Shown: in pieces, positions 1-64,000 of the stretch
Layout of the letters: each line of letters opens with the position of its first letter
Numbering within the stretch: position 1 is the first letter of the stretch
Assembly (NCBI GenBank): GCA_046075565.1
Contig: JBJTQJ010000108.1
Coordinates: 1 to 64,000, forward strand
Reading direction: 5' to 3'
DNA from: Verrucomicrobiales bacterium
Lineage (GTDB): Bacteria; Verrucomicrobiota; Verrucomicrobiia; Verrucomicrobiales; SLCJ01
Length of the DNA stretch: 64,000 nucleotides
Notes under the pieces: model-generated
Database searches by the model: none
Told to the model about the DNA's origin: nothing
The model's input: the letters and a program-made list of their open reading frames with translations, nothing else
Program-made: the position numbers and the translations under genes

Positions 1-1261
1 CTTTCTCCCCCGCGTGAAAGATGCGGATGAGTTTCTATTCATCGCGATGCACGGAGACGGATGCAGGCAACCAATCGGGCACACCGGGGCTGTGGGGGAA
101 ATACTGGAACACGGCTTTGCCCGTGAGTTTTTCTCCCCGGAGTGAGGGCATGATGCTCGCGCCGTCTTGGATCTGGCCCGCTTGCGGTTTCAAGTCCAGA
201 CCTTCCAACAGGGTGGGATAGTAATCTTCGCTTTGGATCAACGCGTCACTGCGTGTGTCTGGCTGGGTGATGCCGGGCCAGACGATGATACAGGGCACGC
301 GCGTGCCGCCTTCAAACAGAGTGGCTTTGCCGCCGCGCCATGGTTTGTTGCTAGTGGGGGTGGTGTCATCGACGCGATCATACATATTGCCGCCCTTATC
401 GGAGGTAAAAATGATGATGGTATTGTCGGCGAGTTTCAGACGGTCGAGCGCATCGAGCAGGGTGCCGACCGCGTCATCCATGCTTTCGACCATCGCGGCA
501 TAGGTGGGACTGCGCTGAGGACTCTCCGGGTCCACGCGGGCGCGGTGTTTTTCGATGAGTTCTTTCTTGGCATGGAAGGGAGCGTGGACACTGAACATCC
601 AATAATTGAAGTAGAATGGCTCGTCCTTGTGCTTTTCCATGAAAGCGACGGCTTCTTTGGCCATGCGATCCTCGATGTGTTGATTGGGCTCGGCGGGATC
701 AGCTTAGAAGTCTTTGAATTTCCAAGGGGCGACAAAACTGCCCGCGGGTCCCGGTCCGGGCCAATGCGGCAGATCGACATCGAAGCCGTGTTCCAAGGCC
801 GAGTAGGGTTCGGAACCGAGATGCCATTTTCCAAAGTGGCCCGTCACATAGCCAGCACTTTTCAGAGACTTCGAAAGGGTTGGGTAAGTCGTTTGCAAGC
901 GGGTCACCACGGTCGGAGAAATGGCGTGTTCGATAGGCGCGGCCTTTTTCCCGGCTTCCGCCTTCAGGACTACTTCGGGTAGGTGGCACATCGGTGAGGT
1001 AATGCCGGTGCGGGCAGGGCTGAGTCCGGTGAGGATAGCCGAGCGAGTGGGCGAGCAGAGAGGACTGGCCGAGCAGGCACTGGAAAAGGTTAACCCGCGT
1101 TTGGCCAAGCGCTCGAGGTTCGGTGTTTGGTAGAATTTCGTGGTGCCGTAAAGCGTGGTGTCGCTCCAGCCAAGGTCATCGGTGAGGATGAAGATCAAGT
1201 TCGGCTTTTTGGCTGCGGCTGCCGGCAGCGTGAGCAGGAGGAATAGAAGAATGAATCGCAT
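1..1261 (-). pseudogene. Secreted sulfatase (S1, formylglycine-dependent) with two in-frame stops; runs off the window edge
   Basis: Signal peptide, [18 protein letters not shown] signature and GKWHLG. ORFs 704..1261 and 35..664 are in the same frame, separated by TAA at 704-706. A second stop, TAG at 35-37, sits in RDE*KLIRIFH where Trp is expected. Confidence 0.85.
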
Positions 1262-1596
1262 GGCAGGTAGGTGGTGAAGTGATGCGGACTGAAGCCTGCG
1301 CCGCAGTATAGCCGAGTGTAGCCCGACTTACAGATGACATATTCTGATTTTCTGGAAAACCATGAAGATCCAGCTGCTTCGCGGGAAGATTTTGTCCAGC
1401 GCCCGGCGGGAGGAGGGAGGCTGCCTTTAAAATCCCGAAAAGCCACGGCAGGCGGTCCGTGCAGTGCTTTGGTGCTCATGGGCTGGCGAGCCGAAACAGG
1501 CTGAATCCCCCACCCCAAGGGCGGCGCGGAATTTTGGCAAGATTTATGGCCTGGAAACGTATAGAGTTTGCCGATCCGCGCTTCCACCCCGCCGCC

Positions 1597-4500
1597 ATGC
1601 GTCCAATCCCCCGACCTTCGTACCGGTTGCTTTGTCTCATCGCGATTTTTCCCGCCACCATCGGGTTGAGCCGGGCTGAAGAAAAACTGTCGTTCAACAC
1701 GCACATCCAGCCGCTTCTTTCCGAGTATTGCTACCACTGCCACGGGCCGGATTCGGGAACCCGCAAACCGAAAGACGCTCCCCTGCGGCTCGACCGGGAG
1801 GAATTGGCTTTCTTGGCCCGTGAACACGGCAAACCATCCATTATTAAGGGAAACCCCGCCGAATCCGATGTCGTCAAACGCATGCGATCGACGAAAGAAT
1901 CCGAGATCATGCCGCCTCCGGAATCGCACAAGACGATGAAGGCGGAGGAAATCGCCATTATTGAGCGTTGGATCAAGGAAGGCGCGGAATATGAGGAACA
2001 CTGGTCCTTCATACCGCCGCAAAAGCACCCCGTGCCAACGCTACCTGAGAGTGCGCCCGCCGAATGGAAAAAAACTGCCACGGATGCATTCCTGTTCGCG
2101 GCCATGGACAAGCAGGGACTCTCCCCCAATGCGCCCGAGGAAAAGAGCCGTCTTCTTCGCCGGGTGACCTTCGATCTCACCGGCCTCCCCCCCACCCCGG
2201 AAGAAACTTCCGCGTTCCTCGCCGACACCTCGCCCGATGCTTATGAAAAGGTGGTGAGTCGTTTGCTAGCCAGTCCGCGTTATGGCGAGCACATGGCGCG
2301 CCATTGGCTCGATGCAGCCCGTTATGCCGACACCCACGGCATCCACATCGACAACTACCGCTCGATCTGGCCCTATCGCGATTGGGTCATCAAGGCCATC
2401 AACGACAACATGCCTTTCGATCAATTCACCATCGAACAGATAGGCGGCGACATGTTGCCCGAGGCCACCATCCAGCAGAATGTCGCCACCGGATTCAACC
2501 GATGCCTTCCGACCACCGGCGAAGGCGGAGCGATCCCCGAGGAATACCTCGCCATCTACGCCAAGGACCGTGTAGAGACCACGAGCGGTGTCTGGCTCGG
2601 CCTGACCATGGGTTGCGCCGCCTGCCACGATCACAAGTTCGACCCGATATCCATGAAGGACTTTTATGCCTTCTCCGCATTTTTCCGCAACACGCCAATG
2701 AGTGGGCTCGATGGGAACAAAGCCGACCATCCGCCGAATCTTTTCATCCCGAACGAGGCCGACCAGCAACGACTCCAGACCATTCCCGCGGAGAAAAAAA
2801 ACCTCGCCGATACCATCGCAGCGCGCGAAAAATCCGCGGAATCGGATTTCCTCGCTTGGGTCGCCAGTTCCGCTTCGCTACCCGCCATACCGGCGGCCGA
2901 TTGGGCATTGCCCGAGCCAGAAAAGCAGTTGGCCAAAGGCGAACGTCGTGACGGCCCATTCGGCGGGTTCGCCCGCTCACTCAATGGCTCCAAGGATAGC
3001 GTGGTGACGGAGTCTTTTGAACTCGACACGCCCGATTCCTTCACCCTCTCGGTCTGGCTGCGCCCAGAAGGCACGCCCGGAGGAGCAATCATCGCCAAAA
3101 TGGACCCTGGCCAAGATTTCCGGGGATGGGACCTTTGGCTGGAGGGAGGCAGAATCGGAATGCATCTCGTGAACCACTGGCCCGACAATTCTCTCAAAGT
3201 GGTCGCCAAGAACGCCCTCGAGAACAACCGCTGGAATCATGTCCTCATCCGTCGCGACGGGAGCAAACCCGGTATCGACGGAATGTCCATCCGCGTGAAT
3301 GGAATGCCCGAAGCTTTCGAGGCGATGAACAACTCCCTCACGGGGACCATCAAAAACAATGTTCCCCTCCGCCTCGGAGCACGTCACAAAAGCGAAAGCC
3401 GCATCAATGGAGGTTCGGTCGCAATCCACGACTTGCGCATCAACCGCCAAGCTTTGCCCGATGATGTCGCTGATGCCATCGGTATTGCTCCCTCCATTGC
3501 GGCACTTCTCGCTCTTCCTGTTGAAAAACGCACCGCCGACAAAGCGAAGAGCGCTTTTGGTTACTATCTCGCCAAAAATGTGCCAGAACTGGCCGAGCCG
3601 CGCTCCAAACTCACCGCCCTCGAAGCGGAAGAAGTTGCCATTCGCCAACGCGGCCAGATCACCCTCGTGATGAAGGAGAACGCGGATTCGAAACCCGTGG
3701 CCAGAATCTTCGAACGCGGGGAATACAGCAAACCGGGGGAGGAAGTTGCCGCCAATGTCCCGGCCGACCTTCCTCAACTCGCGGCCGACCAACCCGCGAA
3801 CCGCCTCGGTCTCGCCCGCTGGCTGGTGGACCGCTCCAATCCCCTCACCGCACGCGTGACCGTGAATCGCGTGTGGCATCAATTCTTCGGCACCGGCATC
3901 GTCGAAACGACCGAGGACTTCGGCATCATGGGCGCGCGCCCGTCCCATCCGGAATTGCTCGACACCCTCGCTGTTGAACTCATGGATTCCGCATGGAACA
4001 TGAAGGAACTCTCCCGCCGGATTGTTCTCACCGCCGTTTATCGCCAGAGCGCACGAAGCACGCCGGAAAAACTGGAGAAGGATCCACGCAACCGCCTGCT
4101 CGCCCGCGCGCCGAGAGTTCGTCTCGACGCGGAGCCGCTCCGCGACCTCGCTCTTTTCTCCTCCGGTATTATGGTAGAGAAGCTGGGCGGCCCCTCGGTA
4201 AAACCCTACCAACCGGAAGGCGTATGGGAAGCCGTGGCGATGAAGGAGAGTAACACGCGGTTCTACAAGCAGGAAGAGGGTGAGGCACTCTACCGCCGCA
4301 GCCTCTACACCTTCTGGAAGCGCACCGCTCCCCACCCGGCCATGGAAACCCTGAATGCGCCATCAAGAGAGGTTTTCTGCACCCGCCGCGAACGGACCAA
4401 CACCCCGTTGCAAGCGCTGGTGTTGATGAATGACCCCCAGTTTGTCGAAGCCTGCCGCGCCCTCGCGGCCCGCACGCTGAAAGAAACGGCAGACACGGAC

Positions 4501-4743
4501 AGCCGCCTCAATACCATTGCCAATCGTCTGCTCGCCCGGGCTCCGGATGACCGCGAGCGCGCCGTGCTGAAGTCTTCGCTGGATGATTTCCTCACCACGT
4601 TCCGCGCCGAACCGGAAGAAGCGAAGAAGTTGATTTCCATCGGAGCCACTCCACCGCCCGCCGATGCCGACCCGGCTGAGCTCGCGGCCTGGACCCTGGT
4701 GGCCAGCCAAATTCTCAACATGGACGAATGTGTAACCCGCTGA
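1597..4743 (+). CDS. Planctomycete cytochrome c / DUF1549 / LamG-like / DUF1553 protein
   Basis: CYHCH and CAACH CxxCH motifs, LLRRVTFDLTGLPP, YGEHMARHWLDAARYADT, NRVWHQFFGTGIV and NTPLQAL. Start placed at ATG 1597 ahead of a signal peptide. Confidence 0.9.
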   Translation: MRPIPRPSYRLLCLIAIFPATIGLSRAEEKLSFNTHIQPLLSEYCYHCHGPDSGTRKPKDAPLRLDREELAFLAREHGKPSIIKGNPAESDVVKRMRSTKESEIMPPPESHKTMKAEEIAIIERWIKEGAEYEEHWSFIPPQKHPVPTLPESAPAEWKKTATDAFLFAAMDKQGLSPNAPEEKSRLLRRVTFDLTGLPPTPEETSAFLADTSPDAYEKVVSRLLASPRYGEHMARHWLDAARYADTHGIHIDNYRSIWPYRDWVIKAINDNMPFDQFTIEQIGGDMLPEATIQQNVATGFNRCLPTTGEGGAIPEEYLAIYAKDRVETTSGVWLGLTMGCAACHDHKFDPISMKDFYAFSAFFRNTPMSGLDGNKADHPPNLFIPNEADQQRLQTIPAEKKNLADTIAAREKSAESDFLAWVASSASLPAIPAADWALPEPEKQLAKGERRDGPFGGFARSLNGSKDSVVTESFELDTPDSFTLSVWLRPEGTPGGAIIAKMDPGQDFRGWDLWLEGGRIGMHLVNHWPDNSLKVVAKNALENNRWNHVLIRRDGSKPGIDGMSIRVNGMPEAFEAMNNSLTGTIKNNVPLRLGARHKSESRINGGSVAIHDLRINRQALPDDVADAIGIAPSIAALLALPVEKRTADKAKSAFGYYLAKNVPELAEPRSKLTALEAEEVAIRQRGQITLVMKENADSKPVARIFERGEYSKPGEEVAANVPADLPQLAADQPANRLGLARWLVDRSNPLTARVTVNRVWHQFFGTGIVETTEDFGIMGARPSHPELLDTLAVELMDSAWNMKELSRRIVLTAVYRQSARSTPEKLEKDPRNRLLARAPRVRLDAEPLRDLALFSSGIMVEKLGGPSVKPYQPEGVWEAVAMKESNTRFYKQEEGEALYRRSLYTFWKRTAPHPAMETLNAPSREVFCTRRERTNTPLQALVLMNDPQFVEACRALAARTLKETADTDSRLNTIANRLLARAPDDRERAVLKSSLDDFLTTFRAEPEEAKKLISIGATPPPADADPAELAAWTLVASQILNMDECVTR

Positions 4744-4766
4744 ACCTCCTACCCTTCTAACAAGCC

Positions 4767-6236
4767 ATGAATACCCCTCTTCTTGATCACAATATGGCGG
4801 TCAGCCGCCGCCAGTTTTTTCGCCGTCATGCCATGGGACTCGGCGGTGTCGCGCTCGGTTCTTTGATCGGCCAGACGCTTGGTGGTTTCGCCAACGCCGC
4901 TGCAACCGGCACGGCTCCAGCGCCCATCCCCGGCATCCGCCCGCGCGCCAAACGCGCCATCTACCTCTCGATGCTTGGCGCGCCCTCGCAGATGGATCTT
5001 TTCGATTACAAGCCCGGTCTCAACGACCTGTTCGACACCGATTTGCCCGACACCATCCGCCAAGGTCAGCGCATCACCGGCATGACCTCCGGCCAAAGCC
5101 GCCTGCCGATCGCGCCCAGCATGTTCAAGTTCCAGCAATACGGCGAGAGCCGCGCCTGGGTCTCCGAGTTGATGCCATGGACGGCGAAAATGGTCGATGA
5201 CTTGTGTTTCATCAAATCGATGTATACCGAGGCCATCAACCATGAACCGGCCAATCAGCTCATCTACACCGGCAGCATGCAGAGCGGCAAGGCCTCGCTG
5301 GGCTCATGGCTTTCGTATGGCCTCGGCACCCTCAACGAGAATCTCCCGACCTTCGTTGTATTGCACGCGCGCCACACCAGCCCGTTCTCCAACGTGCAGG
5401 CCATCTCCGGACGCCTCTGGGGCGCCGGATTCCTCCCCGCCCACCATGCCGGTGTGGCACTTCGATCGGTTGGGGATCCCGTGCTTTACCTGCAGGATCC
5501 TGCGGGTGTGTCCCGCGAGACCCGCCGTCGCATGTTGGATGGTCTCGGCGAGCTGAACCGCATGACCTTCGAAAAAATGGGCGATCCGGAAACCGAAGCC
5601 CGTCTCAAGCAATACGAAATGGCCTTCCGTATGCAAGCTTCCGTGCCCGAGCTCGCCGACATCGGCGTGGAATCCGAAGAGACCATCGAACTCTACGGTC
5701 CGGAAACCCGCGACCGTGGCTCCTTCGCCAACTCATGTCTCATGGCCCGCCGCCTGCTCGAACGCGGCGTGCGCTTCGTGCAAATCTTCCATCGTGGATG
5801 GGACCAGCACGGCAATCTCCCCCGCGACCTCCGTGCCCAATGCGGCGACGTCGATCGCGCTTGTTATGGACTCGTCCAGGATCTAAAGCGGCGTGGATTG
5901 CTTGAAGACACCATGGTCATTTGGGGTGGAGAGTTCGGACGCACCGTCTATTGCCAGGGCGCCCTCAAACGCGACGACTACGGGCGTGACCACCACCCCC
6001 GCGCCTTCACCATCTGGGCCACCGGTGGCGGCATCCGCCCCGGCATGGTTTACGGCGAGACCGATGACTTCTCATATAACATCACCCAAGATCCCGTCCA
6101 TATTCGCGATCTACACGCCACCATCCTCAATCAGTTCGGCATCAAACACGACTCCCTGACCTTCAAATTCCAGGGCCTCGACCAGAAACTGACCGGAGTC
6201 GATCCCGCGCGCGTGTTGAAGGAGATTCTGATCTAG
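4767..6236 (+). CDS. DUF1501 domain protein with Tat signal
   Basis: SRRQFF twin-arginine leader, [26 protein letters not shown] and GRDHHP. Usual partner of DUF1553 genes. Confidence 0.9.
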
Positions 6237-6455
6237 ACACAAGACTTCAAGACACCCCTGACCCTGTCGGGGCAAGAAGACTCAAGACTTGAAGATGCAC
6301 CGAGGCGCGCATTGGTTCTGATGCGTTGCGGAGTCCTCAGCTACGGAACGTGAAGGGGTTCCCGACATGCTTCCAACTTGGCAGATGCCAGAGGAGGCTC
6401 ACGGTCTTGTGTCTTGTGTCTTGTGTCTTTGAGCGAAGCGGTCTTGCGTCTTCTC
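6235..6455. repeat. Heptamer-repeat inverted element (AAGAC units left, GTCTT units right) between convergent genes
   Basis: AAGAC at 6241, 6249, 6277 and 6284. (GTCTTGT)3 from 6404. 6425-6446 is the exact reverse complement of 48961-48982. Confidence 0.8.
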
Positions 6456-6458
6456 CGT

Positions 6459-7952
6459 TCACTCCCCCCTCGCCTTTTTCAATTGCGGGAAGAGCACTAC
6501 ATCGCGGATGGTCGGGGCGCCGGTGAGCATCATGACCAAGCGATCAATTCCGATACCGATGCCACCCGCCGGCGGCATGCCGTGTTCGAGGGTTTCGATG
6601 AAATCGTAATCCACTTTCTGCGACTCCCCGCCGCTCTGGTGTTCAAGTCGCTGGCGCTGGACATCCGGGTCATTCAGCTCCGAATACCCCGGAGAAATCT
6701 CCTGACCGTTGATGACCAATTCATACACATCAACCATCGATGGATCCTGGCCATTCAGCTTGGCCAAGGGAACTAACTCGCTTGAAACATGCGTGACAAA
6801 GACCGGATCAAAGGACTTTTCCTCCACTAACTTCTCGAAGACCTGCTGTGTGACCTCGTAGCCCTCCATCGCCGGGGAGATTTCCACCCCAAGTTCGCCG
6901 CAACGCGCACGGCGTCCTTCGTCCGATAGCTCGAACCAATCCGCGCCCGCCGCGCCCTCGACCAGTTCGCGATAGGGTGCGCGTTTCCACGGGCGAGACA
7001 AGTCGATCACGCGAGTCACTTCGCCTTCATCATTCTTGTGTTCGATGCGGAGCCCGCCACAGAATTTTTCGGCCAAATGGCAAACCATATCTTCAACCAT
7101 GTCGGCCATCTGCTCGAAGTCGGAATAAGCCCAATAGGCTTCCAGCATGGTGAACTCCGGATTGTGACGACGTGAAATGCCCTCGTTGCGGAAGTTCCTG
7201 TTCAATTCGAAAATGCGCGTGTAACCTCCGACCAGCAGGCGCTTCAGGAAGAGTTCCGGCGCGATGCGCAAGGTCAAGGGCATGCCAAGGGCATTATGAT
7301 AGGTCTCGAATGGACGCGCCGCCGCGCCACCGGCCACGTCCTGCAGCATCGGGGTTTCCACTTCGAGGAACCCGCGCGCTTCCATGAACCGTCGGATCTC
7401 GGAGATCATACGGGAACGCGCCACGAACAACGCCGCGCTCTCTTCATTCGCCATCAAATCCAAATGACGTTTCCGGTATTTGGCCTCCCGGTCGGCCAAG
7501 CCGTGCCACTTGTCCGGCATCGGACGCAGGGACTTCGAGAGCACCGTCAGATCCGTCACCTTCACCGTCGGCTCGCCGCGTTTGGTGAGGAAAGTCTCGC
7601 CCGTCAGGCCGACCCAATCGCCGCGATCCACCTGCTTCCAAATTTCCCACAGTCGCTCCTCGACATCGTTTTTCCCGATGTAGCCCTGGATGCGCCCGTG
7701 GATATCGCCGACCACAAAGAAATTTGATTTCCCCATGTCGCGGATGGCCAAAACCCGTCCGGCCAAGGTCACGGTTTTTCCTTCCTCGAAGGCAGCCTTC
7801 AAATCTCCGGGCGTGGTGTCGGTCGCGAACTTCGAACCAAACGGATCCACCCCCATCTCGCGGAGACGGGCCATCTTCTCACGACGGACGGCGATCAATC
7901 CCGCTTCATCGGAAGCGGCGCCGGTCGGGTTCTGCGTATTTTCTTCTGTCAT
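6459..7952 (-). CDS. lysS: Lysine--tRNA ligase (class II)
   Basis: OB-fold N-terminus, FLEVETPML, LRIAPELFLKRL, FRNEGISRRHNPEFTMLE and GMPPAGGIGIGIDRL. Confidence 0.97.
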   Translation of the reverse strand: MTEENTQNPTGAASDEAGLIAVRREKMARLREMGVDPFGSKFATDTTPGDLKAAFEEGKTVTLAGRVLAIRDMGKSNFFVVGDIHGRIQGYIGKNDVEERLWEIWKQVDRGDWVGLTGETFLTKRGEPTVKVTDLTVLSKSLRPMPDKWHGLADREAKYRKRHLDLMANEESAALFVARSRMISEIRRFMEARGFLEVETPMLQDVAGGAAARPFETYHNALGMPLTLRIAPELFLKRLLVGGYTRIFELNRNFRNEGISRRHNPEFTMLEAYWAYSDFEQMADMVEDMVCHLAEKFCGGLRIEHKNDEGEVTRVIDLSRPWKRAPYRELVEGAAGADWFELSDEGRRARCGELGVEISPAMEGYEVTQQVFEKLVEEKSFDPVFVTHVSSELVPLAKLNGQDPSMVDVYELVINGQEISPGYSELNDPDVQRQRLEHQSGGESQKVDYDFIETLEHGMPPAGGIGIGIDRLVMMLTGAPTIRDVVLFPQLKKARGE

Positions 7953-8074
7953 GGGAACCCCAACCCTAGCGCGTTCCCGGCAAGGGGAAAGGGGAAGTTG
8001 GATGTCGCGGGGAGACGGCGACACCATCGGCTTCATCTCATCACCCGTGAACGCCGACAGCCTCTCCGGCACCC

Positions 8075-8157
8075 GGGAACGCCGACGTCCTCGTCGGCAT
8101 TTTCAGGGAATGCTCATCTCTTCCCCGCCAGAAGCCGACGGGGACGTCGGCGATCCC
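8075..8157. repeat. Inverted REP-like doublet (REPIN-like), family A
   Basis: GGGAACGCCGACGTCCTCGTCGGC (8075-8098) and its inverted copy (8134-8157), 22/24 identical. Each has a GCCGACG/CGTCGGC internal palindrome. Confidence 0.75.
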
Positions 8158-8222
8158 ATCCTGAACCCAGGGCCGGTCGTGAGCAGCTTAAATATTCCCA
8201 CCCCGGAGTCCGTTATTTTTTC

Positions 8223-9914
8223 ATGCGCTTTCCTACCTCCTTCCCACTCACCGTCTCCCGGGTTCTTTTTGCCGCGACATGTATGCTGCTGGCAGGACCA
8301 CTGGTTGCACAGACACCGGTGAAACCCGAGGCGATGGAAAAATGGCAGGACGCCCGGTTCGGGATGTTCATCCACTGGGGACCGGTCTCCTTAACCGGTC
8401 GGGAGATTGGCTGGTCGCGCGGGAAGGAAACGCCGGTGGAAGAATACGACAAACTTTACCAGCGCTTCAATCCGGAAAAATTCGATGCCGACGCATGGGT
8501 CGAGGTCGCGAAGGCGGCGGGCATGAAATACATGGTCCTGACGACCAAACATCATGACGGATTCTGCCTCTGGGATTCCAAAGCGACGGAATACGATATT
8601 GCGGCGACACCTTTCAAACGGGATGTGGTGAAGGAACTCGCCGCCGCCTGATAAAAAGGCGGCATTGGTTTCGGCACATACTACTCGACCTGCGATTGGC
8701 ACCATCCTGATTTCCCCCGCACCAGCCCGGGCGGGAAAGTGAAACGGGAGAAACATGATCTCGACCGCTACACAGAGTATCTGAAAGCCCAAACGACCGA
8801 GTTGTTGAGCAACTATGGCCCCCTTTTCACCATCTGGTATGATGTGCCCCAGGAGTTCGATGCCAAACGCGGGCAGTCGGTCATCGAACTGGCGCGTTCC
8901 ATCCAGCCCAACATCGTCATCAACAACCGCACCGGCGCTCCGGGAGATTACGATACACCCGAGCAACGGATCGGGGGCTTCCAGATGGATCGTCCTTGGG
9001 AGACTTGTATGACCATTTGCAAACAATGGGCATGGAAACCGGGAGACGAGATGAAGAGCTTCGACGTGTGCGTGCATACGTTGCTGCGCACGGTGGGTGG
9101 TGATGGGAATTTGCTATTCAATGTCGGCCCGCAACCGGACGGACTCATCGAGGAGCGGCAGGTAAAACGCTTGCGTAAAATGGGCGAATGGGTCGGACGC
9201 CATGCCGAGGCGATCTATGGAACCCGCGGAGGCCCGTATATGCCGAAAGCCAATCTGGCCAGCACGCGGAAAGGCCAACGGATCTACCTGCATGTCCTCC
9301 GGTGGCCGGAAAAAGGGCTGCGGTTGCCCGCTCTGGCGGCGAAGGTGAAGTCGGCAGCCCTATTGGATGGAACCAGCGTGGAGGTCAAAGTGGTGGAGAA
9401 GGAGTGGTTGCTGGACGTGCCCGCGGAAAAGCGTGATCCCGTGGCGACTGTTATCATGTTGGAACCGGACTCCGATGCCATGGCGTTGCTTCCAGTATCC
9501 ACCGTGAGTGGGCTCGCAAACCAAGGTGCCAAACTGAGCGCATCAGCGGTCTTCAAAGAATTACCGGAATATGCCGCCGGCATGGCCGCCGATGGGGATC
9601 CGTCGACCCGCTGGGCCACGCCCGCCGGGACCAAAGAGGCTTGGCTGGAAATCGATTTGGGAGCCGAAAAATCCTTCCGCAGCATGGAGATTGATGAGGC
9701 CACTGCGATCGACAAAGGTATGCGTGCCAGAGTCCTCGGCTTCCAGATCGAGATCAAGGATGGCAACCAATGGAAACCGATCTACCATGGAAAAGGCATC
9801 GGCGAACACAAGATCTGCCCTTTTCCTTCCGCCATCCGAGCCCGTTTCTTCCGCATCCGAATCACCGACGCGACCGATGGGCCAACCTTGCAGGAAGTCA
9901 GGTTGTTGGAGTAG
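8223..9914 (+). pseudogene. GH29 alpha-L-fucosidase with C-terminal F5/8 (CBM32-like) domain, interrupted by TGA-TAA at 8649-8654
   Basis: WQDARFGMFIHWG, VLTTKHHDGFCLW, IWYD, PWETCMT and GNLLFNVGP. The frame continues across the stops: ELAAA**KGGIGFGTYYSTCDWHHPD. Confidence 0.85.
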
Positions 9915-9931
9915 CGCGCAGGCAAGGAATG

Positions 9932-9969
9932 AATCCCAACGGGGTTCTGGGACGCAATCCCTTCGGGAT
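9932..9969. repeat. Paired short hairpins (AATCCCAACGGGGTT / ATCCCTTCGGGAT), REP-like remnant
   Basis: Two related palindromes just after the fucosidase stop codon. Confidence 0.45.
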
Positions 9970-10257
9970 AGGGGAACCCTCGCGAGATGGTGTAGTTTTG
10001 GCAATGGCCAAAGCGCAGCATTTCAATTCTGTGCTGAGATATCCCACCAAAATTGGTGAGGAACCAACTTCGACTACTGGCAACCTGCAAAAAAATCGGA
10101 GGGTTGGGATCCGCGTCAGCGGTTACGACCGTGACTTTCAGAGGAATGGCAGAGGAGATCGCCAAACATGGCCCATCGTTCGCGCGGGCAACGGACACGA
10201 CCCTCCGGGATCGTGTCCCTCCGGATGGTGGGCGGAAAGAATTCCGCCACATCCTCC

Positions 10258-11304
10258 TCAACCCGCGTTTTCTTCTTCCCAACGTTCTTCATCCCCGGTG
10301 AAATATCGCACGCGGGTCTTCTTGAACTCGACCGATGAATAGAGGGCGAGGCGTTCCTTCAGTCCGGTGGCGGCGGCAATCGAGTCGAGAGTGGCCTCAC
10401 AGTCCTCGACCGATTTGCCATGGACCATGGTGAAGAGATTGAAGGGCCAATCGGGACAAGATGGACGCTCGTAGCAATGGCTTACGGCGCGGAATCCGGC
10501 CATGATCGAGCCGAGGCGGTCCCGCTCAGCCTGGTTGTCGGCCGGACCAGCCCAAACGCCCATGGCGTTGGCGCGGAACCCGGCCCGGCGATGGTGGAGC
10601 ACGGCGGCGAAGCGGCGCTTACGCCCGCTTGTTAGGAAATCAGCGTGGATTTTCGCCAGGCGGTCGAAAGAAATCCCGAGTTCCTCGGCAATCGGGCCGA
10701 AGGGATCATCAACCACCGGCAAATCGCGCTGCATGAGGCGCACGAATTCGCGTTCGGTCGGATCGAGCGGGCGGGCCTCCCCGCGATTGCAATCGGAGAA
10801 GAATTTTCCGCTTGTTTCCGTGGGGGTGCTTTCGCCACCCATATCGAAGCGCACACCAATCTTGTGCAGCTTTAGGGTCGGGAGAAGGCGCGTGGACTCC
10901 GCCCCGGAGAGTCGGTGCAAGGCAGCGACGGTGCCTTCCAGTCCCAGCCGGCTGGTTGGCGGCACGGCGATGGTATACCAGAGATTGAAAGCGTGGTTGC
11001 GGAGGTAGTTGTGACTTACCCCTGGGTGGCGGTTCAGCACGGCGGCGGCGGCTTCGGCACGGTCCTCGGGCACGCGCGCGGCAACCAAGCTGGAAGCATA
11101 CCCAAGGCTGCGGGTATCAAAGATTGCACTGATCTGGCGGATAATTTTTTCCTCCTTAAGCCGGCGGATCCGCCCGAGCACATCATCTTCTTCCAATCCG
11201 AGGGGACGACCGAGATCGGCGAAGGGATGCCGGCTCATCGGAATACTTTCCTACAAGGCCCCGAGAAGGGCAGCGTCGGTGGTATCGGTCAGGGCAGTGG
11301 ACAT
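10258..11304 (-). pseudogene. ahbAB: Fused siroheme decarboxylase AhbA-AhbB (NirDL/GH-like, Lrp/AsnC fold) with amber stop at codon 18; may still be expressed from ATG 11238
   Basis: GVSHNYLRNHAFNLWYT, AVSHCYERP..WPFNLFTMVHG and EFKKTRVRYF. The N-terminus reads MSTALTDTTDAALLGAL*ESIPMSRHPF with TAG at 11251-11253. Confidence 0.8.
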
Positions 11305-11311
11305 GGAACAA

Positions 11312-11941
11312 TCAATCATCCTTCCCGATGAAACCGCGCACATCACGGATCGTCGGGCCGGGACCGGAACCAGAGGAAGGCGAGCGGATATCGTTGATGG
11401 CCTCATCAGGATAACGCCAGCGGTCGCGGGTCTTCGGGTCCTCGCGGGTGGAATAAACGCGTTCCGCGTCCGTGGAGACGACTCGTTCGATGGCCTCCCC
11501 GGTGTCGTAGTCTTTATCAGCCTCGCGTGCCTTCTTGCCGCCAAAATTCCATGGCATCTGCAACCTGCTTTTCTGCCCTTGTTCCTTGGCCTGGGTGGTG
11601 GTGTAGTCCTTGCTACCGGAGAATGGTTTCGACCCCTCGAAAGTCTTACCTTGGAAAGCCTTGGTTCCGAAGGTTGATTTTTTCACTTCCTTGCCGACAC
11701 TCGCGGTTGATGTGCCGCTGAAGGATCGGCTTTCAAAATCACTGCGGCGATCGGATTGCACGCGCACCATCCCTTGTTCGTCCTGCCCGAGTTGGAAGTT
11801 CCCGGCAAACTTCTTCTTGATGGGATCCACTTCTTCCCGCGTGGTGGACACGGTGCGCTGGGTTTTGCAGGCGACCAGCCCGACCATGACGAGCACCATT
11901 GGCAGGGCGCGCGTGAAGTGGAGCGGGAAACGGGCGGGCAT
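11312..11941 (-). CDS. Hypothetical lipoprotein
   Basis: Hydrophobic leader ending in lipobox-like LVAC, followed by a Lys/Ser/Thr-rich body. Confidence 0.7.
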   Translation of the reverse strand: MPARFPLHFTRALPMVLVMVGLVACKTQRTVSTTREEVDPIKKKFAGNFQLGQDEQGMVRVQSDRRSDFESRSFSGTSTASVGKEVKKSTFGTKAFQGKTFEGSKPFSGSKDYTTTQAKEQGQKSRLQMPWNFGGKKAREADKDYDTGEAIERVVSTDAERVYSTREDPKTRDRWRYPDEAINDIRSPSSGSGPGPTIRDVRGFIGKDD

Positions 11942-11998
11942 GGCGCCAATGTGCCACCGCCAATACGAATTGCCATGGAAAAGTCCACCTCCCCGAGG

Positions 11999-14452
11999 TC
12001 ACGACCGTTTGCGGAGACGCAGGTTCACTTCGGGCCAAATGGGCGGGTCGGAGAGCAGGGGGGCAAGGTCTTGTCCGCTTTTGCCAAACTGTGCGAGAAG
12101 ATGGCGAGCCACGGCCCGTAGTTCGGCCCACCGGGCATCCGGCAGCTCCCGGGCATGAACGATGTGCCGCAACAGGGACAACCATTCGACCCGCGCGCGA
12201 CCAAGATCTCCCGGCGTGACTTCCAGCACCGGAATCGCTTTGCGTTCGAGCACGGAGCGCACCAGCACCTCCCCTGCCCCGTCTCCGTAACCGGGAGGCA
12301 ATCCGAGTTCCAGGTAGCCGGGATAGTCGAGCGAGCCATAAGCGCGGCGACAAGCGGCGGCGAGACGGGCCGACTCCCCGGTTGATGATTCGCTGAAACG
12401 ATGACCGGCGCGGAGGTTGGCGAGATGCCAGACGAGTTCCTCGATGGGATAGGTGGCGTCTTCCAAGGCGGCGGCGATGGCCAGCCCTTCGCCGCGCTGG
12501 AACAAAGAGGCAATGCGGCCTCTCGGCGTGGGCCGGCCGCCGGAATCGATCAGCCCGAGCCGGCGCCAGGCCCGCGCGGGAGAACCGGGCGCGGCGGAAC
12601 GGGATTCGCCGGTAGCAGGATCGATGATATCCCAATCCGTGCCTCCACGGCGCATCCGGAATGGTGGGGCGATAAGAAACTGACCACTTCCATCCTGCCA
12701 TGCTTCGGTGGAGACATTCGCGGCATCAAGTCGCAGATGTAGTTTTTGTTCGTCGTGGCTTTCGGAAAAAATTGCGAACCCGGGCAGGCCCCGGAGAAAG
12801 CGACGCCGGATTTTCTTTTCCCAATCTTCCATGGTGAAGGTCCTCAGACCAGGCACAAGGGCGCGAAGTGGTCGCGTCGCTTTCCATATTTCTCCTTCCT
12901 CAAGAGTCGCGGCGATCATTTCGAGTCCGTAACGCCATCGTCGGGGATCGGAGGAAGGCACGATCTTCACCGGGCGCGTGCCCCGGGCGAGGGAAGCGAG
13001 GAATCCGGGCGAGCGTAGCGCCGGACCCCATTGTTCATTTTCATATAATAAACACCGTGTCAGCGGGCGAAGTTCCGGACCGGCGGGAGGACGTTCCCAC
13101 TGGCCGGATGCGTTGAGCATTTCCTTCCATTCGGGTGCGCGGGCAAAGGGAGCGCTATCGTCGCCCGCGGGTTCGCCAGCAGCCAGCCCGTCTGTTTCCC
13201 ATCCGAGCACAGGCGGTGTCGCGGTAAACAGGGAACTCACGAGCCGCGATGCCGCGGCCAGAGGATCCTCATCCGCATCGGCGGCACGAGCCATCACCCG
13301 CAACAGACACGGCCAATCGAGCACGGGTTGGCGAGCGAGTCGTGCCTGACGGCCATCGCTTAGGCGCGGGGTATCGTCCGCCGAGAGGACGGTGCCAGCC
13401 TCGTCCAACCCACGCCGTCCGGCGCGCCCGAACATTTGCAGCAATTCATCAGCGCTGATGGATTTTTCAAATGGTCCGTCGCGATAGGAGCGCGCGCTCA
13501 CGAATACCGAACGCACGGAGAAGTTGATTCCGGCCGCGAGTCCCATGGTGGCAACAATGACCCGCAATTGACCGGCTTTCGCCAACGGCTCGATAATGCC
13601 GGCACGGGCAGCATAGGGAAGCCCGCTGTGGTGGAAGGCGATGCGTTTGGCAAGCAAGGGACGCAAGTCGGCAGGACAATGCTCCCTCAAGTCGGAAGGA
13701 AGAATGAGCGGAAGATCGTCGGGCATGGCACCGGCGATCTGGCGAGCCACTTTTTCCGCCATAGCGCGGTGGGGAGCGAAGATCAGAAGTGGCGCGAGCT
13801 CGGAAAGACATACCCCATAAGCGAGACGCGGGAAAAATCCGGTGACCGATGGCGGTGCCGGACGGGCAAGACCGGCGACATGATGATCATCGAGCGGGAC
13901 CGGACGGTGCGAAGTGCGCACGATCTTGCACGGACGTCCGAGGCGTTCCAACCATGCCCCGACATCCCCCGGATTGGCGACGGATCCGCTGAGCAATAAC
14001 AAACGAGTGTGCATCGGGGCGAGTGCGATCGCGGTTTCATAATGCGCTCCCCTGCCCTGGTCGCCGAGCATCTGGTATTCATCGACCACGAGCAAGGCCG
14101 GGCCATGGCCCTCGAGCAGACGCTCGCGCTGGGTCTCAAGCGTGGCCACCAGCACGGGAGCATCGGTGTCGAGAGCGATGTCACCGGTGGCGATACCGAC
14201 CTGCCAGCCCGCGCGTTTCCACTCCATGAATTTGTCATTGGCCAGCGCTCGTGTCGGCACGGTGTAAACGAGCTGGCCTTGCCTTTGTTTCTCGCGCGCG
14301 AAAATCTCAAAGACATAGGTTTTTCCGGCTCCGGTGGGCGCGTCGATGATCACATCCTGTCCTTCGCGCAAAGCCTGGAGCGCCTCCTGCTGCCAGAGGT
14401 CGGGCAGGCGGAGTCGGTTGAGGGCGGAGATGTTGGCGGAATCGAAAGCCAC
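11999..14452 (-). CDS. Ski2-like superfamily 2 (DEAD/DEAH-box) helicase
   Basis: APTGAGKT, PTRAL, DEYQ, LSGS, FHHSGL, ATMGLAAGIN and QMFGRAGRRG. GTG start inferred from a -10-like TACGGT 7 nt upstream. Confidence 0.88.
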   Translation of the reverse strand: MAFDSANISALNRLRLPDLWQQEALQALREGQDVIIDAPTGAGKTYVFEIFAREKQRQGQLVYTVPTRALANDKFMEWKRAGWQVGIATGDIALDTDAPVLVATLETQRERLLEGHGPALLVVDEYQMLGDQGRGAHYETAIALAPMHTRLLLLSGSVANPGDVGAWLERLGRPCKIVRTSHRPVPLDDHHVAGLARPAPPSVTGFFPRLAYGVCLSELAPLLIFAPHRAMAEKVARQIAGAMPDDLPLILPSDLREHCPADLRPLLAKRIAFHHSGLPYAARAGIIEPLAKAGQLRVIVATMGLAAGINFSVRSVFVSARSYRDGPFEKSISADELLQMFGRAGRRGLDEAGTVLSADDTPRLSDGRQARLARQPVLDWPCLLRVMARAADADEDPLAAASRLVSSLFTATPPVLGWETDGLAAGEPAGDDSAPFARAPEWKEMLNASGQWERPPAGPELRPLTRCLLYENEQWGPALRSPGFLASLARGTRPVKIVPSSDPRRWRYGLEMIAATLEEGEIWKATRPLRALVPGLRTFTMEDWEKKIRRRFLRGLPGFAIFSESHDEQKLHLRLDAANVSTEAWQDGSGQFLIAPPFRMRRGGTDWDIIDPATGESRSAAPGSPARAWRRLGLIDSGGRPTPRGRIASLFQRGEGLAIAAALEDATYPIEELVWHLANLRAGHRFSESSTGESARLAAACRRAYGSLDYPGYLELGLPPGYGDGAGEVLVRSVLERKAIPVLEVTPGDLGRARVEWLSLLRHIVHARELPDARWAELRAVARHLLAQFGKSGQDLAPLLSDPPIWPEVNLRLRKRS

Positions 14453-14539
14453 GGCCGCCACCGTAACGGATCCCGGAGCTTCCGGGATGGAAAATTTGGA
14501 GCCGCTTGCGTTCGCACTCCAAGCGGGCAAGTTGGGGGA

Positions 14540-15700
14540 ATGTCACGCTCTGCGGAAGAAGAACTCGAGGCCATCGACGCGGCCGGACTGCGGCGGCGTC
14601 CGCGTGTGCTCGATTCCGCCCAAGGCCCGCATGTGCGGCTCGACGGACGTGACATGGTCAATTTTTCTTCCAATGACTATCTCGGCTTGGCGAATCATCC
14701 GCTGCTTGCGGAAGCCGCCGAACAGGCAGCCCGGGAATTCGGATTCGGCAGCGGAGCTTCGCGGTTGATCTGCGGGACCATGCGACCCCACGTGGAATTG
14801 GAGGAAAGAATCGCGGCTTTCAAAGGCTCCGAGGGCGCACTTTGCTTTGGCAGCGGATTCGCCGTGGGCAGCGGCCTCGTGCCCGCGCTGGTCGGACCAG
14901 GGGATCATGTCGTGATCGACAAACTTTCCCATGCCTGCCTGGTGGATGGCGCACGCGCCAGTGGGGCAACCCTGCGCGTCTTCCCCCACAATCGCATGGA
15001 CATGCTCGACCGCATGTTGGGAAAAATCCGCGCGGCTTCCGCCAGCAGCCGCATTCTCGTGATCACGGAGTCGATTTTTTCCATGGACGGCGACAAATGC
15101 CCGCTCCAGGAAGTGGTCGAAATCAAAGATCGTCATGGTGCCTTGCTGCTGCTTGACGAAGCCCATGCCACCGGGGTGACCGGACCGGAAGGGCGCGGAC
15201 TCGCCGCTGCCCTCGGCCTGAGCGGGCGGGCGGATTTCCAAATGGGCACCCTCTCAAAGGCCCTCGGCTGTCATGGCGGATTTGTCGCGGCCCGGCGGCC
15301 GTGGATCGATTTGATCTATAACCGCGCCCGATCCTTCATTTTTGCCACCGCTCCACCGGCCCCCGTGGTCGCGGCAGCAGCGGCGGCGTTGGAACTCTGC
15401 GCCGGCAACGAAGGGCAGATACGCCGGGGTCTCTTGGAAAAAAATGTCACATTGCTTTCGGAATCGCTCGGGCTCGCGGACCAACCAAATTCTCCGATTG
15501 TGCCCGTGTTGCTCGGCGAGTCCGAGGTAGCGGTCGCAAAATCGGTCGCTCTCCATGAGGCGGGGATTCTGGTGCCTGCCATACGTTATCCAACCGTGCC
15601 CATCGGGGCAGCCCGCCTGCGATTCACTGCCACGGCTGCCCATGGCCCGGCAGACTTTGCCAATCTGCACAAGACCTGGAAGAAGATAGCCGGCGTGTAG
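14540..15700 (+). CDS. bioF: 8-amino-7-oxononanoate synthase
   Basis: NFSSNDYLGL, GSGASRLICG, FSMDGD, DEAHA, GTLSKA (PLP lysine) and AIRYPTVP. Confidence 0.93.
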   Translation: MSRSAEEELEAIDAAGLRRRPRVLDSAQGPHVRLDGRDMVNFSSNDYLGLANHPLLAEAAEQAAREFGFGSGASRLICGTMRPHVELEERIAAFKGSEGALCFGSGFAVGSGLVPALVGPGDHVVIDKLSHACLVDGARASGATLRVFPHNRMDMLDRMLGKIRAASASSRILVITESIFSMDGDKCPLQEVVEIKDRHGALLLLDEAHATGVTGPEGRGLAAALGLSGRADFQMGTLSKALGCHGGFVAARRPWIDLIYNRARSFIFATAPPAPVVAAAAAALELCAGNEGQIRRGLLEKNVTLLSESLGLADQPNSPIVPVLLGESEVAVAKSVALHEAGILVPAIRYPTVPIGAARLRFTATAAHGPADFANLHKTWKKIAGV

Positions 15701-15892
15701 TGTGCGTCGCTCCCGCAGGAACAGCGGCTCAAACCACGCAGTTACCGCGTCTACCCCTGCGCGCCCTGAGGCTCCCCTTAAAGGACTCCGGCTCCGCCCT
15801 GTTTTGAGCCCCCGAATCATCCAAAAGTCGACCATCGTCATTTTTGAAAGCCCTTATTCTTATTAAAGTTTCAATTAAATACGCTTTCTTGA

Positions 15893-15921
15893 TTGTAATT
15901 TATGGCATTTATGGTTACAGT
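15893..15921 (+). promoter_or_regulatory. Sigma70-type promoter (TTGTAA-N17-TACAGT), 6 nt before ATG 15928, in an AT-rich tract
   Basis: Direct spacing count. Confidence 0.55.
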
Positions 15922-15927
15922 TTTCCC

Positions 15928-16316
15928 ATGAAGCTAAACCAACCTCCTTTCAAATTAAGCCTGCCGGACTGAGCTTGATCGAACTCGCGGTGGGGATCGC
16001 CGTGATGCTTAGCTTTATCTGGGTTTTGTTTATCGGGATGACGGCTTGGAAATCCGGCGCCGACCGCTCAAATTGCATCGTCAACATCCGGAACGTCCAC
16101 GTGGCCTCTCGCTCCTATGAGAATTTGCATGGTATTCGAGAAGGGCAGGATTTCCAACCCTCCTTCATCATCGGCACCGACTCCTTTGTCCAGCAGATGC
16201 CCGAGTGTCCGGCCGGCGGCACGCACACCTTCGCCAGCAAATTTCCAGCCTCCGGCAGCCTCATCATGAACTGCTCGGTGCAGTCCCATGTCCCGGCCAC
16301 CAAAACGGGCTGGTAA
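15928..16316 (+). pseudogene. Prepilin-type (type IV pilin/pseudopilin-like) protein with a frameshift in the leader peptide
   Basis: KPAG|LSLIELAVGIAV cleavage/methylation motif, WKSGADRSNCIVNIRN and CPAGG. ATG 15928 (MKLNQ..) is out of frame with the motif, and no in-frame ATG was found in the stretch just upstream of the cleavage site. Confidence 0.7.
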
Positions 16317-16594
16317 GGCCACCTGGCAAATTCGACCTGAAAACACGCGGTTTTCACCTCTTGGGGGCGCCGAACCCCTCGATTCTGCTGCGGGTGGTTC
16401 CTGATTCCGTCGTGGCTCGGCCGAGTGCACGAGGGATAGTGAGAACTGACAGGGCCTTTTGACCTTTCCGTGTTGCCCCCTCTGGTAACCAGCTTGTAGC
16501 CGCCGAAGGTTTTCCGAAAAGATGCTCTTCCCCGGCCGGAATCCATATCCAATCTGGTTCGAAATATTCCGGAATGTGCGGCGTTAACCTCGGA

Positions 16595-18271
16595 ATGAAT
16601 TCCAGACGAGAGATTCTTCGCGAGCGGCATCTGTTGCTCCTTCTAAGCACCGGACTCCTGCTCACTGCCCCGCTTTCCGCTTCCTCCCCTCCCCCTCCGG
16701 CGATTCTGACTACCGAGGCGCTGCGCAAACAGGTCGAGTCCTTCAACCGGAACGACCACACGCATTTCGGACAGGCCATTTCCAACGAAGGAGCGGCGGA
16801 CTGGATGGCGGCCAATGTCCCGCTCTTCGACTGCCCGGATCCAGACATCAAGGAAATTTACCATTTCCGCTGGTGGACGTTCCGCAAGCACATCAAGGAA
16901 ACGCCGGATGGTTTTGTGATCACGGAGTTTCTGCCCCAGGTTTCGTGGAGTGGAAAACACAACACCATCAGTTGTCCGGCCGGGCACCATTTCCACGAAG
17001 GACGATGGATCCGCGATCCGAAATACCTCAATGATTACGCGGTCTTCTGGTTCCGCAAGGGCGGGGCTCCCCGCCGCTACAGTTTCTGGGCAGCGGACTC
17101 CATCTATCAGCGCGCTATCACCCTGGGCGATTTTGATCAAGCCATCGAATTATTGCCCGATCTCGTCGTGAATTATGAGGCTTGGGAAAAGACCCGTCTC
17201 GAACCTGACGGACTCTTCTGGCAAATCGATGATCGTGACGGCATGGAGGTCTCGGTGGGCGGCCAGGGCCATCGGGGCGAAGGCAAACGACCGACCATCA
17301 ATTCCTACATGTATGGCGACGCGGTGGCGATTGCCGCGATCGCCGAAAAAGCCGGCAAACCGGAGATCGCCGCTCAATATCGCGCCCATGCAGGAGAACT
17401 CCGCAAACTCGTTCTCTCGAAACTGTGGGACCACGAAGCCGGTTTTTTCAAGGTCCTTCCCCGCGAAGATGGGGCCAAAGTAGTGGATGTGCGCGAGCTG
17501 CATGGCTACACCCCATGGTATTTCGGTCTGCCTCCCCGTGGCGGCGGCCTCGAGATTGCATGGAAACAACTGATGGATCCACAGGGATTCCGCGCGCCCT
17601 TTGGCCCGACGACCACGGAGCGGCGTCATCCCGGATTCAGGATTTCTTACGAAGGCCACGAGTGCCAGTGGAATGGTCCGAGTTGGCCGTTCGCCACCTC
17701 CATGACCTTGACCGCGCTGGCCAATGTGCTCAATGACTACGAGCAAGAATTCGTGACAAAAAAGGATTACTTCGAGGCCTTGAAGACCTATACCAAATCC
17801 CACCGCTTGAAACGCGACGACGGCACGGTCGTCCCTTGGATTGACGAGAATCTGAATCCAGACACCGGAGATTGGATTGCCCGCACGCGCTTGAAGTCCT
17901 GGAAGAATGGTATCTGGGATGCCGGCAAGGGAGGCATGGAACGCGGCAAGGATTACAATCATTCAACCTACTGCGATCTCATCATCTCCGGTCTCGTGGG
18001 GCTGCGTCCGCAGGCCGACGACACGGTGGTGGTGCACCCCTTGCTTCCCGATGGCATGTGGGATTTCTTCTGCCTTGATGGCGTTCCATACCACGGTCGC
18101 GTGCTGACCATTTTCTACGACAAGACCGGTCATCGTTACGGGAAAGGCAGCGGCTTGCGGGTGCTCGCCGATGGCAAAGAAATCGGCTTCCGCGAAACGC
18201 TTGGACGATTGGAAACCAAATTGCCCGCCAGAAGAGAGGGTTCCGGAACATCGAATACCCGGAAAACTTGA
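16595..18271 (+). CDS. Secreted (alpha/alpha)6 glycoside hydrolase (MGH1/GH63-like)
   Basis: Signal peptide, YHFRWWTFRKHI, DDRDGME, RPTINSY, CQWNGPSWP and DYNHSTYCDLII. Confidence 0.8.
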   Translation: MNSRREILRERHLLLLLSTGLLLTAPLSASSPPPPAILTTEALRKQVESFNRNDHTHFGQAISNEGAADWMAANVPLFDCPDPDIKEIYHFRWWTFRKHIKETPDGFVITEFLPQVSWSGKHNTISCPAGHHFHEGRWIRDPKYLNDYAVFWFRKGGAPRRYSFWAADSIYQRAITLGDFDQAIELLPDLVVNYEAWEKTRLEPDGLFWQIDDRDGMEVSVGGQGHRGEGKRPTINSYMYGDAVAIAAIAEKAGKPEIAAQYRAHAGELRKLVLSKLWDHEAGFFKVLPREDGAKVVDVRELHGYTPWYFGLPPRGGGLEIAWKQLMDPQGFRAPFGPTTTERRHPGFRISYEGHECQWNGPSWPFATSMTLTALANVLNDYEQEFVTKKDYFEALKTYTKSHRLKRDDGTVVPWIDENLNPDTGDWIARTRLKSWKNGIWDAGKGGMERGKDYNHSTYCDLIISGLVGLRPQADDTVVVHPLLPDGMWDFFCLDGVPYHGRVLTIFYDKTGHRYGKGSGLRVLADGKEIGFRETLGRLETKLPARREGSGTSNTRKT

Positions 18272-18381
18272 AGGACTGGCACAAACCCGATTACGCTGAC
18301 AGCCATTGACCCCAAGGGCGTGCCCCCATCGGACAGATGGACTTCCGCATCGAAGGACTCAAGATGTCGGACTTGAAATAA
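18229..18381 (+). pseudogene. C-terminal remnant of an unrelated secreted protein overlapping the GH 3' end
   Basis: One frame reads QKRGFRNIEYPENLKDWHKPDYADSH*PQGRAPIGQMDFRIEGLKMSDLK*. It resembles the W..PD[FY]DDS.W..G.APIG motif, with TGA at the Trp position (18307). Confidence 0.6.
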
Positions 18382-18421
18382 ACTTGCCGGGAGAAGGTTG
18401 ATTCATTGACGCAGTGCAAGG

Positions 18422-18919
18422 TTAGCGCGAGCCTTTGCCGAGACCGGCCGTGGCCTCCTCGGCAATCACCTTGCCGTTGAGTTTTACCGTCACGACATAC
18501 CCCGCGTAGGCACGCCCGGTATCCGGTGTGCCGACCGTCCGCTTGTTTTTGCCTTTGCCGACCGTTTTGCTGCCACCTTCGGTTTCGGCGAATTTCGCGG
18601 GATCGGACTGCACCGTCATGCGGCCTTTCGCGGGCAACTTGACGGTGCGGGATCCCTTTTCATCCACCATCTTGTTATGATTCTGGATATCCTTTCCGTA
18701 AATCTGCCACTCCACCTTGAGACCGGCGAGTTCCTTGTCACTCCGGTTCTCCAGTTCAATGCGCAAAAGCCTGGAGTCCACCGCGGTCTTTCCCTTGCGA
18801 TTCGTGCCTCCGGAAACCGCCTTTACCGACATGGAAACCCCGGGTTCGGCGGCGATCGCGGGGATGCTGGACAAAACGAGACAGGCAACGACGGCTTGGA
18901 GAATTCGGTGCGTTTCCAT
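18422..18919 (-). CDS. Hypothetical secreted basic protein
   Basis: Signal peptide (..IPAIA-AEP), beta-rich and Lys-rich body. A promoter-like motif lies 5 nt upstream of ATG 18919. Confidence 0.7.
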   Translation of the reverse strand: METHRILQAVVACLVLSSIPAIAAEPGVSMSVKAVSGGTNRKGKTAVDSRLLRIELENRSDKELAGLKVEWQIYGKDIQNHNKMVDEKGSRTVKLPAKGRMTVQSDPAKFAETEGGSKTVGKGKNKRTVGTPDTGRAYAGYVVTVKLNGKVIAEEATAGLGKGSR

Positions 18920-18972
18920 GGGACAAGAAACCAGCCCACGAAGGCCAAAGCAAATGGATTTATCGCGCGGGC

Positions 18973-19530
18973 TCAAGGCTCGGGTGGCGCCGGGTCGGTC
19001 GCGCTACCCGCGAGACTCAATTTGACCATGGCTTGGTCATGCCCCTTTTCGTCGGTGCTTTTCCTGCGGACGGGATCGGCGCTGACAATTTGTATGCGCA
19101 GGATGGGACCGGTGATTTTCCCGACGATGGGTTTGTCGAAGAGCCAGTGGTATTCACCTTTGACCGTGTAAACGAGTTTATCCGTGACCGAACCGAGGAC
19201 AACATCATCACCACCACCGGCAATGCCGTCGGGACCAAGATCGGTAAAGGTGGCGGTCACTTGTGTTGTGGTGAAATTCGCCAACGGCATGGCCCAGCCG
19301 ATTCCCCGCAGGGTGATGGTTTGTCCGGGTTTCCATTTGTCGGCCGCGACCCCATTGAAAGCCCGCGTCAGGTATTTGGTCTCGTTGTCACTGCCACCGA
19401 TGGCGGCCTCGTCGAAGAAACAATCGCCCAGAGCGCCCGAAACATCCCCCGCAACAATATCGGCGGCAGGAAGATGAGGGATAGCCCAGCTCGAAGACAT
19501 CAAAATGAGGCGTTTCAACCAGGGGTTCAT
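18973..19530 (-). CDS. Hypothetical secreted protein (single beta-rich domain)
   Basis: Degenerate signal peptide, then a Gly/Asp/Thr-rich domain containing DLGPDGIAGGGDD. Confidence 0.6.
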   Translation of the reverse strand: MNPWLKRLILMSSSWAIPHLPAADIVAGDVSGALGDCFFDEAAIGGSDNETKYLTRAFNGVAADKWKPGQTITLRGIGWAMPLANFTTTQVTATFTDLGPDGIAGGGDDVVLGSVTDKLVYTVKGEYHWLFDKPIVGKITGPILRIQIVSADPVRRKSTDEKGHDQAMVKLSLAGSATDPAPPEP

Positions 19531-19849
19531 GGCGTCAGGAAAATGGGTTTCCGAAGCAGGTTCCCGGTTTGGCGAAAAAAAATCAAATACTTTCGGAAAA
19601 CCCTGACCGTGAAGGGAGTCCAATTTGCCATTCCGAGGAAAACCCGGGTCATTTCTCGTTCCTGTCGCGCATATGTGAAGTTCGCTGCTTCGTTCCGCTG
19701 GTTTTTTATGCGTTGCTTGTGAACCTTCCGTGACACCGATCACGTTTACTGTTTCCGGATCGAACATGACGGCGGGAGCGATCATCCTCACCAGTGCCGG
19801 TGCCTCCTAGCAAATAGTCAGTCCCGAGTGACTGGGATACCCTTAGGAT

Positions 19850-20293
19850 TCAGGATTTATCTCCACCCGATTCATAGGCTTCCTCTGCGGCATGCCAGGC
19901 AAGGGTGGCGCATTTGATGCGGGCCGGGAACTTGCGCACGCCCGCGAGGGCCGCGAGGTCGCCCGCGGACTCGAGATCGAGGTTCGGTTCGGCGGGGCCG
20001 GCGAGCATTTCCACCACTTCGGCGACACGTTTTTCGATATCCTCGGCCGGGCAACTTTTGAGTCGTTCGGTCATCATCGAGGCCGAAGCGCGGGAGATGG
20101 CGCATCCATCGCCGTGAAAAGCAACGCCAACAACCACCCCGTTTTCCACCTTCAGGAAGACGCGAATCCTGTCGCCACAGAGGGGATTGTAGCCCTCGGC
20201 CTCGTGGGTGTAGCCAGGTAGTTCCCCTTCGTTGCGGGGTCGTTTGTTGTGGCTCAGGATGATTTCCTGATAAAGATCCTGCAAATCTTCCAT
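19850..20293 (-). CDS. sufU: SUF-system Fe-S sulfur-transfer protein SufU (IscU/NifU family)
   Basis: LYQEIILSH, NPLCGD, GCAISRASASMM and PARIKCATLAWHA. Confidence 0.93.
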   Translation of the reverse strand: MEDLQDLYQEIILSHNKRPRNEGELPGYTHEAEGYNPLCGDRIRVFLKVENGVVVGVAFHGDGCAISRASASMMTERLKSCPAEDIEKRVAEVVEMLAGPAEPNLDLESAGDLAALAGVRKFPARIKCATLAWHAAEEAYESGGDKS

Positions 20294-20362
20294 GTTGATA
20301 CCAAACGCCCGCCGCGGCCATCCCGCAAGCACGGTTTCACCGTGGAAATCCGGTTCGACGAG

Positions 20363-20812
20363 TCAGAGGGACTTCACTCCCGGGACTTTCTTCTCCAACA
20401 CCTCCACCTTGACCGGTGTCAGCCCCCGGTTGTAGAAACCCAATTCCTTGGCGGCGGCCAAACTCACATCAATAACCCGTCCACGCTTGAAGGGCCCGCG
20501 ATCGGTGATCTCGACCACCACTGATTTCCCGGTCCGCTCATCAGTGACCCTGACCGGAGTGCCGAAGGGAAGCTTCCGATGGGCGGCGGTCATCTTCTGA
20601 TCACACAGCTTGCGCCCGCTCGCCGTGCGGGTTCCGTGATTCGTGCGCACCGAATACCAACTGGCGATACCTTTCTCCGTGCGGATTACCTTGCCGTAGC
20701 AAAGACCGCCTGCGGTAGTTTCGGCAGTGCTCTGGCAAGCGGTGAGCCCCCCAAGGAGAAGGAAAGTTATGGCCATCAGGCCCGGCAAGGTGGAAACGGT
20801 GCGGGATTTCAT
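20363..20812 (-). CDS. rlpA: RlpA-family lytic transglycosylase lipoprotein (DPBB)
   Basis: Lipobox LTAC, GIASWY, TASG, TAAHRKLPFGT and DRGPF..GRVIDVS. Confidence 0.92.
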   Translation of the reverse strand: MKSRTVSTLPGLMAITFLLLGGLTACQSTAETTAGGLCYGKVIRTEKGIASWYSVRTNHGTRTASGRKLCDQKMTAAHRKLPFGTPVRVTDERTGKSVVVEITDRGPFKRGRVIDVSLAAAKELGFYNRGLTPVKVEVLEKKVPGVKSL

Positions 20813-20993
20813 GGTCGGATTGGAGAGCCAAACTGTCGCATCGCAGGCGAAAATGGCAAACCGAAAAAAATACCGAACGGTGTGTATTCTTTCGAATTCG
20901 TTCTTTGCCTGATGGCGCGGATACTGCTTATTAGTCGTTCCGGGGAATTTCCACAAGGTCTTTCCCGATCCTGACATTTTTCTTTACCAACGC

Positions 20994-23459
20994 ATGCCAA
21001 CCGAACCAACTTTTACCAGCCGTCTCGATCAAACGCCTTCCGGACTCGGGCTTCTCACCCGGCACCACTTGAAATTCACCCTCGCGAGGGACAAACAGAC
21101 CGCCAGCCGGCGCGACTGGTGGGTGGCCACTTCGAAAGCCGTGCAGAGCGTGATTGTCGAGCGGATGATTGCGACCCAGGCCGCCCACCACCGTGCCAAT
21201 GCCAAGCGCATCTATTATTTCTCGCTGGAATTCCTGATGGGCCGCCTCTACTCGAACAGCCTCCACAGTGCCGGAATCTTCGAGGCCATGCAGCAGGCGG
21301 TGCGCGACCTCGGCATGGATCTCGACCTCCTCCGGGATGAAGAATACGACATGGCCCTCGGGAACGGTGGCCTTGGTCGACTGGCCGCCTGCTTTCTCGA
21401 TTCCCTCGCCACGCTGGATCTTCCCGCCATCGGTTACGGCATCCATTACCACTACGGACTCTTCAAGCAGGAGTTCCGCAACGGCTACCAAGTTGAATTG
21501 CCCGATGAATGGATGAAATTCGGCACCCCATGGGAGATCATGCGTCCGGAATACCAGGTCAGCATCCCCATTTACGGCTACGTGGAAAACCTTTTTGACG
21601 ACCGCGGCAATTATTTGCCGAAGTGGAATGGAACGAAGTCCCTCGTAGGTGTGCCTTACGACATCCCGGTGCCGGGCTATGGAACCACCACGGTGAATTT
21701 CCTCCGCCTCTGGGAATCCCGCGCGCCCGAAGAGTTCGACTTCGACGCCTTCAACAGAGGCGGATACGAGGAAGCGGTCTACGAAAAGAACATGTCGGAG
21801 ACGGTTTCCAAAGTCCTCTACCCGAACGACAAAACGGAGAGCGGCAAGGAACTCCGGCTCATCCAACAGTATTTCTTCGTCGCGTGTTCGTTACGCGATA
21901 TCATCCGCCGGTTCAAGAAAACCAACGAAGAATGGGCAGACTTCCCCGAAAAGACGACCATCCAGCTCAACGACACCCATCCGGCTGTTGCCATCGTCGA
22001 ATTGCAGAGGTTGTTGCACGACGACTACCAGCTTCCTTGGGAGGAGGCCTGGGGTATTGTCACGCGCACGTTCGCTTACACCAACCATACCCTCCTGCCC
22101 GAAGCGTTGGAGAAGTGGAGCGTGACGCTGTTTGAGAAAGTTCTCCCCCGCCACCTCCAACTGATTCTCGAAATCAACCGGAGATTCCTCGACGAGGTCG
22201 CCACGCACTGGCCCGGCGACACGCAAAAACTCGGCACCCTCTCGCTGATCGAGGAAGGCGGGGAAAAGATGGTTCGTATGGCCCACCTTTCCGTCGTGGG
22301 AAGTCATTCGGTAAACGGCGTGGCCGCCCTTCATACGGAGTTACTCAAAAAGGATCTCTTCCCGGAATTCAACGAGTTCTACCCCGGCAAATTCAACAAC
22401 AAGACCAACGGCATCACCCCGCGTCGCTGGTTGTTGGCCGCCAACCCGCGTCTTTCAAGACTCATCACCGACCGGATTGGTTCGGGCTGGGAGCGTGACC
22501 TGGACAAATTGCAGGAATTGGAAAATTTTGCCGGGGACACCGGATTCCAAGAAGAATTCATGGCCGTCAAGATGGCGAACAAGATCGACCTCGCCCGGAT
22601 TATCCGCCGCGAGTGCGGGATTTCCGTGAATCCGGCCGCTCTTTTCGACGTGCAGATCAAACGCTTGCATGAATACAAGCGTCAACATCTGAACCTGCTT
22701 CATATCCTCGCCCTCTACCGGAGATTGCTGCAAAACCCGGACCTCGACATCGAACCTCGTGTCTTTGTTTTCGCGGCCAAAGCCGCCCCCGGCTATGACA
22801 TGGCCAAAACCATCATCAAGGCCATCAACGCCGTCGGCCACACCATCAACAACGACCCGCGCGTGCGCGACCAACTCAAGGTCGCCTTCTTGCCGAACTA
22901 CCGTGTTTCCCTCGCCCAGCGCATCGTGCCGGCCGCCGACCTGTCGGAACAAATCTCGACCGCGGGCAAGGAAGCATCCGGCACCGGCAACATGAAACTC
23001 GCGCTGAATGGCGCCCTGACCATCGGCACGCTCGATGGGGCCAACGTCGAGATCCGGGAAGAGGTCGGGGACGACAACATCTTTATCTTCGGCATGACCG
23101 TGGATGAAGTGCAAGACCTCGTTTCTCGCGGCTACAATCCGCGTGCCTTCTACGAGGGCAATGAGGAGCTACGCGCCGTTGTGGACTGGGTCGGCTCGAA
23201 CTACTTCACCCCTGATGAACCTCATGGCGTATTGCAATCGCTGCACAATGATCTCATCAATCACGATCCCTTCCTCGTGCTCGCCGACTACCAGAGCTAC
23301 AGCGATTGCCAGGAGCGCGTGAACCTCGCCTTCCGCGACCGCGTGCGCTGGGCCCGCATGGCCATCCTCAACACCGCCCGCGTCGGCAAATTCTCCAGCG
23401 ACCGCACCATCGCCGAATATGCGCGGGACATCTGGAAAGCCCAACCCGTGAAGGTATGA
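20994..23459 (+). CDS. glgP: Glycogen/alpha-glucan phosphorylase (GT35)
   Basis: [44 protein letters not shown] and EASGTGNMK (PLP lysine). Confidence 0.97.
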
Positions 23460-23460
23460 C

Positions 23461-23540
23461 GAAGTGGAACGAAATCAGGGGCTACTGGCGTCCAAGGTGC
23501 TGAGTTCAGTGCCCGAAGAGCCCCTGTTCTTCGTTCCTTC
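23461..23540. terminator. Long imperfect hairpin between convergent glgP and recQ
   Basis: GAAGTGGAACGAAATCAGGGGCT pairs with AGCCCCTGTTCTTCGTTCCTTC. No clear U-tract. Confidence 0.5.
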
Positions 23541-25551
23541 ACCACTCCCGTCCGCCGCGTTTGCCCCCCTTTTTCCAAAAGGGAAAGCCGGAGGATTTCT
23601 TCTTTTTCCCATCGGCGCTGCCTCCAGCCTTGGCTGATTTCTTGGCAGCGGACGGGCGTTTCGGCGTGGGCTTCATGGATTCGGCACCCGGCCAATCCAA
23701 TTCAGCAGGCTTTTCGCCGCGCATGACAGCTTCTCCTTCGGAGGTGAGACCTAACAACGGGTATTCGCCCGAAGTATCGGTCGCCACCAGCCCGGCTTTC
23801 TCCATTACGTCGAATAGATCGCGGATGTAGTTTTCTCCCGCTTCCTTGAGCAATCCGAAAGTCGATAGGGTATTGAGTCCTCCGGGTTCGAGGTCGGCGG
23901 ATTTTGATCCCACGAGCATGGCGGTGATCTTGCGGCGGCCGAATCTGGCGGTGTATTTGCCATCCTCTTTCCGGCAGCACCGTGCCACCCCGCTCAAGGC
24001 CATACGCAACCACGTCTCCTCGCGTAAGGTTCCCGGCCGTGCCCCTCCCCCACCCTTCTGGAGACAAGAGTCGCAGCGCCCGCAGGATGGGGCATGTTTT
24101 TCACCGAAGTAATCGAGCACCCAGCCTTGACGGCAATGGTTGCTATAGGCGAAGGCGACTACCGAATCGAGGCGCGCGCGATCGCGGCGTTCCTTCTCCC
24201 GTAAGGCGGCTCCATCCACTTTCAGTTCGGAAGCGCGCAAATCGGGATCAAGCAGGCGTGTGCCGCGTTTGCGCTGGCCGGGCACATCGAAACGCTCCAC
24301 GGCACCGTTACGCGCGAGGAAGGCCAGGGAGCTGGAGACAGCCATGCCATTGCGGAGTTCCATGTGCTCGGTCAGTTCTTCGATGAAAAGATGAACCTCA
24401 TGGTGGTTGTCGGAAAGGTTGCGCAACGTTTGATAGACATCACGGATGGTTTTTTCTCCCGGATTGGCACCCTCGATGAAGAATTCCTGGGTGCGCGTGT
24501 CCGCGTAGTTGAACAACATCTCGCAATGACCGGGTTTTCCGTCGCGCCCGGCGCGTCCGGCTTCCTGATACCAAGCCTCGACACTGCCGGGCAATTCCCA
24601 ATGCACGACAAAACGCACGTCGGCGCGATCGATGCCCATGCCAAAGGCATTGGTGGCGACCGCGATATCCTTGCGGCGCTCAATAAACTCATCTTGCGCG
24701 CGCTGGCGCGCCTTGTCATCCATGCCGGCATGGTATTCCACGGCCTTGATCCTCGCCTTGCGGAGTTGCGCCCCGACATCCTCGACACTCTTGCGCGTGG
24801 CGCAGTAAATGATGCCGGTTTTCCATTCGCGGATGAGCTCGATAAGCCGTTCGATTTTGTCAGCCTTGCCACCGACATGCTTGATGTGGAAGGCGAGATT
24901 GTCGCGGGCGAAGCCGCTGACCAACTCGAACGGCTCAGCCAAAGCGAGCGTCAAGCGGATGTCGTCACGCACCAATGGCGTGGCCGTCGCTGTAAATGCG
25001 GCGACTGGAGGCATGCCGATCTTTTTCCTCGCCTCGCCGAGGCGGAGATAATCAGGGCGGAAATCGTGCCCCCATTGCGAGAGGCAATGGGCTTCGTCAA
25101 TCGCCATCAGCCGGACCGGCACCGTCGAAAGGGCTTGGAGGAAAACCTGGGAACGGAATCTCTCGGGTGCGACATACACCAGCTTGTAGTGGCCGTTCTT
25201 CATGGCATCCAGCCGCCGCTGCTGCTCCGGCCAATCGACCATGCTATTGATGACAGTGGCCGGTATACCCTTTGCGTCCAACGCATCCACTTGGTCCTTC
25301 ATGAGCGCAATGAGCGGCGAAACCACAAGGGTAACTCCATCCATCATGAGGGCGGGCAACTGGTAACAGAGCGATTTGCCACCGCCGGTGGGCATGACTG
25401 TCAGCACATCACGGCCTTCGAGAATGGCGAGCACCACTTCGTCCTGACCACCGCGGAAGTGGTCGAATCCGAACCATTTCTCCAAGGCTTCCTGAGCCCG
25501 CGCACGCAGGTCGGCGGTTTTCGCGGAAGGTTTGGGGCCGGATTTCGCCAT
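23539..25551 (-). CDS. recQ: RecQ-family ATP-dependent DNA helicase
   Basis: MPTGGGKSLCYQLPA, DEAHCLSQWGHDFRP, QEAGRAGRDG, Zn-binding CR..CGRCDSC and an RQC-like region. Confidence 0.95.
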   Translation of the reverse strand: MAKSGPKPSAKTADLRARAQEALEKWFGFDHFRGGQDEVVLAILEGRDVLTVMPTGGGKSLCYQLPALMMDGVTLVVSPLIALMKDQVDALDAKGIPATVINSMVDWPEQQRRLDAMKNGHYKLVYVAPERFRSQVFLQALSTVPVRLMAIDEAHCLSQWGHDFRPDYLRLGEARKKIGMPPVAAFTATATPLVRDDIRLTLALAEPFELVSGFARDNLAFHIKHVGGKADKIERLIELIREWKTGIIYCATRKSVEDVGAQLRKARIKAVEYHAGMDDKARQRAQDEFIERRKDIAVATNAFGMGIDRADVRFVVHWELPGSVEAWYQEAGRAGRDGKPGHCEMLFNYADTRTQEFFIEGANPGEKTIRDVYQTLRNLSDNHHEVHLFIEELTEHMELRNGMAVSSSLAFLARNGAVERFDVPGQRKRGTRLLDPDLRASELKVDGAALREKERRDRARLDSVVAFAYSNHCRQGWVLDYFGEKHAPSCGRCDSCLQKGGGGARPGTLREETWLRMALSGVARCCRKEDGKYTARFGRRKITAMLVGSKSADLEPGGLNTLSTFGLLKEAGENYIRDLFDVMEKAGLVATDTSGEYPLLGLTSEGEAVMRGEKPAELDWPGAESMKPTPKRPSAAKKSAKAGGSADGKKKKSSGFPFWKKGGKRGGREW

Positions 25552-25602
25552 GAGGGCGGAGTTTACCGCCTCCCCGGCAATAGGGCAACATCTGAACGCT
25601 GG

Positions 25603-26517
25603 TTATAGCGAGATCCAGGCGTTGTGCAGGTATGGTTCCCCCGTAAAATCGGGAGGCATACCTCCCCAGTCGATGAGGAAACGACGACCCGCGGTCGCGC
25701 ATCCCCGCCGGATCTGGTCTTCGAAACCTTCGCGGGCAAGCCGCCGGCAATTCGTTGAACAAAATAGCCATCCTCCTGGGACAGTCACGCGGGCTGCCGC
25801 CGCCACGAGTTCGTGGAAGTCATTTTCCACCTTCCAAACCCGTCCGCGATTGCGGCTGAACGTGGGAGGATCGAGCACGATGCCGTCGAATTGGCGCCCC
25901 TTGCGTGCGAAGAGCGTGAGATAATCGAGCGCATCGCCCTTGGGAAAATGATGCGCCGAGGGATCAAGTCCATTATTTCGGAAGTTCCGCTTGCCCCATT
26001 CGAGCGCGGGTGCTGATAGGTCCACGCTGCTTGTTTCCGCACCGGCCATGGCCGCTGCGACGCTGAACCCGCAGGTGTAAGCGAACAAATTGAGAAATGC
26101 CTGCCCGGGGCGCATCGACTCCCTGACCTGCAGGCGGTTTTCCCGCTGGTCGAGAAAAAGGCCTTGGGAATATCCCGTGCGAAAACTGATCTCGAATTGG
26201 ATGCCATTCTCCCGAATCAAGAACGGGTCGGGCAGGGCCTCGGCAGCCTCGGTCAGGAGAATCGGGTCGCTTTTTTCCTTCGCATCGAGGCGTTTCCACC
26301 AGACCGGCAGGCATTCGGCCACCAGACATTGCCGCCAGGCCTCGGCCAGCGGGCCAGGCGTCTGGGCCAACCAACGACCGGCAAAATACTCGATCATCAA
26401 GCCTGGATCACCGTCACCAAGGCCGTCGAAGGCGCGAAATGCGGAATCTTCTCCAAATCCCTGCGCTTTCCGCTTTCGTTTTGCCGCATCCAGTAGTTCC
26501 TTTTCCGGTTTCCACAT
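25603..26517 (-). CDS. Class I SAM-dependent rRNA methyltransferase (RlmI/RlmK-like)
   Basis: GLFLDQRENR, LNLFAYTCGFSV and IVLDPPTF. Start 26517 chosen from promoter spacing. Confidence 0.85.
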   Translation of the reverse strand: MWKPEKELLDAAKRKRKAQGFGEDSAFRAFDGLGDGDPGLMIEYFAGRWLAQTPGPLAEAWRQCLVAECLPVWWKRLDAKEKSDPILLTEAAEALPDPFLIRENGIQFEISFRTGYSQGLFLDQRENRLQVRESMRPGQAFLNLFAYTCGFSVAAAMAGAETSSVDLSAPALEWGKRNFRNNGLDPSAHHFPKGDALDYLTLFARKGRQFDGIVLDPPTFSRNRGRVWKVENDFHELVAAAARVTVPGGWLFCSTNCRRLAREGFEDQIRRGCATAGRRFLIDWGGMPPDFTGEPYLHNAWISL

Positions 26518-26538
26518 AGTCACAAACATGCCGATTTT

Positions 26539-28500
26539 ATGAACGCTCTCCAAGAAAAACTCGATGCCGCTGTCGCCTCCGGTTCACTCCTGCCCGCCAG
26601 CCGCGAAAATATCCTCGCGCTGCTCTCCGCCACCGATAACCCCGTTTATCCCGCCGCGGTTGGAGAACTGGTCGGCGCCGGGCAATGGACCGAGTTGAAT
26701 GATCGGTTCTTCCGGACCCTCGCCTTCGGCACCGGCGGACTGCGCGGACGGACAATCGGTCGGGTGGTGACAACCGCCGAACAAGGCTCGGGCGGCCCGA
26801 ACGGTCGCCCGGAGCATCCATGCGTGGGCACAAACACGATGAACTTCCACAACGTGTCGCGAGCCGTCCAGGGCATGATTTCCACGGTAAAGGCTTTCCT
26901 CGCCGAATCCGGAATCCATCGGCGCCCGCGGCTGGTTTTCGGTCATGACACCCGCCACTTTTCACGCGGTTTCGCCGAATTCTGCGCGAAAGTCTGCACA
27001 GATCTTGGATGTGACGCCTGGCTGTTCGCCGCCGAACGTTCCACCCCACAGCTTTCCTTCGCTATCCGCCACCTTGGTGCCGACGCCGGGGTCGTCTTAA
27101 CCGCCAGCCATAACCCACCTCACGACAACGGTTTCAAAGCTTACTTCAATGATGGAGGCCAGCTTGTCGAGCCTTATGCCACGCGAGTGATTGAAGCGGT
27201 GAACGCCATCCACAATCCCGCCTACACCACGCTGCCGGAAGAAGAACGTGGTGCCCTGACCATCATGGGCTCGGAAATCGACGAGGCTTACATCACACGC
27301 CTGACCGGTCTCGTGCTGGAACCGTCCCGTTTGTCCGGAGGGCCGCGGCCGAAGATTGTTTTCACCACGCTGCATGGGACCGGCGGCCGCATCATCCCCG
27401 GCGTGCTGAATAGGCTCGGATGTGAGGTGGATACCGTGTCCGCACAGGACAGCCCGGATGGAAGATTTCCAACCGTGACCTCGCCGAATCCCGAAAATGC
27501 CGAGGCCCTTCAACTTGCCATCGAACAAGCGGAAGCCACCGGAGCGGATCTGGTCATTGGCACGGACCCGGATTGCGACCGCATGGGCGTCGCTGCACGG
27601 GATGCCGGGGGCAAGATGGTGCTGATCACCGGCAACCAGATCGGTTCTCTTCTCGCCTACCACCGCACACGCACGTTTTTCCAACAGGGAGTTTTGAACG
27701 ACGGGAACCGCGAACGCGCCACGCTGATCAAGACATTCGTCACCACCGATCTCCAATCTGCCATCGCCAATCATTATGGAATCGGATGCGTGAACACATT
27801 AACCGGTTTCAAATACATCGCGGAAAAGCTCCGCAAATACGAGACGGCTATTCCACGACATGTCTACCGCGACTACACCTCGCTCGATGAAAAAGAAAGC
27901 CGCAGTTTGCGGCTCGAACATTCCCGCTTCTTCATCTTCGGCGGTGAAGAAAGCTACGGCTACCTCGGCAGTGATTCGATCCGTGACAAAGATGCGAACG
28001 GCTCCGCGGTCATGTTCGTCGAGATGGCATGTTATGCCATTTCCATCGGACTGACCGTGCCCGGATTGCTCGATCTTGTTTACCGGGAATTCGGATATTT
28101 CCTGGAAAAGAACCACTCGAAAACCTTCGAAGGAGCCGAAGGAGCAGCTCGCATCGCCGCTCTGGCCGCCTCCTACGCGGGAGAGCCTCCAACCGAAGTG
28201 GATGGCAGCAAGGTGACCAACATTCGCGATTTCAACCGCGATACCCTGCACGACGAGGAAGGCGACTCTATTCCGAAGGAAAAAATGCTCTTCGTCCAAT
28301 TGGCAGATGGAAGATCCTTCGCCGTCCGCCCGTCGGGAACCGAGCCGAAAATCAAATACTATCTGTTTGGACGACAATTGCCGCCAACGGGAGGAACTCT
28401 CGACGCCGTCAGCCTCGAAGCAGCGAAGCACAGCGTCGGAAACACCCTCGCCTCGCTCTGGAAGTGGCTGGATGAGGACATCACACGCCGTCTCGCCTGA
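26539..28500 (+). CDS. pgm: Phosphoglucomutase/phosphomannomutase
   Basis: FGTGGLRG, TASHNP (phosphoserine), DPDCDR, EESYG and RPSGTEPKIK. Confidence 0.93.
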   Translation: MNALQEKLDAAVASGSLLPASRENILALLSATDNPVYPAAVGELVGAGQWTELNDRFFRTLAFGTGGLRGRTIGRVVTTAEQGSGGPNGRPEHPCVGTNTMNFHNVSRAVQGMISTVKAFLAESGIHRRPRLVFGHDTRHFSRGFAEFCAKVCTDLGCDAWLFAAERSTPQLSFAIRHLGADAGVVLTASHNPPHDNGFKAYFNDGGQLVEPYATRVIEAVNAIHNPAYTTLPEEERGALTIMGSEIDEAYITRLTGLVLEPSRLSGGPRPKIVFTTLHGTGGRIIPGVLNRLGCEVDTVSAQDSPDGRFPTVTSPNPENAEALQLAIEQAEATGADLVIGTDPDCDRMGVAARDAGGKMVLITGNQIGSLLAYHRTRTFFQQGVLNDGNRERATLIKTFVTTDLQSAIANHYGIGCVNTLTGFKYIAEKLRKYETAIPRHVYRDYTSLDEKESRSLRLEHSRFFIFGGEESYGYLGSDSIRDKDANGSAVMFVEMACYAISIGLTVPGLLDLVYREFGYFLEKNHSKTFEGAEGAARIAALAASYAGEPPTEVDGSKVTNIRDFNRDTLHDEEGDSIPKEKMLFVQLADGRSFAVRPSGTEPKIKYYLFGRQLPPTGGTLDAVSLEAAKHSVGNTLASLWKWLDEDITRRLA

Positions 28501-28602
28501 ACCCGGCGGTGGAATACATCCTAAAAGGCTGCCCTGCGGACCGAAGGCCCCCGTGTGCAGAATGATGGTGCTGAACGGCCGCAGACCACTTTGAATTCCG
28601 GG

Positions 28603-29529
28603 TTAAACCCGGAACAGGCTGGTCACGGACTCGCCATTGTTGATCCGCTCGATGGCGGCGGCCAGCAAAGGCGCCACAGTCAGCGTGGTGACTTTGTCAC
28701 CTCCACAGGCCATCGGGACGCTGTCCGTGCAGATGAGTTCCTCAATGGCCGAATTGGCGATCCGGGACAAGGCAAGCTCGTTCAAGACGGCATGGCTGAC
28801 TCCGGCATAAATCCGGCCCGCTCCATGTTCCTTCAAAATCTTCGCCGCGGCCGTGAGCGTGCCCGCTGTTTCGGTGATATCATCAACGAGCAAGACATCG
28901 CGCCCCTTCACCTCGCCGATGACATTTGTGGCCTCGACTTCTGTTGCCGACACCCGGTGTTTGGCCACGATGGCCAAATCCGCCCCCAAAGCCTCGGAAT
29001 AAGCGCGGGCCATTTTCACACCACCGACATCCGGCGAAACCACCACCAGATTCTCGTTCAATCCTTTTTCCCGCAGATAGCGGATCAACACTGGTGCGGC
29101 ATAAAGGTGATCCACGGGTATATCGAAAAAGCCTTGAATCTGTGCGGCATGCAGATCCATCGTGAGCACCCGGTTGACACCGGCGGCGGTCATGAGATTG
29201 GCCACCAATTTGGCGGTGATTGGCACACGGGGCTGATCCTTTCGGTCCTGCCTCGCGTATCCGAAGAACGGAAGCACCGCCGTAATCTGCTGGGCGCTCG
29301 CACGACGGGCCGCATCAACCATGATGAACAATTCCATCAGATTCTGGTTCGTAGGCGGGCAGGTCGGTTGGATGAGGAATACATTCTGCCCCCGGACGTT
29401 CTCATTGATTTTTACAAAAGTCTCTCCATCGGGAAACGCGTCCACCCTCACGTCGGTCAAATCAAGGCCGAGTTCCCGGGCAATCGCCCGGGCCAGTTCG
29501 GGATGGGCATTTCCAGTAAAAAGTTTCAT
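28603..29529 (-). CDS. prs: Ribose-phosphate pyrophosphokinase
   Basis: FPDGE, YARQDRK, DLHAAQIQGFFD, SPDVGG and VDDITETAGTL. Confidence 0.97.
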   Translation of the reverse strand: MKLFTGNAHPELARAIARELGLDLTDVRVDAFPDGETFVKINENVRGQNVFLIQPTCPPTNQNLMELFIMVDAARRASAQQITAVLPFFGYARQDRKDQPRVPITAKLVANLMTAAGVNRVLTMDLHAAQIQGFFDIPVDHLYAAPVLIRYLREKGLNENLVVVSPDVGGVKMARAYSEALGADLAIVAKHRVSATEVEATNVIGEVKGRDVLLVDDITETAGTLTAAAKILKEHGAGRIYAGVSHAVLNELALSRIANSAIEELICTDSVPMACGGDKVTTLTVAPLLAAAIERINNGESVTSLFRV

Positions 29530-29580
29530 GGTCGGTTGGGGGAGCGAAGAGGGAGATGGTTTAGGCAGATGTGGCCCAGT

Positions 29581-30690
29581 CTAGCGTCGGTTCAACCGTC
29601 GGAAAAGGAAGAATCCTAAGGAAAGGAAGAGGGCATTGGGCAACCAGATGAGAACATGGGGCAGAACTTTCTGCGTGTTGAACGTATCGCCTATGATGAT
29701 AAAGATGAAATATGCACTCGCCAGAGCCAGGCTGATGGCAAATCCCGCCGCCGTCTCGCGACGTTGGGCTGTCACCCCCAGAGGGATCCCGACCAGACAA
29801 AACGTTACACACGCGAGCGAAAAGGAGTAGCGCTTGCTCAGTTCGACACGAAAGGGATTCACCTGCTTTTTGTCAAGTTGGAGACCATCCTTACCTTCGA
29901 GACAAGCCCGGATCTCATCGTTCGTGAGCGCGGCAGCTTTAAGTCTGCGATTGTGCAATTTGCTCAAGTCATACGGGGGCAATTCGGCCATGCCCGCAAG
30001 AATCCGGGTCATTTTTCCGGTGTAATCATCACCTGAGGTGGCGGCCAAGTAGAGATCCTTCATCGCGAAATTCATCTGGAGTTTATCCAGATCCGCCTTC
30101 ATCACACCTTCGCGCGCATGGACAAACTTGACCGCGGTGTGCTCGCCATCCGTCTCGAAGACTGTCACGTCCTTCATTCGATCTCCATCTTTCTCCCGAA
30201 AGTAGATCACATTGCCTGGAAACGAGGAGATCACCTGATCGGGCACAAGGATGGCGGCAGGATTGCGCGCCGCCATGTCGAAAACCATGCTTTCAATTGC
30301 TGTTTTCGCCCGAGGGGCTATCGAGACATTGATCCAGAGACAGAACAGCGAAAAGGCCGCCGAAATGAGAATCACCGGCCCACTGAGCCTGAACATGCTG
30401 ATTCCCGCCATGCGCAAAGAAACCAGTTCGCTGTCGGCGGATAGGCGCCCATAGACAAGGAGCACTGCCGTCAGAAATCCCCAGGGGATGGTGAAGACAA
30501 GCGAGAAGGGCATCACATAGAGGATGAACTTCAGGAAGTATTCGAGCGTGACCGTATTGTCGACCAGGCGGGGCAGCACTTCCTTGAAGATGTTCCCCAG
30601 AACCAGCACGAGGCAGAGGACAAAGACCCCGAACAGGGTCGTGCCCAGGACTTGTCCCCCGATATACCGGTCGAGAATGCGGATGCGCAT
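29581..30690 (-). CDS. LPS export ABC transporter permease, LptF/LptG family
   Basis: MRIRILDRYI, GRLSADSELVSLRMAGIS, three N-terminal plus three C-terminal TM helices, and WLPN. Confidence 0.9.
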   Translation of the reverse strand: MRIRILDRYIGGQVLGTTLFGVFVLCLVLVLGNIFKEVLPRLVDNTVTLEYFLKFILYVMPFSLVFTIPWGFLTAVLLVYGRLSADSELVSLRMAGISMFRLSGPVILISAAFSLFCLWINVSIAPRAKTAIESMVFDMAARNPAAILVPDQVISSFPGNVIYFREKDGDRMKDVTVFETDGEHTAVKFVHAREGVMKADLDKLQMNFAMKDLYLAATSGDDYTGKMTRILAGMAELPPYDLSKLHNRRLKAAALTNDEIRACLEGKDGLQLDKKQVNPFRVELSKRYSFSLACVTFCLVGIPLGVTAQRRETAAGFAISLALASAYFIFIIIGDTFNTQKVLPHVLIWLPNALFLSLGFFLFRRLNRR

Positions 30691-30749
30691 CACCAAATGA
30701 AGCCCTTATCGATGCTTCCGCAAAGGGAGATTGCCGCAAAAGGGCGGTT

Positions 30750-31571
30750 TCATAGAGACTTGAGGGGCGGCTGGGATCCCAGCGAGGAAAAGGAGGCAAC
30801 AAGGGCTCCCGGCTCCACTTTTTCCGCTCCGCGTGCGATGATCATGCGTCTTTGGCAAGCTAGGGCCTCTTGGCCGGGTAGCCCCCACAGCCTGGCGAGC
30901 GCCGACAAGTCAGCGGCTGAGCCGGAGGAAGCTTCACCGAAGCCACTCCATCGGTATTCGGCAGGGTCGCTCACCAGACCGGCGCGGACAGGATTTGCAT
31001 CGATGTAAGCAGCGACAACGCGAGCGATTTCCCCGTATCCCGCGGCAACACCCGGCGTTTGGCTCGTTCCATCCTCCTCATGATCCACGATAAAGCTGCG
31101 ATAACGTTCCTCCCAAAGAGTGCCCGACCTCTCGTTGTTTCGATTGAACCACTGGGTAAATCTTTGTTTAAGGGACTTCATCATTAACCCCAAGTCCCCC
31201 ATACGCCGGCGGTAAGGGGCGAGCAACTCCCGACGACTTGATTCCGCGCCACACATGGCCAGCAGATTCTCCAGATGAATCCGAACGGCCCGTCCATTGA
31301 TCAGACCGACCCGGCGAAGAACTTCCGCGTCGGGGGGGTCGTCCTGGTGTCTTCCGGATTTTACAGGCACCCGGAGCAAAAGATGGAAATGGTTTCCCAT
31401 CAGGCACCAGGCCACGACATCAATCCCGCTGAATTCGGCGTAGGCCAGCAGCAATTTGCGGAAATGCGCCTTTTCGGCTTCGCCAAAAACGAGCCGTCGC
31501 TCCACCACCCGGCTGAGCACATGGTAAAGGCCTACGGATTCTTCAGAGACCAACTTCCTTGCCGTTCGCAT
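30750..31571 (-). mobile_element. Y1 HUH transposase (IS200-like / REP-associated tyrosine transposase)
   Basis: YHVLSR, CLMGNHFHLL (HUH), GTLWEERYRS and YIDANPVRAGLV..P.EYRWS. GGGGACAG motif at 31586-31593 next to the 5' end. Confidence 0.88.
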
Positions 31572-31639
31572 GCCGGACAATAAACGGGGACAGACAATTT
31601 GACAAGATATTTCGATGCTTACAATAGGTTACAGTTCTT

Positions 31640-31909
31640 TCACTCTTCCTTGAAGCCGCTGTTGATCAGTTCCTCGACGGCTTCCATGGCCTCCTGCGCC
31701 TGTGTTCCCTCGGTCGTGATGAGGATTTTGGACCCGTGCCCAGCGGCCAGCATCATTAGACCCATGATGGATTTGCCGTTCACCTGTTCGGCGTCTTTTT
31801 CGACCCAGATTTCGCAGTCGAACCGGTTGGCCAAGCGCACAAACTGGGCGGCCGGACGAGCGTGGAGGCCCAATTTATTGACGACGGTGAGTTCCTTTTT
31901 GAGGGTCAT
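31640..31909 (-). CDS. ptsH: Phosphocarrier protein HPr
   Basis: GLHARPAA (His15) and NGKSIMGLMML (Ser46). Confidence 0.96.
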   Translation of the reverse strand: MTLKKELTVVNKLGLHARPAAQFVRLANRFDCEIWVEKDAEQVNGKSIMGLMMLAAGHGSKILITTEGTQAQEAMEAVEELINSGFKEE

Positions 31910-31973
31910 GATGATGGCGAACGGTGAATTGTAGCGTGCCCGAGCGAGGATGCGAATGATTTTGTGCCTTGAA

Positions 31974-32942
31974 CTATCGGATTGGTCGTTCCTCGGGATT
32001 GGCCATGAGCCCGAGCAGGCGACTGCTGAATTCCTCAGCGACGTCGTAGCCGAAACTGCGCAGTTTCTCATTCATCGCAGCCACTTCGATAAGTCGTGCC
32101 ATGTCGCGCCCGGCGGCGACCGGAATTTCCACATGCGGGACTTCCACCCCCATGATCTCGATGTGTTCGCGTCTGGCCCCGAGACGGTCAACTTCGTTTA
32201 ATGCGGACGCGGGCCGCAAACTGACGACAATATCAAGTCGCTTCTCGAGCCGGACCGCGCCTACCCCGAAGAGGGAAATGACGTTGATGATGCCTAATCC
32301 TCGGACTTCCATGACCGCCCTGCCCATGGCAGGTGGAGTTCCCACCAATTCCCCTCCGGTGCGACGCAAATGCACCAAATCGTCCGCGACGAGACTTGCT
32401 CCTCGTTCCACCAGTCCCAAGGCAGCTTCGCTCTTTCCGGTGCCGCTTTCGCCGCGGATCAGCAGGCCGATTCCTCTCACATCCACCATACAGCCGTGTT
32501 CGCTGCAGACGGGAGCGAATTCCCATTCCAGCTTGAGGGTGGCCTTGCTGATGAAGTTCATCGTCACGCTTGGCGAGGTGAAGACTGAAACGCCGTGGCG
32601 TTCCGCTTCCTCCAGCAGCGCGGGTTCGAGGGTGGCCCCGCGGGAAACGACAAGGCAAGGAATGCCGGTGGCGCACATGGTTCCGAATCGCTCCACCCGA
32701 AGTGCGGGCGGCAAGCTTTTCAAATACGATGTCTCGCTGTTGCCGAGAACCTGGATCCTACGTTTGGCGAAATAGGTGAAAAATCCGGCGAGGGCGAGAC
32801 CGGGCCTGTTGATGGTCGGTTCGCTGATGTGCCGATCAAGCCCGTTCTCGCATTTGACGAGTTGAAGTCCCAACTCGGGTCCATACTTGGCGTAAAAGTC
32901 CCGGACGGTGAGGAAGCTGATTTGGCGCGGCTGGCCTTTCAT
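31974..32942 (-). CDS. hprK: HPr(Ser) kinase/phosphorylase
   Basis: INRPGLALAGFF, GESGTGKSE, LVADD, MEVRGLGII and PVAAGRD. Confidence 0.96.
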   Translation of the reverse strand: MKGQPRQISFLTVRDFYAKYGPELGLQLVKCENGLDRHISEPTINRPGLALAGFFTYFAKRRIQVLGNSETSYLKSLPPALRVERFGTMCATGIPCLVVSRGATLEPALLEEAERHGVSVFTSPSVTMNFISKATLKLEWEFAPVCSEHGCMVDVRGIGLLIRGESGTGKSEAALGLVERGASLVADDLVHLRRTGGELVGTPPAMGRAVMEVRGLGIINVISLFGVGAVRLEKRLDIVVSLRPASALNEVDRLGARREHIEIMGVEVPHVEIPVAAGRDMARLIEVAAMNEKLRSFGYDVAEEFSSRLLGLMANPEERPIR

Positions 32943-33023
32943 GACGGCAATTTAGGCGGGGAGAGCCGGACCGGGCAACCCCGATTGCTGGATTTCCGCT
33001 CCGGAATCAAATCTAGGTTAGAA

Positions 33024-33052
33024 TTGACAATTTCCGCGGGTCCTGTCAATCT
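33024..33052 (+). promoter_or_regulatory. Sigma70-type promoter TTGACA-N17-CAATCT, 7 nt before ATG 33060
   Basis: Perfect -35 hexamer with canonical spacing. Confidence 0.6.
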
Positions 33053-33059
33053 GGCGGTC

Positions 33060-33350
33060 ATGAATCGAAATTCCCCCGAGATTTGCCCGGTTTGCGGGGA
33101 GGATGTACCGCCAAATTCCTGGGCTTGTCCGGAATGTGGCGCTGATGAGAGGGCCGGGTGGAATGAGGATGATGCCTATGTGGATGCCTTGGACCTGCCG
33201 GAAGCGGAAAGTGAGGAAGAGGCTCGGGGGTCTTACCAGGCGTTCATGGAGCGCGAGTTCGGCGTGATCCCTTGGAAGAAGAGGCTCGGCATGGTTTTTG
33301 GAATCGTTTTGGTGGTGGTAATGGCCGTTTATTTGATTCGGTTTTTCTGA
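33060..33350 (+). CDS. Small zinc-ribbon protein with C-terminal membrane anchor
   Basis: CPVCG..CPECG, an acidic linker and a terminal hydrophobic helix. Confidence 0.8.
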   Translation: MNRNSPEICPVCGEDVPPNSWACPECGADERAGWNEDDAYVDALDLPEAESEEEARGSYQAFMEREFGVIPWKKRLGMVFGIVLVVVMAVYLIRFF

Positions 33351-33359
33351 GCAAGCTCC

Positions 33360-34232
33360 TCATTTTTCCCCACCTCCGGCGACAATTCGGGTGCCGGCGA
33401 CGATGAGCACGGCCCCGAGGGGAAACCAGGGGCCGGGCACCTCTCCAAAAGCGAACCACCCGTAAATGCCCGCAAAAAGAAATTGCCCCCCCGTGGCGAC
33501 TCCGACAACCTGCCCTCTCCAGTAGCGCAAAGCCCGGGCAATGAGTCCATGCCCTACGATGGTCGGAAAAATCACGATGAGGAGAATCCATTTCCATTCT
33601 CCTGCGGGAGGAAAGCGGGGTCCTTCACCAACCAGCCACTCGCTGGCAAAGCCGGTCAACGACGCGATGGCAAAAACCGGCACAAGCCACGCGGCGGTCG
33701 CCGGAAAAAGACTCGCCGCCTTTCGGCCAAGCGCCATATAACAGGCCAGCAATACCATGGCGGCGAGACAAATGATATCTCCCCGCCAGGTGTCGCCAGA
33801 ACTCAGACTCGCCCCGACCAAGACGAGAACACCACCGAAACCCAACAAGGTTCCGACCCAATCACGGGGCCGGACCTTTTCCCCTGCCAGAGGAAGGAGA
33901 AGAAAGGGCAAGACGAGAGGGACGAGATTCACCAGCAGAGTCGCGTTGGCGGCAACGGTGGCACGGGCCCCGGCGACCCATGTGACAAAGTGACCACCGA
34001 GCAGCACTCCAGCGCAAAAGGCCCGGAACCAAGCGCCTTTGGGCAATTGGCTCCAATGCCCACGTCGGACAAATGGCAGAAAACAGATGCTTCCAAGGGC
34101 CATGCGCCAACCGGAGATTTCGCCGGCTCCGAGACCGCTCAATCGTATGAAGATGACTGATGATGCCATGGCGGCAACCGCCAGGACGAGCAATAAGGAT
34201 TCTCCAAGCCGACGTCTACCTCCTTCCTTCAT
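33360..34232 (-). CDS. DMT/EamA family transporter
   Basis: About 10 TM helices with a duplicated EamA pattern (TVAANATLLVNL.P; GDIICL; PTIVGH). Confidence 0.88.
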   Translation of the reverse strand: MKEGGRRRLGESLLLVLAVAAMASSVIFIRLSGLGAGEISGWRMALGSICFLPFVRRGHWSQLPKGAWFRAFCAGVLLGGHFVTWVAGARATVAANATLLVNLVPLVLPFLLLPLAGEKVRPRDWVGTLLGFGGVLVLVGASLSSGDTWRGDIICLAAMVLLACYMALGRKAASLFPATAAWLVPVFAIASLTGFASEWLVGEGPRFPPAGEWKWILLIVIFPTIVGHGLIARALRYWRGQVVGVATGGQFLFAGIYGWFAFGEVPGPWFPLGAVLIVAGTRIVAGGGEK

Positions 34233-34382
34233 GCCTTACCATGCGACTCACGGGCATCCCGGGCAAGAACGAAGCAATGTGCACAAGAGCAGAGCGGAGG
34301 GGCTTGCAGCCCTTGGGACATCGTCCTTGAATGCCAATCGCTGCGGACCGCCGAGCTCGCAATCACCCGCCGCGCTACCACC

Positions 34383-36524
34383 TTACAGTGCGGAACGTTT
34401 CGCGAGTTTTTCGCGGCGGTCGGCGCGGTCGCGGAGAAGGGCCGCTTTTTTAACATCTCCTGCTTTCTCGTAGAAGCCGGCAACCTGACGCAAGACGGTG
34501 AGTTCGGCGGTCACACGGAAGTATTCCTTGTCGTCGGTTTCGATATGGCGCTTGTAGGCGAGTTCTATCTCGCGGCAGGCCTTTTCCATCCACACCGGAT
34601 CGGTGGCGGCATAACCAAAATACTGGCTGGCCATGACCCGGAAGGCCTCGGGTTTGTCGCCGAAGTCCTGGAAGGATTTCCGGTAGAGGGAGGAGATACC
34701 ATCGAAGTTCTTCGCCGTGGCGAGGATATCGGCCTCGCGTTCGATGCTGGCGGTGAGCAGGTCGGTGCGTCCGGTGTCGGTGTCCCGGTCGAGCCGGCGG
34801 CGTTCGCGGGCGACGTCACGCGCGTTGTCCTTGGCATCACGATGCGGGAAAACATGATCATCCTCGATGCCCTCGGCGAGTCTCAGGAAATCCGGGCGAT
34901 CCCTGAAGCGGCGCCGGATGGTGTCGGCCAGTTCTTCCCATTTTGCGAGGGTGGTCTTCGAGCGTTCATCCTCATGATAAGCGATGGCGGCTTTCCATGG
35001 CATCGGATGCTCGGGCGTATTCCGCAGGGCAAGGTCCAGGGCTTCTTCGGCGATAGCGTTCTGACCGAGTCCGAGAAATAGTTTCATGAAACGCAGATAG
35101 ACGGTGGTCTTTTCCAGACGTTCCGACCGGGTGCCGCGATCCGTGGTCATGGTGAGCATGGACTGGTGCATACGCTCGCCTGTTACCGGATGATTGGTCG
35201 TGCCGGTGGTGTATCCGACGTTTCCGGCTTCCGCCCATGTGTCCTCGTCGGGCATATAAACGATCCATGCGTGGGGACCGCGATCCCCATCGCCGGAAAC
35301 GATGGTGGCGGGGATACCATGGCATTTCGCGGTATTGGCCGAAAAGTAGGACTGGTCGGCGCAGACGCCGCCGTGCTCGAGGATCTGCTCGAAAGTGTAC
35401 GCCTCATAGGGATTGAGTCCGTTGACGGCGCGCTCCATGAGATACTCGATCATGCCGTAAGCCTCACCCCAACGTTTCTGGGGCAAGTGCATCTTCTTCA
35501 GCGCCCATTCGATCTCCGAATCATCCACCGGCACATCAACCACCCAGATAAGAGCGGTCGATTTCATCCGATGAATGCGACCGGTGAGCCGGCCCTTTTC
35601 GGAATTGTCGCGGAAAAGCCGGTAGCGGGTGTTGGCGCGGGAATCCGGATTGCCATAGTCGTCTTCCGGAAAGACCAGGGCACAAGCGAGGGCCAGCGCC
35701 GCGTATTTGTCGCGGAGCTCGGTTTTTTCCTCGGCGGCCCAGATCGAGGACCATCCCTTGAGCACACGCGTGAGATCGGCGGAGCCATCGGCGGACTGCA
35801 GCAAATCGGCGAGCGCATCGGGGTTTTTCTCTAACAACCAGAAGTAGAATTCGTGTTCCGGGCTGTTGTTGGCGAGTTCGCGGAGGAAACTCTCGTCCAC
35901 GGCCTGGGCAAAGCCCTGGAGATCCATGGCGCGCCGGAACAATGGCTCGGCGAGCAGGGCATTGAAACGATCAACGCCGGTGCGGAGGGCGACCTTTTGG
36001 ATAGCATCATGGAATCCGCGTTCGAGAAACTCCTGGAATCCCTTCCATTCGCCGGTTTCGACGGCGACATGGATGGCAAGGGAGAGGTTATCCAAATTCG
36101 ACTGGCGGTTGGCCAGCGGGGTCATGAGATGGAGTTGCTCCTTGAAGATGGCGAGGCGGGGATCCTTCTCATCGCCGGATTTCGGCGTTTCCTCTTCCGG
36201 TTGCGGAGCGACTTGGGGTGCTTGCGCGACCTCTTCCGGCGCTTCCGCGACGGGCGGGTGAACGAAGTCAGGCGTGACAACGGCCACTTCGGGAGCCGCC
36301 GGAGGAAGCGCAGCCACGGGCACGGCTGCGGTTTGTTTGACCGGCTTGGGACGGCTCATGAGAAAACCGATGGCTCCGAGCACGAGAAGCACCGCGAGGC
36401 CGATGGCAAGGTATCCGCCGTGGTCCTTCGCCTCGGATGAATCTTGGCGGCGGGGATGGCCATGGTCCAGCCCGGGCCGTGCGGTTGGCAGTTTCGGACG
36501 AGACGGAGGCTTAGCCATATTCAT
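34383..36524 (-). CDS. Membrane-anchored hypothetical protein with transglutaminase-like Cys/His core
   Basis: One TM helix, a Pro/Ala linker, GGVCADQSYF..GIPA..GPHAW and a helical C-terminus. Confidence 0.7.
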   Translation of the reverse strand: MNMAKPPSRPKLPTARPGLDHGHPRRQDSSEAKDHGGYLAIGLAVLLVLGAIGFLMSRPKPVKQTAAVPVAALPPAAPEVAVVTPDFVHPPVAEAPEEVAQAPQVAPQPEEETPKSGDEKDPRLAIFKEQLHLMTPLANRQSNLDNLSLAIHVAVETGEWKGFQEFLERGFHDAIQKVALRTGVDRFNALLAEPLFRRAMDLQGFAQAVDESFLRELANNSPEHEFYFWLLEKNPDALADLLQSADGSADLTRVLKGWSSIWAAEEKTELRDKYAALALACALVFPEDDYGNPDSRANTRYRLFRDNSEKGRLTGRIHRMKSTALIWVVDVPVDDSEIEWALKKMHLPQKRWGEAYGMIEYLMERAVNGLNPYEAYTFEQILEHGGVCADQSYFSANTAKCHGIPATIVSGDGDRGPHAWIVYMPDEDTWAEAGNVGYTTGTTNHPVTGERMHQSMLTMTTDRGTRSERLEKTTVYLRFMKLFLGLGQNAIAEEALDLALRNTPEHPMPWKAAIAYHEDERSKTTLAKWEELADTIRRRFRDRPDFLRLAEGIEDDHVFPHRDAKDNARDVARERRRLDRDTDTGRTDLLTASIEREADILATAKNFDGISSLYRKSFQDFGDKPEAFRVMASQYFGYAATDPVWMEKACREIELAYKRHIETDDKEYFRVTAELTVLRQVAGFYEKAGDVKKAALLRDRADRREKLAKRSAL

Positions 36525-36683
36525 GGGGAAACTATCAGGAAAGCGCCGGGTTGCCAACTTTTCGCGCTGAATTTCGCCCAACACTGCTTTCTCTCCAGCA
36601 GAAAGCCGCCTTCTGGTTCGATGGTGATTCCAAAGAAATCAAATCCGAGTGGCGGACCTGCTGAAGTCCGGGTAGGGTCGCCG

Positions 36684-37280
36684 ATGGCCGCGACACCGTC
36701 CACCTTGCTACTGCCCTTGGGAACTCCCCTGCCCTCTTTTGACCTGCCGGATGGAACAAGTGTCCACCATTGCTTCGATCGAGCAAACGGGCGACCGACA
36801 GTGGTCATTTTCGCGTGCAATCATTGTCCCTACGTGGTGCATCTGGCGCCCGCTGTCGGGGCCATGGCGCGGGAATTCGCCGGGCGGGTGGACTTTTTCG
36901 CCATCAACAGCAACGACGTGAAACAATATCCCGAGGACCGGGCGGAACTTATGCCTGACTTCGCGGCGGAAAACGGTTGGAGTTTCCCGTATCTGGCGGA
37001 CGAAACCCAAGATGTGGCCGTGGCCTACGGAGCGGCCTGCACTCCGGACTTTTTTGTTGGTGACCGGGAAGGAAGGCTGTTTTACCGGGGTCAATTCGAT
37101 GATTCCCGCCCCGCGCGGTCCGGACGTCCGGAAATTCAAGTCGATGGGCGCGACCTCCGGGCGGCCCTCATGGCCTTATTGGGGGGGGGAGCCGCGCCGG
37201 CAAGCCAATTCCCCAGCCTTGGATGCAACATCAAATGGCGTTTGGGGAGGGAGCCAACATGGTTTCAGACAGCGAAATGA
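36684..37280 (+). CDS. Thioredoxin-family (AhpC/TSA-like redoxin) protein
   Basis: CNHCPYV, AINSND, FPYLADETQ, AACTPDFF, YRGQFDDSRP and SLGCNIKW. Confidence 0.92.
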   Translation: MAATPSTLLLPLGTPLPSFDLPDGTSVHHCFDRANGRPTVVIFACNHCPYVVHLAPAVGAMAREFAGRVDFFAINSNDVKQYPEDRAELMPDFAAENGWSFPYLADETQDVAVAYGAACTPDFFVGDREGRLFYRGQFDDSRPARSGRPEIQVDGRDLRAALMALLGGGAAPASQFPSLGCNIKWRLGREPTWFQTAK

Positions 37281-37379
37281 CAACAATTATGGCTTTGCTT
37301 ATTTTTTGCCCATTATATTTGCAGAATCTTTATAATTATATTCAATATGGATTATTAGAACTGATACTGATATCCAAAA

Positions 37380-38252
37380 ATGAAGACACAATCCTTTCAA
37401 AATTACCCGAAGCTGGTCGCGGGGCGCTTTGAAATCCTTGGTTTGCTTGGCATAGGCGGCATGTCCGAGGTTTATCGGGCCTGGGATTGCGAGAGAAACG
37501 AAGTCGTTGCTTTCAAAAAGGTGAAGGACGGCTCGGCCCGGCAAAAGGAGGCGATGGTCCGGGAGGCGGATGCTCTCAGACGGCTTTCCCATCCTGCCAT
37601 CTTGAAATGCCACGCCTCGGGAGTGGAAGATGGAGACGAATGGTTGGCCCTCGAGTATGTGCCGGGCTGGGATGCCGGTGCGGTGGTGAAGGCCCATAGC
37701 TTCGACCAAGTCGACTTTCCCCGTGTGGCTGCGCAGGCGCTGCAAGCTTTCGCTAGCGCGCATGAGGGAGGATATGTCCATGGTGACATCAAACCCGGCA
37801 ACCTGATGCTGGAAAAAACCACCGGCCCATGGCGGGCCAAGCTGGTTGATTTCGGGCTTTGTGCGCGGCCTTCCGAACATGACGGCGGGACAAGCGGCCC
37901 GAGCCGCGACGATCAAGGCTCGCTCTATTTCCTCGCCCCGGAGCGTTTTTCCGGCCAACCGGTTTCGGTTGCCGCGGATCTCTACTCCTTGGGCGCGGTC
38001 TTCTATTTCCTGCTCTCGGGGTGCTTCCCCGTGGATGGCGGCAGCGAAATCGAAATCATGGCCGGCCATGTGCTGGGTCGCATCGAGTCCCTCGAGAAAA
38101 TCTCGGATGTGGACCCGTTGATTGCCCAATGGTTGATGAACTTGCTCGCTTGCGAACCGGAAGATCGCCCCGTGTCGGCGCTGGCCGCTCTTCGCGGACT
38201 TGCCTCCGCCCTTGCCCACCGTGGGATTCTCGGCGGTGCGACGGCGAAATGA
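37380..38252 (+). CDS. Hanks-type Ser/Thr protein kinase (kinase domain only)
   Basis: LGIGGMSEVY, VAFK, HGDIKPGN, DFG, APE and DLYSLG. Confidence 0.92.
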   Translation: MKTQSFQNYPKLVAGRFEILGLLGIGGMSEVYRAWDCERNEVVAFKKVKDGSARQKEAMVREADALRRLSHPAILKCHASGVEDGDEWLALEYVPGWDAGAVVKAHSFDQVDFPRVAAQALQAFASAHEGGYVHGDIKPGNLMLEKTTGPWRAKLVDFGLCARPSEHDGGTSGPSRDDQGSLYFLAPERFSGQPVSVAADLYSLGAVFYFLLSGCFPVDGGSEIEIMAGHVLGRIESLEKISDVDPLIAQWLMNLLACEPEDRPVSALAALRGLASALAHRGILGGATAK

Positions 38253-38253
38253 G

Positions 38254-39396
38254 TCAGGACAGGGACTCGAGAAATTTGCGGTAAAAGATCACGCCCTCCT
38301 CAAGCTCGGCGATGGAGATCCATTCGTCCACCGTATGGGCCTGTTCAATGGATCCCGGTCCTGCGGCCACCGCGGGAATCCCGCCGCTCGCAAGATGGGC
38401 CGCATCGCAGAACCACGGCGCGGTGGTCAACGAACTCCCCGTCGATTCAAGGAGTCGCTTCACCATCGGGTGACCGGCGGGTGTGAGCAGTGGAAGGCAA
38501 GAGAATCGCTCGTAAACATGAATCGAGCACTCCGGGAACTCGCGGTCCAGAAAATCCGTGATCATCTTGACGGGGTCGGCGTCCGCAAACGCCGGAGTTG
38601 TTCTCATATCGATGGTCAGGGTTGCGCGGTCGGGCACGATATTGGGTCGCGTGCCGCCGTGGAATTCTCCCGGATTGATGGTTGGTTCTCCGAGAACCGG
38701 GTCGGAGAAATTCTCGCGCAAATACTGACGGAATTTTCCATCGAGAGCGAGCACGAGACGCGATGCGGTCACGATGGCATTGTCGCCGAGGTCCGGGCGC
38801 GAGGCATGGCAGGCACGTCCGCGCGCCACCAGATCCATCCACGTGCATCCCTTGTGGGCATGGACGATTTGGCATCCGGTGGGTTCGCCAACCAGAGCGA
38901 AATCATAACCACCGGCATAGCGGCTTGCGAAATCGATGGAGCCCGGCTGGCCGGTTTCCTCCCCCATCAACCCGACGAATGTGATCTCCGTGGAGAAATC
39001 CGGTAAACGCTCGCGCAGTTCGCCCAATGCCGCGAGCATGGCCGCCATCGTGCCTTTCGTGTCGCAAGCTCCTCGCCCGTATACGCGGCCATTGGCAATT
39101 TCTCCTTCGAATGGATCGATGGTCATGCCCCCGACGCCCACGGTATCCAAATGGGGGGCCAAGAGAACCCGCGCCTTCGGCGTGCCCCGGCAAGGGAAAC
39201 GCCCAATGACATTCGGTCTTCCAGGTTGCACCTCCTCAAAATGGACGTCCGCGCCCAATCCCGAGAGCAGACCACCCACATGCCGGGCAATCTTCTCTTC
39301 CCCGAGATTCGCGCATTCCGTGCCGGGGTGGCTGTTGGGGTTCACGCTCGGAATCCTCACGAGTTGTTGGAGAATGGTTACGACATCCTGGGACAT
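38254..39396 (-). CDS. M20 family metallopeptidase/deacylase (ArgE/DapE-like)
   Basis: LVRIPSVNP, HLDTV, GRGACDTKG, GEE, GEPT and AHTVDE. Confidence 0.9.
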   Translation of the reverse strand: MSQDVVTILQQLVRIPSVNPNSHPGTECANLGEEKIARHVGGLLSGLGADVHFEEVQPGRPNVIGRFPCRGTPKARVLLAPHLDTVGVGGMTIDPFEGEIANGRVYGRGACDTKGTMAAMLAALGELRERLPDFSTEITFVGLMGEETGQPGSIDFASRYAGGYDFALVGEPTGCQIVHAHKGCTWMDLVARGRACHASRPDLGDNAIVTASRLVLALDGKFRQYLRENFSDPVLGEPTINPGEFHGGTRPNIVPDRATLTIDMRTTPAFADADPVKMITDFLDREFPECSIHVYERFSCLPLLTPAGHPMVKRLLESTGSSLTTAPWFCDAAHLASGGIPAVAAGPGSIEQAHTVDEWISIAELEEGVIFYRKFLESLS

Positions 39397-39512
39397 GCGC
39401 CACCATAACCATGGGCGGTCACATGGCGAATCCGATTTTCTATGGCAAGCCTTGCCAAACTCCGGGAACGGCCCCAATCTACTGCCAGCCGTTCCAAAAC
39501 GGCGCTCATCTC

Positions 39513-40601
39513 ATGAATCGATTCTTCCCCATCCGCCATGCCGCCGCCGCGCTGTTGATGTTCGGTCAGATGGCACCGGCGCAGGATTCTCTCCTTACGG
39601 AGAAGGAACAGGAAAGCATGCTCAAACGCCTCGATTCGCTTGAAGAAGAGGCCGGCCGCCTCGCCTCGGGCCGTCTGGCTACCGCCGTGACCGCCTTCAA
39701 AGCCGGACTCGCCGGCAATGAAGCCACCATTGATCTTTATTTGCAGTGTATTGAGAAAGTCCGTTACATCGATCAGAACCGCCCGCTCATCGAGTTCCGC
39801 GAGTGGAAACGGACGCAGAAGGACAAATTCAGCGAAATCTCCTTCCGAGAGGCCCTTCGTTATCAACTCCGTTGGCTGCTGCTCGGACTCGAAATGGCGA
39901 GCAAGGAACTCGCACCCGGCGAAATGGGAGAGAAAGCGGCGGAACTCGTCGCTGCGGTCATCCGGGATGCGAAATTGCTCGGTCCCCACACGGCCATGAT
40001 GAAGGACAGCGCCTTCGGCACGGTTTTCGCCAATGCCTACAGGGTCGGCCATCTCGCACCCGAGGGCTGGCCTGCGAGCCCTCTTCCGGTCGGACCAGTC
40101 TATGAGCAACTCATTTTGCCGCGCCTGAGAATGAGCGGCGACATCCAACGCCTCGAAACGGCATGGACCACCCGCATTAATCAGGAAACCGCGCTCATGA
40201 CCACGTCCGCCGAGGCCGACAAGGAAAAAGGCGAGGCCGATCTCGACCGTTTCAACACCGAGGAACGCCCCCGACTCCTATGGAAAATGCTCACCGACAT
40301 CTACCGGGCGGGCGGACAACGCCAATCGGCGGGAAAAATGCTTTCCTTCCTGGAAGCGAACCTCTCCCACCGTTTGGCCGTCGAATGGGCCTCCGAGATG
40401 AAAGGCTTGTTGGAGGTGGTCGGCAGTCCCGATTACCCACCAACCGAAGCCACGACCGGCTCGCCACCGCCGGCGGTGAAAGAGGAAACTCCGGAGCCAC
40501 CGGGTTCCATCACCCCCGTGCCCATGGCCCCGCCCAAGCCCCCTCCCCCAGCGCCTGCACCAAGTTCCGATCCCTTCGATGCGGTTAACCAACCCGGCTG
40601 A
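39513..40601 (+). CDS. Hypothetical secreted alpha-helical protein with Pro-rich tail
   Basis: Signal peptide (..APA-QD), helical body and a PPPPAPAP C-terminus. Confidence 0.75.
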   Translation: MNRFFPIRHAAAALLMFGQMAPAQDSLLTEKEQESMLKRLDSLEEEAGRLASGRLATAVTAFKAGLAGNEATIDLYLQCIEKVRYIDQNRPLIEFREWKRTQKDKFSEISFREALRYQLRWLLLGLEMASKELAPGEMGEKAAELVAAVIRDAKLLGPHTAMMKDSAFGTVFANAYRVGHLAPEGWPASPLPVGPVYEQLILPRLRMSGDIQRLETAWTTRINQETALMTTSAEADKEKGEADLDRFNTEERPRLLWKMLTDIYRAGGQRQSAGKMLSFLEANLSHRLAVEWASEMKGLLEVVGSPDYPPTEATTGSPPPAVKEETPEPPGSITPVPMAPPKPPPPAPAPSSDPFDAVNQPG

Positions 40602-40725
40602 AAACCCGCCCATCGGAGAATGTGGCGTGAATGTTGCTTTTCTAATGGTGCTGGAGAAGTAAAGTCTCCGCCCTTCCTCCATTCTTGAGGAAGGCTCGCT
40701 AACCACCACTTCACTACCACGCACC

Positions 40726-41175
40726 ATGATCACCAAAAGCACCGATCCGAAAATCGGCGCCTGCCTCGCCACTTTCACCTGCCTCCCGCCGCACGGGGCC
40801 AAACACGTCTCCATCTGCGGGGACTTCAACCAATGGCAGGCGGGACATGACACCATGACCCGCGAAGCAGATGGAACATTCACCATCACGCTGACCCTCA
40901 AAGAGGGCAGCCGCTTCTCCTTCAAATACCTTGCCGATGTCGGCGGCTGGCTCAACGACGAGAAGGCCGACGATTACCTGCAGAACGAATATGGCGTCTG
41001 GAACTCCATCGTCGCCACCCCCGCGGCCCCGAAGAAACCCGCCGCGAAAAAGGCACCGGCCAAGAAGGCGGTCGTGAAATCCGAACCGGAAAAACCAGCT
41101 CCTGTCGCGAAAAAGGCTCCCGCCAAAAAAGCCCCGGCCAAGAAAAAGGCCGCCGCGAAGAAGGCGAAGCCCTGA
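40726..41175 (+). CDS. CBM48 / isoamylase early-set domain protein with histone-H1-like PAKK tail
   Basis: AKHVSICGDFNQW, DGTFTITLTL, FKYLAD..WLND and NEYG..NSIV, then about 50 Lys/Ala/Pro-rich residues. Confidence 0.88.
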   Translation: MITKSTDPKIGACLATFTCLPPHGAKHVSICGDFNQWQAGHDTMTREADGTFTITLTLKEGSRFSFKYLADVGGWLNDEKADDYLQNEYGVWNSIVATPAAPKKPAAKKAPAKKAVVKSEPEKPAPVAKKAPAKKAPAKKKAAAKKAKP

Positions 41176-41185
41176 GCCTCACCGC

Positions 41186-42220
41186 TCACCGCATCGGCCG
41201 ATAGACCGTCGTTGACCGAAAGATTTCCCCCGGGCGCAGGACGACCGTGGGGAAGGCGGGTTGATTGGGCGAATCGGGAAAGTGTTGCGTCTCCAGCGCG
41301 AAACCCGACCGGGCGGTGGAGGGATTCCCCGTGCCTTTCATGAGCGCGGGCGAATGGCCATTGAAGTGCCCATTATAAAAATGGATTCCCGGTTCGGTGG
41401 TGAGCACCTCGAGCGCCCGACCGCTCTGGTGGCGAACCAAGGCGGCGGACCGGAGTTTTCCCGCCTCCCCATCAATGACCCATGTGTGGTCGTAGCCACA
41501 CAGCGTGGCCAATTCATCGTGTCCGTCGGGCTCGCGCATCGTCCGCAGCTTGCGGAAATCATACGCCGTGTCCGCGACGGGCGCGATGTGCCCGAGCGGG
41601 ATACCATCGCCATTTTTCGGAACGTAGGCGGAGGCTAGGATTTGTAGCTCGTGATCCGTCTCGAAGGCTCCGGCATCATGACCGGCAAGGTTGAAGTAGG
41701 CGTGGGCAGTCGGATTGAGGATGGTAGCCCGTCCGAAGACTTCGGCGCGGCAATCGTAACGCAACGCCCCATCGGCACCGAGGCTGAGAAGCACCTGCAG
41801 ATGAAGCTCGCCCGGATAGCCCTGCTCCCCATCCGGACTGACCAAGGAAAGAAGGAGTCCCTCGCTGGTGATCTGGGATTCCCAGGGCGCCTTGTCGAAT
41901 CCGGGGCTTCCGCCATGGAGGTGGTTCGGACCGTTGTTGATGGGCAGTTGGAATGTTTCGCCATCAAGCGTGAATTTTCCGGCGGCGATGCGGTTGCCAT
42001 ACCGCCCGACGACCGCGCCGTGATAACCGGCGTCATTCCAATAGTCGTCGAGAGATTCGCAGCCCAGCACGACATCGAGGTTTCCCGGCCAAATCCAGGA
42101 ACGAAGAATGGCTCCTTGATTGAGGATCTCGGCGGCATAATCTCCATGGCGAAGCGTGAAGATTTCCACCTCCCGGCCATCGGGCCGGACACCAAAAGGA
42201 GCGCGCGTGACTTCCAACAT
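41186..42220 (-). CDS. galM: Aldose 1-epimerase (mutarotase)
   Basis: GRYGNRI, NHLHGG, DGEQGYPG, HAYFNL, YDH and LETQHFPDSPN. Confidence 0.93.
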   Translation of the reverse strand: MLEVTRAPFGVRPDGREVEIFTLRHGDYAAEILNQGAILRSWIWPGNLDVVLGCESLDDYWNDAGYHGAVVGRYGNRIAAGKFTLDGETFQLPINNGPNHLHGGSPGFDKAPWESQITSEGLLLSLVSPDGEQGYPGELHLQVLLSLGADGALRYDCRAEVFGRATILNPTAHAYFNLAGHDAGAFETDHELQILASAYVPKNGDGIPLGHIAPVADTAYDFRKLRTMREPDGHDELATLCGYDHTWVIDGEAGKLRSAALVRHQSGRALEVLTTEPGIHFYNGHFNGHSPALMKGTGNPSTARSGFALETQHFPDSPNQPAFPTVVLRPGEIFRSTTVYRPMR

Positions 42221-42430
42221 GCGCATCCGGTAACGCGGGGAGGCCAATCGCGCAAGTGGCTGCCACTCCCACTTCTGGGGAAAATGATACGACCACAACT
42301 CCTGCCACCTTGGGCACGATTTTCCACCGATAAAACTTTTTTTAAGATTTCCGAAATATTTCACAACTTTCTCTTGCCAGAAGGCACAGGATCCGCTTTA
42401 TGCAGGGGAATATTCTCCTCGCACCTGCGC

Positions 42431-43006
42431 ATGAATTTCCTGCAGGAACTTTTCTTCTTCGACGTGCGGCCTTTACCCAAGAGGCGGCTGGGTAGCGCCG
42501 ACCCCGCATTGACCGCAGAAGCGCGACGACTTCTCCTCGCCATCGGGGAATGGGAACTGGCCTCCAAAGTGAAGGTCGAATGGTATCCCAGGCTACGGAG
42601 CACCGCCGGCCTGGCCGTCTATCGCGAGCACATGGTTTACCTGAATCCGAAGCTGGCGCGCTTCGCTCCCGTGGAACCAATCCACACGCTCAAGCACGAA
42701 CTCGCCCATCTCGTTGCCCACACCCGCGCCGGACGGCGCCGCATCGACGCGCACGGCCCCGAATGGCGTCGGGCCTGCGTGGACCTCGGTATTCCTGGTG
42801 AACGCCCGACCCATAATCTCCCCCTTCCCAAGTCCAATCGTCCGCGCCCCTATGTTTACCGCTGTCTCTCCTGTTCCGGGGAGGTGAAACGCACCAAACC
42901 CTTCCGCTTTGCTTGCGCCTGTTATTCCTGCTGCCGGAAATACAGCGGCGGGCGCTTCGACGAGCGGTTCCGCTATGTGCGCGCGCGCGAAACGATCGAG
43001 GCTTGA
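42431..43006 (+). CDS. SprT-like zinc metalloprotease
   Basis: RLRSTAG, HELAH, HGPEW, and C-terminal CxxC..CxxC. Confidence 0.9.
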   Translation: MNFLQELFFFDVRPLPKRRLGSADPALTAEARRLLLAIGEWELASKVKVEWYPRLRSTAGLAVYREHMVYLNPKLARFAPVEPIHTLKHELAHLVAHTRAGRRRIDAHGPEWRRACVDLGIPGERPTHNLPLPKSNRPRPYVYRCLSCSGEVKRTKPFRFACACYSCCRKYSGGRFDERFRYVRARETIEA

Positions 43007-43068
43007 GCATCGGGTTCTTTCCCGAATCCTCTGAAGGATTCCCCTCCCCCGGCTCGTAAAAGCTGGCT

Positions 43069-45273
43069 ATGATTCGCCCGTTCCTTCTCCTCTTGGCCCT
43101 TGTCTCGGCCTTGTCCGCCGCGCCGTCCCAGAAGCCGAATATCGTCTTCATCTTCAGCGACGATCACGCCCACAAAGCCATCTCTGCCTATGGAGGCCCG
43201 CTGGCCAAGGTCGCGCCCACCCCGGCATTGGATCGACTCGCCGATCAGGGAGCCATTTTTTCGAATTCCTTCTGCTGTAACTCAATCTGCGGCCCCTCGC
43301 GAGCCGCCATCCTCACCGGCCTCCATTCCCACGCCAACGGATTCCTCGACAACGACTTCTCCACCTTCGATGGCAACCAGCGCACGGTCGCGAAAATGCT
43401 GCAATCCTCCGGCTACCAGACCGCCATCGTCGGCAAATGGCACCTCGTTACCGAGCCCCAGGGCTTCGACTATTGGGAGATCCTGCCCGGACAAGGCCAT
43501 TACTACAACCCGGAATTCATCACCAGCGCTGGTTCAAAACGCGAGCAAGGCTACGTGACCGACATCATTACCGACAAGGCCATCCGCTGGCTCGATTCGC
43601 GCGAGGACAAGGAGAAACCGTTCCTCCTCATGTGCCAGCACAAGGCACCCCACCGGAATTGGTCGCCCGCTTTGCGCCACACTCGCCTCTTCGCCGATAC
43701 CGAGATTCCTGAGCCCGATAGCCTTTTCGATGACTACAAGAACCGCTCGGTCTCGCTCACGAAGCAAGCAATGACCATCGCCAAAGAAATGTATTGGGCG
43801 AACGACATGAAATTCGAAGGCGAGAACCTCTTCCCTGAACACTTCGCGGGTGGTCTCGGGAATTCCGAACGTGCCCGTATGACCGATGAACAACGAGCCG
43901 CCTGGGATGCCGCCTACCGCCCTGAAAACGAGGCCTTCATCGCCGACGTGAAAGCCGGCAAACTCGATGCCAAGGCCGTGACCCGGTGGAAATACCAGCG
44001 TTACCTCAAAGACTACCTGCGTTGCATCCGCGCCGTGGACGAAAACGTGGACCGTCTCCTCGAACACCTCGACAAAAGCGGCTTGGCCGACAACACCATC
44101 GTTATCTACTCCTCCGACCAGGGATTTTATCTCGGCGAACACGGCTGGTATGACAAACGCTGGATGTTCGAGGAGTCCCTGGAAATGCCATTCATCATCC
44201 GCTGGCCAGGTGTGGTCAAACCCGGCAGCCGCCCCGAGACGATGATCCAGAATATCGATTACGGCCCCACCTTCCTCGAAATGGCCGGCCAACCTGTCCC
44301 CTCCGACATGCACGGCCGCAGCCTCGTGCCCGCTCTCAAGGACACCACCAAAGTGCCCGAGGGATGGAGAGAAAGCATCTACTACCAGTATTCCGGCGAA
44401 AACACCCACGCGGTCGCCGCCCATGACGGGGTGCGGACTTCGCGTTACAAACTCATGTGGTTCCCACGCACCAAAGAATGGAACTTGTTCGACCTGGAGA
44501 AGGATCCGCAGGAGATGAAGTCCGTCCACGCCGATCCGGAATACGCGAAAGTGCTGGAAGAAATGAAGGACCTCTACCGGAAGAACCGCGCAACCTATGG
44601 GGTCAATGATGCCACCGTGCCCCAGCCCCGCTTGAAAGACGGCTGGTGGAAGGAACGCCACCAGGCCAAGAAGAAAGAACTTTCCAAAGGCGGCCACGAG
44701 TTGGTTTTCCTCGGAGATTCCATCACCCAGGGATGGGAAGGCGCGGGCAAAGAAGCCTGGAGCAAATCATTCGGCTCCCGCAAGGCGATCAACCTCGGCT
44801 TCTCCGGCGATTGCACCCAACACGTGCTCTGGCGACTCTTCAATGTTGGCTTCGAAGGCGCGAAACCCAAGGTGCTTGTCTTGATGATCGGCACCAACAA
44901 TACGGGAATTCACCAGCAGGATCCGGTCGAAACAGCCTCCGGGATCACATCCATCCTCAATATCATCCGCGACCGCAAGCCGGAAACGAATATCCTTCTA
45001 GTCGGCGTGCCGCCGCGCGGCGAAGGTCCCAGCGATCCTCTGCGTAAGATCAATGATGAACTCAACAGCAAACTCGTAGGTCTGGCCGATGGGAAAAAGA
45101 TCCACTACCACGATGGCGGTGCCGCTTTCCTCTCCCCCGATGGCACCTGCCGCCCGGATCTGATGCCCGACAAACTGCATCTCTCGCCCGAAGGTTACAA
45201 GATCTGGGCCGCGCAGCTCGAACCGATCATCAACAAACTCGCTGGCTGGGATACCGCGGCAACCGCTCCGTGA
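43069..45273 (+). CDS. Secreted sulfatase fused to a GDSL/SGNH hydrolase
   Basis: CGPSR signature, GKWHL and SDQGFYLGEHG, then FLGDSIT, GFSGD, MIGTNN and DKLH. Confidence 0.92.
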   Translation: MIRPFLLLLALVSALSAAPSQKPNIVFIFSDDHAHKAISAYGGPLAKVAPTPALDRLADQGAIFSNSFCCNSICGPSRAAILTGLHSHANGFLDNDFSTFDGNQRTVAKMLQSSGYQTAIVGKWHLVTEPQGFDYWEILPGQGHYYNPEFITSAGSKREQGYVTDIITDKAIRWLDSREDKEKPFLLMCQHKAPHRNWSPALRHTRLFADTEIPEPDSLFDDYKNRSVSLTKQAMTIAKEMYWANDMKFEGENLFPEHFAGGLGNSERARMTDEQRAAWDAAYRPENEAFIADVKAGKLDAKAVTRWKYQRYLKDYLRCIRAVDENVDRLLEHLDKSGLADNTIVIYSSDQGFYLGEHGWYDKRWMFEESLEMPFIIRWPGVVKPGSRPETMIQNIDYGPTFLEMAGQPVPSDMHGRSLVPALKDTTKVPEGWRESIYYQYSGENTHAVAAHDGVRTSRYKLMWFPRTKEWNLFDLEKDPQEMKSVHADPEYAKVLEEMKDLYRKNRATYGVNDATVPQPRLKDGWWKERHQAKKKELSKGGHELVFLGDSITQGWEGAGKEAWSKSFGSRKAINLGFSGDCTQHVLWRLFNVGFEGAKPKVLVLMIGTNNTGIHQQDPVETASGITSILNIIRDRKPETNILLVGVPPRGEGPSDPLRKINDELNSKLVGLADGKKIHYHDGGAAFLSPDGTCRPDLMPDKLHLSPEGYKIWAAQLEPIINKLAGWDTAATAP

Positions 45274-45304
45274 AAACGAAGCGCAACCGCGAACGACGGA
45301 TCTT

Positions 45305-45377
45305 GTTGGAGTTCGGGCTTTAGCCCGTCATTCCACCACTGCCAATGAGAGAAACGGGCTAAAGCCCGAACTCCAAC
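45305..45377. repeat. Perfect 24-bp inverted REP doublet (REPIN-like), family B
   Basis: GTTGGAGTTCGGGCTTTAGCCCGT (45305-45328) and its exact reverse complement (45354-45377). GGAG foot plus CGGGCT/AGCCCG palindrome. Confidence 0.88.
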
Positions 45378-45481
45378 CTTGCCCGATGGGCCCCGAACAA
45401 CAACAGCAGGGACCGTTGTGCCAGTCTTGCCTTCGGGTCTGTCCGATGCTCTGATAGGTGGCACTCAATTCACCCACTGCC

Positions 45482-46843
45482 ATGACAGAGCGGCACATTC
45501 TGGTCCACTATCACCTCCGCCCCGGCGGAGTGACGACCGTGCTGCGCGAACAGGCGCGCGTGCTAACCTCCCTCGGAGCGTCCGTCCAAATCATCAGTGG
45601 GGAGGCGGCTCCGCCGGGAGCGGATGATTTCCCGACGCCCATCGAAGTGGTGCCGGAACTTGGCTATCGGCAGCACCCTTTGGAGCCCGATGACTTCGAG
45701 AGGATTCTCCATCGATTGGCATCCATCGCAGGACTGGATGGGATTCTCCACTTCCAGAATCCGACGCTTAAAAAAAACCCCTCATGGATGGCGCTGATCA
45801 ACCGCCTCGCGGCTTCCGGTCATGCCATACTTTTGCAGATTCACGATTTCGGCGAAGACCATCGTTGGCGGCCCGGTCACGAGCCGATCGACCATGCGCG
45901 GTTTTATCCGTGCGGAGACCGTGTCCTCTGGATTGTTCTTCATCCGGAGGATCGGGCGATTCTAGTTTCTGCCGGTATGGCAGACGATGATGTCGCGGTG
46001 TTGCCGAATTTGGTGTCCGCTCCTGTTTATGGCACCCTCCCATCGGCCGACGATGGAAAGGTCCGCGTCCTCTACCCGGCCCGAGGGATCCGCCGCAAGA
46101 ACATCGGCGAATTTCTCCTGCTTGCCACCCTCGCACCATCATCTTGGGAATTCCGCAGCACCCTGCCCCCGAACGGCGCGGCTCAAGAGAGGCAATTCCG
46201 TCGTTGGCAAAGGTGGGCCGGTCATTTGGAGATCAAGGCTTTGTTAGGAGAGGGCACCGGAGACTACCGTCCTGATCTCGTGATCTCGACGAGTGTGCGG
46301 GAGGGATTCGGCTATTCCTTCGCCGAGCCGTGGCTGGCCGGGATTCCCGCGACCGGACGTCATCCGGATCGATGGTTGGTCGGTCATGACGGGCAGACTC
46401 TGCCTCATGCTCCGGGCCTTTACAGCGCAATTCACATCCCGACCCGTTGGCTGCGCAAGGATACGCGGCCCTTGGTTTCCGGTCCGACCATCGACTTCGC
46501 TGATTTGCCCGAGACTGGCCAACGCCATGTGCTGCGCGAGGTCGTGGGAGACCCGGACGTCGCGCGAGAGGATTTTCTTTTTGAGTTGATCGATGGTCGT
46601 CGGGTCAAAGCCGTTGATTGGTTCTCCGGGATTCTCGCACAGTCCCGGGACTCGATTAAGACCATGGCAGCACACATGCGTTCGGGATTTTCTTCTTTTC
46701 ATCTGGGCGAGAGACTGCGGACCGTCGCATCCGGCGCTCGCGGGGCGCGTGGCGGGTTGCGCGGCCATGCCGATGCCTCCATGGTGCTTAGGGCATTTTC
46801 CAAGCCCGGACCATTCCGCTTCCTCCGCCTTCCTCCTTCATGA
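45482..46843 (+). CDS. GT-B (GT4-like) glycosyltransferase
   Basis: HYHLRPGGVTTV, LYPARGIRRKNIGE and STSVREGFGYSFAE (EX7E). Confidence 0.8.
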   Translation: MTERHILVHYHLRPGGVTTVLREQARVLTSLGASVQIISGEAAPPGADDFPTPIEVVPELGYRQHPLEPDDFERILHRLASIAGLDGILHFQNPTLKKNPSWMALINRLAASGHAILLQIHDFGEDHRWRPGHEPIDHARFYPCGDRVLWIVLHPEDRAILVSAGMADDDVAVLPNLVSAPVYGTLPSADDGKVRVLYPARGIRRKNIGEFLLLATLAPSSWEFRSTLPPNGAAQERQFRRWQRWAGHLEIKALLGEGTGDYRPDLVISTSVREGFGYSFAEPWLAGIPATGRHPDRWLVGHDGQTLPHAPGLYSAIHIPTRWLRKDTRPLVSGPTIDFADLPETGQRHVLREVVGDPDVAREDFLFELIDGRRVKAVDWFSGILAQSRDSIKTMAAHMRSGFSSFHLGERLRTVASGARGARGGLRGHADASMVLRAFSKPGPFRFLRLPPS

Positions 46844-47688
46844 TTGATGATCCTTTGCATCAGGTATTGCGTGCGTCACTCCAGGAGTTCCCCCTGAAGC
46901 CGTCGGGCCTTGCCCCGGTGCTCCGCCCATTGGAAGGAATCCAAGCGGTGGTTTTCGATTTCTACGACACGCTCATCCTGACGGAAACGAGCACGGTGCC
47001 CGCCGGGATGGAAACCGATGTGTTGTTGGGCAGCGATTTGGCGCGGCGGGTTAGGCTGGCCGGCGGGAAATTGCCCGCACGGGCCTCGGACTTTGAAGCC
47101 GCATGGTCGGCCTGCATCGCAGCGACCCATCGCCATCGCCGTGAATCTGAACCCGATCTGGTGCAACCGGAAGTGCATACCCTCGATGTGGTCCGCGATT
47201 TCTGCCAGGCTTCGCTGTCCGACAATCTCGCCTCCGAAGTGGCGGCTCGCCGGGAAGCATGGACCACCCGTTCGCGCCGTGCGCCCGGAGCACGGGCCAT
47301 GCTCGGCAAGTTACGCGCACGCGGACTTACCCTCGGGATCGGTTCGAATGCCCAGCGGGTTTCCGAATCCCTGTTTTCCCTTCATTTCGGAGGAAAGCCC
47401 GAAGCACTCGGACTCACGCTGAACGTCTGGAGTTGGCGTCTCGGCGTCGCCAAACCCGACCCGGCGTTTTTCCGTCATCTCGCCAAACTCGCGGCTGGCC
47501 TCGGGATCACCCCTGCCCGATTGCTCTTTGTCGGCAACGACCCATCCCGCGACATTGCACCGGCGGCCAACGCGGGTTTCGCCACCTGCCTATACGCCGG
47601 GGACCAACGCTGCCTGCGCCCGTCCGGGAGCAGGACCCCAGATGCGGTCATCACCTGCTTCTCCCAACTCGACGGCATCCTGCGGTGA
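46840..47688 (+). CDS. HAD-family hydrolase/phosphatase
   Basis: VVFDFYDTL, SNAQ, AKPDP and VGND...D. ATGA overlap with the GT gene. Confidence 0.85.
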   Translation: MIDDPLHQVLRASLQEFPLKPSGLAPVLRPLEGIQAVVFDFYDTLILTETSTVPAGMETDVLLGSDLARRVRLAGGKLPARASDFEAAWSACIAATHRHRRESEPDLVQPEVHTLDVVRDFCQASLSDNLASEVAARREAWTTRSRRAPGARAMLGKLRARGLTLGIGSNAQRVSESLFSLHFGGKPEALGLTLNVWSWRLGVAKPDPAFFRHLAKLAAGLGITPARLLFVGNDPSRDIAPAANAGFATCLYAGDQRCLRPSGSRTPDAVITCFSQLDGILR

Positions 47689-47720
47689 TAGATTCCCGGG
47701 CAGGCTGGCGTAAACCCGCC

Positions 47721-48950
47721 ATGCTTCCCATGCGTAGATTTTTCGGCCTTCTGGCACTCCCGGTTCTTACCGCCGTGGCGGTCGCCGATGATGCCCCACT
47801 TTATTCGGTGAAACTCGATCCCGGCAAGGTCGCGCGCGAAGATGCATTGGTGGCGATTGCCCACGGTCTGGAAAATGTCCCGCCCAATGCCAGTGGAGCG
47901 CTCTTTTTCCGTTCGGGTGAAGAGGAAGCCCTCCAGGCCGACCTCGATCCGGCGGATCGGAAAACCCTGTGGCTGCGGGTGCCCGGGCAATGGCCGGCCA
48001 ACCAAATCCTTGAACTGAGTTGCCGCGCCTGGGTGCAGGACACGAAAAGTCCCGAGGAGGATCCGAAGGAAAACTTCAGCTTCAAGGATCCAAGCGGACG
48101 AGAGCTTTTCCTTTATCAGGCGAAAACCAATCCCGCGCCGGAAGGCACTTCCCCCCTCTTTGCGAGGTCCGCCTTCATCCACCCCCTCACCACCCCCGCA
48201 GGGCACATCCTAACAGGAACACGTCCCTCCGATCACATCCATCACATGGGCCTCTGGCACGCTTGGACGCAGACCAATTTCCGCGGCGAAAAAGTGGACT
48301 TCTGGAACATCAAGGAAGGACAAGGCACGGTTCGCTTCGCCAGCTACGACTGGCGGCATCGGGGCCGCGCTTGGAGCGGTTTCTCCGCGAAACAAGAGCA
48401 TATCGCTTGGCCGGGACAAGCCCGGGAGACCAGGGTGCTGGATGAATCTCTGGTCGTGCGCGCATGGACGACCGCCAAAGCCCTCGTGCTCGACTACAAT
48501 TTCACGCAGAAAAACGTTTCCGACGCGCCCCTCGAACTGACCGCCTATCGTTATGGCGGCGGCTTGGGTTTTCGCGGACGCCCGGAGTGGCGGCTTGAAA
48601 CAAGCGACTACCTGACCAGTGAAGGAAAAACCCGCGAGAATGCCCACCAAAGCCGCGCCCGCTGGCTCGGTGCCAGCGGAACGACCGGAGACGCAACCAA
48701 GGGCAGCGTGGTTCTGCTTTCCCATCCGGAAAATACCGACTCTCCGCAGCGCATCCGCACTTGGGGCAAAGAACACGAGGGCGCCATTTTCATGAATTTC
48801 GTGCCGACTCAGGAAAAGGCTTCCTCCATCGCCCCCGGTGCCAGCATCACCCTGCGCTATCGGGTCATCACCATGGATGGCGGACTGGACAAGACGGTCA
48901 TTGAAGCTATCTGGGATGACTATGCGAATCCTGTTCGAGTAGGGAAATGA
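47721..48950 (+). CDS. Secreted PmoA-like/DUF6807-family protein (not a methane monooxygenase)
   Basis: Signal peptide, RSAFIHPL.TP.G, DHIHHMGLW, YGGGLGFRG and LRYRV. Confidence 0.75.
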   Translation: MLPMRRFFGLLALPVLTAVAVADDAPLYSVKLDPGKVAREDALVAIAHGLENVPPNASGALFFRSGEEEALQADLDPADRKTLWLRVPGQWPANQILELSCRAWVQDTKSPEEDPKENFSFKDPSGRELFLYQAKTNPAPEGTSPLFARSAFIHPLTTPAGHILTGTRPSDHIHHMGLWHAWTQTNFRGEKVDFWNIKEGQGTVRFASYDWRHRGRAWSGFSAKQEHIAWPGQARETRVLDESLVVRAWTTAKALVLDYNFTQKNVSDAPLELTAYRYGGGLGFRGRPEWRLETSDYLTSEGKTRENAHQSRARWLGASGTTGDATKGSVVLLSHPENTDSPQRIRTWGKEHEGAIFMNFVPTQEKASSIAPGASITLRYRVITMDGGLDKTVIEAIWDDYANPVRVGK

Positions 48951-49094
48951 AGGGGAGACTCAAGACCGCTTCGCTCAAAGACCCAAGACACAAGACTTGA
49001 GCCCAGGGCTAGGAATCAGGAATCAGGAATCGGGAGTCGGGAGTCAGGTCTAATGTCTTGGAGCAAAGCGGTCTTCTGTCTTCTGTCTCCCTCA
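48948..49094. repeat. MITE-like heptamer-repeat element with inverted arms
   Basis: Left arm GGAGACTCAAGACCGCTTCGCTCAAAGAC, right arm GTCTTGGAGCAAAGCGGTCTTCTGTCTTCTGTCTCC (cores 19/21 complementary). Internal (AGGAATC)3(GGGAGTC)2 at 49011-49045. Confidence 0.82.
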
Positions 49095-49131
49095 GTTCCC
49101 AGCTTTTCCGATTTTCCGGCTTTCTTCCCCC

Positions 49132-49159
49132 TTGAACGCTTTTCCGACGGGATTAGAAT
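49132..49159 (+). promoter_or_regulatory. Sigma70-type promoter for opgG (TTGAAC-N16-TAGAAT)
   Basis: Near-consensus hexamers, 12 nt before ATG 49172. Confidence 0.55.
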
Positions 49160-49171
49160 TGGGGACCACTC

Positions 49172-50725
49172 ATGAAATCCATCTCGCCGCGTTATCCGTT
49201 GGTTTCTCTCGCTCTTCTGGCTTCCCTTGCCGTTGGTTCGGCCCAGACGACCCAAAAAATGGAACTCACCTTCGCGGCCGTGGAGGCGATGGCCATCGAG
49301 GCGTCGAAGTCTCCTTGGGCTCCGGTGAATGACGACAGTCTTTTGCCCAAAGCCCTCCATGGACTGACCTACGACCAGCACCGGAACATCCGTTTCAAGC
49401 CGGAATCCCAGCTCTGGACCGAAGATGGCCTCCCCTTTCGGGTCGCCCTTTTCCACCCCGGGTATCTATTCAAGATGCCGGTGGCGATGAACGAGTTCAC
49501 CGACACGCACGTGCAGAAACTGCGTTTCGCCCGCTCGCTTTTCGATTACACGAACTCCGGTGTCGATCCGGCCGAACTGCCCACCGATCTCGGTTACGCC
49601 GGTTTCCGCCTCCACCATCCGCTCAACAATGCCGAAACCTACGATGAACTCGCCGTCTTCCTCGGGGCGAGCTACTACCGGATGTTAGGCAGAAACATGA
49701 TCTACGGCCTCTCCGCCCGTGGCCTCGCCCTCGACACCGGACTCGACAAACCGGAGGAATTTCCGGTTTTCACGCAGGCTTGGTTCGGAAAACCGAAAGC
49801 GGGAGCCAAATCGATCACACTTTATACCTTGCTTAACAGCCCGAGCGTCGCCGGTGCCTACGAGTTTGTCATCACTCCGGGCGAACAAACCGTCTGCCGG
49901 GTGCGCACGACTCTTGTCTTCCGCCAAGCCGTCACTCAAATCGGTATTTCCCCGCTCACCAGCATGTATTGGTTCGGCGAAAATGTGCGCCATGCCTACG
50001 ATGACTTCCGCCCGGAAGTTCACGACAGTGATGGCCTCGTCATGAAAACGGAAACCGGCGAAGTGCTCTGGCGTCCGCTGCAGAATGATCCCCAGCGCAA
50101 GAACATCTATTCGTTTTCCGCCCGTAACGTGCGCGGCTTCGGCCTTGTGCAACGCGACCGGGATTTCTCGAACTACGAAGATCTCGAAGCCCGCTACGAT
50201 GAACGCCCGGCCGTCTGGGTCGAGCCCGATGGTTACTGGGGACCGGGTTCCGTCAAACTCGTCGAGTTGCCGACCGCCCACGAACTCTCCGACAATATCG
50301 TCGCCTTCTGGGAACCCGAAACCCACCCCAAACCCGGCGAACCCTACCGCCTCGCTTACACCCAGCGCTGGACGCTCGACGGCAATCCGGCCGGGGCTTC
50401 CGGCTATGCTGTTGCCACCCGCTCAGGCATCCACGAATGGGCACCGGGGGTGCGGTTTATCATCGTCGATTTCGCGGGCAAAACCCTCGAGGCCATGGAT
50501 GCCAAACTCGCCCCCGAAGCAGTCATCACCACCTCCGACCCCGGCGTAGAAATCATGCACCCGACCGTGCAGAAAAACCCGCGTAACCAGACTTGGCGCG
50601 TCGCCTTCCAGATCAAAGCCAAGGAGGGATTCACTCCCGTGCCCACGGGAGCCGAGTTGCGCTGTGCCCTCCGCCGCGGAGAAGACTTCCTCACCGAAAC
50701 ATGGACCTGCCGGATGCCCCTCTGA
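49172..50725 (+). CDS. opgG: Periplasmic glucan biosynthesis protein OpgG/OpgD family
   Basis: LTYDQHRNIRF, FLGASYYR, YGLSARGLA, PLTSMY, RPEVHDSDGL and DNIVAFW. Confidence 0.92.
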   Translation: MKSISPRYPLVSLALLASLAVGSAQTTQKMELTFAAVEAMAIEASKSPWAPVNDDSLLPKALHGLTYDQHRNIRFKPESQLWTEDGLPFRVALFHPGYLFKMPVAMNEFTDTHVQKLRFARSLFDYTNSGVDPAELPTDLGYAGFRLHHPLNNAETYDELAVFLGASYYRMLGRNMIYGLSARGLALDTGLDKPEEFPVFTQAWFGKPKAGAKSITLYTLLNSPSVAGAYEFVITPGEQTVCRVRTTLVFRQAVTQIGISPLTSMYWFGENVRHAYDDFRPEVHDSDGLVMKTETGEVLWRPLQNDPQRKNIYSFSARNVRGFGLVQRDRDFSNYEDLEARYDERPAVWVEPDGYWGPGSVKLVELPTAHELSDNIVAFWEPETHPKPGEPYRLAYTQRWTLDGNPAGASGYAVATRSGIHEWAPGVRFIIVDFAGKTLEAMDAKLAPEAVITTSDPGVEIMHPTVQKNPRNQTWRVAFQIKAKEGFTPVPTGAELRCALRRGEDFLTETWTCRMPL

Positions 50726-51294
50726 ACCTCCCGGGCCCGACCGCGCCCGAAACGGTGGCGGATTGGAACGAGGCGTATGTGACGGTGGAAAGTTATTTCT
50801 GTGCCCTCGGGTTGCGGAACAAACTTCTACTGAGCACCTGCATCCACCGCGTGCTCAAGCGCGCGGCCGCCCGCCACGATGTCGAATCGGCGCGTAAACC
50901 CTCGGCCATCGCGATGGAAGAAGCCATGCGTCTCGTCGCCGAATGGTTCCAGCGGGTGCTCGACATCCAGCTTCCGGAAAATCGCCTCGCTGCCCGCGGC
51001 CGCCTTTCCCTTCTGCTCGCCGATCTACCCGGTCATTGGCAGCCATGGTTCCTCTCCGAACCACCTTGGCCGGCACCATTCGTTGCCGCAATGCGGAATT
51101 CCTACCTCAGTGCCGGCCCCGAGTTCCAGACGCGCACCATGACACCGCGGCCCATCGAGATCAATTCGCTGCTCAGTGGTGCCAGCCGGTCATGGGATAA
51201 TCTTTCCCGCACCAACCCGCACCTTAAGAGAGCACTGGCCTTGCTCATTGGACTGGGCCTACTCGGTTCGGTCTATCTCTTGTTGTGGAATTGA
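50701..51294 (+). CDS. Hypothetical membrane-anchored protein, possibly related to the OpgH N-terminal cytoplasmic region
   Basis: Overlaps the opgG end. Helical body, AGPEFQTRTMTPRPI and one C-terminal TM helix. Start uncertain. Confidence 0.65.
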   Translation: MDLPDAPLNLPGPTAPETVADWNEAYVTVESYFCALGLRNKLLLSTCIHRVLKRAAARHDVESARKPSAIAMEEAMRLVAEWFQRVLDIQLPENRLAARGRLSLLLADLPGHWQPWFLSEPPWPAPFVAAMRNSYLSAGPEFQTRTMTPRPIEINSLLSGASRSWDNLSRTNPHLKRALALLIGLGLLGSVYLLLWN

Positions 51295-51302
51295 AGAGCC
51301 GC

Positions 51303-51383
51303 GTGGCAGAGCTTGTGCGGTCAGGGGAACAAACGTACGAAGGTCTCGGCACTGAGATCGCGTTCCCCTACACACGATGCCAC
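51303..51383. terminator. Long nested hairpin between convergent genes
   Basis: GTGGCA/TGCCAC, AGGGGAAC/GTTCCCCT and GGTCTCGG/CTGAGATC nested stems. Confidence 0.5.
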
Positions 51384-51387
51384 CACT

Positions 51388-52947
51388 TCAATCGTCGTTG
51401 CCGCGTTTCGCGCGATTCACCAGATCACGGAACTCCGCACGGGCACTGGCATCGGGCCCATGGCTGGCATTCGCGGAACACGCGAGAATATCCTCTTTGC
51501 CCGATGTCCCGATGTGTTTGGACTTGGCCAGCCATTGTCCGAACGCGGCCACCGAAGTGGCGAAACGGAAATCACGCGAGGCTGCGGAGAAGTCCTCCAC
51601 CTGTTCCGGGACAGTCACTTCCGTCAGCAAGGAAGCACCACCTGAAGGGGACTTGGCTCGGACCTTTACCGTCATGATCTCGGAAGCATCGGCACCGGGT
51701 GCTGGCCTTGTCTCCTGATACTTAAGTGAGTCAGCGACCGTACCACTTGGCATTCCCGCCGGGATGATTTCATAAAACGCGGTGACACGGTGGCCGGCTC
51801 CGATTTCCCCTGCATCCTTGGTGTCGTCGTTGAAGTCTGCGTCCTCAAGGAGTCGGTTTTCATAACCGATCAGCCTCCACGAACCAACGACACGGGGATG
51901 GAACTCGACTTGGATCTTCGCGTCCTTGGCTATGGTCTGAAGCGTGCCACCAATTTGTTCACCGAAAAGTTTTCGAGCCTCGGCGGCGGAATCCACATAG
52001 CCATACTGGCCATCGCCTTTGTTGGAAATCGCTTCCAAGGTGGAGTCCTTCAGGTTGCCCATACCGAAGCCGAGCGCTGTCATTTCGATGCCGCCACCCG
52101 CTTCCTTGCGCACGAGATCGACCAGCGAGGATTCATCGCTCACGCCGACATTGAAGTCGCCGTCGGTGCAGAGGATCACGCGATTGAAGCCATTGGCGAT
52201 CCGATTTTCGCGCGCCGTTTTGTAGGCGAGTTTGAGTCCCTCTCCACCATTCGTCGAACCACCGGCTTCCAACTCGGAGAGCGCGGCGAGAATCTTCGAT
52301 TTCTCGGAACCCGGCGTGGAAGGAAGCACAAGCCCGGAGGCACCGGCATAAACCACGATGGCAATACGATCCTGCGGACGCACCTGCTCGACCAGTATCT
52401 TCATCGATTGTTTCACCAGTGGCAGTTTGTTTTCATCATGCATGGAGCCGGAGACATCGAGGAGGAAAACGAGATTCGCCGGAGGACGCGCGGCAGCCGG
52501 AACCTGACGCCCTTGGATACCCACCCTCACCAGATAATGGCCGTCTGCCCAGGGGCAGTGAGCGGCTTCAGTTGAGATGGAGAATGCTTTGCCATCCTGC
52601 GGGGCCGGGTAGTCATAGCGAAACGAGTTGATGAATTCTTCGGTGCGCACGGCCCCGGGATCGACCGCTTGGCCCTCGCGGCTCATCCGTCGCACGTTGG
52701 CATACGACGCGGTGTCCACATCAACGGAAAACGTCGAACGGGCTTTGTCGGTGGTGCGGTTGAACTGGTTCTCTTCCTTATGGGCGTAGCTTTCCGTGTT
52801 CCAATTCGGGACCCGTGATCTGGACACATAACTCGCCGACCCCGCGAAAACCACGGGGCTTGCGAGGGGCGGGGAATCGGGAGAATCACAAGACGAGGAA
52901 ACCGCGAGTATCGACAGTGAAGCAAGCCAGAAAGGGAAAGCGCGCAT
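51388..52947 (-). CDS. YfbK-like VWA domain lipoprotein (vWF_A/VWA/DUF3520)
   Basis: STFSVDVDTASY, VRTEEFIN, MIDAS DVSGSM, TDGDFNVG, RLIGYENR and DAGEIGAGH. Confidence 0.9.
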   Translation of the reverse strand: MRAFPFWLASLSILAVSSSCDSPDSPPLASPVVFAGSASYVSRSRVPNWNTESYAHKEENQFNRTTDKARSTFSVDVDTASYANVRRMSREGQAVDPGAVRTEEFINSFRYDYPAPQDGKAFSISTEAAHCPWADGHYLVRVGIQGRQVPAAARPPANLVFLLDVSGSMHDENKLPLVKQSMKILVEQVRPQDRIAIVVYAGASGLVLPSTPGSEKSKILAALSELEAGGSTNGGEGLKLAYKTARENRIANGFNRVILCTDGDFNVGVSDESSLVDLVRKEAGGGIEMTALGFGMGNLKDSTLEAISNKGDGQYGYVDSAAEARKLFGEQIGGTLQTIAKDAKIQVEFHPRVVGSWRLIGYENRLLEDADFNDDTKDAGEIGAGHRVTAFYEIIPAGMPSGTVADSLKYQETRPAPGADASEIMTVKVRAKSPSGGASLLTEVTVPEQVEDFSAASRDFRFATSVAAFGQWLAKSKHIGTSGKEDILACSANASHGPDASARAEFRDLVNRAKRGNDD

Positions 52948-53053
52948 TCGGCGAGACTAGAACAAAACACCGGGCACTGCAACGGATTCGATGGGAGACA
53001 GGAAACCTGTGCACAATTAGCTGCGGCGGCGCAGCCTCAACTTGTGAGGAGCT

Positions 53054-54100
53054 TCACTTCTCCATCGTCCCAAGATCGCGGAAACCATGCTCCGCGCCAA
53101 GCCGGAGGCAATCATCGAGCGGCAGGATTCCGCCGGTGCAGGTGGGATCAAACAGATTCGAGGCGGCGGCACAGACAGCCATGCGCAGGCATTCTTGGAT
53201 AGGCAGGCCATCATGCAGCCCGAGCAAGGCGCCGGCGGCAAAGGCATCCCCTGCCCCGGCGGCTCCGCGGATTTTTTCAGGTGGAATCTTCACGCTGCCC
53301 TGAAGGCAATGCTCGCCGCTAGCATGGCGGGCCAAAGCACCATCGGGAAAATGAATGACCACCCATTCTCTTACCCCGGCTTCCAGCAAGCGGGCGGCCG
53401 CCTCGGACAAGCGGGCGAAATCAATCTTTCCGTCCACCGTGACCTCGACTCCTGTAGAGCGACCGGCCTCGAATTCATTGATAATGAGATAATCCAAGTG
53501 CGGCAAGATGGGCCGGACGACAGCGGCGAAACGATCACTATCCTCGCTGACCAGATCAACGGAGGTCTTGAAGCCGAGGGTCGAGGCCTGCTGCAGGAGA
53601 CGCGATGCTCCGGTAGTGCCATCGGGCGCGATGGCATCGAGTTTGTCCAACAAAAGCAGGTAGCCGAGATGGAAGATCTTCGCCCGGGATGAAGCGAGAT
53701 CGAAATGGGATTCATCCAGCAGGGCATTGGCCCCGCGATTGTGGAAAAACGTGCGGCGTCCGGTGTCGCGCACGGTCATCACATCAGTGTAGGATGTCGG
53801 GGCTGCGGTAGTGACGAGAAGTGCGCCGGTTTGAATCCCATGTTTTGCGCAGTCCTTGAGGATGGTTTGCCCATCCTGATCATCACCGATGAGGCCAACC
53901 GCTTCCAGAGGAATGGTGGATCCGAACTTGGCGGTATTGATAAGGATGTTATACGGGGAACCACCGGAGCCCCCATGCTCGTCGAGGATGTTGGCCAGAG
54001 TGTCCTGGGCGGGAAAATGATCAACGATCTTGACGTGATCGATGATCCAGTTGCCACCGGAAAGGATACCAAGGCGATTGGATTGCGGCGACTCTTTCAT
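53054..54100 (-). CDS. PfkB/ribokinase-family carbohydrate kinase
   Basis: GGSPYN, RRTFFH.RGAN, NEFE and GAGDAFAAG. Confidence 0.92.
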   Translation of the reverse strand: MKESPQSNRLGILSGGNWIIDHVKIVDHFPAQDTLANILDEHGGSGGSPYNILINTAKFGSTIPLEAVGLIGDDQDGQTILKDCAKHGIQTGALLVTTAAPTSYTDVMTVRDTGRRTFFHNRGANALLDESHFDLASSRAKIFHLGYLLLLDKLDAIAPDGTTGASRLLQQASTLGFKTSVDLVSEDSDRFAAVVRPILPHLDYLIINEFEAGRSTGVEVTVDGKIDFARLSEAAARLLEAGVREWVVIHFPDGALARHASGEHCLQGSVKIPPEKIRGAAGAGDAFAAGALLGLHDGLPIQECLRMAVCAAASNLFDPTCTGGILPLDDCLRLGAEHGFRDLGTMEK

Positions 54101-55005
54101 AGGGAATCCGAAACCATTCCGCGCAGGAAAGCGATCGAGCGCCGGGCTGCGGTGTCGGGATCTCCTTCAGTGCGGTTCCATTTGTGCACGGCGGGATCGA
54201 CGACCTCACAGAAGAGTTCGGGGACAACGCCCAGCTTGTAGTCGGCCTCGCGCAGGACCTTCAGGATGTCCGGCGTGCGTGGACCGATCTTGCCGGTTCC
54301 GTAGTCGCGGCGGTGATTCTCGCTGAGGTGGACATGGTAGAGACAACCGCTGCGGGCAGCCTTGTCGAGATTGGGCACGACATCCTCGGCCTCGTCGATA
54401 TGAGCATGGCTGGTGTCCCAGTTGAATCCGAGATTCGGCAGTCCAACTTCCTTGATGATATCAAGGGCTTCGTCCACCGTGGTGATGACGTAGGTCTCGA
54501 AACGATTGAGGATTTCGAATCCGGCCAGCACACCGAGACCGCCTGCATGGCGGGTGATTTCCCGGAGCCCTTCTACCAACCATGCTCGTTCCTGCGAGGT
54601 CATACCCGCGCCGGTGAAATGGGTGTGGCGGGTATGCCATGGTCCACTCAGCACGCCCGCATCACTGTTGGTGGCAACCGCGGCGGCGTAAGAAATGAAA
54701 CCGCAAGCGCGCGCGATGGCGGCTTTCCGTTCAGCGGCATCAGGGCTGACCAGATGAGGGTTCGGTTGGCCCAGTGCCGCCATGTAGGGATTGAATCCAC
54801 AGGCGACCACTCCAAAGCCATGATCCGAAGCCTTCGCGCGGATCTCGGAGGCAAACGGAAGGTCCGCGGCATCAGGCGAGGCAAAGACTTCGATGACCGG
54901 ATTTTCACCGGGGATACCGAGACCTTTTGCCCACACGAGGAAAGCGTCGAGGTTACTCGCATCGACGGGCAGTTTCCATGCCCATGTGTTGATTCCGAAT
55001 CTCAT
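54097..55005 (-). CDS. D-tagatose/D-psicose 3-epimerase-family TIM-barrel enzyme
   Basis: FEILNRFETY, WDTSH, HVHLSENHR and PELF, matching the E-D-H-E metal site. Start 2 nt after the upstream stop. Confidence 0.85.
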   Translation of the reverse strand: MRFGINTWAWKLPVDASNLDAFLVWAKGLGIPGENPVIEVFASPDAADLPFASEIRAKASDHGFGVVACGFNPYMAALGQPNPHLVSPDAAERKAAIARACGFISYAAAVATNSDAGVLSGPWHTRHTHFTGAGMTSQERAWLVEGLREITRHAGGLGVLAGFEILNRFETYVITTVDEALDIIKEVGLPNLGFNWDTSHAHIDEAEDVVPNLDKAARSGCLYHVHLSENHRRDYGTGKIGPRTPDILKVLREADYKLGVVPELFCEVVDPAVHKWNRTEGDPDTAARRSIAFLRGMVSDSL

Positions 55006-55007
55006 GG

Positions 55008-56144
55008 TCAGGCTGGAATGTGTATCCATTGTCCGGATTTGGCCGAGGCGAGCACGGCATCGCATACGATCTGCGTGACCTGCGCGTCGCGGAAGGTCGG
55101 GCCGGCGGATTCACCTTTTGCGACTCCGGCAAGGAAGTCGGCAACCTGATGGATGAAAGTGTGCTCGTAGCCGATTTGCAGGCCGGGCACCCACCAGTTT
55201 TTCATGTAAGGTTGGTCGCCATCACTGACGTGCACATTGTGCCATCCGCGGATGATGGATTCATCCGAGTGATCGAAAACCTGTAGGCGGTGCAAGTCGT
55301 GGAGATCCCAGGCCAGCGAGGCCTTTTCGCCGTTGATCTCGAGGGTGTAAAGCGCCTTGTGGCCGCGGGCATAACGGGTCGATTCGAAAATGGCGAGCGA
55401 ACCATTGGCGAAGCGAGCGAGGAACGCGCACGCATCATCGATGCCAACCTGCTCGACTTTGCCGGTCAGGTTGTGCTTGCGTTCCTTAACGAAGGTTTCC
55501 GTCATGGCGGTAACGGACACAATCGGCCCATTGATCCAAATGGCGGTATCGATACAGTGGGCGAGCAAGTCGCCAGTGACGCCGGAACCGGCCGCGTTGA
55601 CATCCAAGCGCCAAAGACCTTCGCCCCCCTGCGGGAGATCGGCGGAAATGGTCCAGTCTTGGAGGAAATTGGCACGGTAATGGAAGATGCGTCCGAGACG
55701 GCCTTGCTCCACCATGTTCTTGACGAGGGTAACGGCAGGCACGCGGCGATAGTTATACCAGACGGTATTGAGAACACCGGCTTTTTCGACGGCTTGGCAC
55801 ATCTCCTCGCCTTCGGCAGCGGTGCGGGCCAGGGGTTTCTCGCAAAGGATCATCTTGCCTGCCTCGGCGGCGGCGATGGCGATGTCGCGGTGGAGATCAT
55901 TAGGCGTGCAGATATCGATGGCATCGATGTCATCGCGTTCGATAAGCTTGCGCCAATCGGTTTCATAGGACTCGTAACCCCAGTTGTCAGCGAAGGCTTT
56001 GACGCGCCCCTCATTGCGGGCGCAGACGGCCTTGAGCACCGGACGGTATTCGAGGTCGAAGAAGTGGTTGACCGAAGCGTAGGCATTCGAGTGGGTGCGG
56101 CCCATGAAGCCGTAGCCGACCATGCCGATATTAAGTTTTTTCAT
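55008..56144 (-). CDS. Gfo/Idh/MocA NAD(P)-dependent sugar oxidoreductase
   Basis: [22 protein letters not shown] and GDLLAHCID. Confidence 0.92.
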
Positions 56145-56192
56145 AGTGAGTAGTGTTGAAAAGTGGGATCTGTTTGGTTGGTCTGAAAGGCA

Positions 56193-57239
56193 TTATTCCT
56201 GCCAGCCATGCGCGTTCCGCACGGCAATCATGGCAGCGAGCACGTCGTTCCAGATTTGCGGGTCGAGCATGACCTCGTTCGAGAACATACAACCATCCCA
56301 GCAGATGTGACCGAAGGCCTTGGTCGGGTTCCCGTCATCGCCGCGCAGCCAATAGCCGGCGGCTTGGGTGATATCGAGTTTGCCATTCGGATCCTTGGGC
56401 GGGCAATGTTTGCCCGTCTTGTCATGGCTGCCCTGACCTTTGACGGTGGCGTCGTTCTGGGCAACATGGAAGTCGAGTGTCCAGGGACGGAGCGCGTCGG
56501 TGAGTTTGGCGTAGGCGGCGTCGAAAGTGGTTTTGTCGCTCCAATCGAAGCCCGCGGGCACCAAGGCGTCGCCGGGCGAATTGTGGCCGAGCAGATAGAG
56601 CAAGGTGTGGGCGAGGTCGGCCTGGAAACCGAGGGTCTTGGGGCGATTGACCAACTCCAGGAGCTTGAGCATCTCCCGCCAACTGTGCATGCCACCCCAG
56701 CAGATCTCACCTTCGGCAGCCAGTCGTTCGCCGTATTCCTCGGCGACGTCGCAGGCCCTGCGGAAGGTATCGGCAATAAGAGCCGTGTTGGCTTCCGGAT
56801 TTTCGGCCCACGGGGCTACTCCCGAGGCGGAGTCGATTCGGATCAATCCGTGCGGGCGAACGCCCAGATCACGCAACTTTTTGCCAATGATACATGCCTT
56901 GCGGACCTGATTGACGAATTGATCGCGCTCCTCCTGCGTGCCCATGGCGGCGCCACCACCCGTCGGCGGCCAGACGGGAGCAACCAGCGAACCGGCCATC
57001 AGCTTGCGGGCGCGGAGTTTCGCGGCCAACACTTCGAGATCGGCATCCGTGGAATCGATATCCACGTGCGGGGAGCAAAGGAATAGATCGACTCCATCGA
57101 ATTTCACTCCACCCACTTCGGCGGCGGCGGTGAGATCGAGCATGGTGTCGAGATCGATAAATGGCTCAGGACTATCGGGACCTTTGCCGACGACACCGGG
57201 CCAGGTGGCATTGTGGAGTTTCGGGTAGTTGTTGGACAT
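56193..57239 (-). CDS. Xylose-isomerase-like TIM-barrel protein (sugar isomerase/epimerase/dehydratase)
   Basis: [36 protein letters not shown] and CWDGCMF. Confidence 0.82.
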
Positions 57240-57260
57240 GGGATGATGATGTTGGTTAGA

Positions 57261-58478
57261 TTAGAGAACGAGATCGGGGTTTTCCGGGCCGAAGTGTTTG
57301 AGCATGACGAGCGGATCGGTGGCGGAAGGGTTGGTAATTTTGACCCCCTGCTTGGCGGCATCTTCGCTGACGAAGAACTCGTCAAAGGTAAGTTGGCCGT
57401 AGCGGATGAGAGCCGGGGTGTCGATATCCCACACACCCAGCTTGCCATGGCCTTGCATGAGGATCATCCCGTAGGCGGCGGAATCGCGGATGACCGCCGA
57501 GCGTCCGGGCAGCACCGTCAACTCCTTCGCGCTGTAGGCGGAGGAGCGGTAACAAATCCAGTTCTCGATGTAACCATCGGCTTCCATTTCCGCCACGGGA
57601 CGAACCGGACGCGGGCGCATGAAATGGTTTTCCCGGAAAAGCGGATCAACATTGAGCTCCCAGTCGATCACTTCCATGAGGAAGTTGAAATCGCCAATGC
57701 GGCTCTCGGGGGTGTTTTTCCAAAGCAGCGATTCGGGCACCACGGTAGTGCCGGCCAGCGACTGATACATGGCGAAGTTGTCGGAAGCGGTCTGTGGCTC
57801 GTAGGTGCAGAGACTGCCGGGCGCGTGCAGAATGCCGGGCGGGACATCCCATCCCGTGCCGACCTCGAGACGATAAGCCTGCGAGAGATTGGTGATCTTG
57901 TTATCTCCCTTGGTAAAATTCTTCAGGGTTTCCATCACTTGATCCTGGGTGGTGCCGGGAGCGAAGCCGAAGAAGGTGTAGGGGAAATCCGCACCGTAGT
58001 TGTTCACTTGGGGCGGGAAGTAATAGGCTTCCGGTTTTCCACGCTGGCCGGTGAGTTGGGCGTGTTCCTCGCGGTGGTGGATGTGATGCGGAAGCGCGGC
58101 CTTGTTATCAAAGAACTTGGAATAGACCGACCAAGATTGGTCGCGCTTCCAGAGGCGCTCGCCGATGATTTTCGCCTTCAGTTCATCGACGGCGTCGCGC
58201 AGGAGGACCTGACGGGGGGCGGCGGATCCGTCCTGGAAAACCACCTGGCTGAGTCCTTCGTGTCTGCCGGTCAGCGGTCCATTATCCGCCGGGGTGGTCG
58301 AAGAAAACCAGCGTTCGTCGATGCCTCCGCGTTCACCTCCGAGGTGGTAGTAATCATCGGGATGGAGCTTGATGCGGCGTCCGGGAACACAAAAGGAACG
58401 CGGAACCCAGTTCGGGGCCAGACGCAGGATGCCGGCGCCTTGGTCCATGGCTTTGTCAATCAATTCACGGTCAGTCAT
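57261..58478 (-). CDS. Cupin protein resembling type I mannose-6-phosphate isomerase
   Basis: ERWFSS, KFFD..LPHHIH, KPEAYY, PGILHA and YEPQTASD, which parallels the PMI K..D..LS.QVH/K.E/HA/E.Q..SD pattern. Confidence 0.75.
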   Translation of the reverse strand: MTDRELIDKAMDQGAGILRLAPNWVPRSFCVPGRRIKLHPDDYYHLGGERGGIDERWFSSTTPADNGPLTGRHEGLSQVVFQDGSAAPRQVLLRDAVDELKAKIIGERLWKRDQSWSVYSKFFDNKAALPHHIHHREEHAQLTGQRGKPEAYYFPPQVNNYGADFPYTFFGFAPGTTQDQVMETLKNFTKGDNKITNLSQAYRLEVGTGWDVPPGILHAPGSLCTYEPQTASDNFAMYQSLAGTTVVPESLLWKNTPESRIGDFNFLMEVIDWELNVDPLFRENHFMRPRPVRPVAEMEADGYIENWICYRSSAYSAKELTVLPGRSAVIRDSAAYGMILMQGHGKLGVWDIDTPALIRYGQLTFDEFFVSEDAAKQGVKITNPSATDPLVMLKHFGPENPDLVL

Positions 58479-58574
58479 AGGATGGGTGGTTGGGGTTGAT
58501 GGGAAAAATCGGAGCAGGAAGCATGGAAAATCAAACGCATCTAGGCAAGCAAAATTCTTCTCCCAAGGCGAATT

Positions 58575-61500
58575 TCACGATGGATTGGCAATTTGCAGGT
58601 AAGCAAGCAGATCTTTCAACTCCTGGGGATTGAGCCGGTTGATGAGCCCCGGGGGCATTGAGGAAACCGGAGAGGGGACTTTCCCGACGATTGACTTTGT
58701 CGGAATGGTGATGGTTTTCGCAGGATCAAAAGGGTTGTTGGCCACGACGGTCTGGCCGCCATCCTCGGAAAGAATCCTCCCTGTGACCACGGTGCCGTCA
58801 GTGCGGGTGATGCGGGTGAATTCATATTGGTCGGAAATGACCTTGCTCGGTTCAATGATCGCTTCGGCGAGATCACGGGCCGTGAAGCGGCCCGCAACGC
58901 CCGTCAGGTCGGGGCCAGAGGCTCCTCCTTCGCCTCCAAATCGATGACAAACCGCGCACATGGCCGCTTGGAACATCTTCTTTCCGTTGGCGGGATCTGC
59001 CTTGCCAAGGTTAGCGGATGCTTCCACCACCTTGTCGGTTGTCCACAATTGGCCCGGTCCCTTGGCGCGTGGAAGATTGGCCAGAGGATTCACGGCCGGG
59101 GCTTGCAAAACACCTTCATAAAGGCCGCGTTCCTCCGGTGTGCAAGTCAGCAGGGTTTGTTTGAAAAGATCGCTAATGAACCCTCCATAGCTGGCCCCGC
59201 CGCTGCGGCCGGAAAGTTTCGGAAACCAATCAAAAAAACGCTGACGTTCGGAGGCATCCCACGGTCCCGGAACAACCCGGAGACAATAAACATAATGAAT
59301 GACCTGCGCGGGTGGCAAATTGGCGATCATTGCCTGCACGGTGCGTCCGTAACCGGGATTCCGCGTCGCAAGTTCGAGCCAGTCGGGCGGTTCGCCAGGG
59401 CCCGCGCTGTCCATGAGCGCCAGGGTCCTTTCCACGACGTTCGGTGCATTGAGATAACAAAGCACGCGGCACAATTCCCGATCGAGCAACTCGTCCCCGG
59501 CGGGAAAGCGGGAATCAATCTTGGCCAGAACGGTAGTTCGGGCCTCAGGAGTGGGAGCACCATGGCGGGCGAAAACGAGTCCGACGGCGCGGAGCCAGTT
59601 GATTTTCTGGGCGCGATCCAGTTTGTCCCACTCGAGGGAGTCGAGCGCCTTGAGGATGGCGGGGACGTTTTCAGCAGTGCCGGTGCGGGCCATTGCCATG
59701 GAAGAAAGGATGACCGGCCAGGGGTCGCGAGCCTGGGCAATGGATTCGGCTACGGTCGCGGCTCCTTCAAGCTCGAGGGCGACCCGCGCCTGATGGCGTG
59801 ACACACGATTGAAACTACCGAGTTTGCTCATGGCCTCGGCTTTCGGCATGGGAACAAGGGATTTCGACTCATAGGCCACAGGAGATGCGGGCACATCACT
59901 CCCGGTATAGGTGATTTTCCACAGCGCGGAACCGGAGCGCCGCCCGCCGCTCAGAAAATACATCGCGCCATCCTTTCCGATGATCGCATCGGTCAACGGC
60001 AAGCCTCGGCCCGCGAGAAACTCCTCGCTCTCCGCACGGTAGGAGTCTCCATCAGGGACGAGATGAATCGCGTAAATGGTAGCGAACGTCCAATCGAGGG
60101 CGTAGATCGCGCTTTGGTATTTTGTGGGAAACCTCGCTCCTCTTCCCGAGACAAGACCGGTCGGAGATCCGGGTCCGATGTCCAGTTGGGATGGCATGCT
60201 GTCTTCATAAACATCGGGCCATTTCCCGGTGCCGTTGCGCCATCCGAATTCCGCCCCCGGCGTCACATGGCAAATGCGGGTCGGCCGATACCATGGCATG
60301 CCGAGATCCCATTCCATGTCCGCGTCGAAGGTAAAAAGATCGCCGGCCGGATTGAAGGCGAAATCGAAGGCATTCCGGAATCCGATGGCGAACATTTCCC
60401 ATCCGGAACCATCCGGAGCAAAGCGGGCCACCCATCCCCCGGGAGCCATGCGGTCAGAGGCATGACCACGCGCGTCGGGCCTTCTCGGCAACAGTTGGTC
60501 TTCCTGCCAAACCTTGGGGACGACGCTTTTTTCAAAATTGGGTGCGTCGGTGTGATTGCCTGCCATGAAATAAATCCAGTTCCCATCGGGGGAGGCGACG
60601 AGCGAATGCGGACCGTGTTCACCCCTCCCTTGGAGGGCCTGCACCATTTCGGGAGATTCCGGTTCACCGTCACCATTCTTGTCGGTCACTTTCCACACCC
60701 CGCTCTTAGTGGGGCCTTCATTGGCCGCGACCCAGAGTGTGCCCTTGTGCCAGAGGAGTCCCTGCGCGCCCGCCAACTCGATCTGGGTTTTCTCGACCCG
60801 GACCTTTCCCTCAGGACCGGCGGTCGGGAAAACCCGGTAAATCGCCCCATATTGATCCGCGCAATAGAAGGAACCGTCCTCACGAACCGTGATGGAAACC
60901 CAGGATCCTTGGTCGTTGGGCACCTGATAGAGTTGTTCTAATTCGAATCCGGGGGCGAGTGTGAAATCGGCTCCGGGGCCGGTTGAGGCGCGTGCAGCCG
61001 GGGCCGCGGCCGGCGCGGCATTGGCTTCGATGGGTTTCCAGCGCAGGTCCTTAAATTCAACTTTCATCGGTGGCCCGGCGTGCACCTGCAAACCGATCAA
61101 ACCCTTCAGAGCACGTTTCGCCTCCTGCACGTCAGTCACTTCCACGCTTTGTTTTCCATTCACAAAGTGACGGAGCACGTTCCCCTGGGCTTCGATGCGG
61201 AATTCATTCCATTGGTCAAGGGCAACGTCTTCCACCGGCAATTCGCCGGTGACCGCAGGCTTGTCGGCAAGGTTTACCTTTTTTCCGCGCTCACATGCGA
61301 TACCACGCCCCCCTTCTTCATAGAGCATTCCCAGATAATTCTTCGCGGGATGCAGATCCATCTGATACCCCTTGAGCACCCAGCCCTGAGGATCGGGTCG
61401 GCGGCTCCGATATTGCACGCCCGAATTGTTCTTGCCCGTGACCCGCGCCTTGTATTCGAGCACAAAATCTCCCGGCTCACCGCCCTCCCAGATCAGAAAG

Positions 61501-61694
61501 GTATTGGCTTTGATTTTTCGTTCGGCATCATCGGTCTCGCCGACAATCGTACCATTCTCCACCCGCCAGATTTTCGGATCACCGGCCCAACCTTGCAAAT
61601 CCTTGCCATTAAAAAGGGGCGTCCAATCCTCAGCCGGGGAAAATCCGGCCAAAATGAGGGCAACGAAAAAAGAAGAAATGAATCGGGCGAGCAT
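58575..61694 (-). CDS. DUF1080 (3-keto-disaccharide hydrolase-like) + beta-propeller dehydrogenase-like + helical + heme c protein
   Basis: LFNGKDLQGW, NSGVQYRS, GLIGLQVH, GEHGPH, GFRNAFD, DADMEWD, CAVCH and GPDLT. Confidence 0.85.
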   Translation of the reverse strand: MLARFISSFFVALILAGFSPAEDWTPLFNGKDLQGWAGDPKIWRVENGTIVGETDDAERKIKANTFLIWEGGEPGDFVLEYKARVTGKNNSGVQYRSRRPDPQGWVLKGYQMDLHPAKNYLGMLYEEGGRGIACERGKKVNLADKPAVTGELPVEDVALDQWNEFRIEAQGNVLRHFVNGKQSVEVTDVQEAKRALKGLIGLQVHAGPPMKVEFKDLRWKPIEANAAPAAAPAARASTGPGADFTLAPGFELEQLYQVPNDQGSWVSITVREDGSFYCADQYGAIYRVFPTAGPEGKVRVEKTQIELAGAQGLLWHKGTLWVAANEGPTKSGVWKVTDKNGDGEPESPEMVQALQGRGEHGPHSLVASPDGNWIYFMAGNHTDAPNFEKSVVPKVWQEDQLLPRRPDARGHASDRMAPGGWVARFAPDGSGWEMFAIGFRNAFDFAFNPAGDLFTFDADMEWDLGMPWYRPTRICHVTPGAEFGWRNGTGKWPDVYEDSMPSQLDIGPGSPTGLVSGRGARFPTKYQSAIYALDWTFATIYAIHLVPDGDSYRAESEEFLAGRGLPLTDAIIGKDGAMYFLSGGRRSGSALWKITYTGSDVPASPVAYESKSLVPMPKAEAMSKLGSFNRVSRHQARVALELEGAATVAESIAQARDPWPVILSSMAMARTGTAENVPAILKALDSLEWDKLDRAQKINWLRAVGLVFARHGAPTPEARTTVLAKIDSRFPAGDELLDRELCRVLCYLNAPNVVERTLALMDSAGPGEPPDWLELATRNPGYGRTVQAMIANLPPAQVIHYVYCLRVVPGPWDASERQRFFDWFPKLSGRSGGASYGGFISDLFKQTLLTCTPEERGLYEGVLQAPAVNPLANLPRAKGPGQLWTTDKVVEASANLGKADPANGKKMFQAAMCAVCHRFGGEGGASGPDLTGVAGRFTARDLAEAIIEPSKVISDQYEFTRITRTDGTVVTGRILSEDGGQTVVANNPFDPAKTITIPTKSIVGKVPSPVSSMPPGLINRLNPQELKDLLAYLQIANPS

Positions 61695-61763
61695 GCGCGC
61701 GATACGCCGCCGGGCACCCGGGGCTTTCACCGAAGACACCCGCAGCCCGGCATTTCCGCGGTT

Positions 61764-62075
61764 TCACCATCCCCCGCAGCGGCGCACGAGTGTTTCCCAG
61801 AGTTTGTCAGCTTCCTCCGGTCGGGTTTCCGGCAAGCGGGCGCGGTGGAACCAATACCCTGCGTTGCCAATATCTCCTTCGATGAGATGCAGCCAGGCAT
61901 GGATGGCATCCCCATCGCGGGAGCCCAGATCATTCACGATGTCGTGCGCGGCATCCCAACCCTCCTCGCGGCGCCCCAGCCAAAGGGCGCGCAGACGGGG
62001 ATCAAGATTGGCTGGCGGCGCAGGAGAGTTTTTCACGGCCGCGGAGAAATCTTCAAAGGAGGAGTATGAGGTCAT
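61764..62075 (-). CDS. Conserved small hypothetical protein
   Basis: WDAAHDIV..HAWLHLIEGDIGNAGYWF.RA motif. Confidence 0.8.
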   Translation of the reverse strand: MTSYSSFEDFSAAVKNSPAPPANLDPRLRALWLGRREEGWDAAHDIVNDLGSRDGDAIHAWLHLIEGDIGNAGYWFHRARLPETRPEEADKLWETLVRRCGGW

Positions 62076-62297
62076 GCGAGTAAAGCAGCTGAAATGAAGG
62101 ACAGCATACACCCTCTGGAGTAAATGCTTTCACGAGATTCTTCACCCCCTCCCCTATTCTGGTTCTTCTGCCCGCCCCCCCAAAAAAAGAAACATGGTCA
62201 TCCCTTTTCCATGGATCCGGATCCCGCTCTCTCCCCCGGATGATCACCTTGGTTCGAATGAAAGATCATGCTTCGAAAAACCGTTGAAAAATCACCC

Positions 62298-63767
62298 ATG
62301 AAAAATCACATCACCAAACGGCGCATTTTCGCGCACTCAGCCATCGCGCTTGCCCTCCCGCTTTTGACGGCCTTCGCGGCGGCAGAGGAAGCGAAAAAGG
62401 TCAAGGTCTACATCCTCGCCGGCCAATCGAATATGGTCGGTATCGGGCAGGTCGATGGCGGTGGTATCCGTTGGGGAAAGGAATTCACCGATGCCGTTCT
62501 CTCCATGTATGAAGGGGCACCGAATGCCTCCACGGATTACGACAAGATGGAACCGGTGAAGACCATGCCGCTCGCGGAGATCGGAGGTGTAAACCCCCAA
62601 CCTTATCCCAAGGACGGAGTCGCCGTGCTGCGCGGTCAACTCGCGATGCCCGTGACGGGAGTCTATGAGTTCCGCCCGGGTTATGGCGCTTCGGAGGAGT
62701 GCATTATGATAGTCGATGGAACGGAGGTCCATCGCAAGGAACCCGGCGCGCAGACGGTGAGCAAAGGGATCAAGCTTGAGGCGGGGAAAAAGGTTCTTTT
62801 CAAGGTCACCTACCTGAACCAAGAGGGCAATGCTTTGGGTTGGCACTCGCGCCTGGACATTCCAGGGACTCTCAAGACAGTGGTGCATCACGAGGGCAAG
62901 TTCAAATACCTCGGCGATGGCAAGGGCAACTTCGTGCCGCGTGACGATGTTTGGTATACCGGTGTGGTTACCGCCACCGCTAACAAGTGGCTCGACATCG
63001 GCTGCGGCGCATCCGCGAGCAGCATCGGGCCCGAGTTGGGTTTCGGCCACATGGTGGGCAACCATCACGACGAACCCGTGCTGATCCTCAAGGCCAGCCA
63101 AGGCAACCGCTCTCTCGGTTGGGACTTCCTGCCTCCGGGCTCGGAGAGTTTCGAAGTCACCGATGCTGAGGGCGTGACTTGGGTCTATGCCGGATACAAA
63201 CAATCACCCGACCGCTGGCAGAAAGGCACCGAACCGAAGCCGATCGAGTGGTATGCCGGAAAACAATACGACGAGTGTTTCGATGCGGCCAAGGAAGTGC
63301 TGGCCAAATTCGATGAGAAATACCCCCAGTGGAAAGGCCGGGGATACGAAGTCGCGGGCTTCGGCTGGTGGCAAGGCCACAAGGATGGCGGCGAGCAAGG
63401 CAAAGGAGTCGCTGGCGTGCCTGCCCAACGTTATGAGCAAAACCTCGTCCATCTGATCAATACACTGCGGAAAGAGTTCAATGCTCCGAATGCCCCCTTC
63501 GTCGTCGCCAGTTGCGGATTCAACGGTGGTGAGGGATGGGAACCCGGCAGCAGTGCCGACACCATCTTCAAGGCCCAGATGAACGTGGGAGATCCCGCCA
63601 AACACCCTGAATTCGCCGGCAATGTGAAGTCGGTTGATACCCGCCCCTTCTACCGCAAGCCCGAGGTTTCCCCCCGCAACCAAGGCTTCCACTACAATGG
63701 CAATGCCGAAACCTACATGCTCGTCGGAGAATCCATGGGCAAAGCAATGCTGGAAATGGGGAAATAG
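62298..63767 (+). CDS. Secreted sialate O-acetylesterase-family (SASA/DUF303) esterase with a PA14-like insertion
   Basis: KVYILAGQSNM, IGPELGFG, WWQG, PFVVA and FHYNGNAETY. Confidence 0.85.
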   Translation: MKNHITKRRIFAHSAIALALPLLTAFAAAEEAKKVKVYILAGQSNMVGIGQVDGGGIRWGKEFTDAVLSMYEGAPNASTDYDKMEPVKTMPLAEIGGVNPQPYPKDGVAVLRGQLAMPVTGVYEFRPGYGASEECIMIVDGTEVHRKEPGAQTVSKGIKLEAGKKVLFKVTYLNQEGNALGWHSRLDIPGTLKTVVHHEGKFKYLGDGKGNFVPRDDVWYTGVVTATANKWLDIGCGASASSIGPELGFGHMVGNHHDEPVLILKASQGNRSLGWDFLPPGSESFEVTDAEGVTWVYAGYKQSPDRWQKGTEPKPIEWYAGKQYDECFDAAKEVLAKFDEKYPQWKGRGYEVAGFGWWQGHKDGGEQGKGVAGVPAQRYEQNLVHLINTLRKEFNAPNAPFVVASCGFNGGEGWEPGSSADTIFKAQMNVGDPAKHPEFAGNVKSVDTRPFYRKPEVSPRNQGFHYNGNAETYMLVGESMGKAMLEMGK

Positions 63768-63805
63768 GAAGACCTAGCGAGGTTCCACCAGAACCGGAGG
63801 ACGGC

Positions 63806-64000
63806 TCAGCGTGAAGGAGAATCCTCGACGCTCACCCCGCGATCTCCTCGCTTCCATGCGGCGAAAACCACAGGCGGTCTGGCGGGTTGATTGGGCATTT
63901 CATAACAAGCAACCAGCCACTCACCGTGGGGCAGCGAAGTCATCCAGGCTCTGACAGCGGATGTCTCGACATCGCCGCCGGGATGGCCGGGATAACAAGT
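63806..64000 (-). CDS. 3' end of a YtqB/MnmM-like SAM-dependent RNA methyltransferase (partial; absent from the ORF track)
   Basis: Manual translation gives TCYPGHPGGDVETSAVRAWMTSLPHGEWLVACYEMPNQPARPPVVFAAWKR, matching the YxGHxGG..E..NQ..PP pattern. Confidence 0.75.
   Translation of the reverse strand, partial: TCYPGHPGGDVETSAVRAWMTSLPHGEWLVACYEMPNQPARPPVVFAAWKRGDRGVSVEDSPSR

Follow-up and report, generated by a model that had tools for sequence, protein, structure and literature searches.

A CBM48 protein with a lysine-rich tail as a candidate glycogen-to-polyanion tether in Verrucomicrobiales

Could a single small protein attach the glycogen of a bacterial cell to its nucleoid? The question is raised by a gene in a Verrucomicrobiales genome (3.9 Mb, 129 contigs) that lies at 40726..41175 (+ strand, stop codon included) of a 64,000-nucleotide stretch of DNA, the whole of which is referred to here as the window. 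It encodes a predicted cytoplasmic protein of 149 aa, composed of a CBM48 module and a basic tail, for which the original prediction was a role in tethering glycogen granules to the nucleoid. The gene was assigned from the translation of its open reading frame (ORF), which was identical to that quoted earlier, and from 8 close relatives. Its start codon is the earliest that the upstream in-frame stop allows, with no alternative start upstream, and the N terminus of the protein (MITKS) agrees with those of its homologues. A signal peptide had been predicted to be absent, and inspection of the alignment and of the structural model, rather than a dedicated predictor, led to the same conclusion: there is no room for such a peptide, since residues 2-7 and 12-19 are sandwich strands in the model and the N terminus is aligned with those of the homologues. 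The composition of the gene gave no signal of foreign origin. A scan for regulatory sites detected no promoter-like site near the gene and two terminator-like sites, both on the opposite strand and without excess over shuffled sequences. Four DNA sequencing runs, all from one study, contain the stretch, and no RNA runs are listed among the matches.

The presence of glgP and pgm in the window had been cited in favor of a link to glycogen. Both genes are present, glgP at 20994-23459 (+ strand) and pgm at 26539-28500 (+ strand), but as evidence of linkage they fail, given their distances of 17 kb and 12 kb, respectively, from the CBM48-tail gene; at these distances, and with many unrelated genes in between, they are not in an operon with it. 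The gene is flanked by an ORF of 396 aa without an assigned family and by a convergent aldose 1-epimerase gene, and none of its immediate neighbors in the window is a glycogen gene.

The first 97 residues (40726..41016, + strand) were assigned to the CBM48/AMPK-beta-type alpha-glucan-binding beta-sandwiches on the basis of Pfam, AF2, Foldseek and residue mapping. Both Pfam families scored above their cut-offs over residues 23-96, as expected from the original prediction of a CBM48/AMPK1_CBM module: AMPK1_CBM (PF16561) with 30.0 bits against a cut-off of 26.8, and CBM_48 (PF02922) with 26.6 bits against 22.4. The AMPK1_CBM score in the whole-genome scan was 30.8 bits. No other Pfam domain exceeded its cut-off in the 149-aa protein, and the reported lack of a catalytic domain was confirmed, as the NCBIfam matches to GlgB models are confined to the N-terminal CBM48 portion and score hundreds of bits below the respective cut-offs. 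The domain has a net charge of -4. When a profile of the family (34 members) was compared with the Protein Data Bank (PDB), all 39 matches at E <= 0.001 were alpha-glucan-binding modules; the best were a pullulanase CBM (6.6e-13) and AMPK beta1 (1z0n, 9e-10), and LSF1, branching enzymes and a glucoamylase starch-binding domain were among the others.

The structural analysis gave the same picture. The AF2 model of the 149-aa protein had a mean pLDDT of 87 and a pTM of 0.67, and residues 1-100 formed a seven-strand sandwich with pLDDT values of 92-98. Foldseek retrieved 107 PDB matches at E <= 0.001, headed by the folds of AMPK beta CBMs (1z0m_B: E 6.8e-6, TMt 0.86, rmsd 1.9 A over 87 columns), and the structural neighbors in the ESM Atlas were all CBM48 clusters, spanning residues 1 to about 100. 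In the alignment with 1z0n, W37, K67 and W75 (pLDDT 92-98) occupy the positions of W100, K126 and W133 of AMPK beta1, with the spacing of 26 and 33 residues kept. Both tryptophans are invariant across the 34-sequence alignment, and position 67, by reading of the alignment, holds either K or R. According to a study on AMPK beta1, glycogen binding is lost with the substitutions W100G and K126Q and weakened with W133L (PMC6274970). Taken together, sequence and model indicate that residues 1-97 are a bona fide CBM48/AMPK1_CBM fold with its sugar-binding residues kept, from which we infer that they grip the surface of the cell's glycogen. The genome encodes the corresponding enzymes, all above their cut-offs, namely, GlgB (989 bits), GlgX (914 bits), a type I pullulanase (536 bits) and glycogen synthase (524 bits); the glycogen phosphorylase GlgP of the window is also above cut-off. 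In the genome scan, the 149-aa protein was the sole noncatalytic CBM48/AMPK1_CBM module, and no ParA-CBM48 fusion was present.

Noncatalytic alpha-glucan-binding modules serve as adaptors elsewhere. Stbd1 is a eukaryotic protein that tethers glycogen to membranes for glycophagy and has, besides its CBM20 module, a membrane anchor. This mammalian protein is described as a noncatalytic adaptor by which glycogen is attached to a different structure of the cell (PMC11546884); its likeness to the window protein is that of a noncatalytic glycogen anchor, a function that is proposed for the latter. The plant PTST proteins, noncatalytic scaffolds whose CBM48 serves to direct enzymes to starch (PMC4339375), resemble the window protein in that a noncatalytic CBM48 brings another partner to an alpha-glucan granule. 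However, PTST coiled coils bind a protein partner, whereas the window protein is free of helices and carries a predicted polyanion-binding tail. A PTST-like coiled-coil scaffold was rejected because no helix of at least 4 residues is present in the AF2 model.

The resemblance to AMPK raises a further candidate role, in which the module brings a kinase or another enzyme to glycogen, with no role for the tail beyond an incidental one. The top structural matches are indeed AMPK beta subunits, with which the window protein shares the fold (26-28% identity to the CBM in 1z0m/1z0n), the Pfam family and the W/K/W binding residues, and a Ser/Thr kinase gene (37380-38252) lies 2.5 kb upstream of the CBM48-tail gene. 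Nevertheless, two other genes lie between them, the kinase is not conserved in the loci of the family relatives, and the C-terminal domain by which AMPK beta binds its alpha and gamma subunits is absent according to Pfam; the window protein is bacterial and stands alone, with a basic tail. An AMPK-beta-like kinase scaffold, for which no further domain was found, was rejected as a candidate, and we consider this role highly improbable.

The second half of the argument concerns residues 98-149 (41017..41172, + strand), a K/A/P-rich, H1-like tail that is predicted to be unstructured, as assessed from composition, the AF2 model and conservation in orthologues. Its 52 residues include 18 K, 17 A and 10 P (45 of 52 are K, A or P) and have a net charge of +16; exact PAKKA motifs occur at residues 111 and 132, and there is a short acidic break, SEPEKP. 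This sequence, including the two exact PAKKA motifs, is the one quoted in the original prediction. The underlying DNA contains an imperfect 15-nt tandem repeat that corresponds to a PAKKA-type unit of 5 residues (41106..41145, + strand); with 2.7 copies of period 15 and 80% matches in Tandem Repeats Finder, the repeat is weak. In the AF2 model, the tail has pLDDT values of 62-81 and no secondary structure. Its description as histone-H1-like holds for the K/A/P composition, the disorder and the basicity, but not for family membership: the scores remained below threshold for Hc2 (PF07382, 18.1 bits against a cut-off of 40) and for the H1-like models NF038053 (16.1 bits against 80) and NF038052 (11.6 bits against 135). 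Given these scores, the protein is not filed in the Hc2 or H1-like families, and the likeness is one of composition only.

Tails of this kind are infrequent in the genome. When the 3.9 Mb were filtered for K/A/P composition, only 17 stop-to-stop frames of at least 60 aa passed. Similar tails were found on a sigma-70 factor, a DksA-type zinc-finger protein, Rho, ribosomal protein L22 and a free H1-like protein, as well as on a 202-aa protein without an assigned function and on pyruvate phosphate dikinase (PPDK). Most of these tail-bearing proteins act on DNA or RNA; the tail on PPDK means that such tails are not confined to nucleic acid proteins.

Is the tail under selection, or is it a chance low-complexity extension of a gene that may itself be miscalled and functionless? 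The first homology search returned 46 relatives, nearly all of them tailed. It was set aside as evidence of conservation, because candidates had been chosen by shared 5-residue words and the tail supplies such words, so that the search was biased toward tails. The question was asked again with core-only queries and with a motif scan. The core-only search retrieved 8 metagenomic relatives at E <= 1e-8 with 52-87% identity in the core, and all 8 have the tail. In the seven closest, the identities of tail and domain, respectively, were 87 and 87%, 85 and 85%, 82 and 81%, 82 and 81%, 81 and 77%, 77 and 69%, and 68 and 62%. A copy of the gene with a basic tail was present in each of the four genomes of the window's taxonomic family; the cores of the three same-family relatives are about 40-45% identical to that of the window protein, and the basic tail is C-terminal in all of them. 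In a FastTree phylogeny of 208 cores (about 95 columns), the window protein fell into a clade of 21 sequences with a support of 64, and all 21 are tailed. Over the whole tree, the presence or absence of a tail required 25 changes, as compared with a mean of 68.8 and a minimum of 57 in 100 shuffles of the labels, in a sample that is partly tail-biased and on a tree whose deep branches are weak. The number of independent tail gains is uncertain for these same reasons.

Absence of the tail from close orthologues had been named as an observation that would speak against the tether. The tail is instead present in 8 of 8 relatives and in the entire clade, and its identity is about that of the domain. 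The tail is more than chance, considering that few genomic frames pass the filter, that the orthologues keep it and that the combination recurs across lineages. Repeat slippage can yield low-complexity tails, and a weak 15-nt repeat is present, which is what a chance extension would call for; the conservation of the gene in 8 relatives with 52-87% core identity, all of them tailed, the conservation of the tail to the same degree as the fold and the recurrence of the architecture in several phyla make that explanation extremely improbable.

The occurrence of the module beyond these relatives was also analyzed. An exhaustive HMMER search (E <= 0.001) identified 2,513 proteins, and long multi-CBM48 proteins account for many of them. 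The motif scan of species-representative genomes, which is blind to tails and covers the WENDWxAD-bearing branch, apart from the window protein's own clade, detected at least 588 loci in Actinomycetota, Chloroflexota, Desulfobacterota, Bacteroidota, Myxococcota, Nitrospirota, Ignavibacteria, Spirochaetota and others. Among the best 80 of these, 59 encode a bare module of 95-115 aa, 12 (mostly in Actinomycetota) have a basic C-terminal tail, 6 have another extension, 2 (both in Acidimicrobiaceae) are CBM48-CYTH-CHAD proteins with CHAD scores of 188 and 186 bits, and 1 is a CBM48-STAS protein. Across the family, the tails range from 19 to 187 aa and are highly variable in sequence. Since 59 of the best 80 loci encode the bare module, the core function of the family needs no tail. 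A search for longer proteins with the core in a fusion yielded 17 candidates, of which none scored, and constitutes weak evidence.

Within the phylum of the window, small relatives were detected in 82 of the 301 sampled genomes and in none of the 23 genomes from the neighboring family within the window's order. Of the 27 best small ORFs in this sample, 14 have an N-terminal lysine tail and 10 are tail-less. The N-tailed ORFs, one of which has a doubtful start, form a distinct AMPK1_CBM subfamily (53-65 bits). As N- and C-terminal tails are found at opposite ends of two different subfamilies, they represent separate events. In Saprospiria (Lewinella, Flavilitoribacter and Neolewinella persica), CBM48-tail forms were found as well, some of them with HHH_5/DUF4332 after the tail; the N. 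persica protein WP_020569044.1 has this tail plus helix-hairpin-helix form. Judged by these architectures, the bare module of about 98 aa is the common form and the anchoring parts are lineage-specific additions, and CBM48-type modules have been joined repeatedly, across lineages, to polyanion binders in the form of tails, helix-hairpin-helix domains and CYTH-CHAD. By this comparison, we read the window protein as the minimal version of a recurring design in which a glucan binder is paired with a polyanion binder.

The genomic neighborhoods of the relatives connect some family members with glycogen, and genes adjoining glgP/glgA, glgX or the glgA-glgB pair were found in three lineages other than that of the window. 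In two Actinomycetes with tailed forms, the gene is convergent with glgP, next to which lies glgA (L037 and L040), and in two tailed Acidimicrobiaceae it is divergent from glgX (L045 and L098). At L092, a bare module has glgA on one side and glgB on the other, all on one strand; a glucokinase gene comes directly after the CBM48 gene at three loci (L070, L073 and L106), and a GH13-family gene is a neighbor at another (L107). In total, alpha-glucan or glucokinase neighbors were present at 9 of the best 80 loci, including 4 of the 12 tailed ones, a count to which no statistic was applied, since kin loci are not independent. Ten N-tail loci had no glycogen gene within about 8 kb, and no neighbor was common to different families around them. 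The window shares no synteny with the three family relatives besides the CBM48-tail gene itself. In a sister genus from the window's family, dnaG-rpoD follows the gene directly on the same strand, 49 bp away at one locus (L126); the arrangement was found in this one lineage only. Co-occurrence with GlgB across the phylum is uninformative, because 295 of the 301 genomes have a GlgB match.

These architectures and neighborhoods bear on whether the tail anchors glycogen at all. The bare CBM48 could do the job by itself as a phasin-like granule coat or regulator that acts on granule size or enzyme access, and the tail would then only add charge, either as a cationic brush that keeps particles separate or soluble or as a driver of condensation. 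A coat of this type would fit the bare module standing alone at most of the best 80 loci, its position in a glgA-glgB cluster and beside glucokinase at three loci, and the wide variation of the tails in length and sequence. We nevertheless consider the coat fairly unlikely, and the same holds for either role of the tail as mere charge. A tail of +16 in a cytoplasm rich in DNA, RNA and polyphosphate would bind polyanions regardless of its purpose, the orthologues keep it position by position, and other lineages have replaced or extended it with folded DNA- or polyphosphate-binding domains, which argues for anchoring over charge alone.

The reading that we favor is that the protein tethers glycogen to a polyanion, with the nucleoid as the most likely partner, and to this we assign, from sequence, model and analogy, a probability of roughly 0.45. 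The protein would be a small cytoplasmic adaptor with two ends, a CBM48 sandwich and a polycationic tail. To judge by its fold, family and binding residues, the CBM48 end would sit on the surface of the cell's glycogen, and the tail would bind a polyanion irrespective of sequence, with nucleoid DNA as the most likely target, so that a single molecule might bridge glycogen particles and the chromosome. The outcome would be that granules are dispersed along the nucleoid and divided between daughter cells, as is the case for the PHB granules of PhaM, PhaF and PhaH and the polyphosphate granules of AlgP. The bare module of about 98 aa may represent the ancestral glycogen-binding unit, to which different lineages would have added anchors, namely, a tail at the C terminus or at the N terminus, a tail together with a helix-hairpin-helix, or CYTH-CHAD.

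The closest precedents are PhaM and PhaF, whose histone-like tails tether PHB granules to the nucleoid; in PhaM of Cupriavidus necator, it is the lysines of PAKKA motifs that attach the granules (PMC9049629 and PMC13052382). Like these proteins, including PhaF of Pseudomonas putida, the window protein combines a predicted storage-granule end and a K/A/P-rich, H1-like C-terminal tail in one polypeptide. It differs in that a CBM48 sandwich for a hydrophilic glucan takes the place of a phasin-type helical end for a hydrophobic polyester, and it is smaller (149 aa) and lacks an oligomerization motif. Pfam and NCBIfam gave no match of the 149-aa protein to a phasin or a PhaM/PhaF family at E <= 1. 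PhaH of Caulobacter crescentus tethers PHB granules through a helix-hairpin-helix that binds DNA nonspecifically (PMC13052382). The HHH_5/DUF4332 that follows the tail in members from Saprospiria is reminiscent of it, whereas the window protein has no helix-hairpin-helix and its cargo-binding end is unlike that of PhaH. In AlgP of Pseudomonas aeruginosa, a KPAA tail is needed for the even spacing of polyphosphate granules (PMC9239181). The K/P/A tails of the two proteins are similar in their H1-like composition, but that of AlgP is about three times longer (a repeat region of 154 aa) and belongs to a protein with a helical N-terminal domain and polyphosphate as its cargo. Compared by sequence, the window protein would be at most an analogue, and not a homologue, of PhaM, PhaF and AlgP.

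Which polyanion the tail would bind was weighed from its composition, the other tail-bearing proteins of the genome and analogy. By analogy, DNA is the most likely target, with polyphosphate and RNA as alternatives; it is not the sole candidate, given the precedents of AlgP for polyphosphate and PhaF for RNA, a PPK1 gene in the genome and the two CHAD fusions. A glycogen-to-polyphosphate link would place the tail on polyphosphate granules and connect glycogen with the nucleoid only indirectly, through the location of those granules there. Consistent with such a link, AlgP, whose tail is closely alike in composition, was found on polyphosphate granules and spaces them (PMC9239181), the genome encodes PPK1, and the module fused to CBM48-CYTH in two family members, CHAD, binds polyphosphate specifically (PMC6537752). 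These CHAD fusions, however, are rare (2 of the best 80 loci) and come from another phylum; the helix-hairpin-helix, which also recurs as a partner, binds DNA; the tails in this genome are mostly on DNA/RNA machinery; and the AlgP tail itself is held to bind DNA, with its N-terminal domain free for other contacts (PMC9239181). We regard the polyphosphate link as unlikely; it and the granule coat are the main competitors of the nucleoid tether.

Association with RNA or ribosomes would connect glycogen with the translation or transcript machinery, for instance, by the sequestration of ribosomes or mRNA in starvation. Similar tails occur on L22 and Rho in this genome, and the disordered region of PhaF was reported to bind RNA (PMC12818456). 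Set against this, no genomic link to translation genes was found, the one conserved neighborhood, that of the sister genus, is dnaG-rpoD, and the helix-hairpin-helix forms point to DNA, so that this alternative appears very unlikely.

Were the nucleoid tether correct, what would it add? No other carbon store is as widespread among bacteria as glycogen. Single-protein nucleoid tethers are already known for PHB and polyphosphate granules, and no counterpart for glycogen was found. The original prediction had presented the system as undescribed, and our literature search, which covered few subscription journals and no supplements, was in agreement with it in finding no paper on a glycogen-nucleoid tether; in a 2025 review of bacterial organelle positioning, glycogen has 0 occurrences. 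In model organisms, the family itself is missing or uncommon (an AMPK1_CBM match was present in 2 of 14 control genomes), which would explain why it has gone unnoticed so far.

Beyond the single protein, the data suggest, as a possibility that we advance tentatively, an undescribed modular family of bacterial glycogen adaptors in which a CBM48 core of about 98 aa is combined with interchangeable anchors (tail, helix-hairpin-helix or CHAD), glycogen being organized on the nucleoid and the storage of carbon and phosphate being coupled spatially to the chromosome. The domain swaps among its members are natural experiments. If the 149-aa protein is a dedicated adaptor, the spacing of glycogen particles, the prevention of their clumping and their inheritance become testable with this protein and three point mutants. 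And if the modular-family reading is true, glycogen would be, like PHB and polyphosphate, physically organized on the nucleoid.

Small proteins built around a CBM48 module, which is predicted to bind glycogen, were distributed unevenly over the families of the phylum. In the sample of 301 genomes, they were abundant in families f20 (29/48), f26 (15/15), and f21 (5/5), in which the GlgB model gave only weak, sub-cut-off matches (E ~1e-55 to 1e-70), whereas families with canonical GlgB (E ~1e-260) were mostly devoid of a small CBM48 protein (1/21 in f6 and 1/26 in f7). The family to which the window belongs possesses both the small protein and canonical GlgB.

In a sister genus, the tailed CBM48 gene (L125:9025-9477 and L126:9462-9959) is followed directly, on the same strand, by dnaG-rpoD, a place usually occupied by rpsU in the macromolecular-synthesis operon. 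In the window, a 396-aa ORF with a proline-rich C-terminus (39411-40601, plus strand) lies upstream of the gene; Pfam and NCBIfam assigned it to no family, and this adjacency is not kept in family relatives. Elsewhere in the window, a 276-aa ORF (30750-31580, minus strand) matches the IS200-like Y1 transposase family over residues 19-74 only and may be a transposase remnant or a fusion.

Other combinations of the module were found in further genomes. In other families of the phylum, an AKKA-type lysine tail at the N-terminus precedes an AMPK1_CBM module (53-65 bits), which is the reverse of the order in the window's protein; these proteins form a separate subfamily (loci L002, L003, L005-L009, L012, L015, L016, L020, L022, and L029), and no glycogen genes were detected within ~8 kb at the 10 loci examined. 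A 228-aa protein (L056:5968-6651) fuses CBM48 to a STAS domain of the anti-sigma-antagonist type. Two Acidimicrobiaceae MAG contigs encode in-frame CBM48-CYTH-CHAD fusions of 626 aa (L054:6001-7878; CHAD, 188 bits) and 651 aa (L063:6001-7953; CHAD, 186 bits), which, judged by their domains, unite a predicted glycogen binder and a predicted polyphosphate-granule binder in one chain.

Five further proteins of the genome that contains the window (L114, L115, L116, L119, and L120) carry a long tail or insert of K/A/P composition. Such stretches occur in a DksA-type zinc-finger protein (~236 aa of AKP repeats, N-terminal), a sigma-70 factor (~120 aa, C-terminal), ribosomal protein L22 (a long tail or insert), Rho (N-terminal), and a free, K/A/P-rich H1-like protein that matched no family. 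Pyruvate phosphate dikinase (L117, G000:C104:29942-32926, minus strand) of this genome bears a C-terminal lysine-rich tail of the AKKAAKKAKKK type, so the same type of appendage is also found on a central metabolic enzyme.
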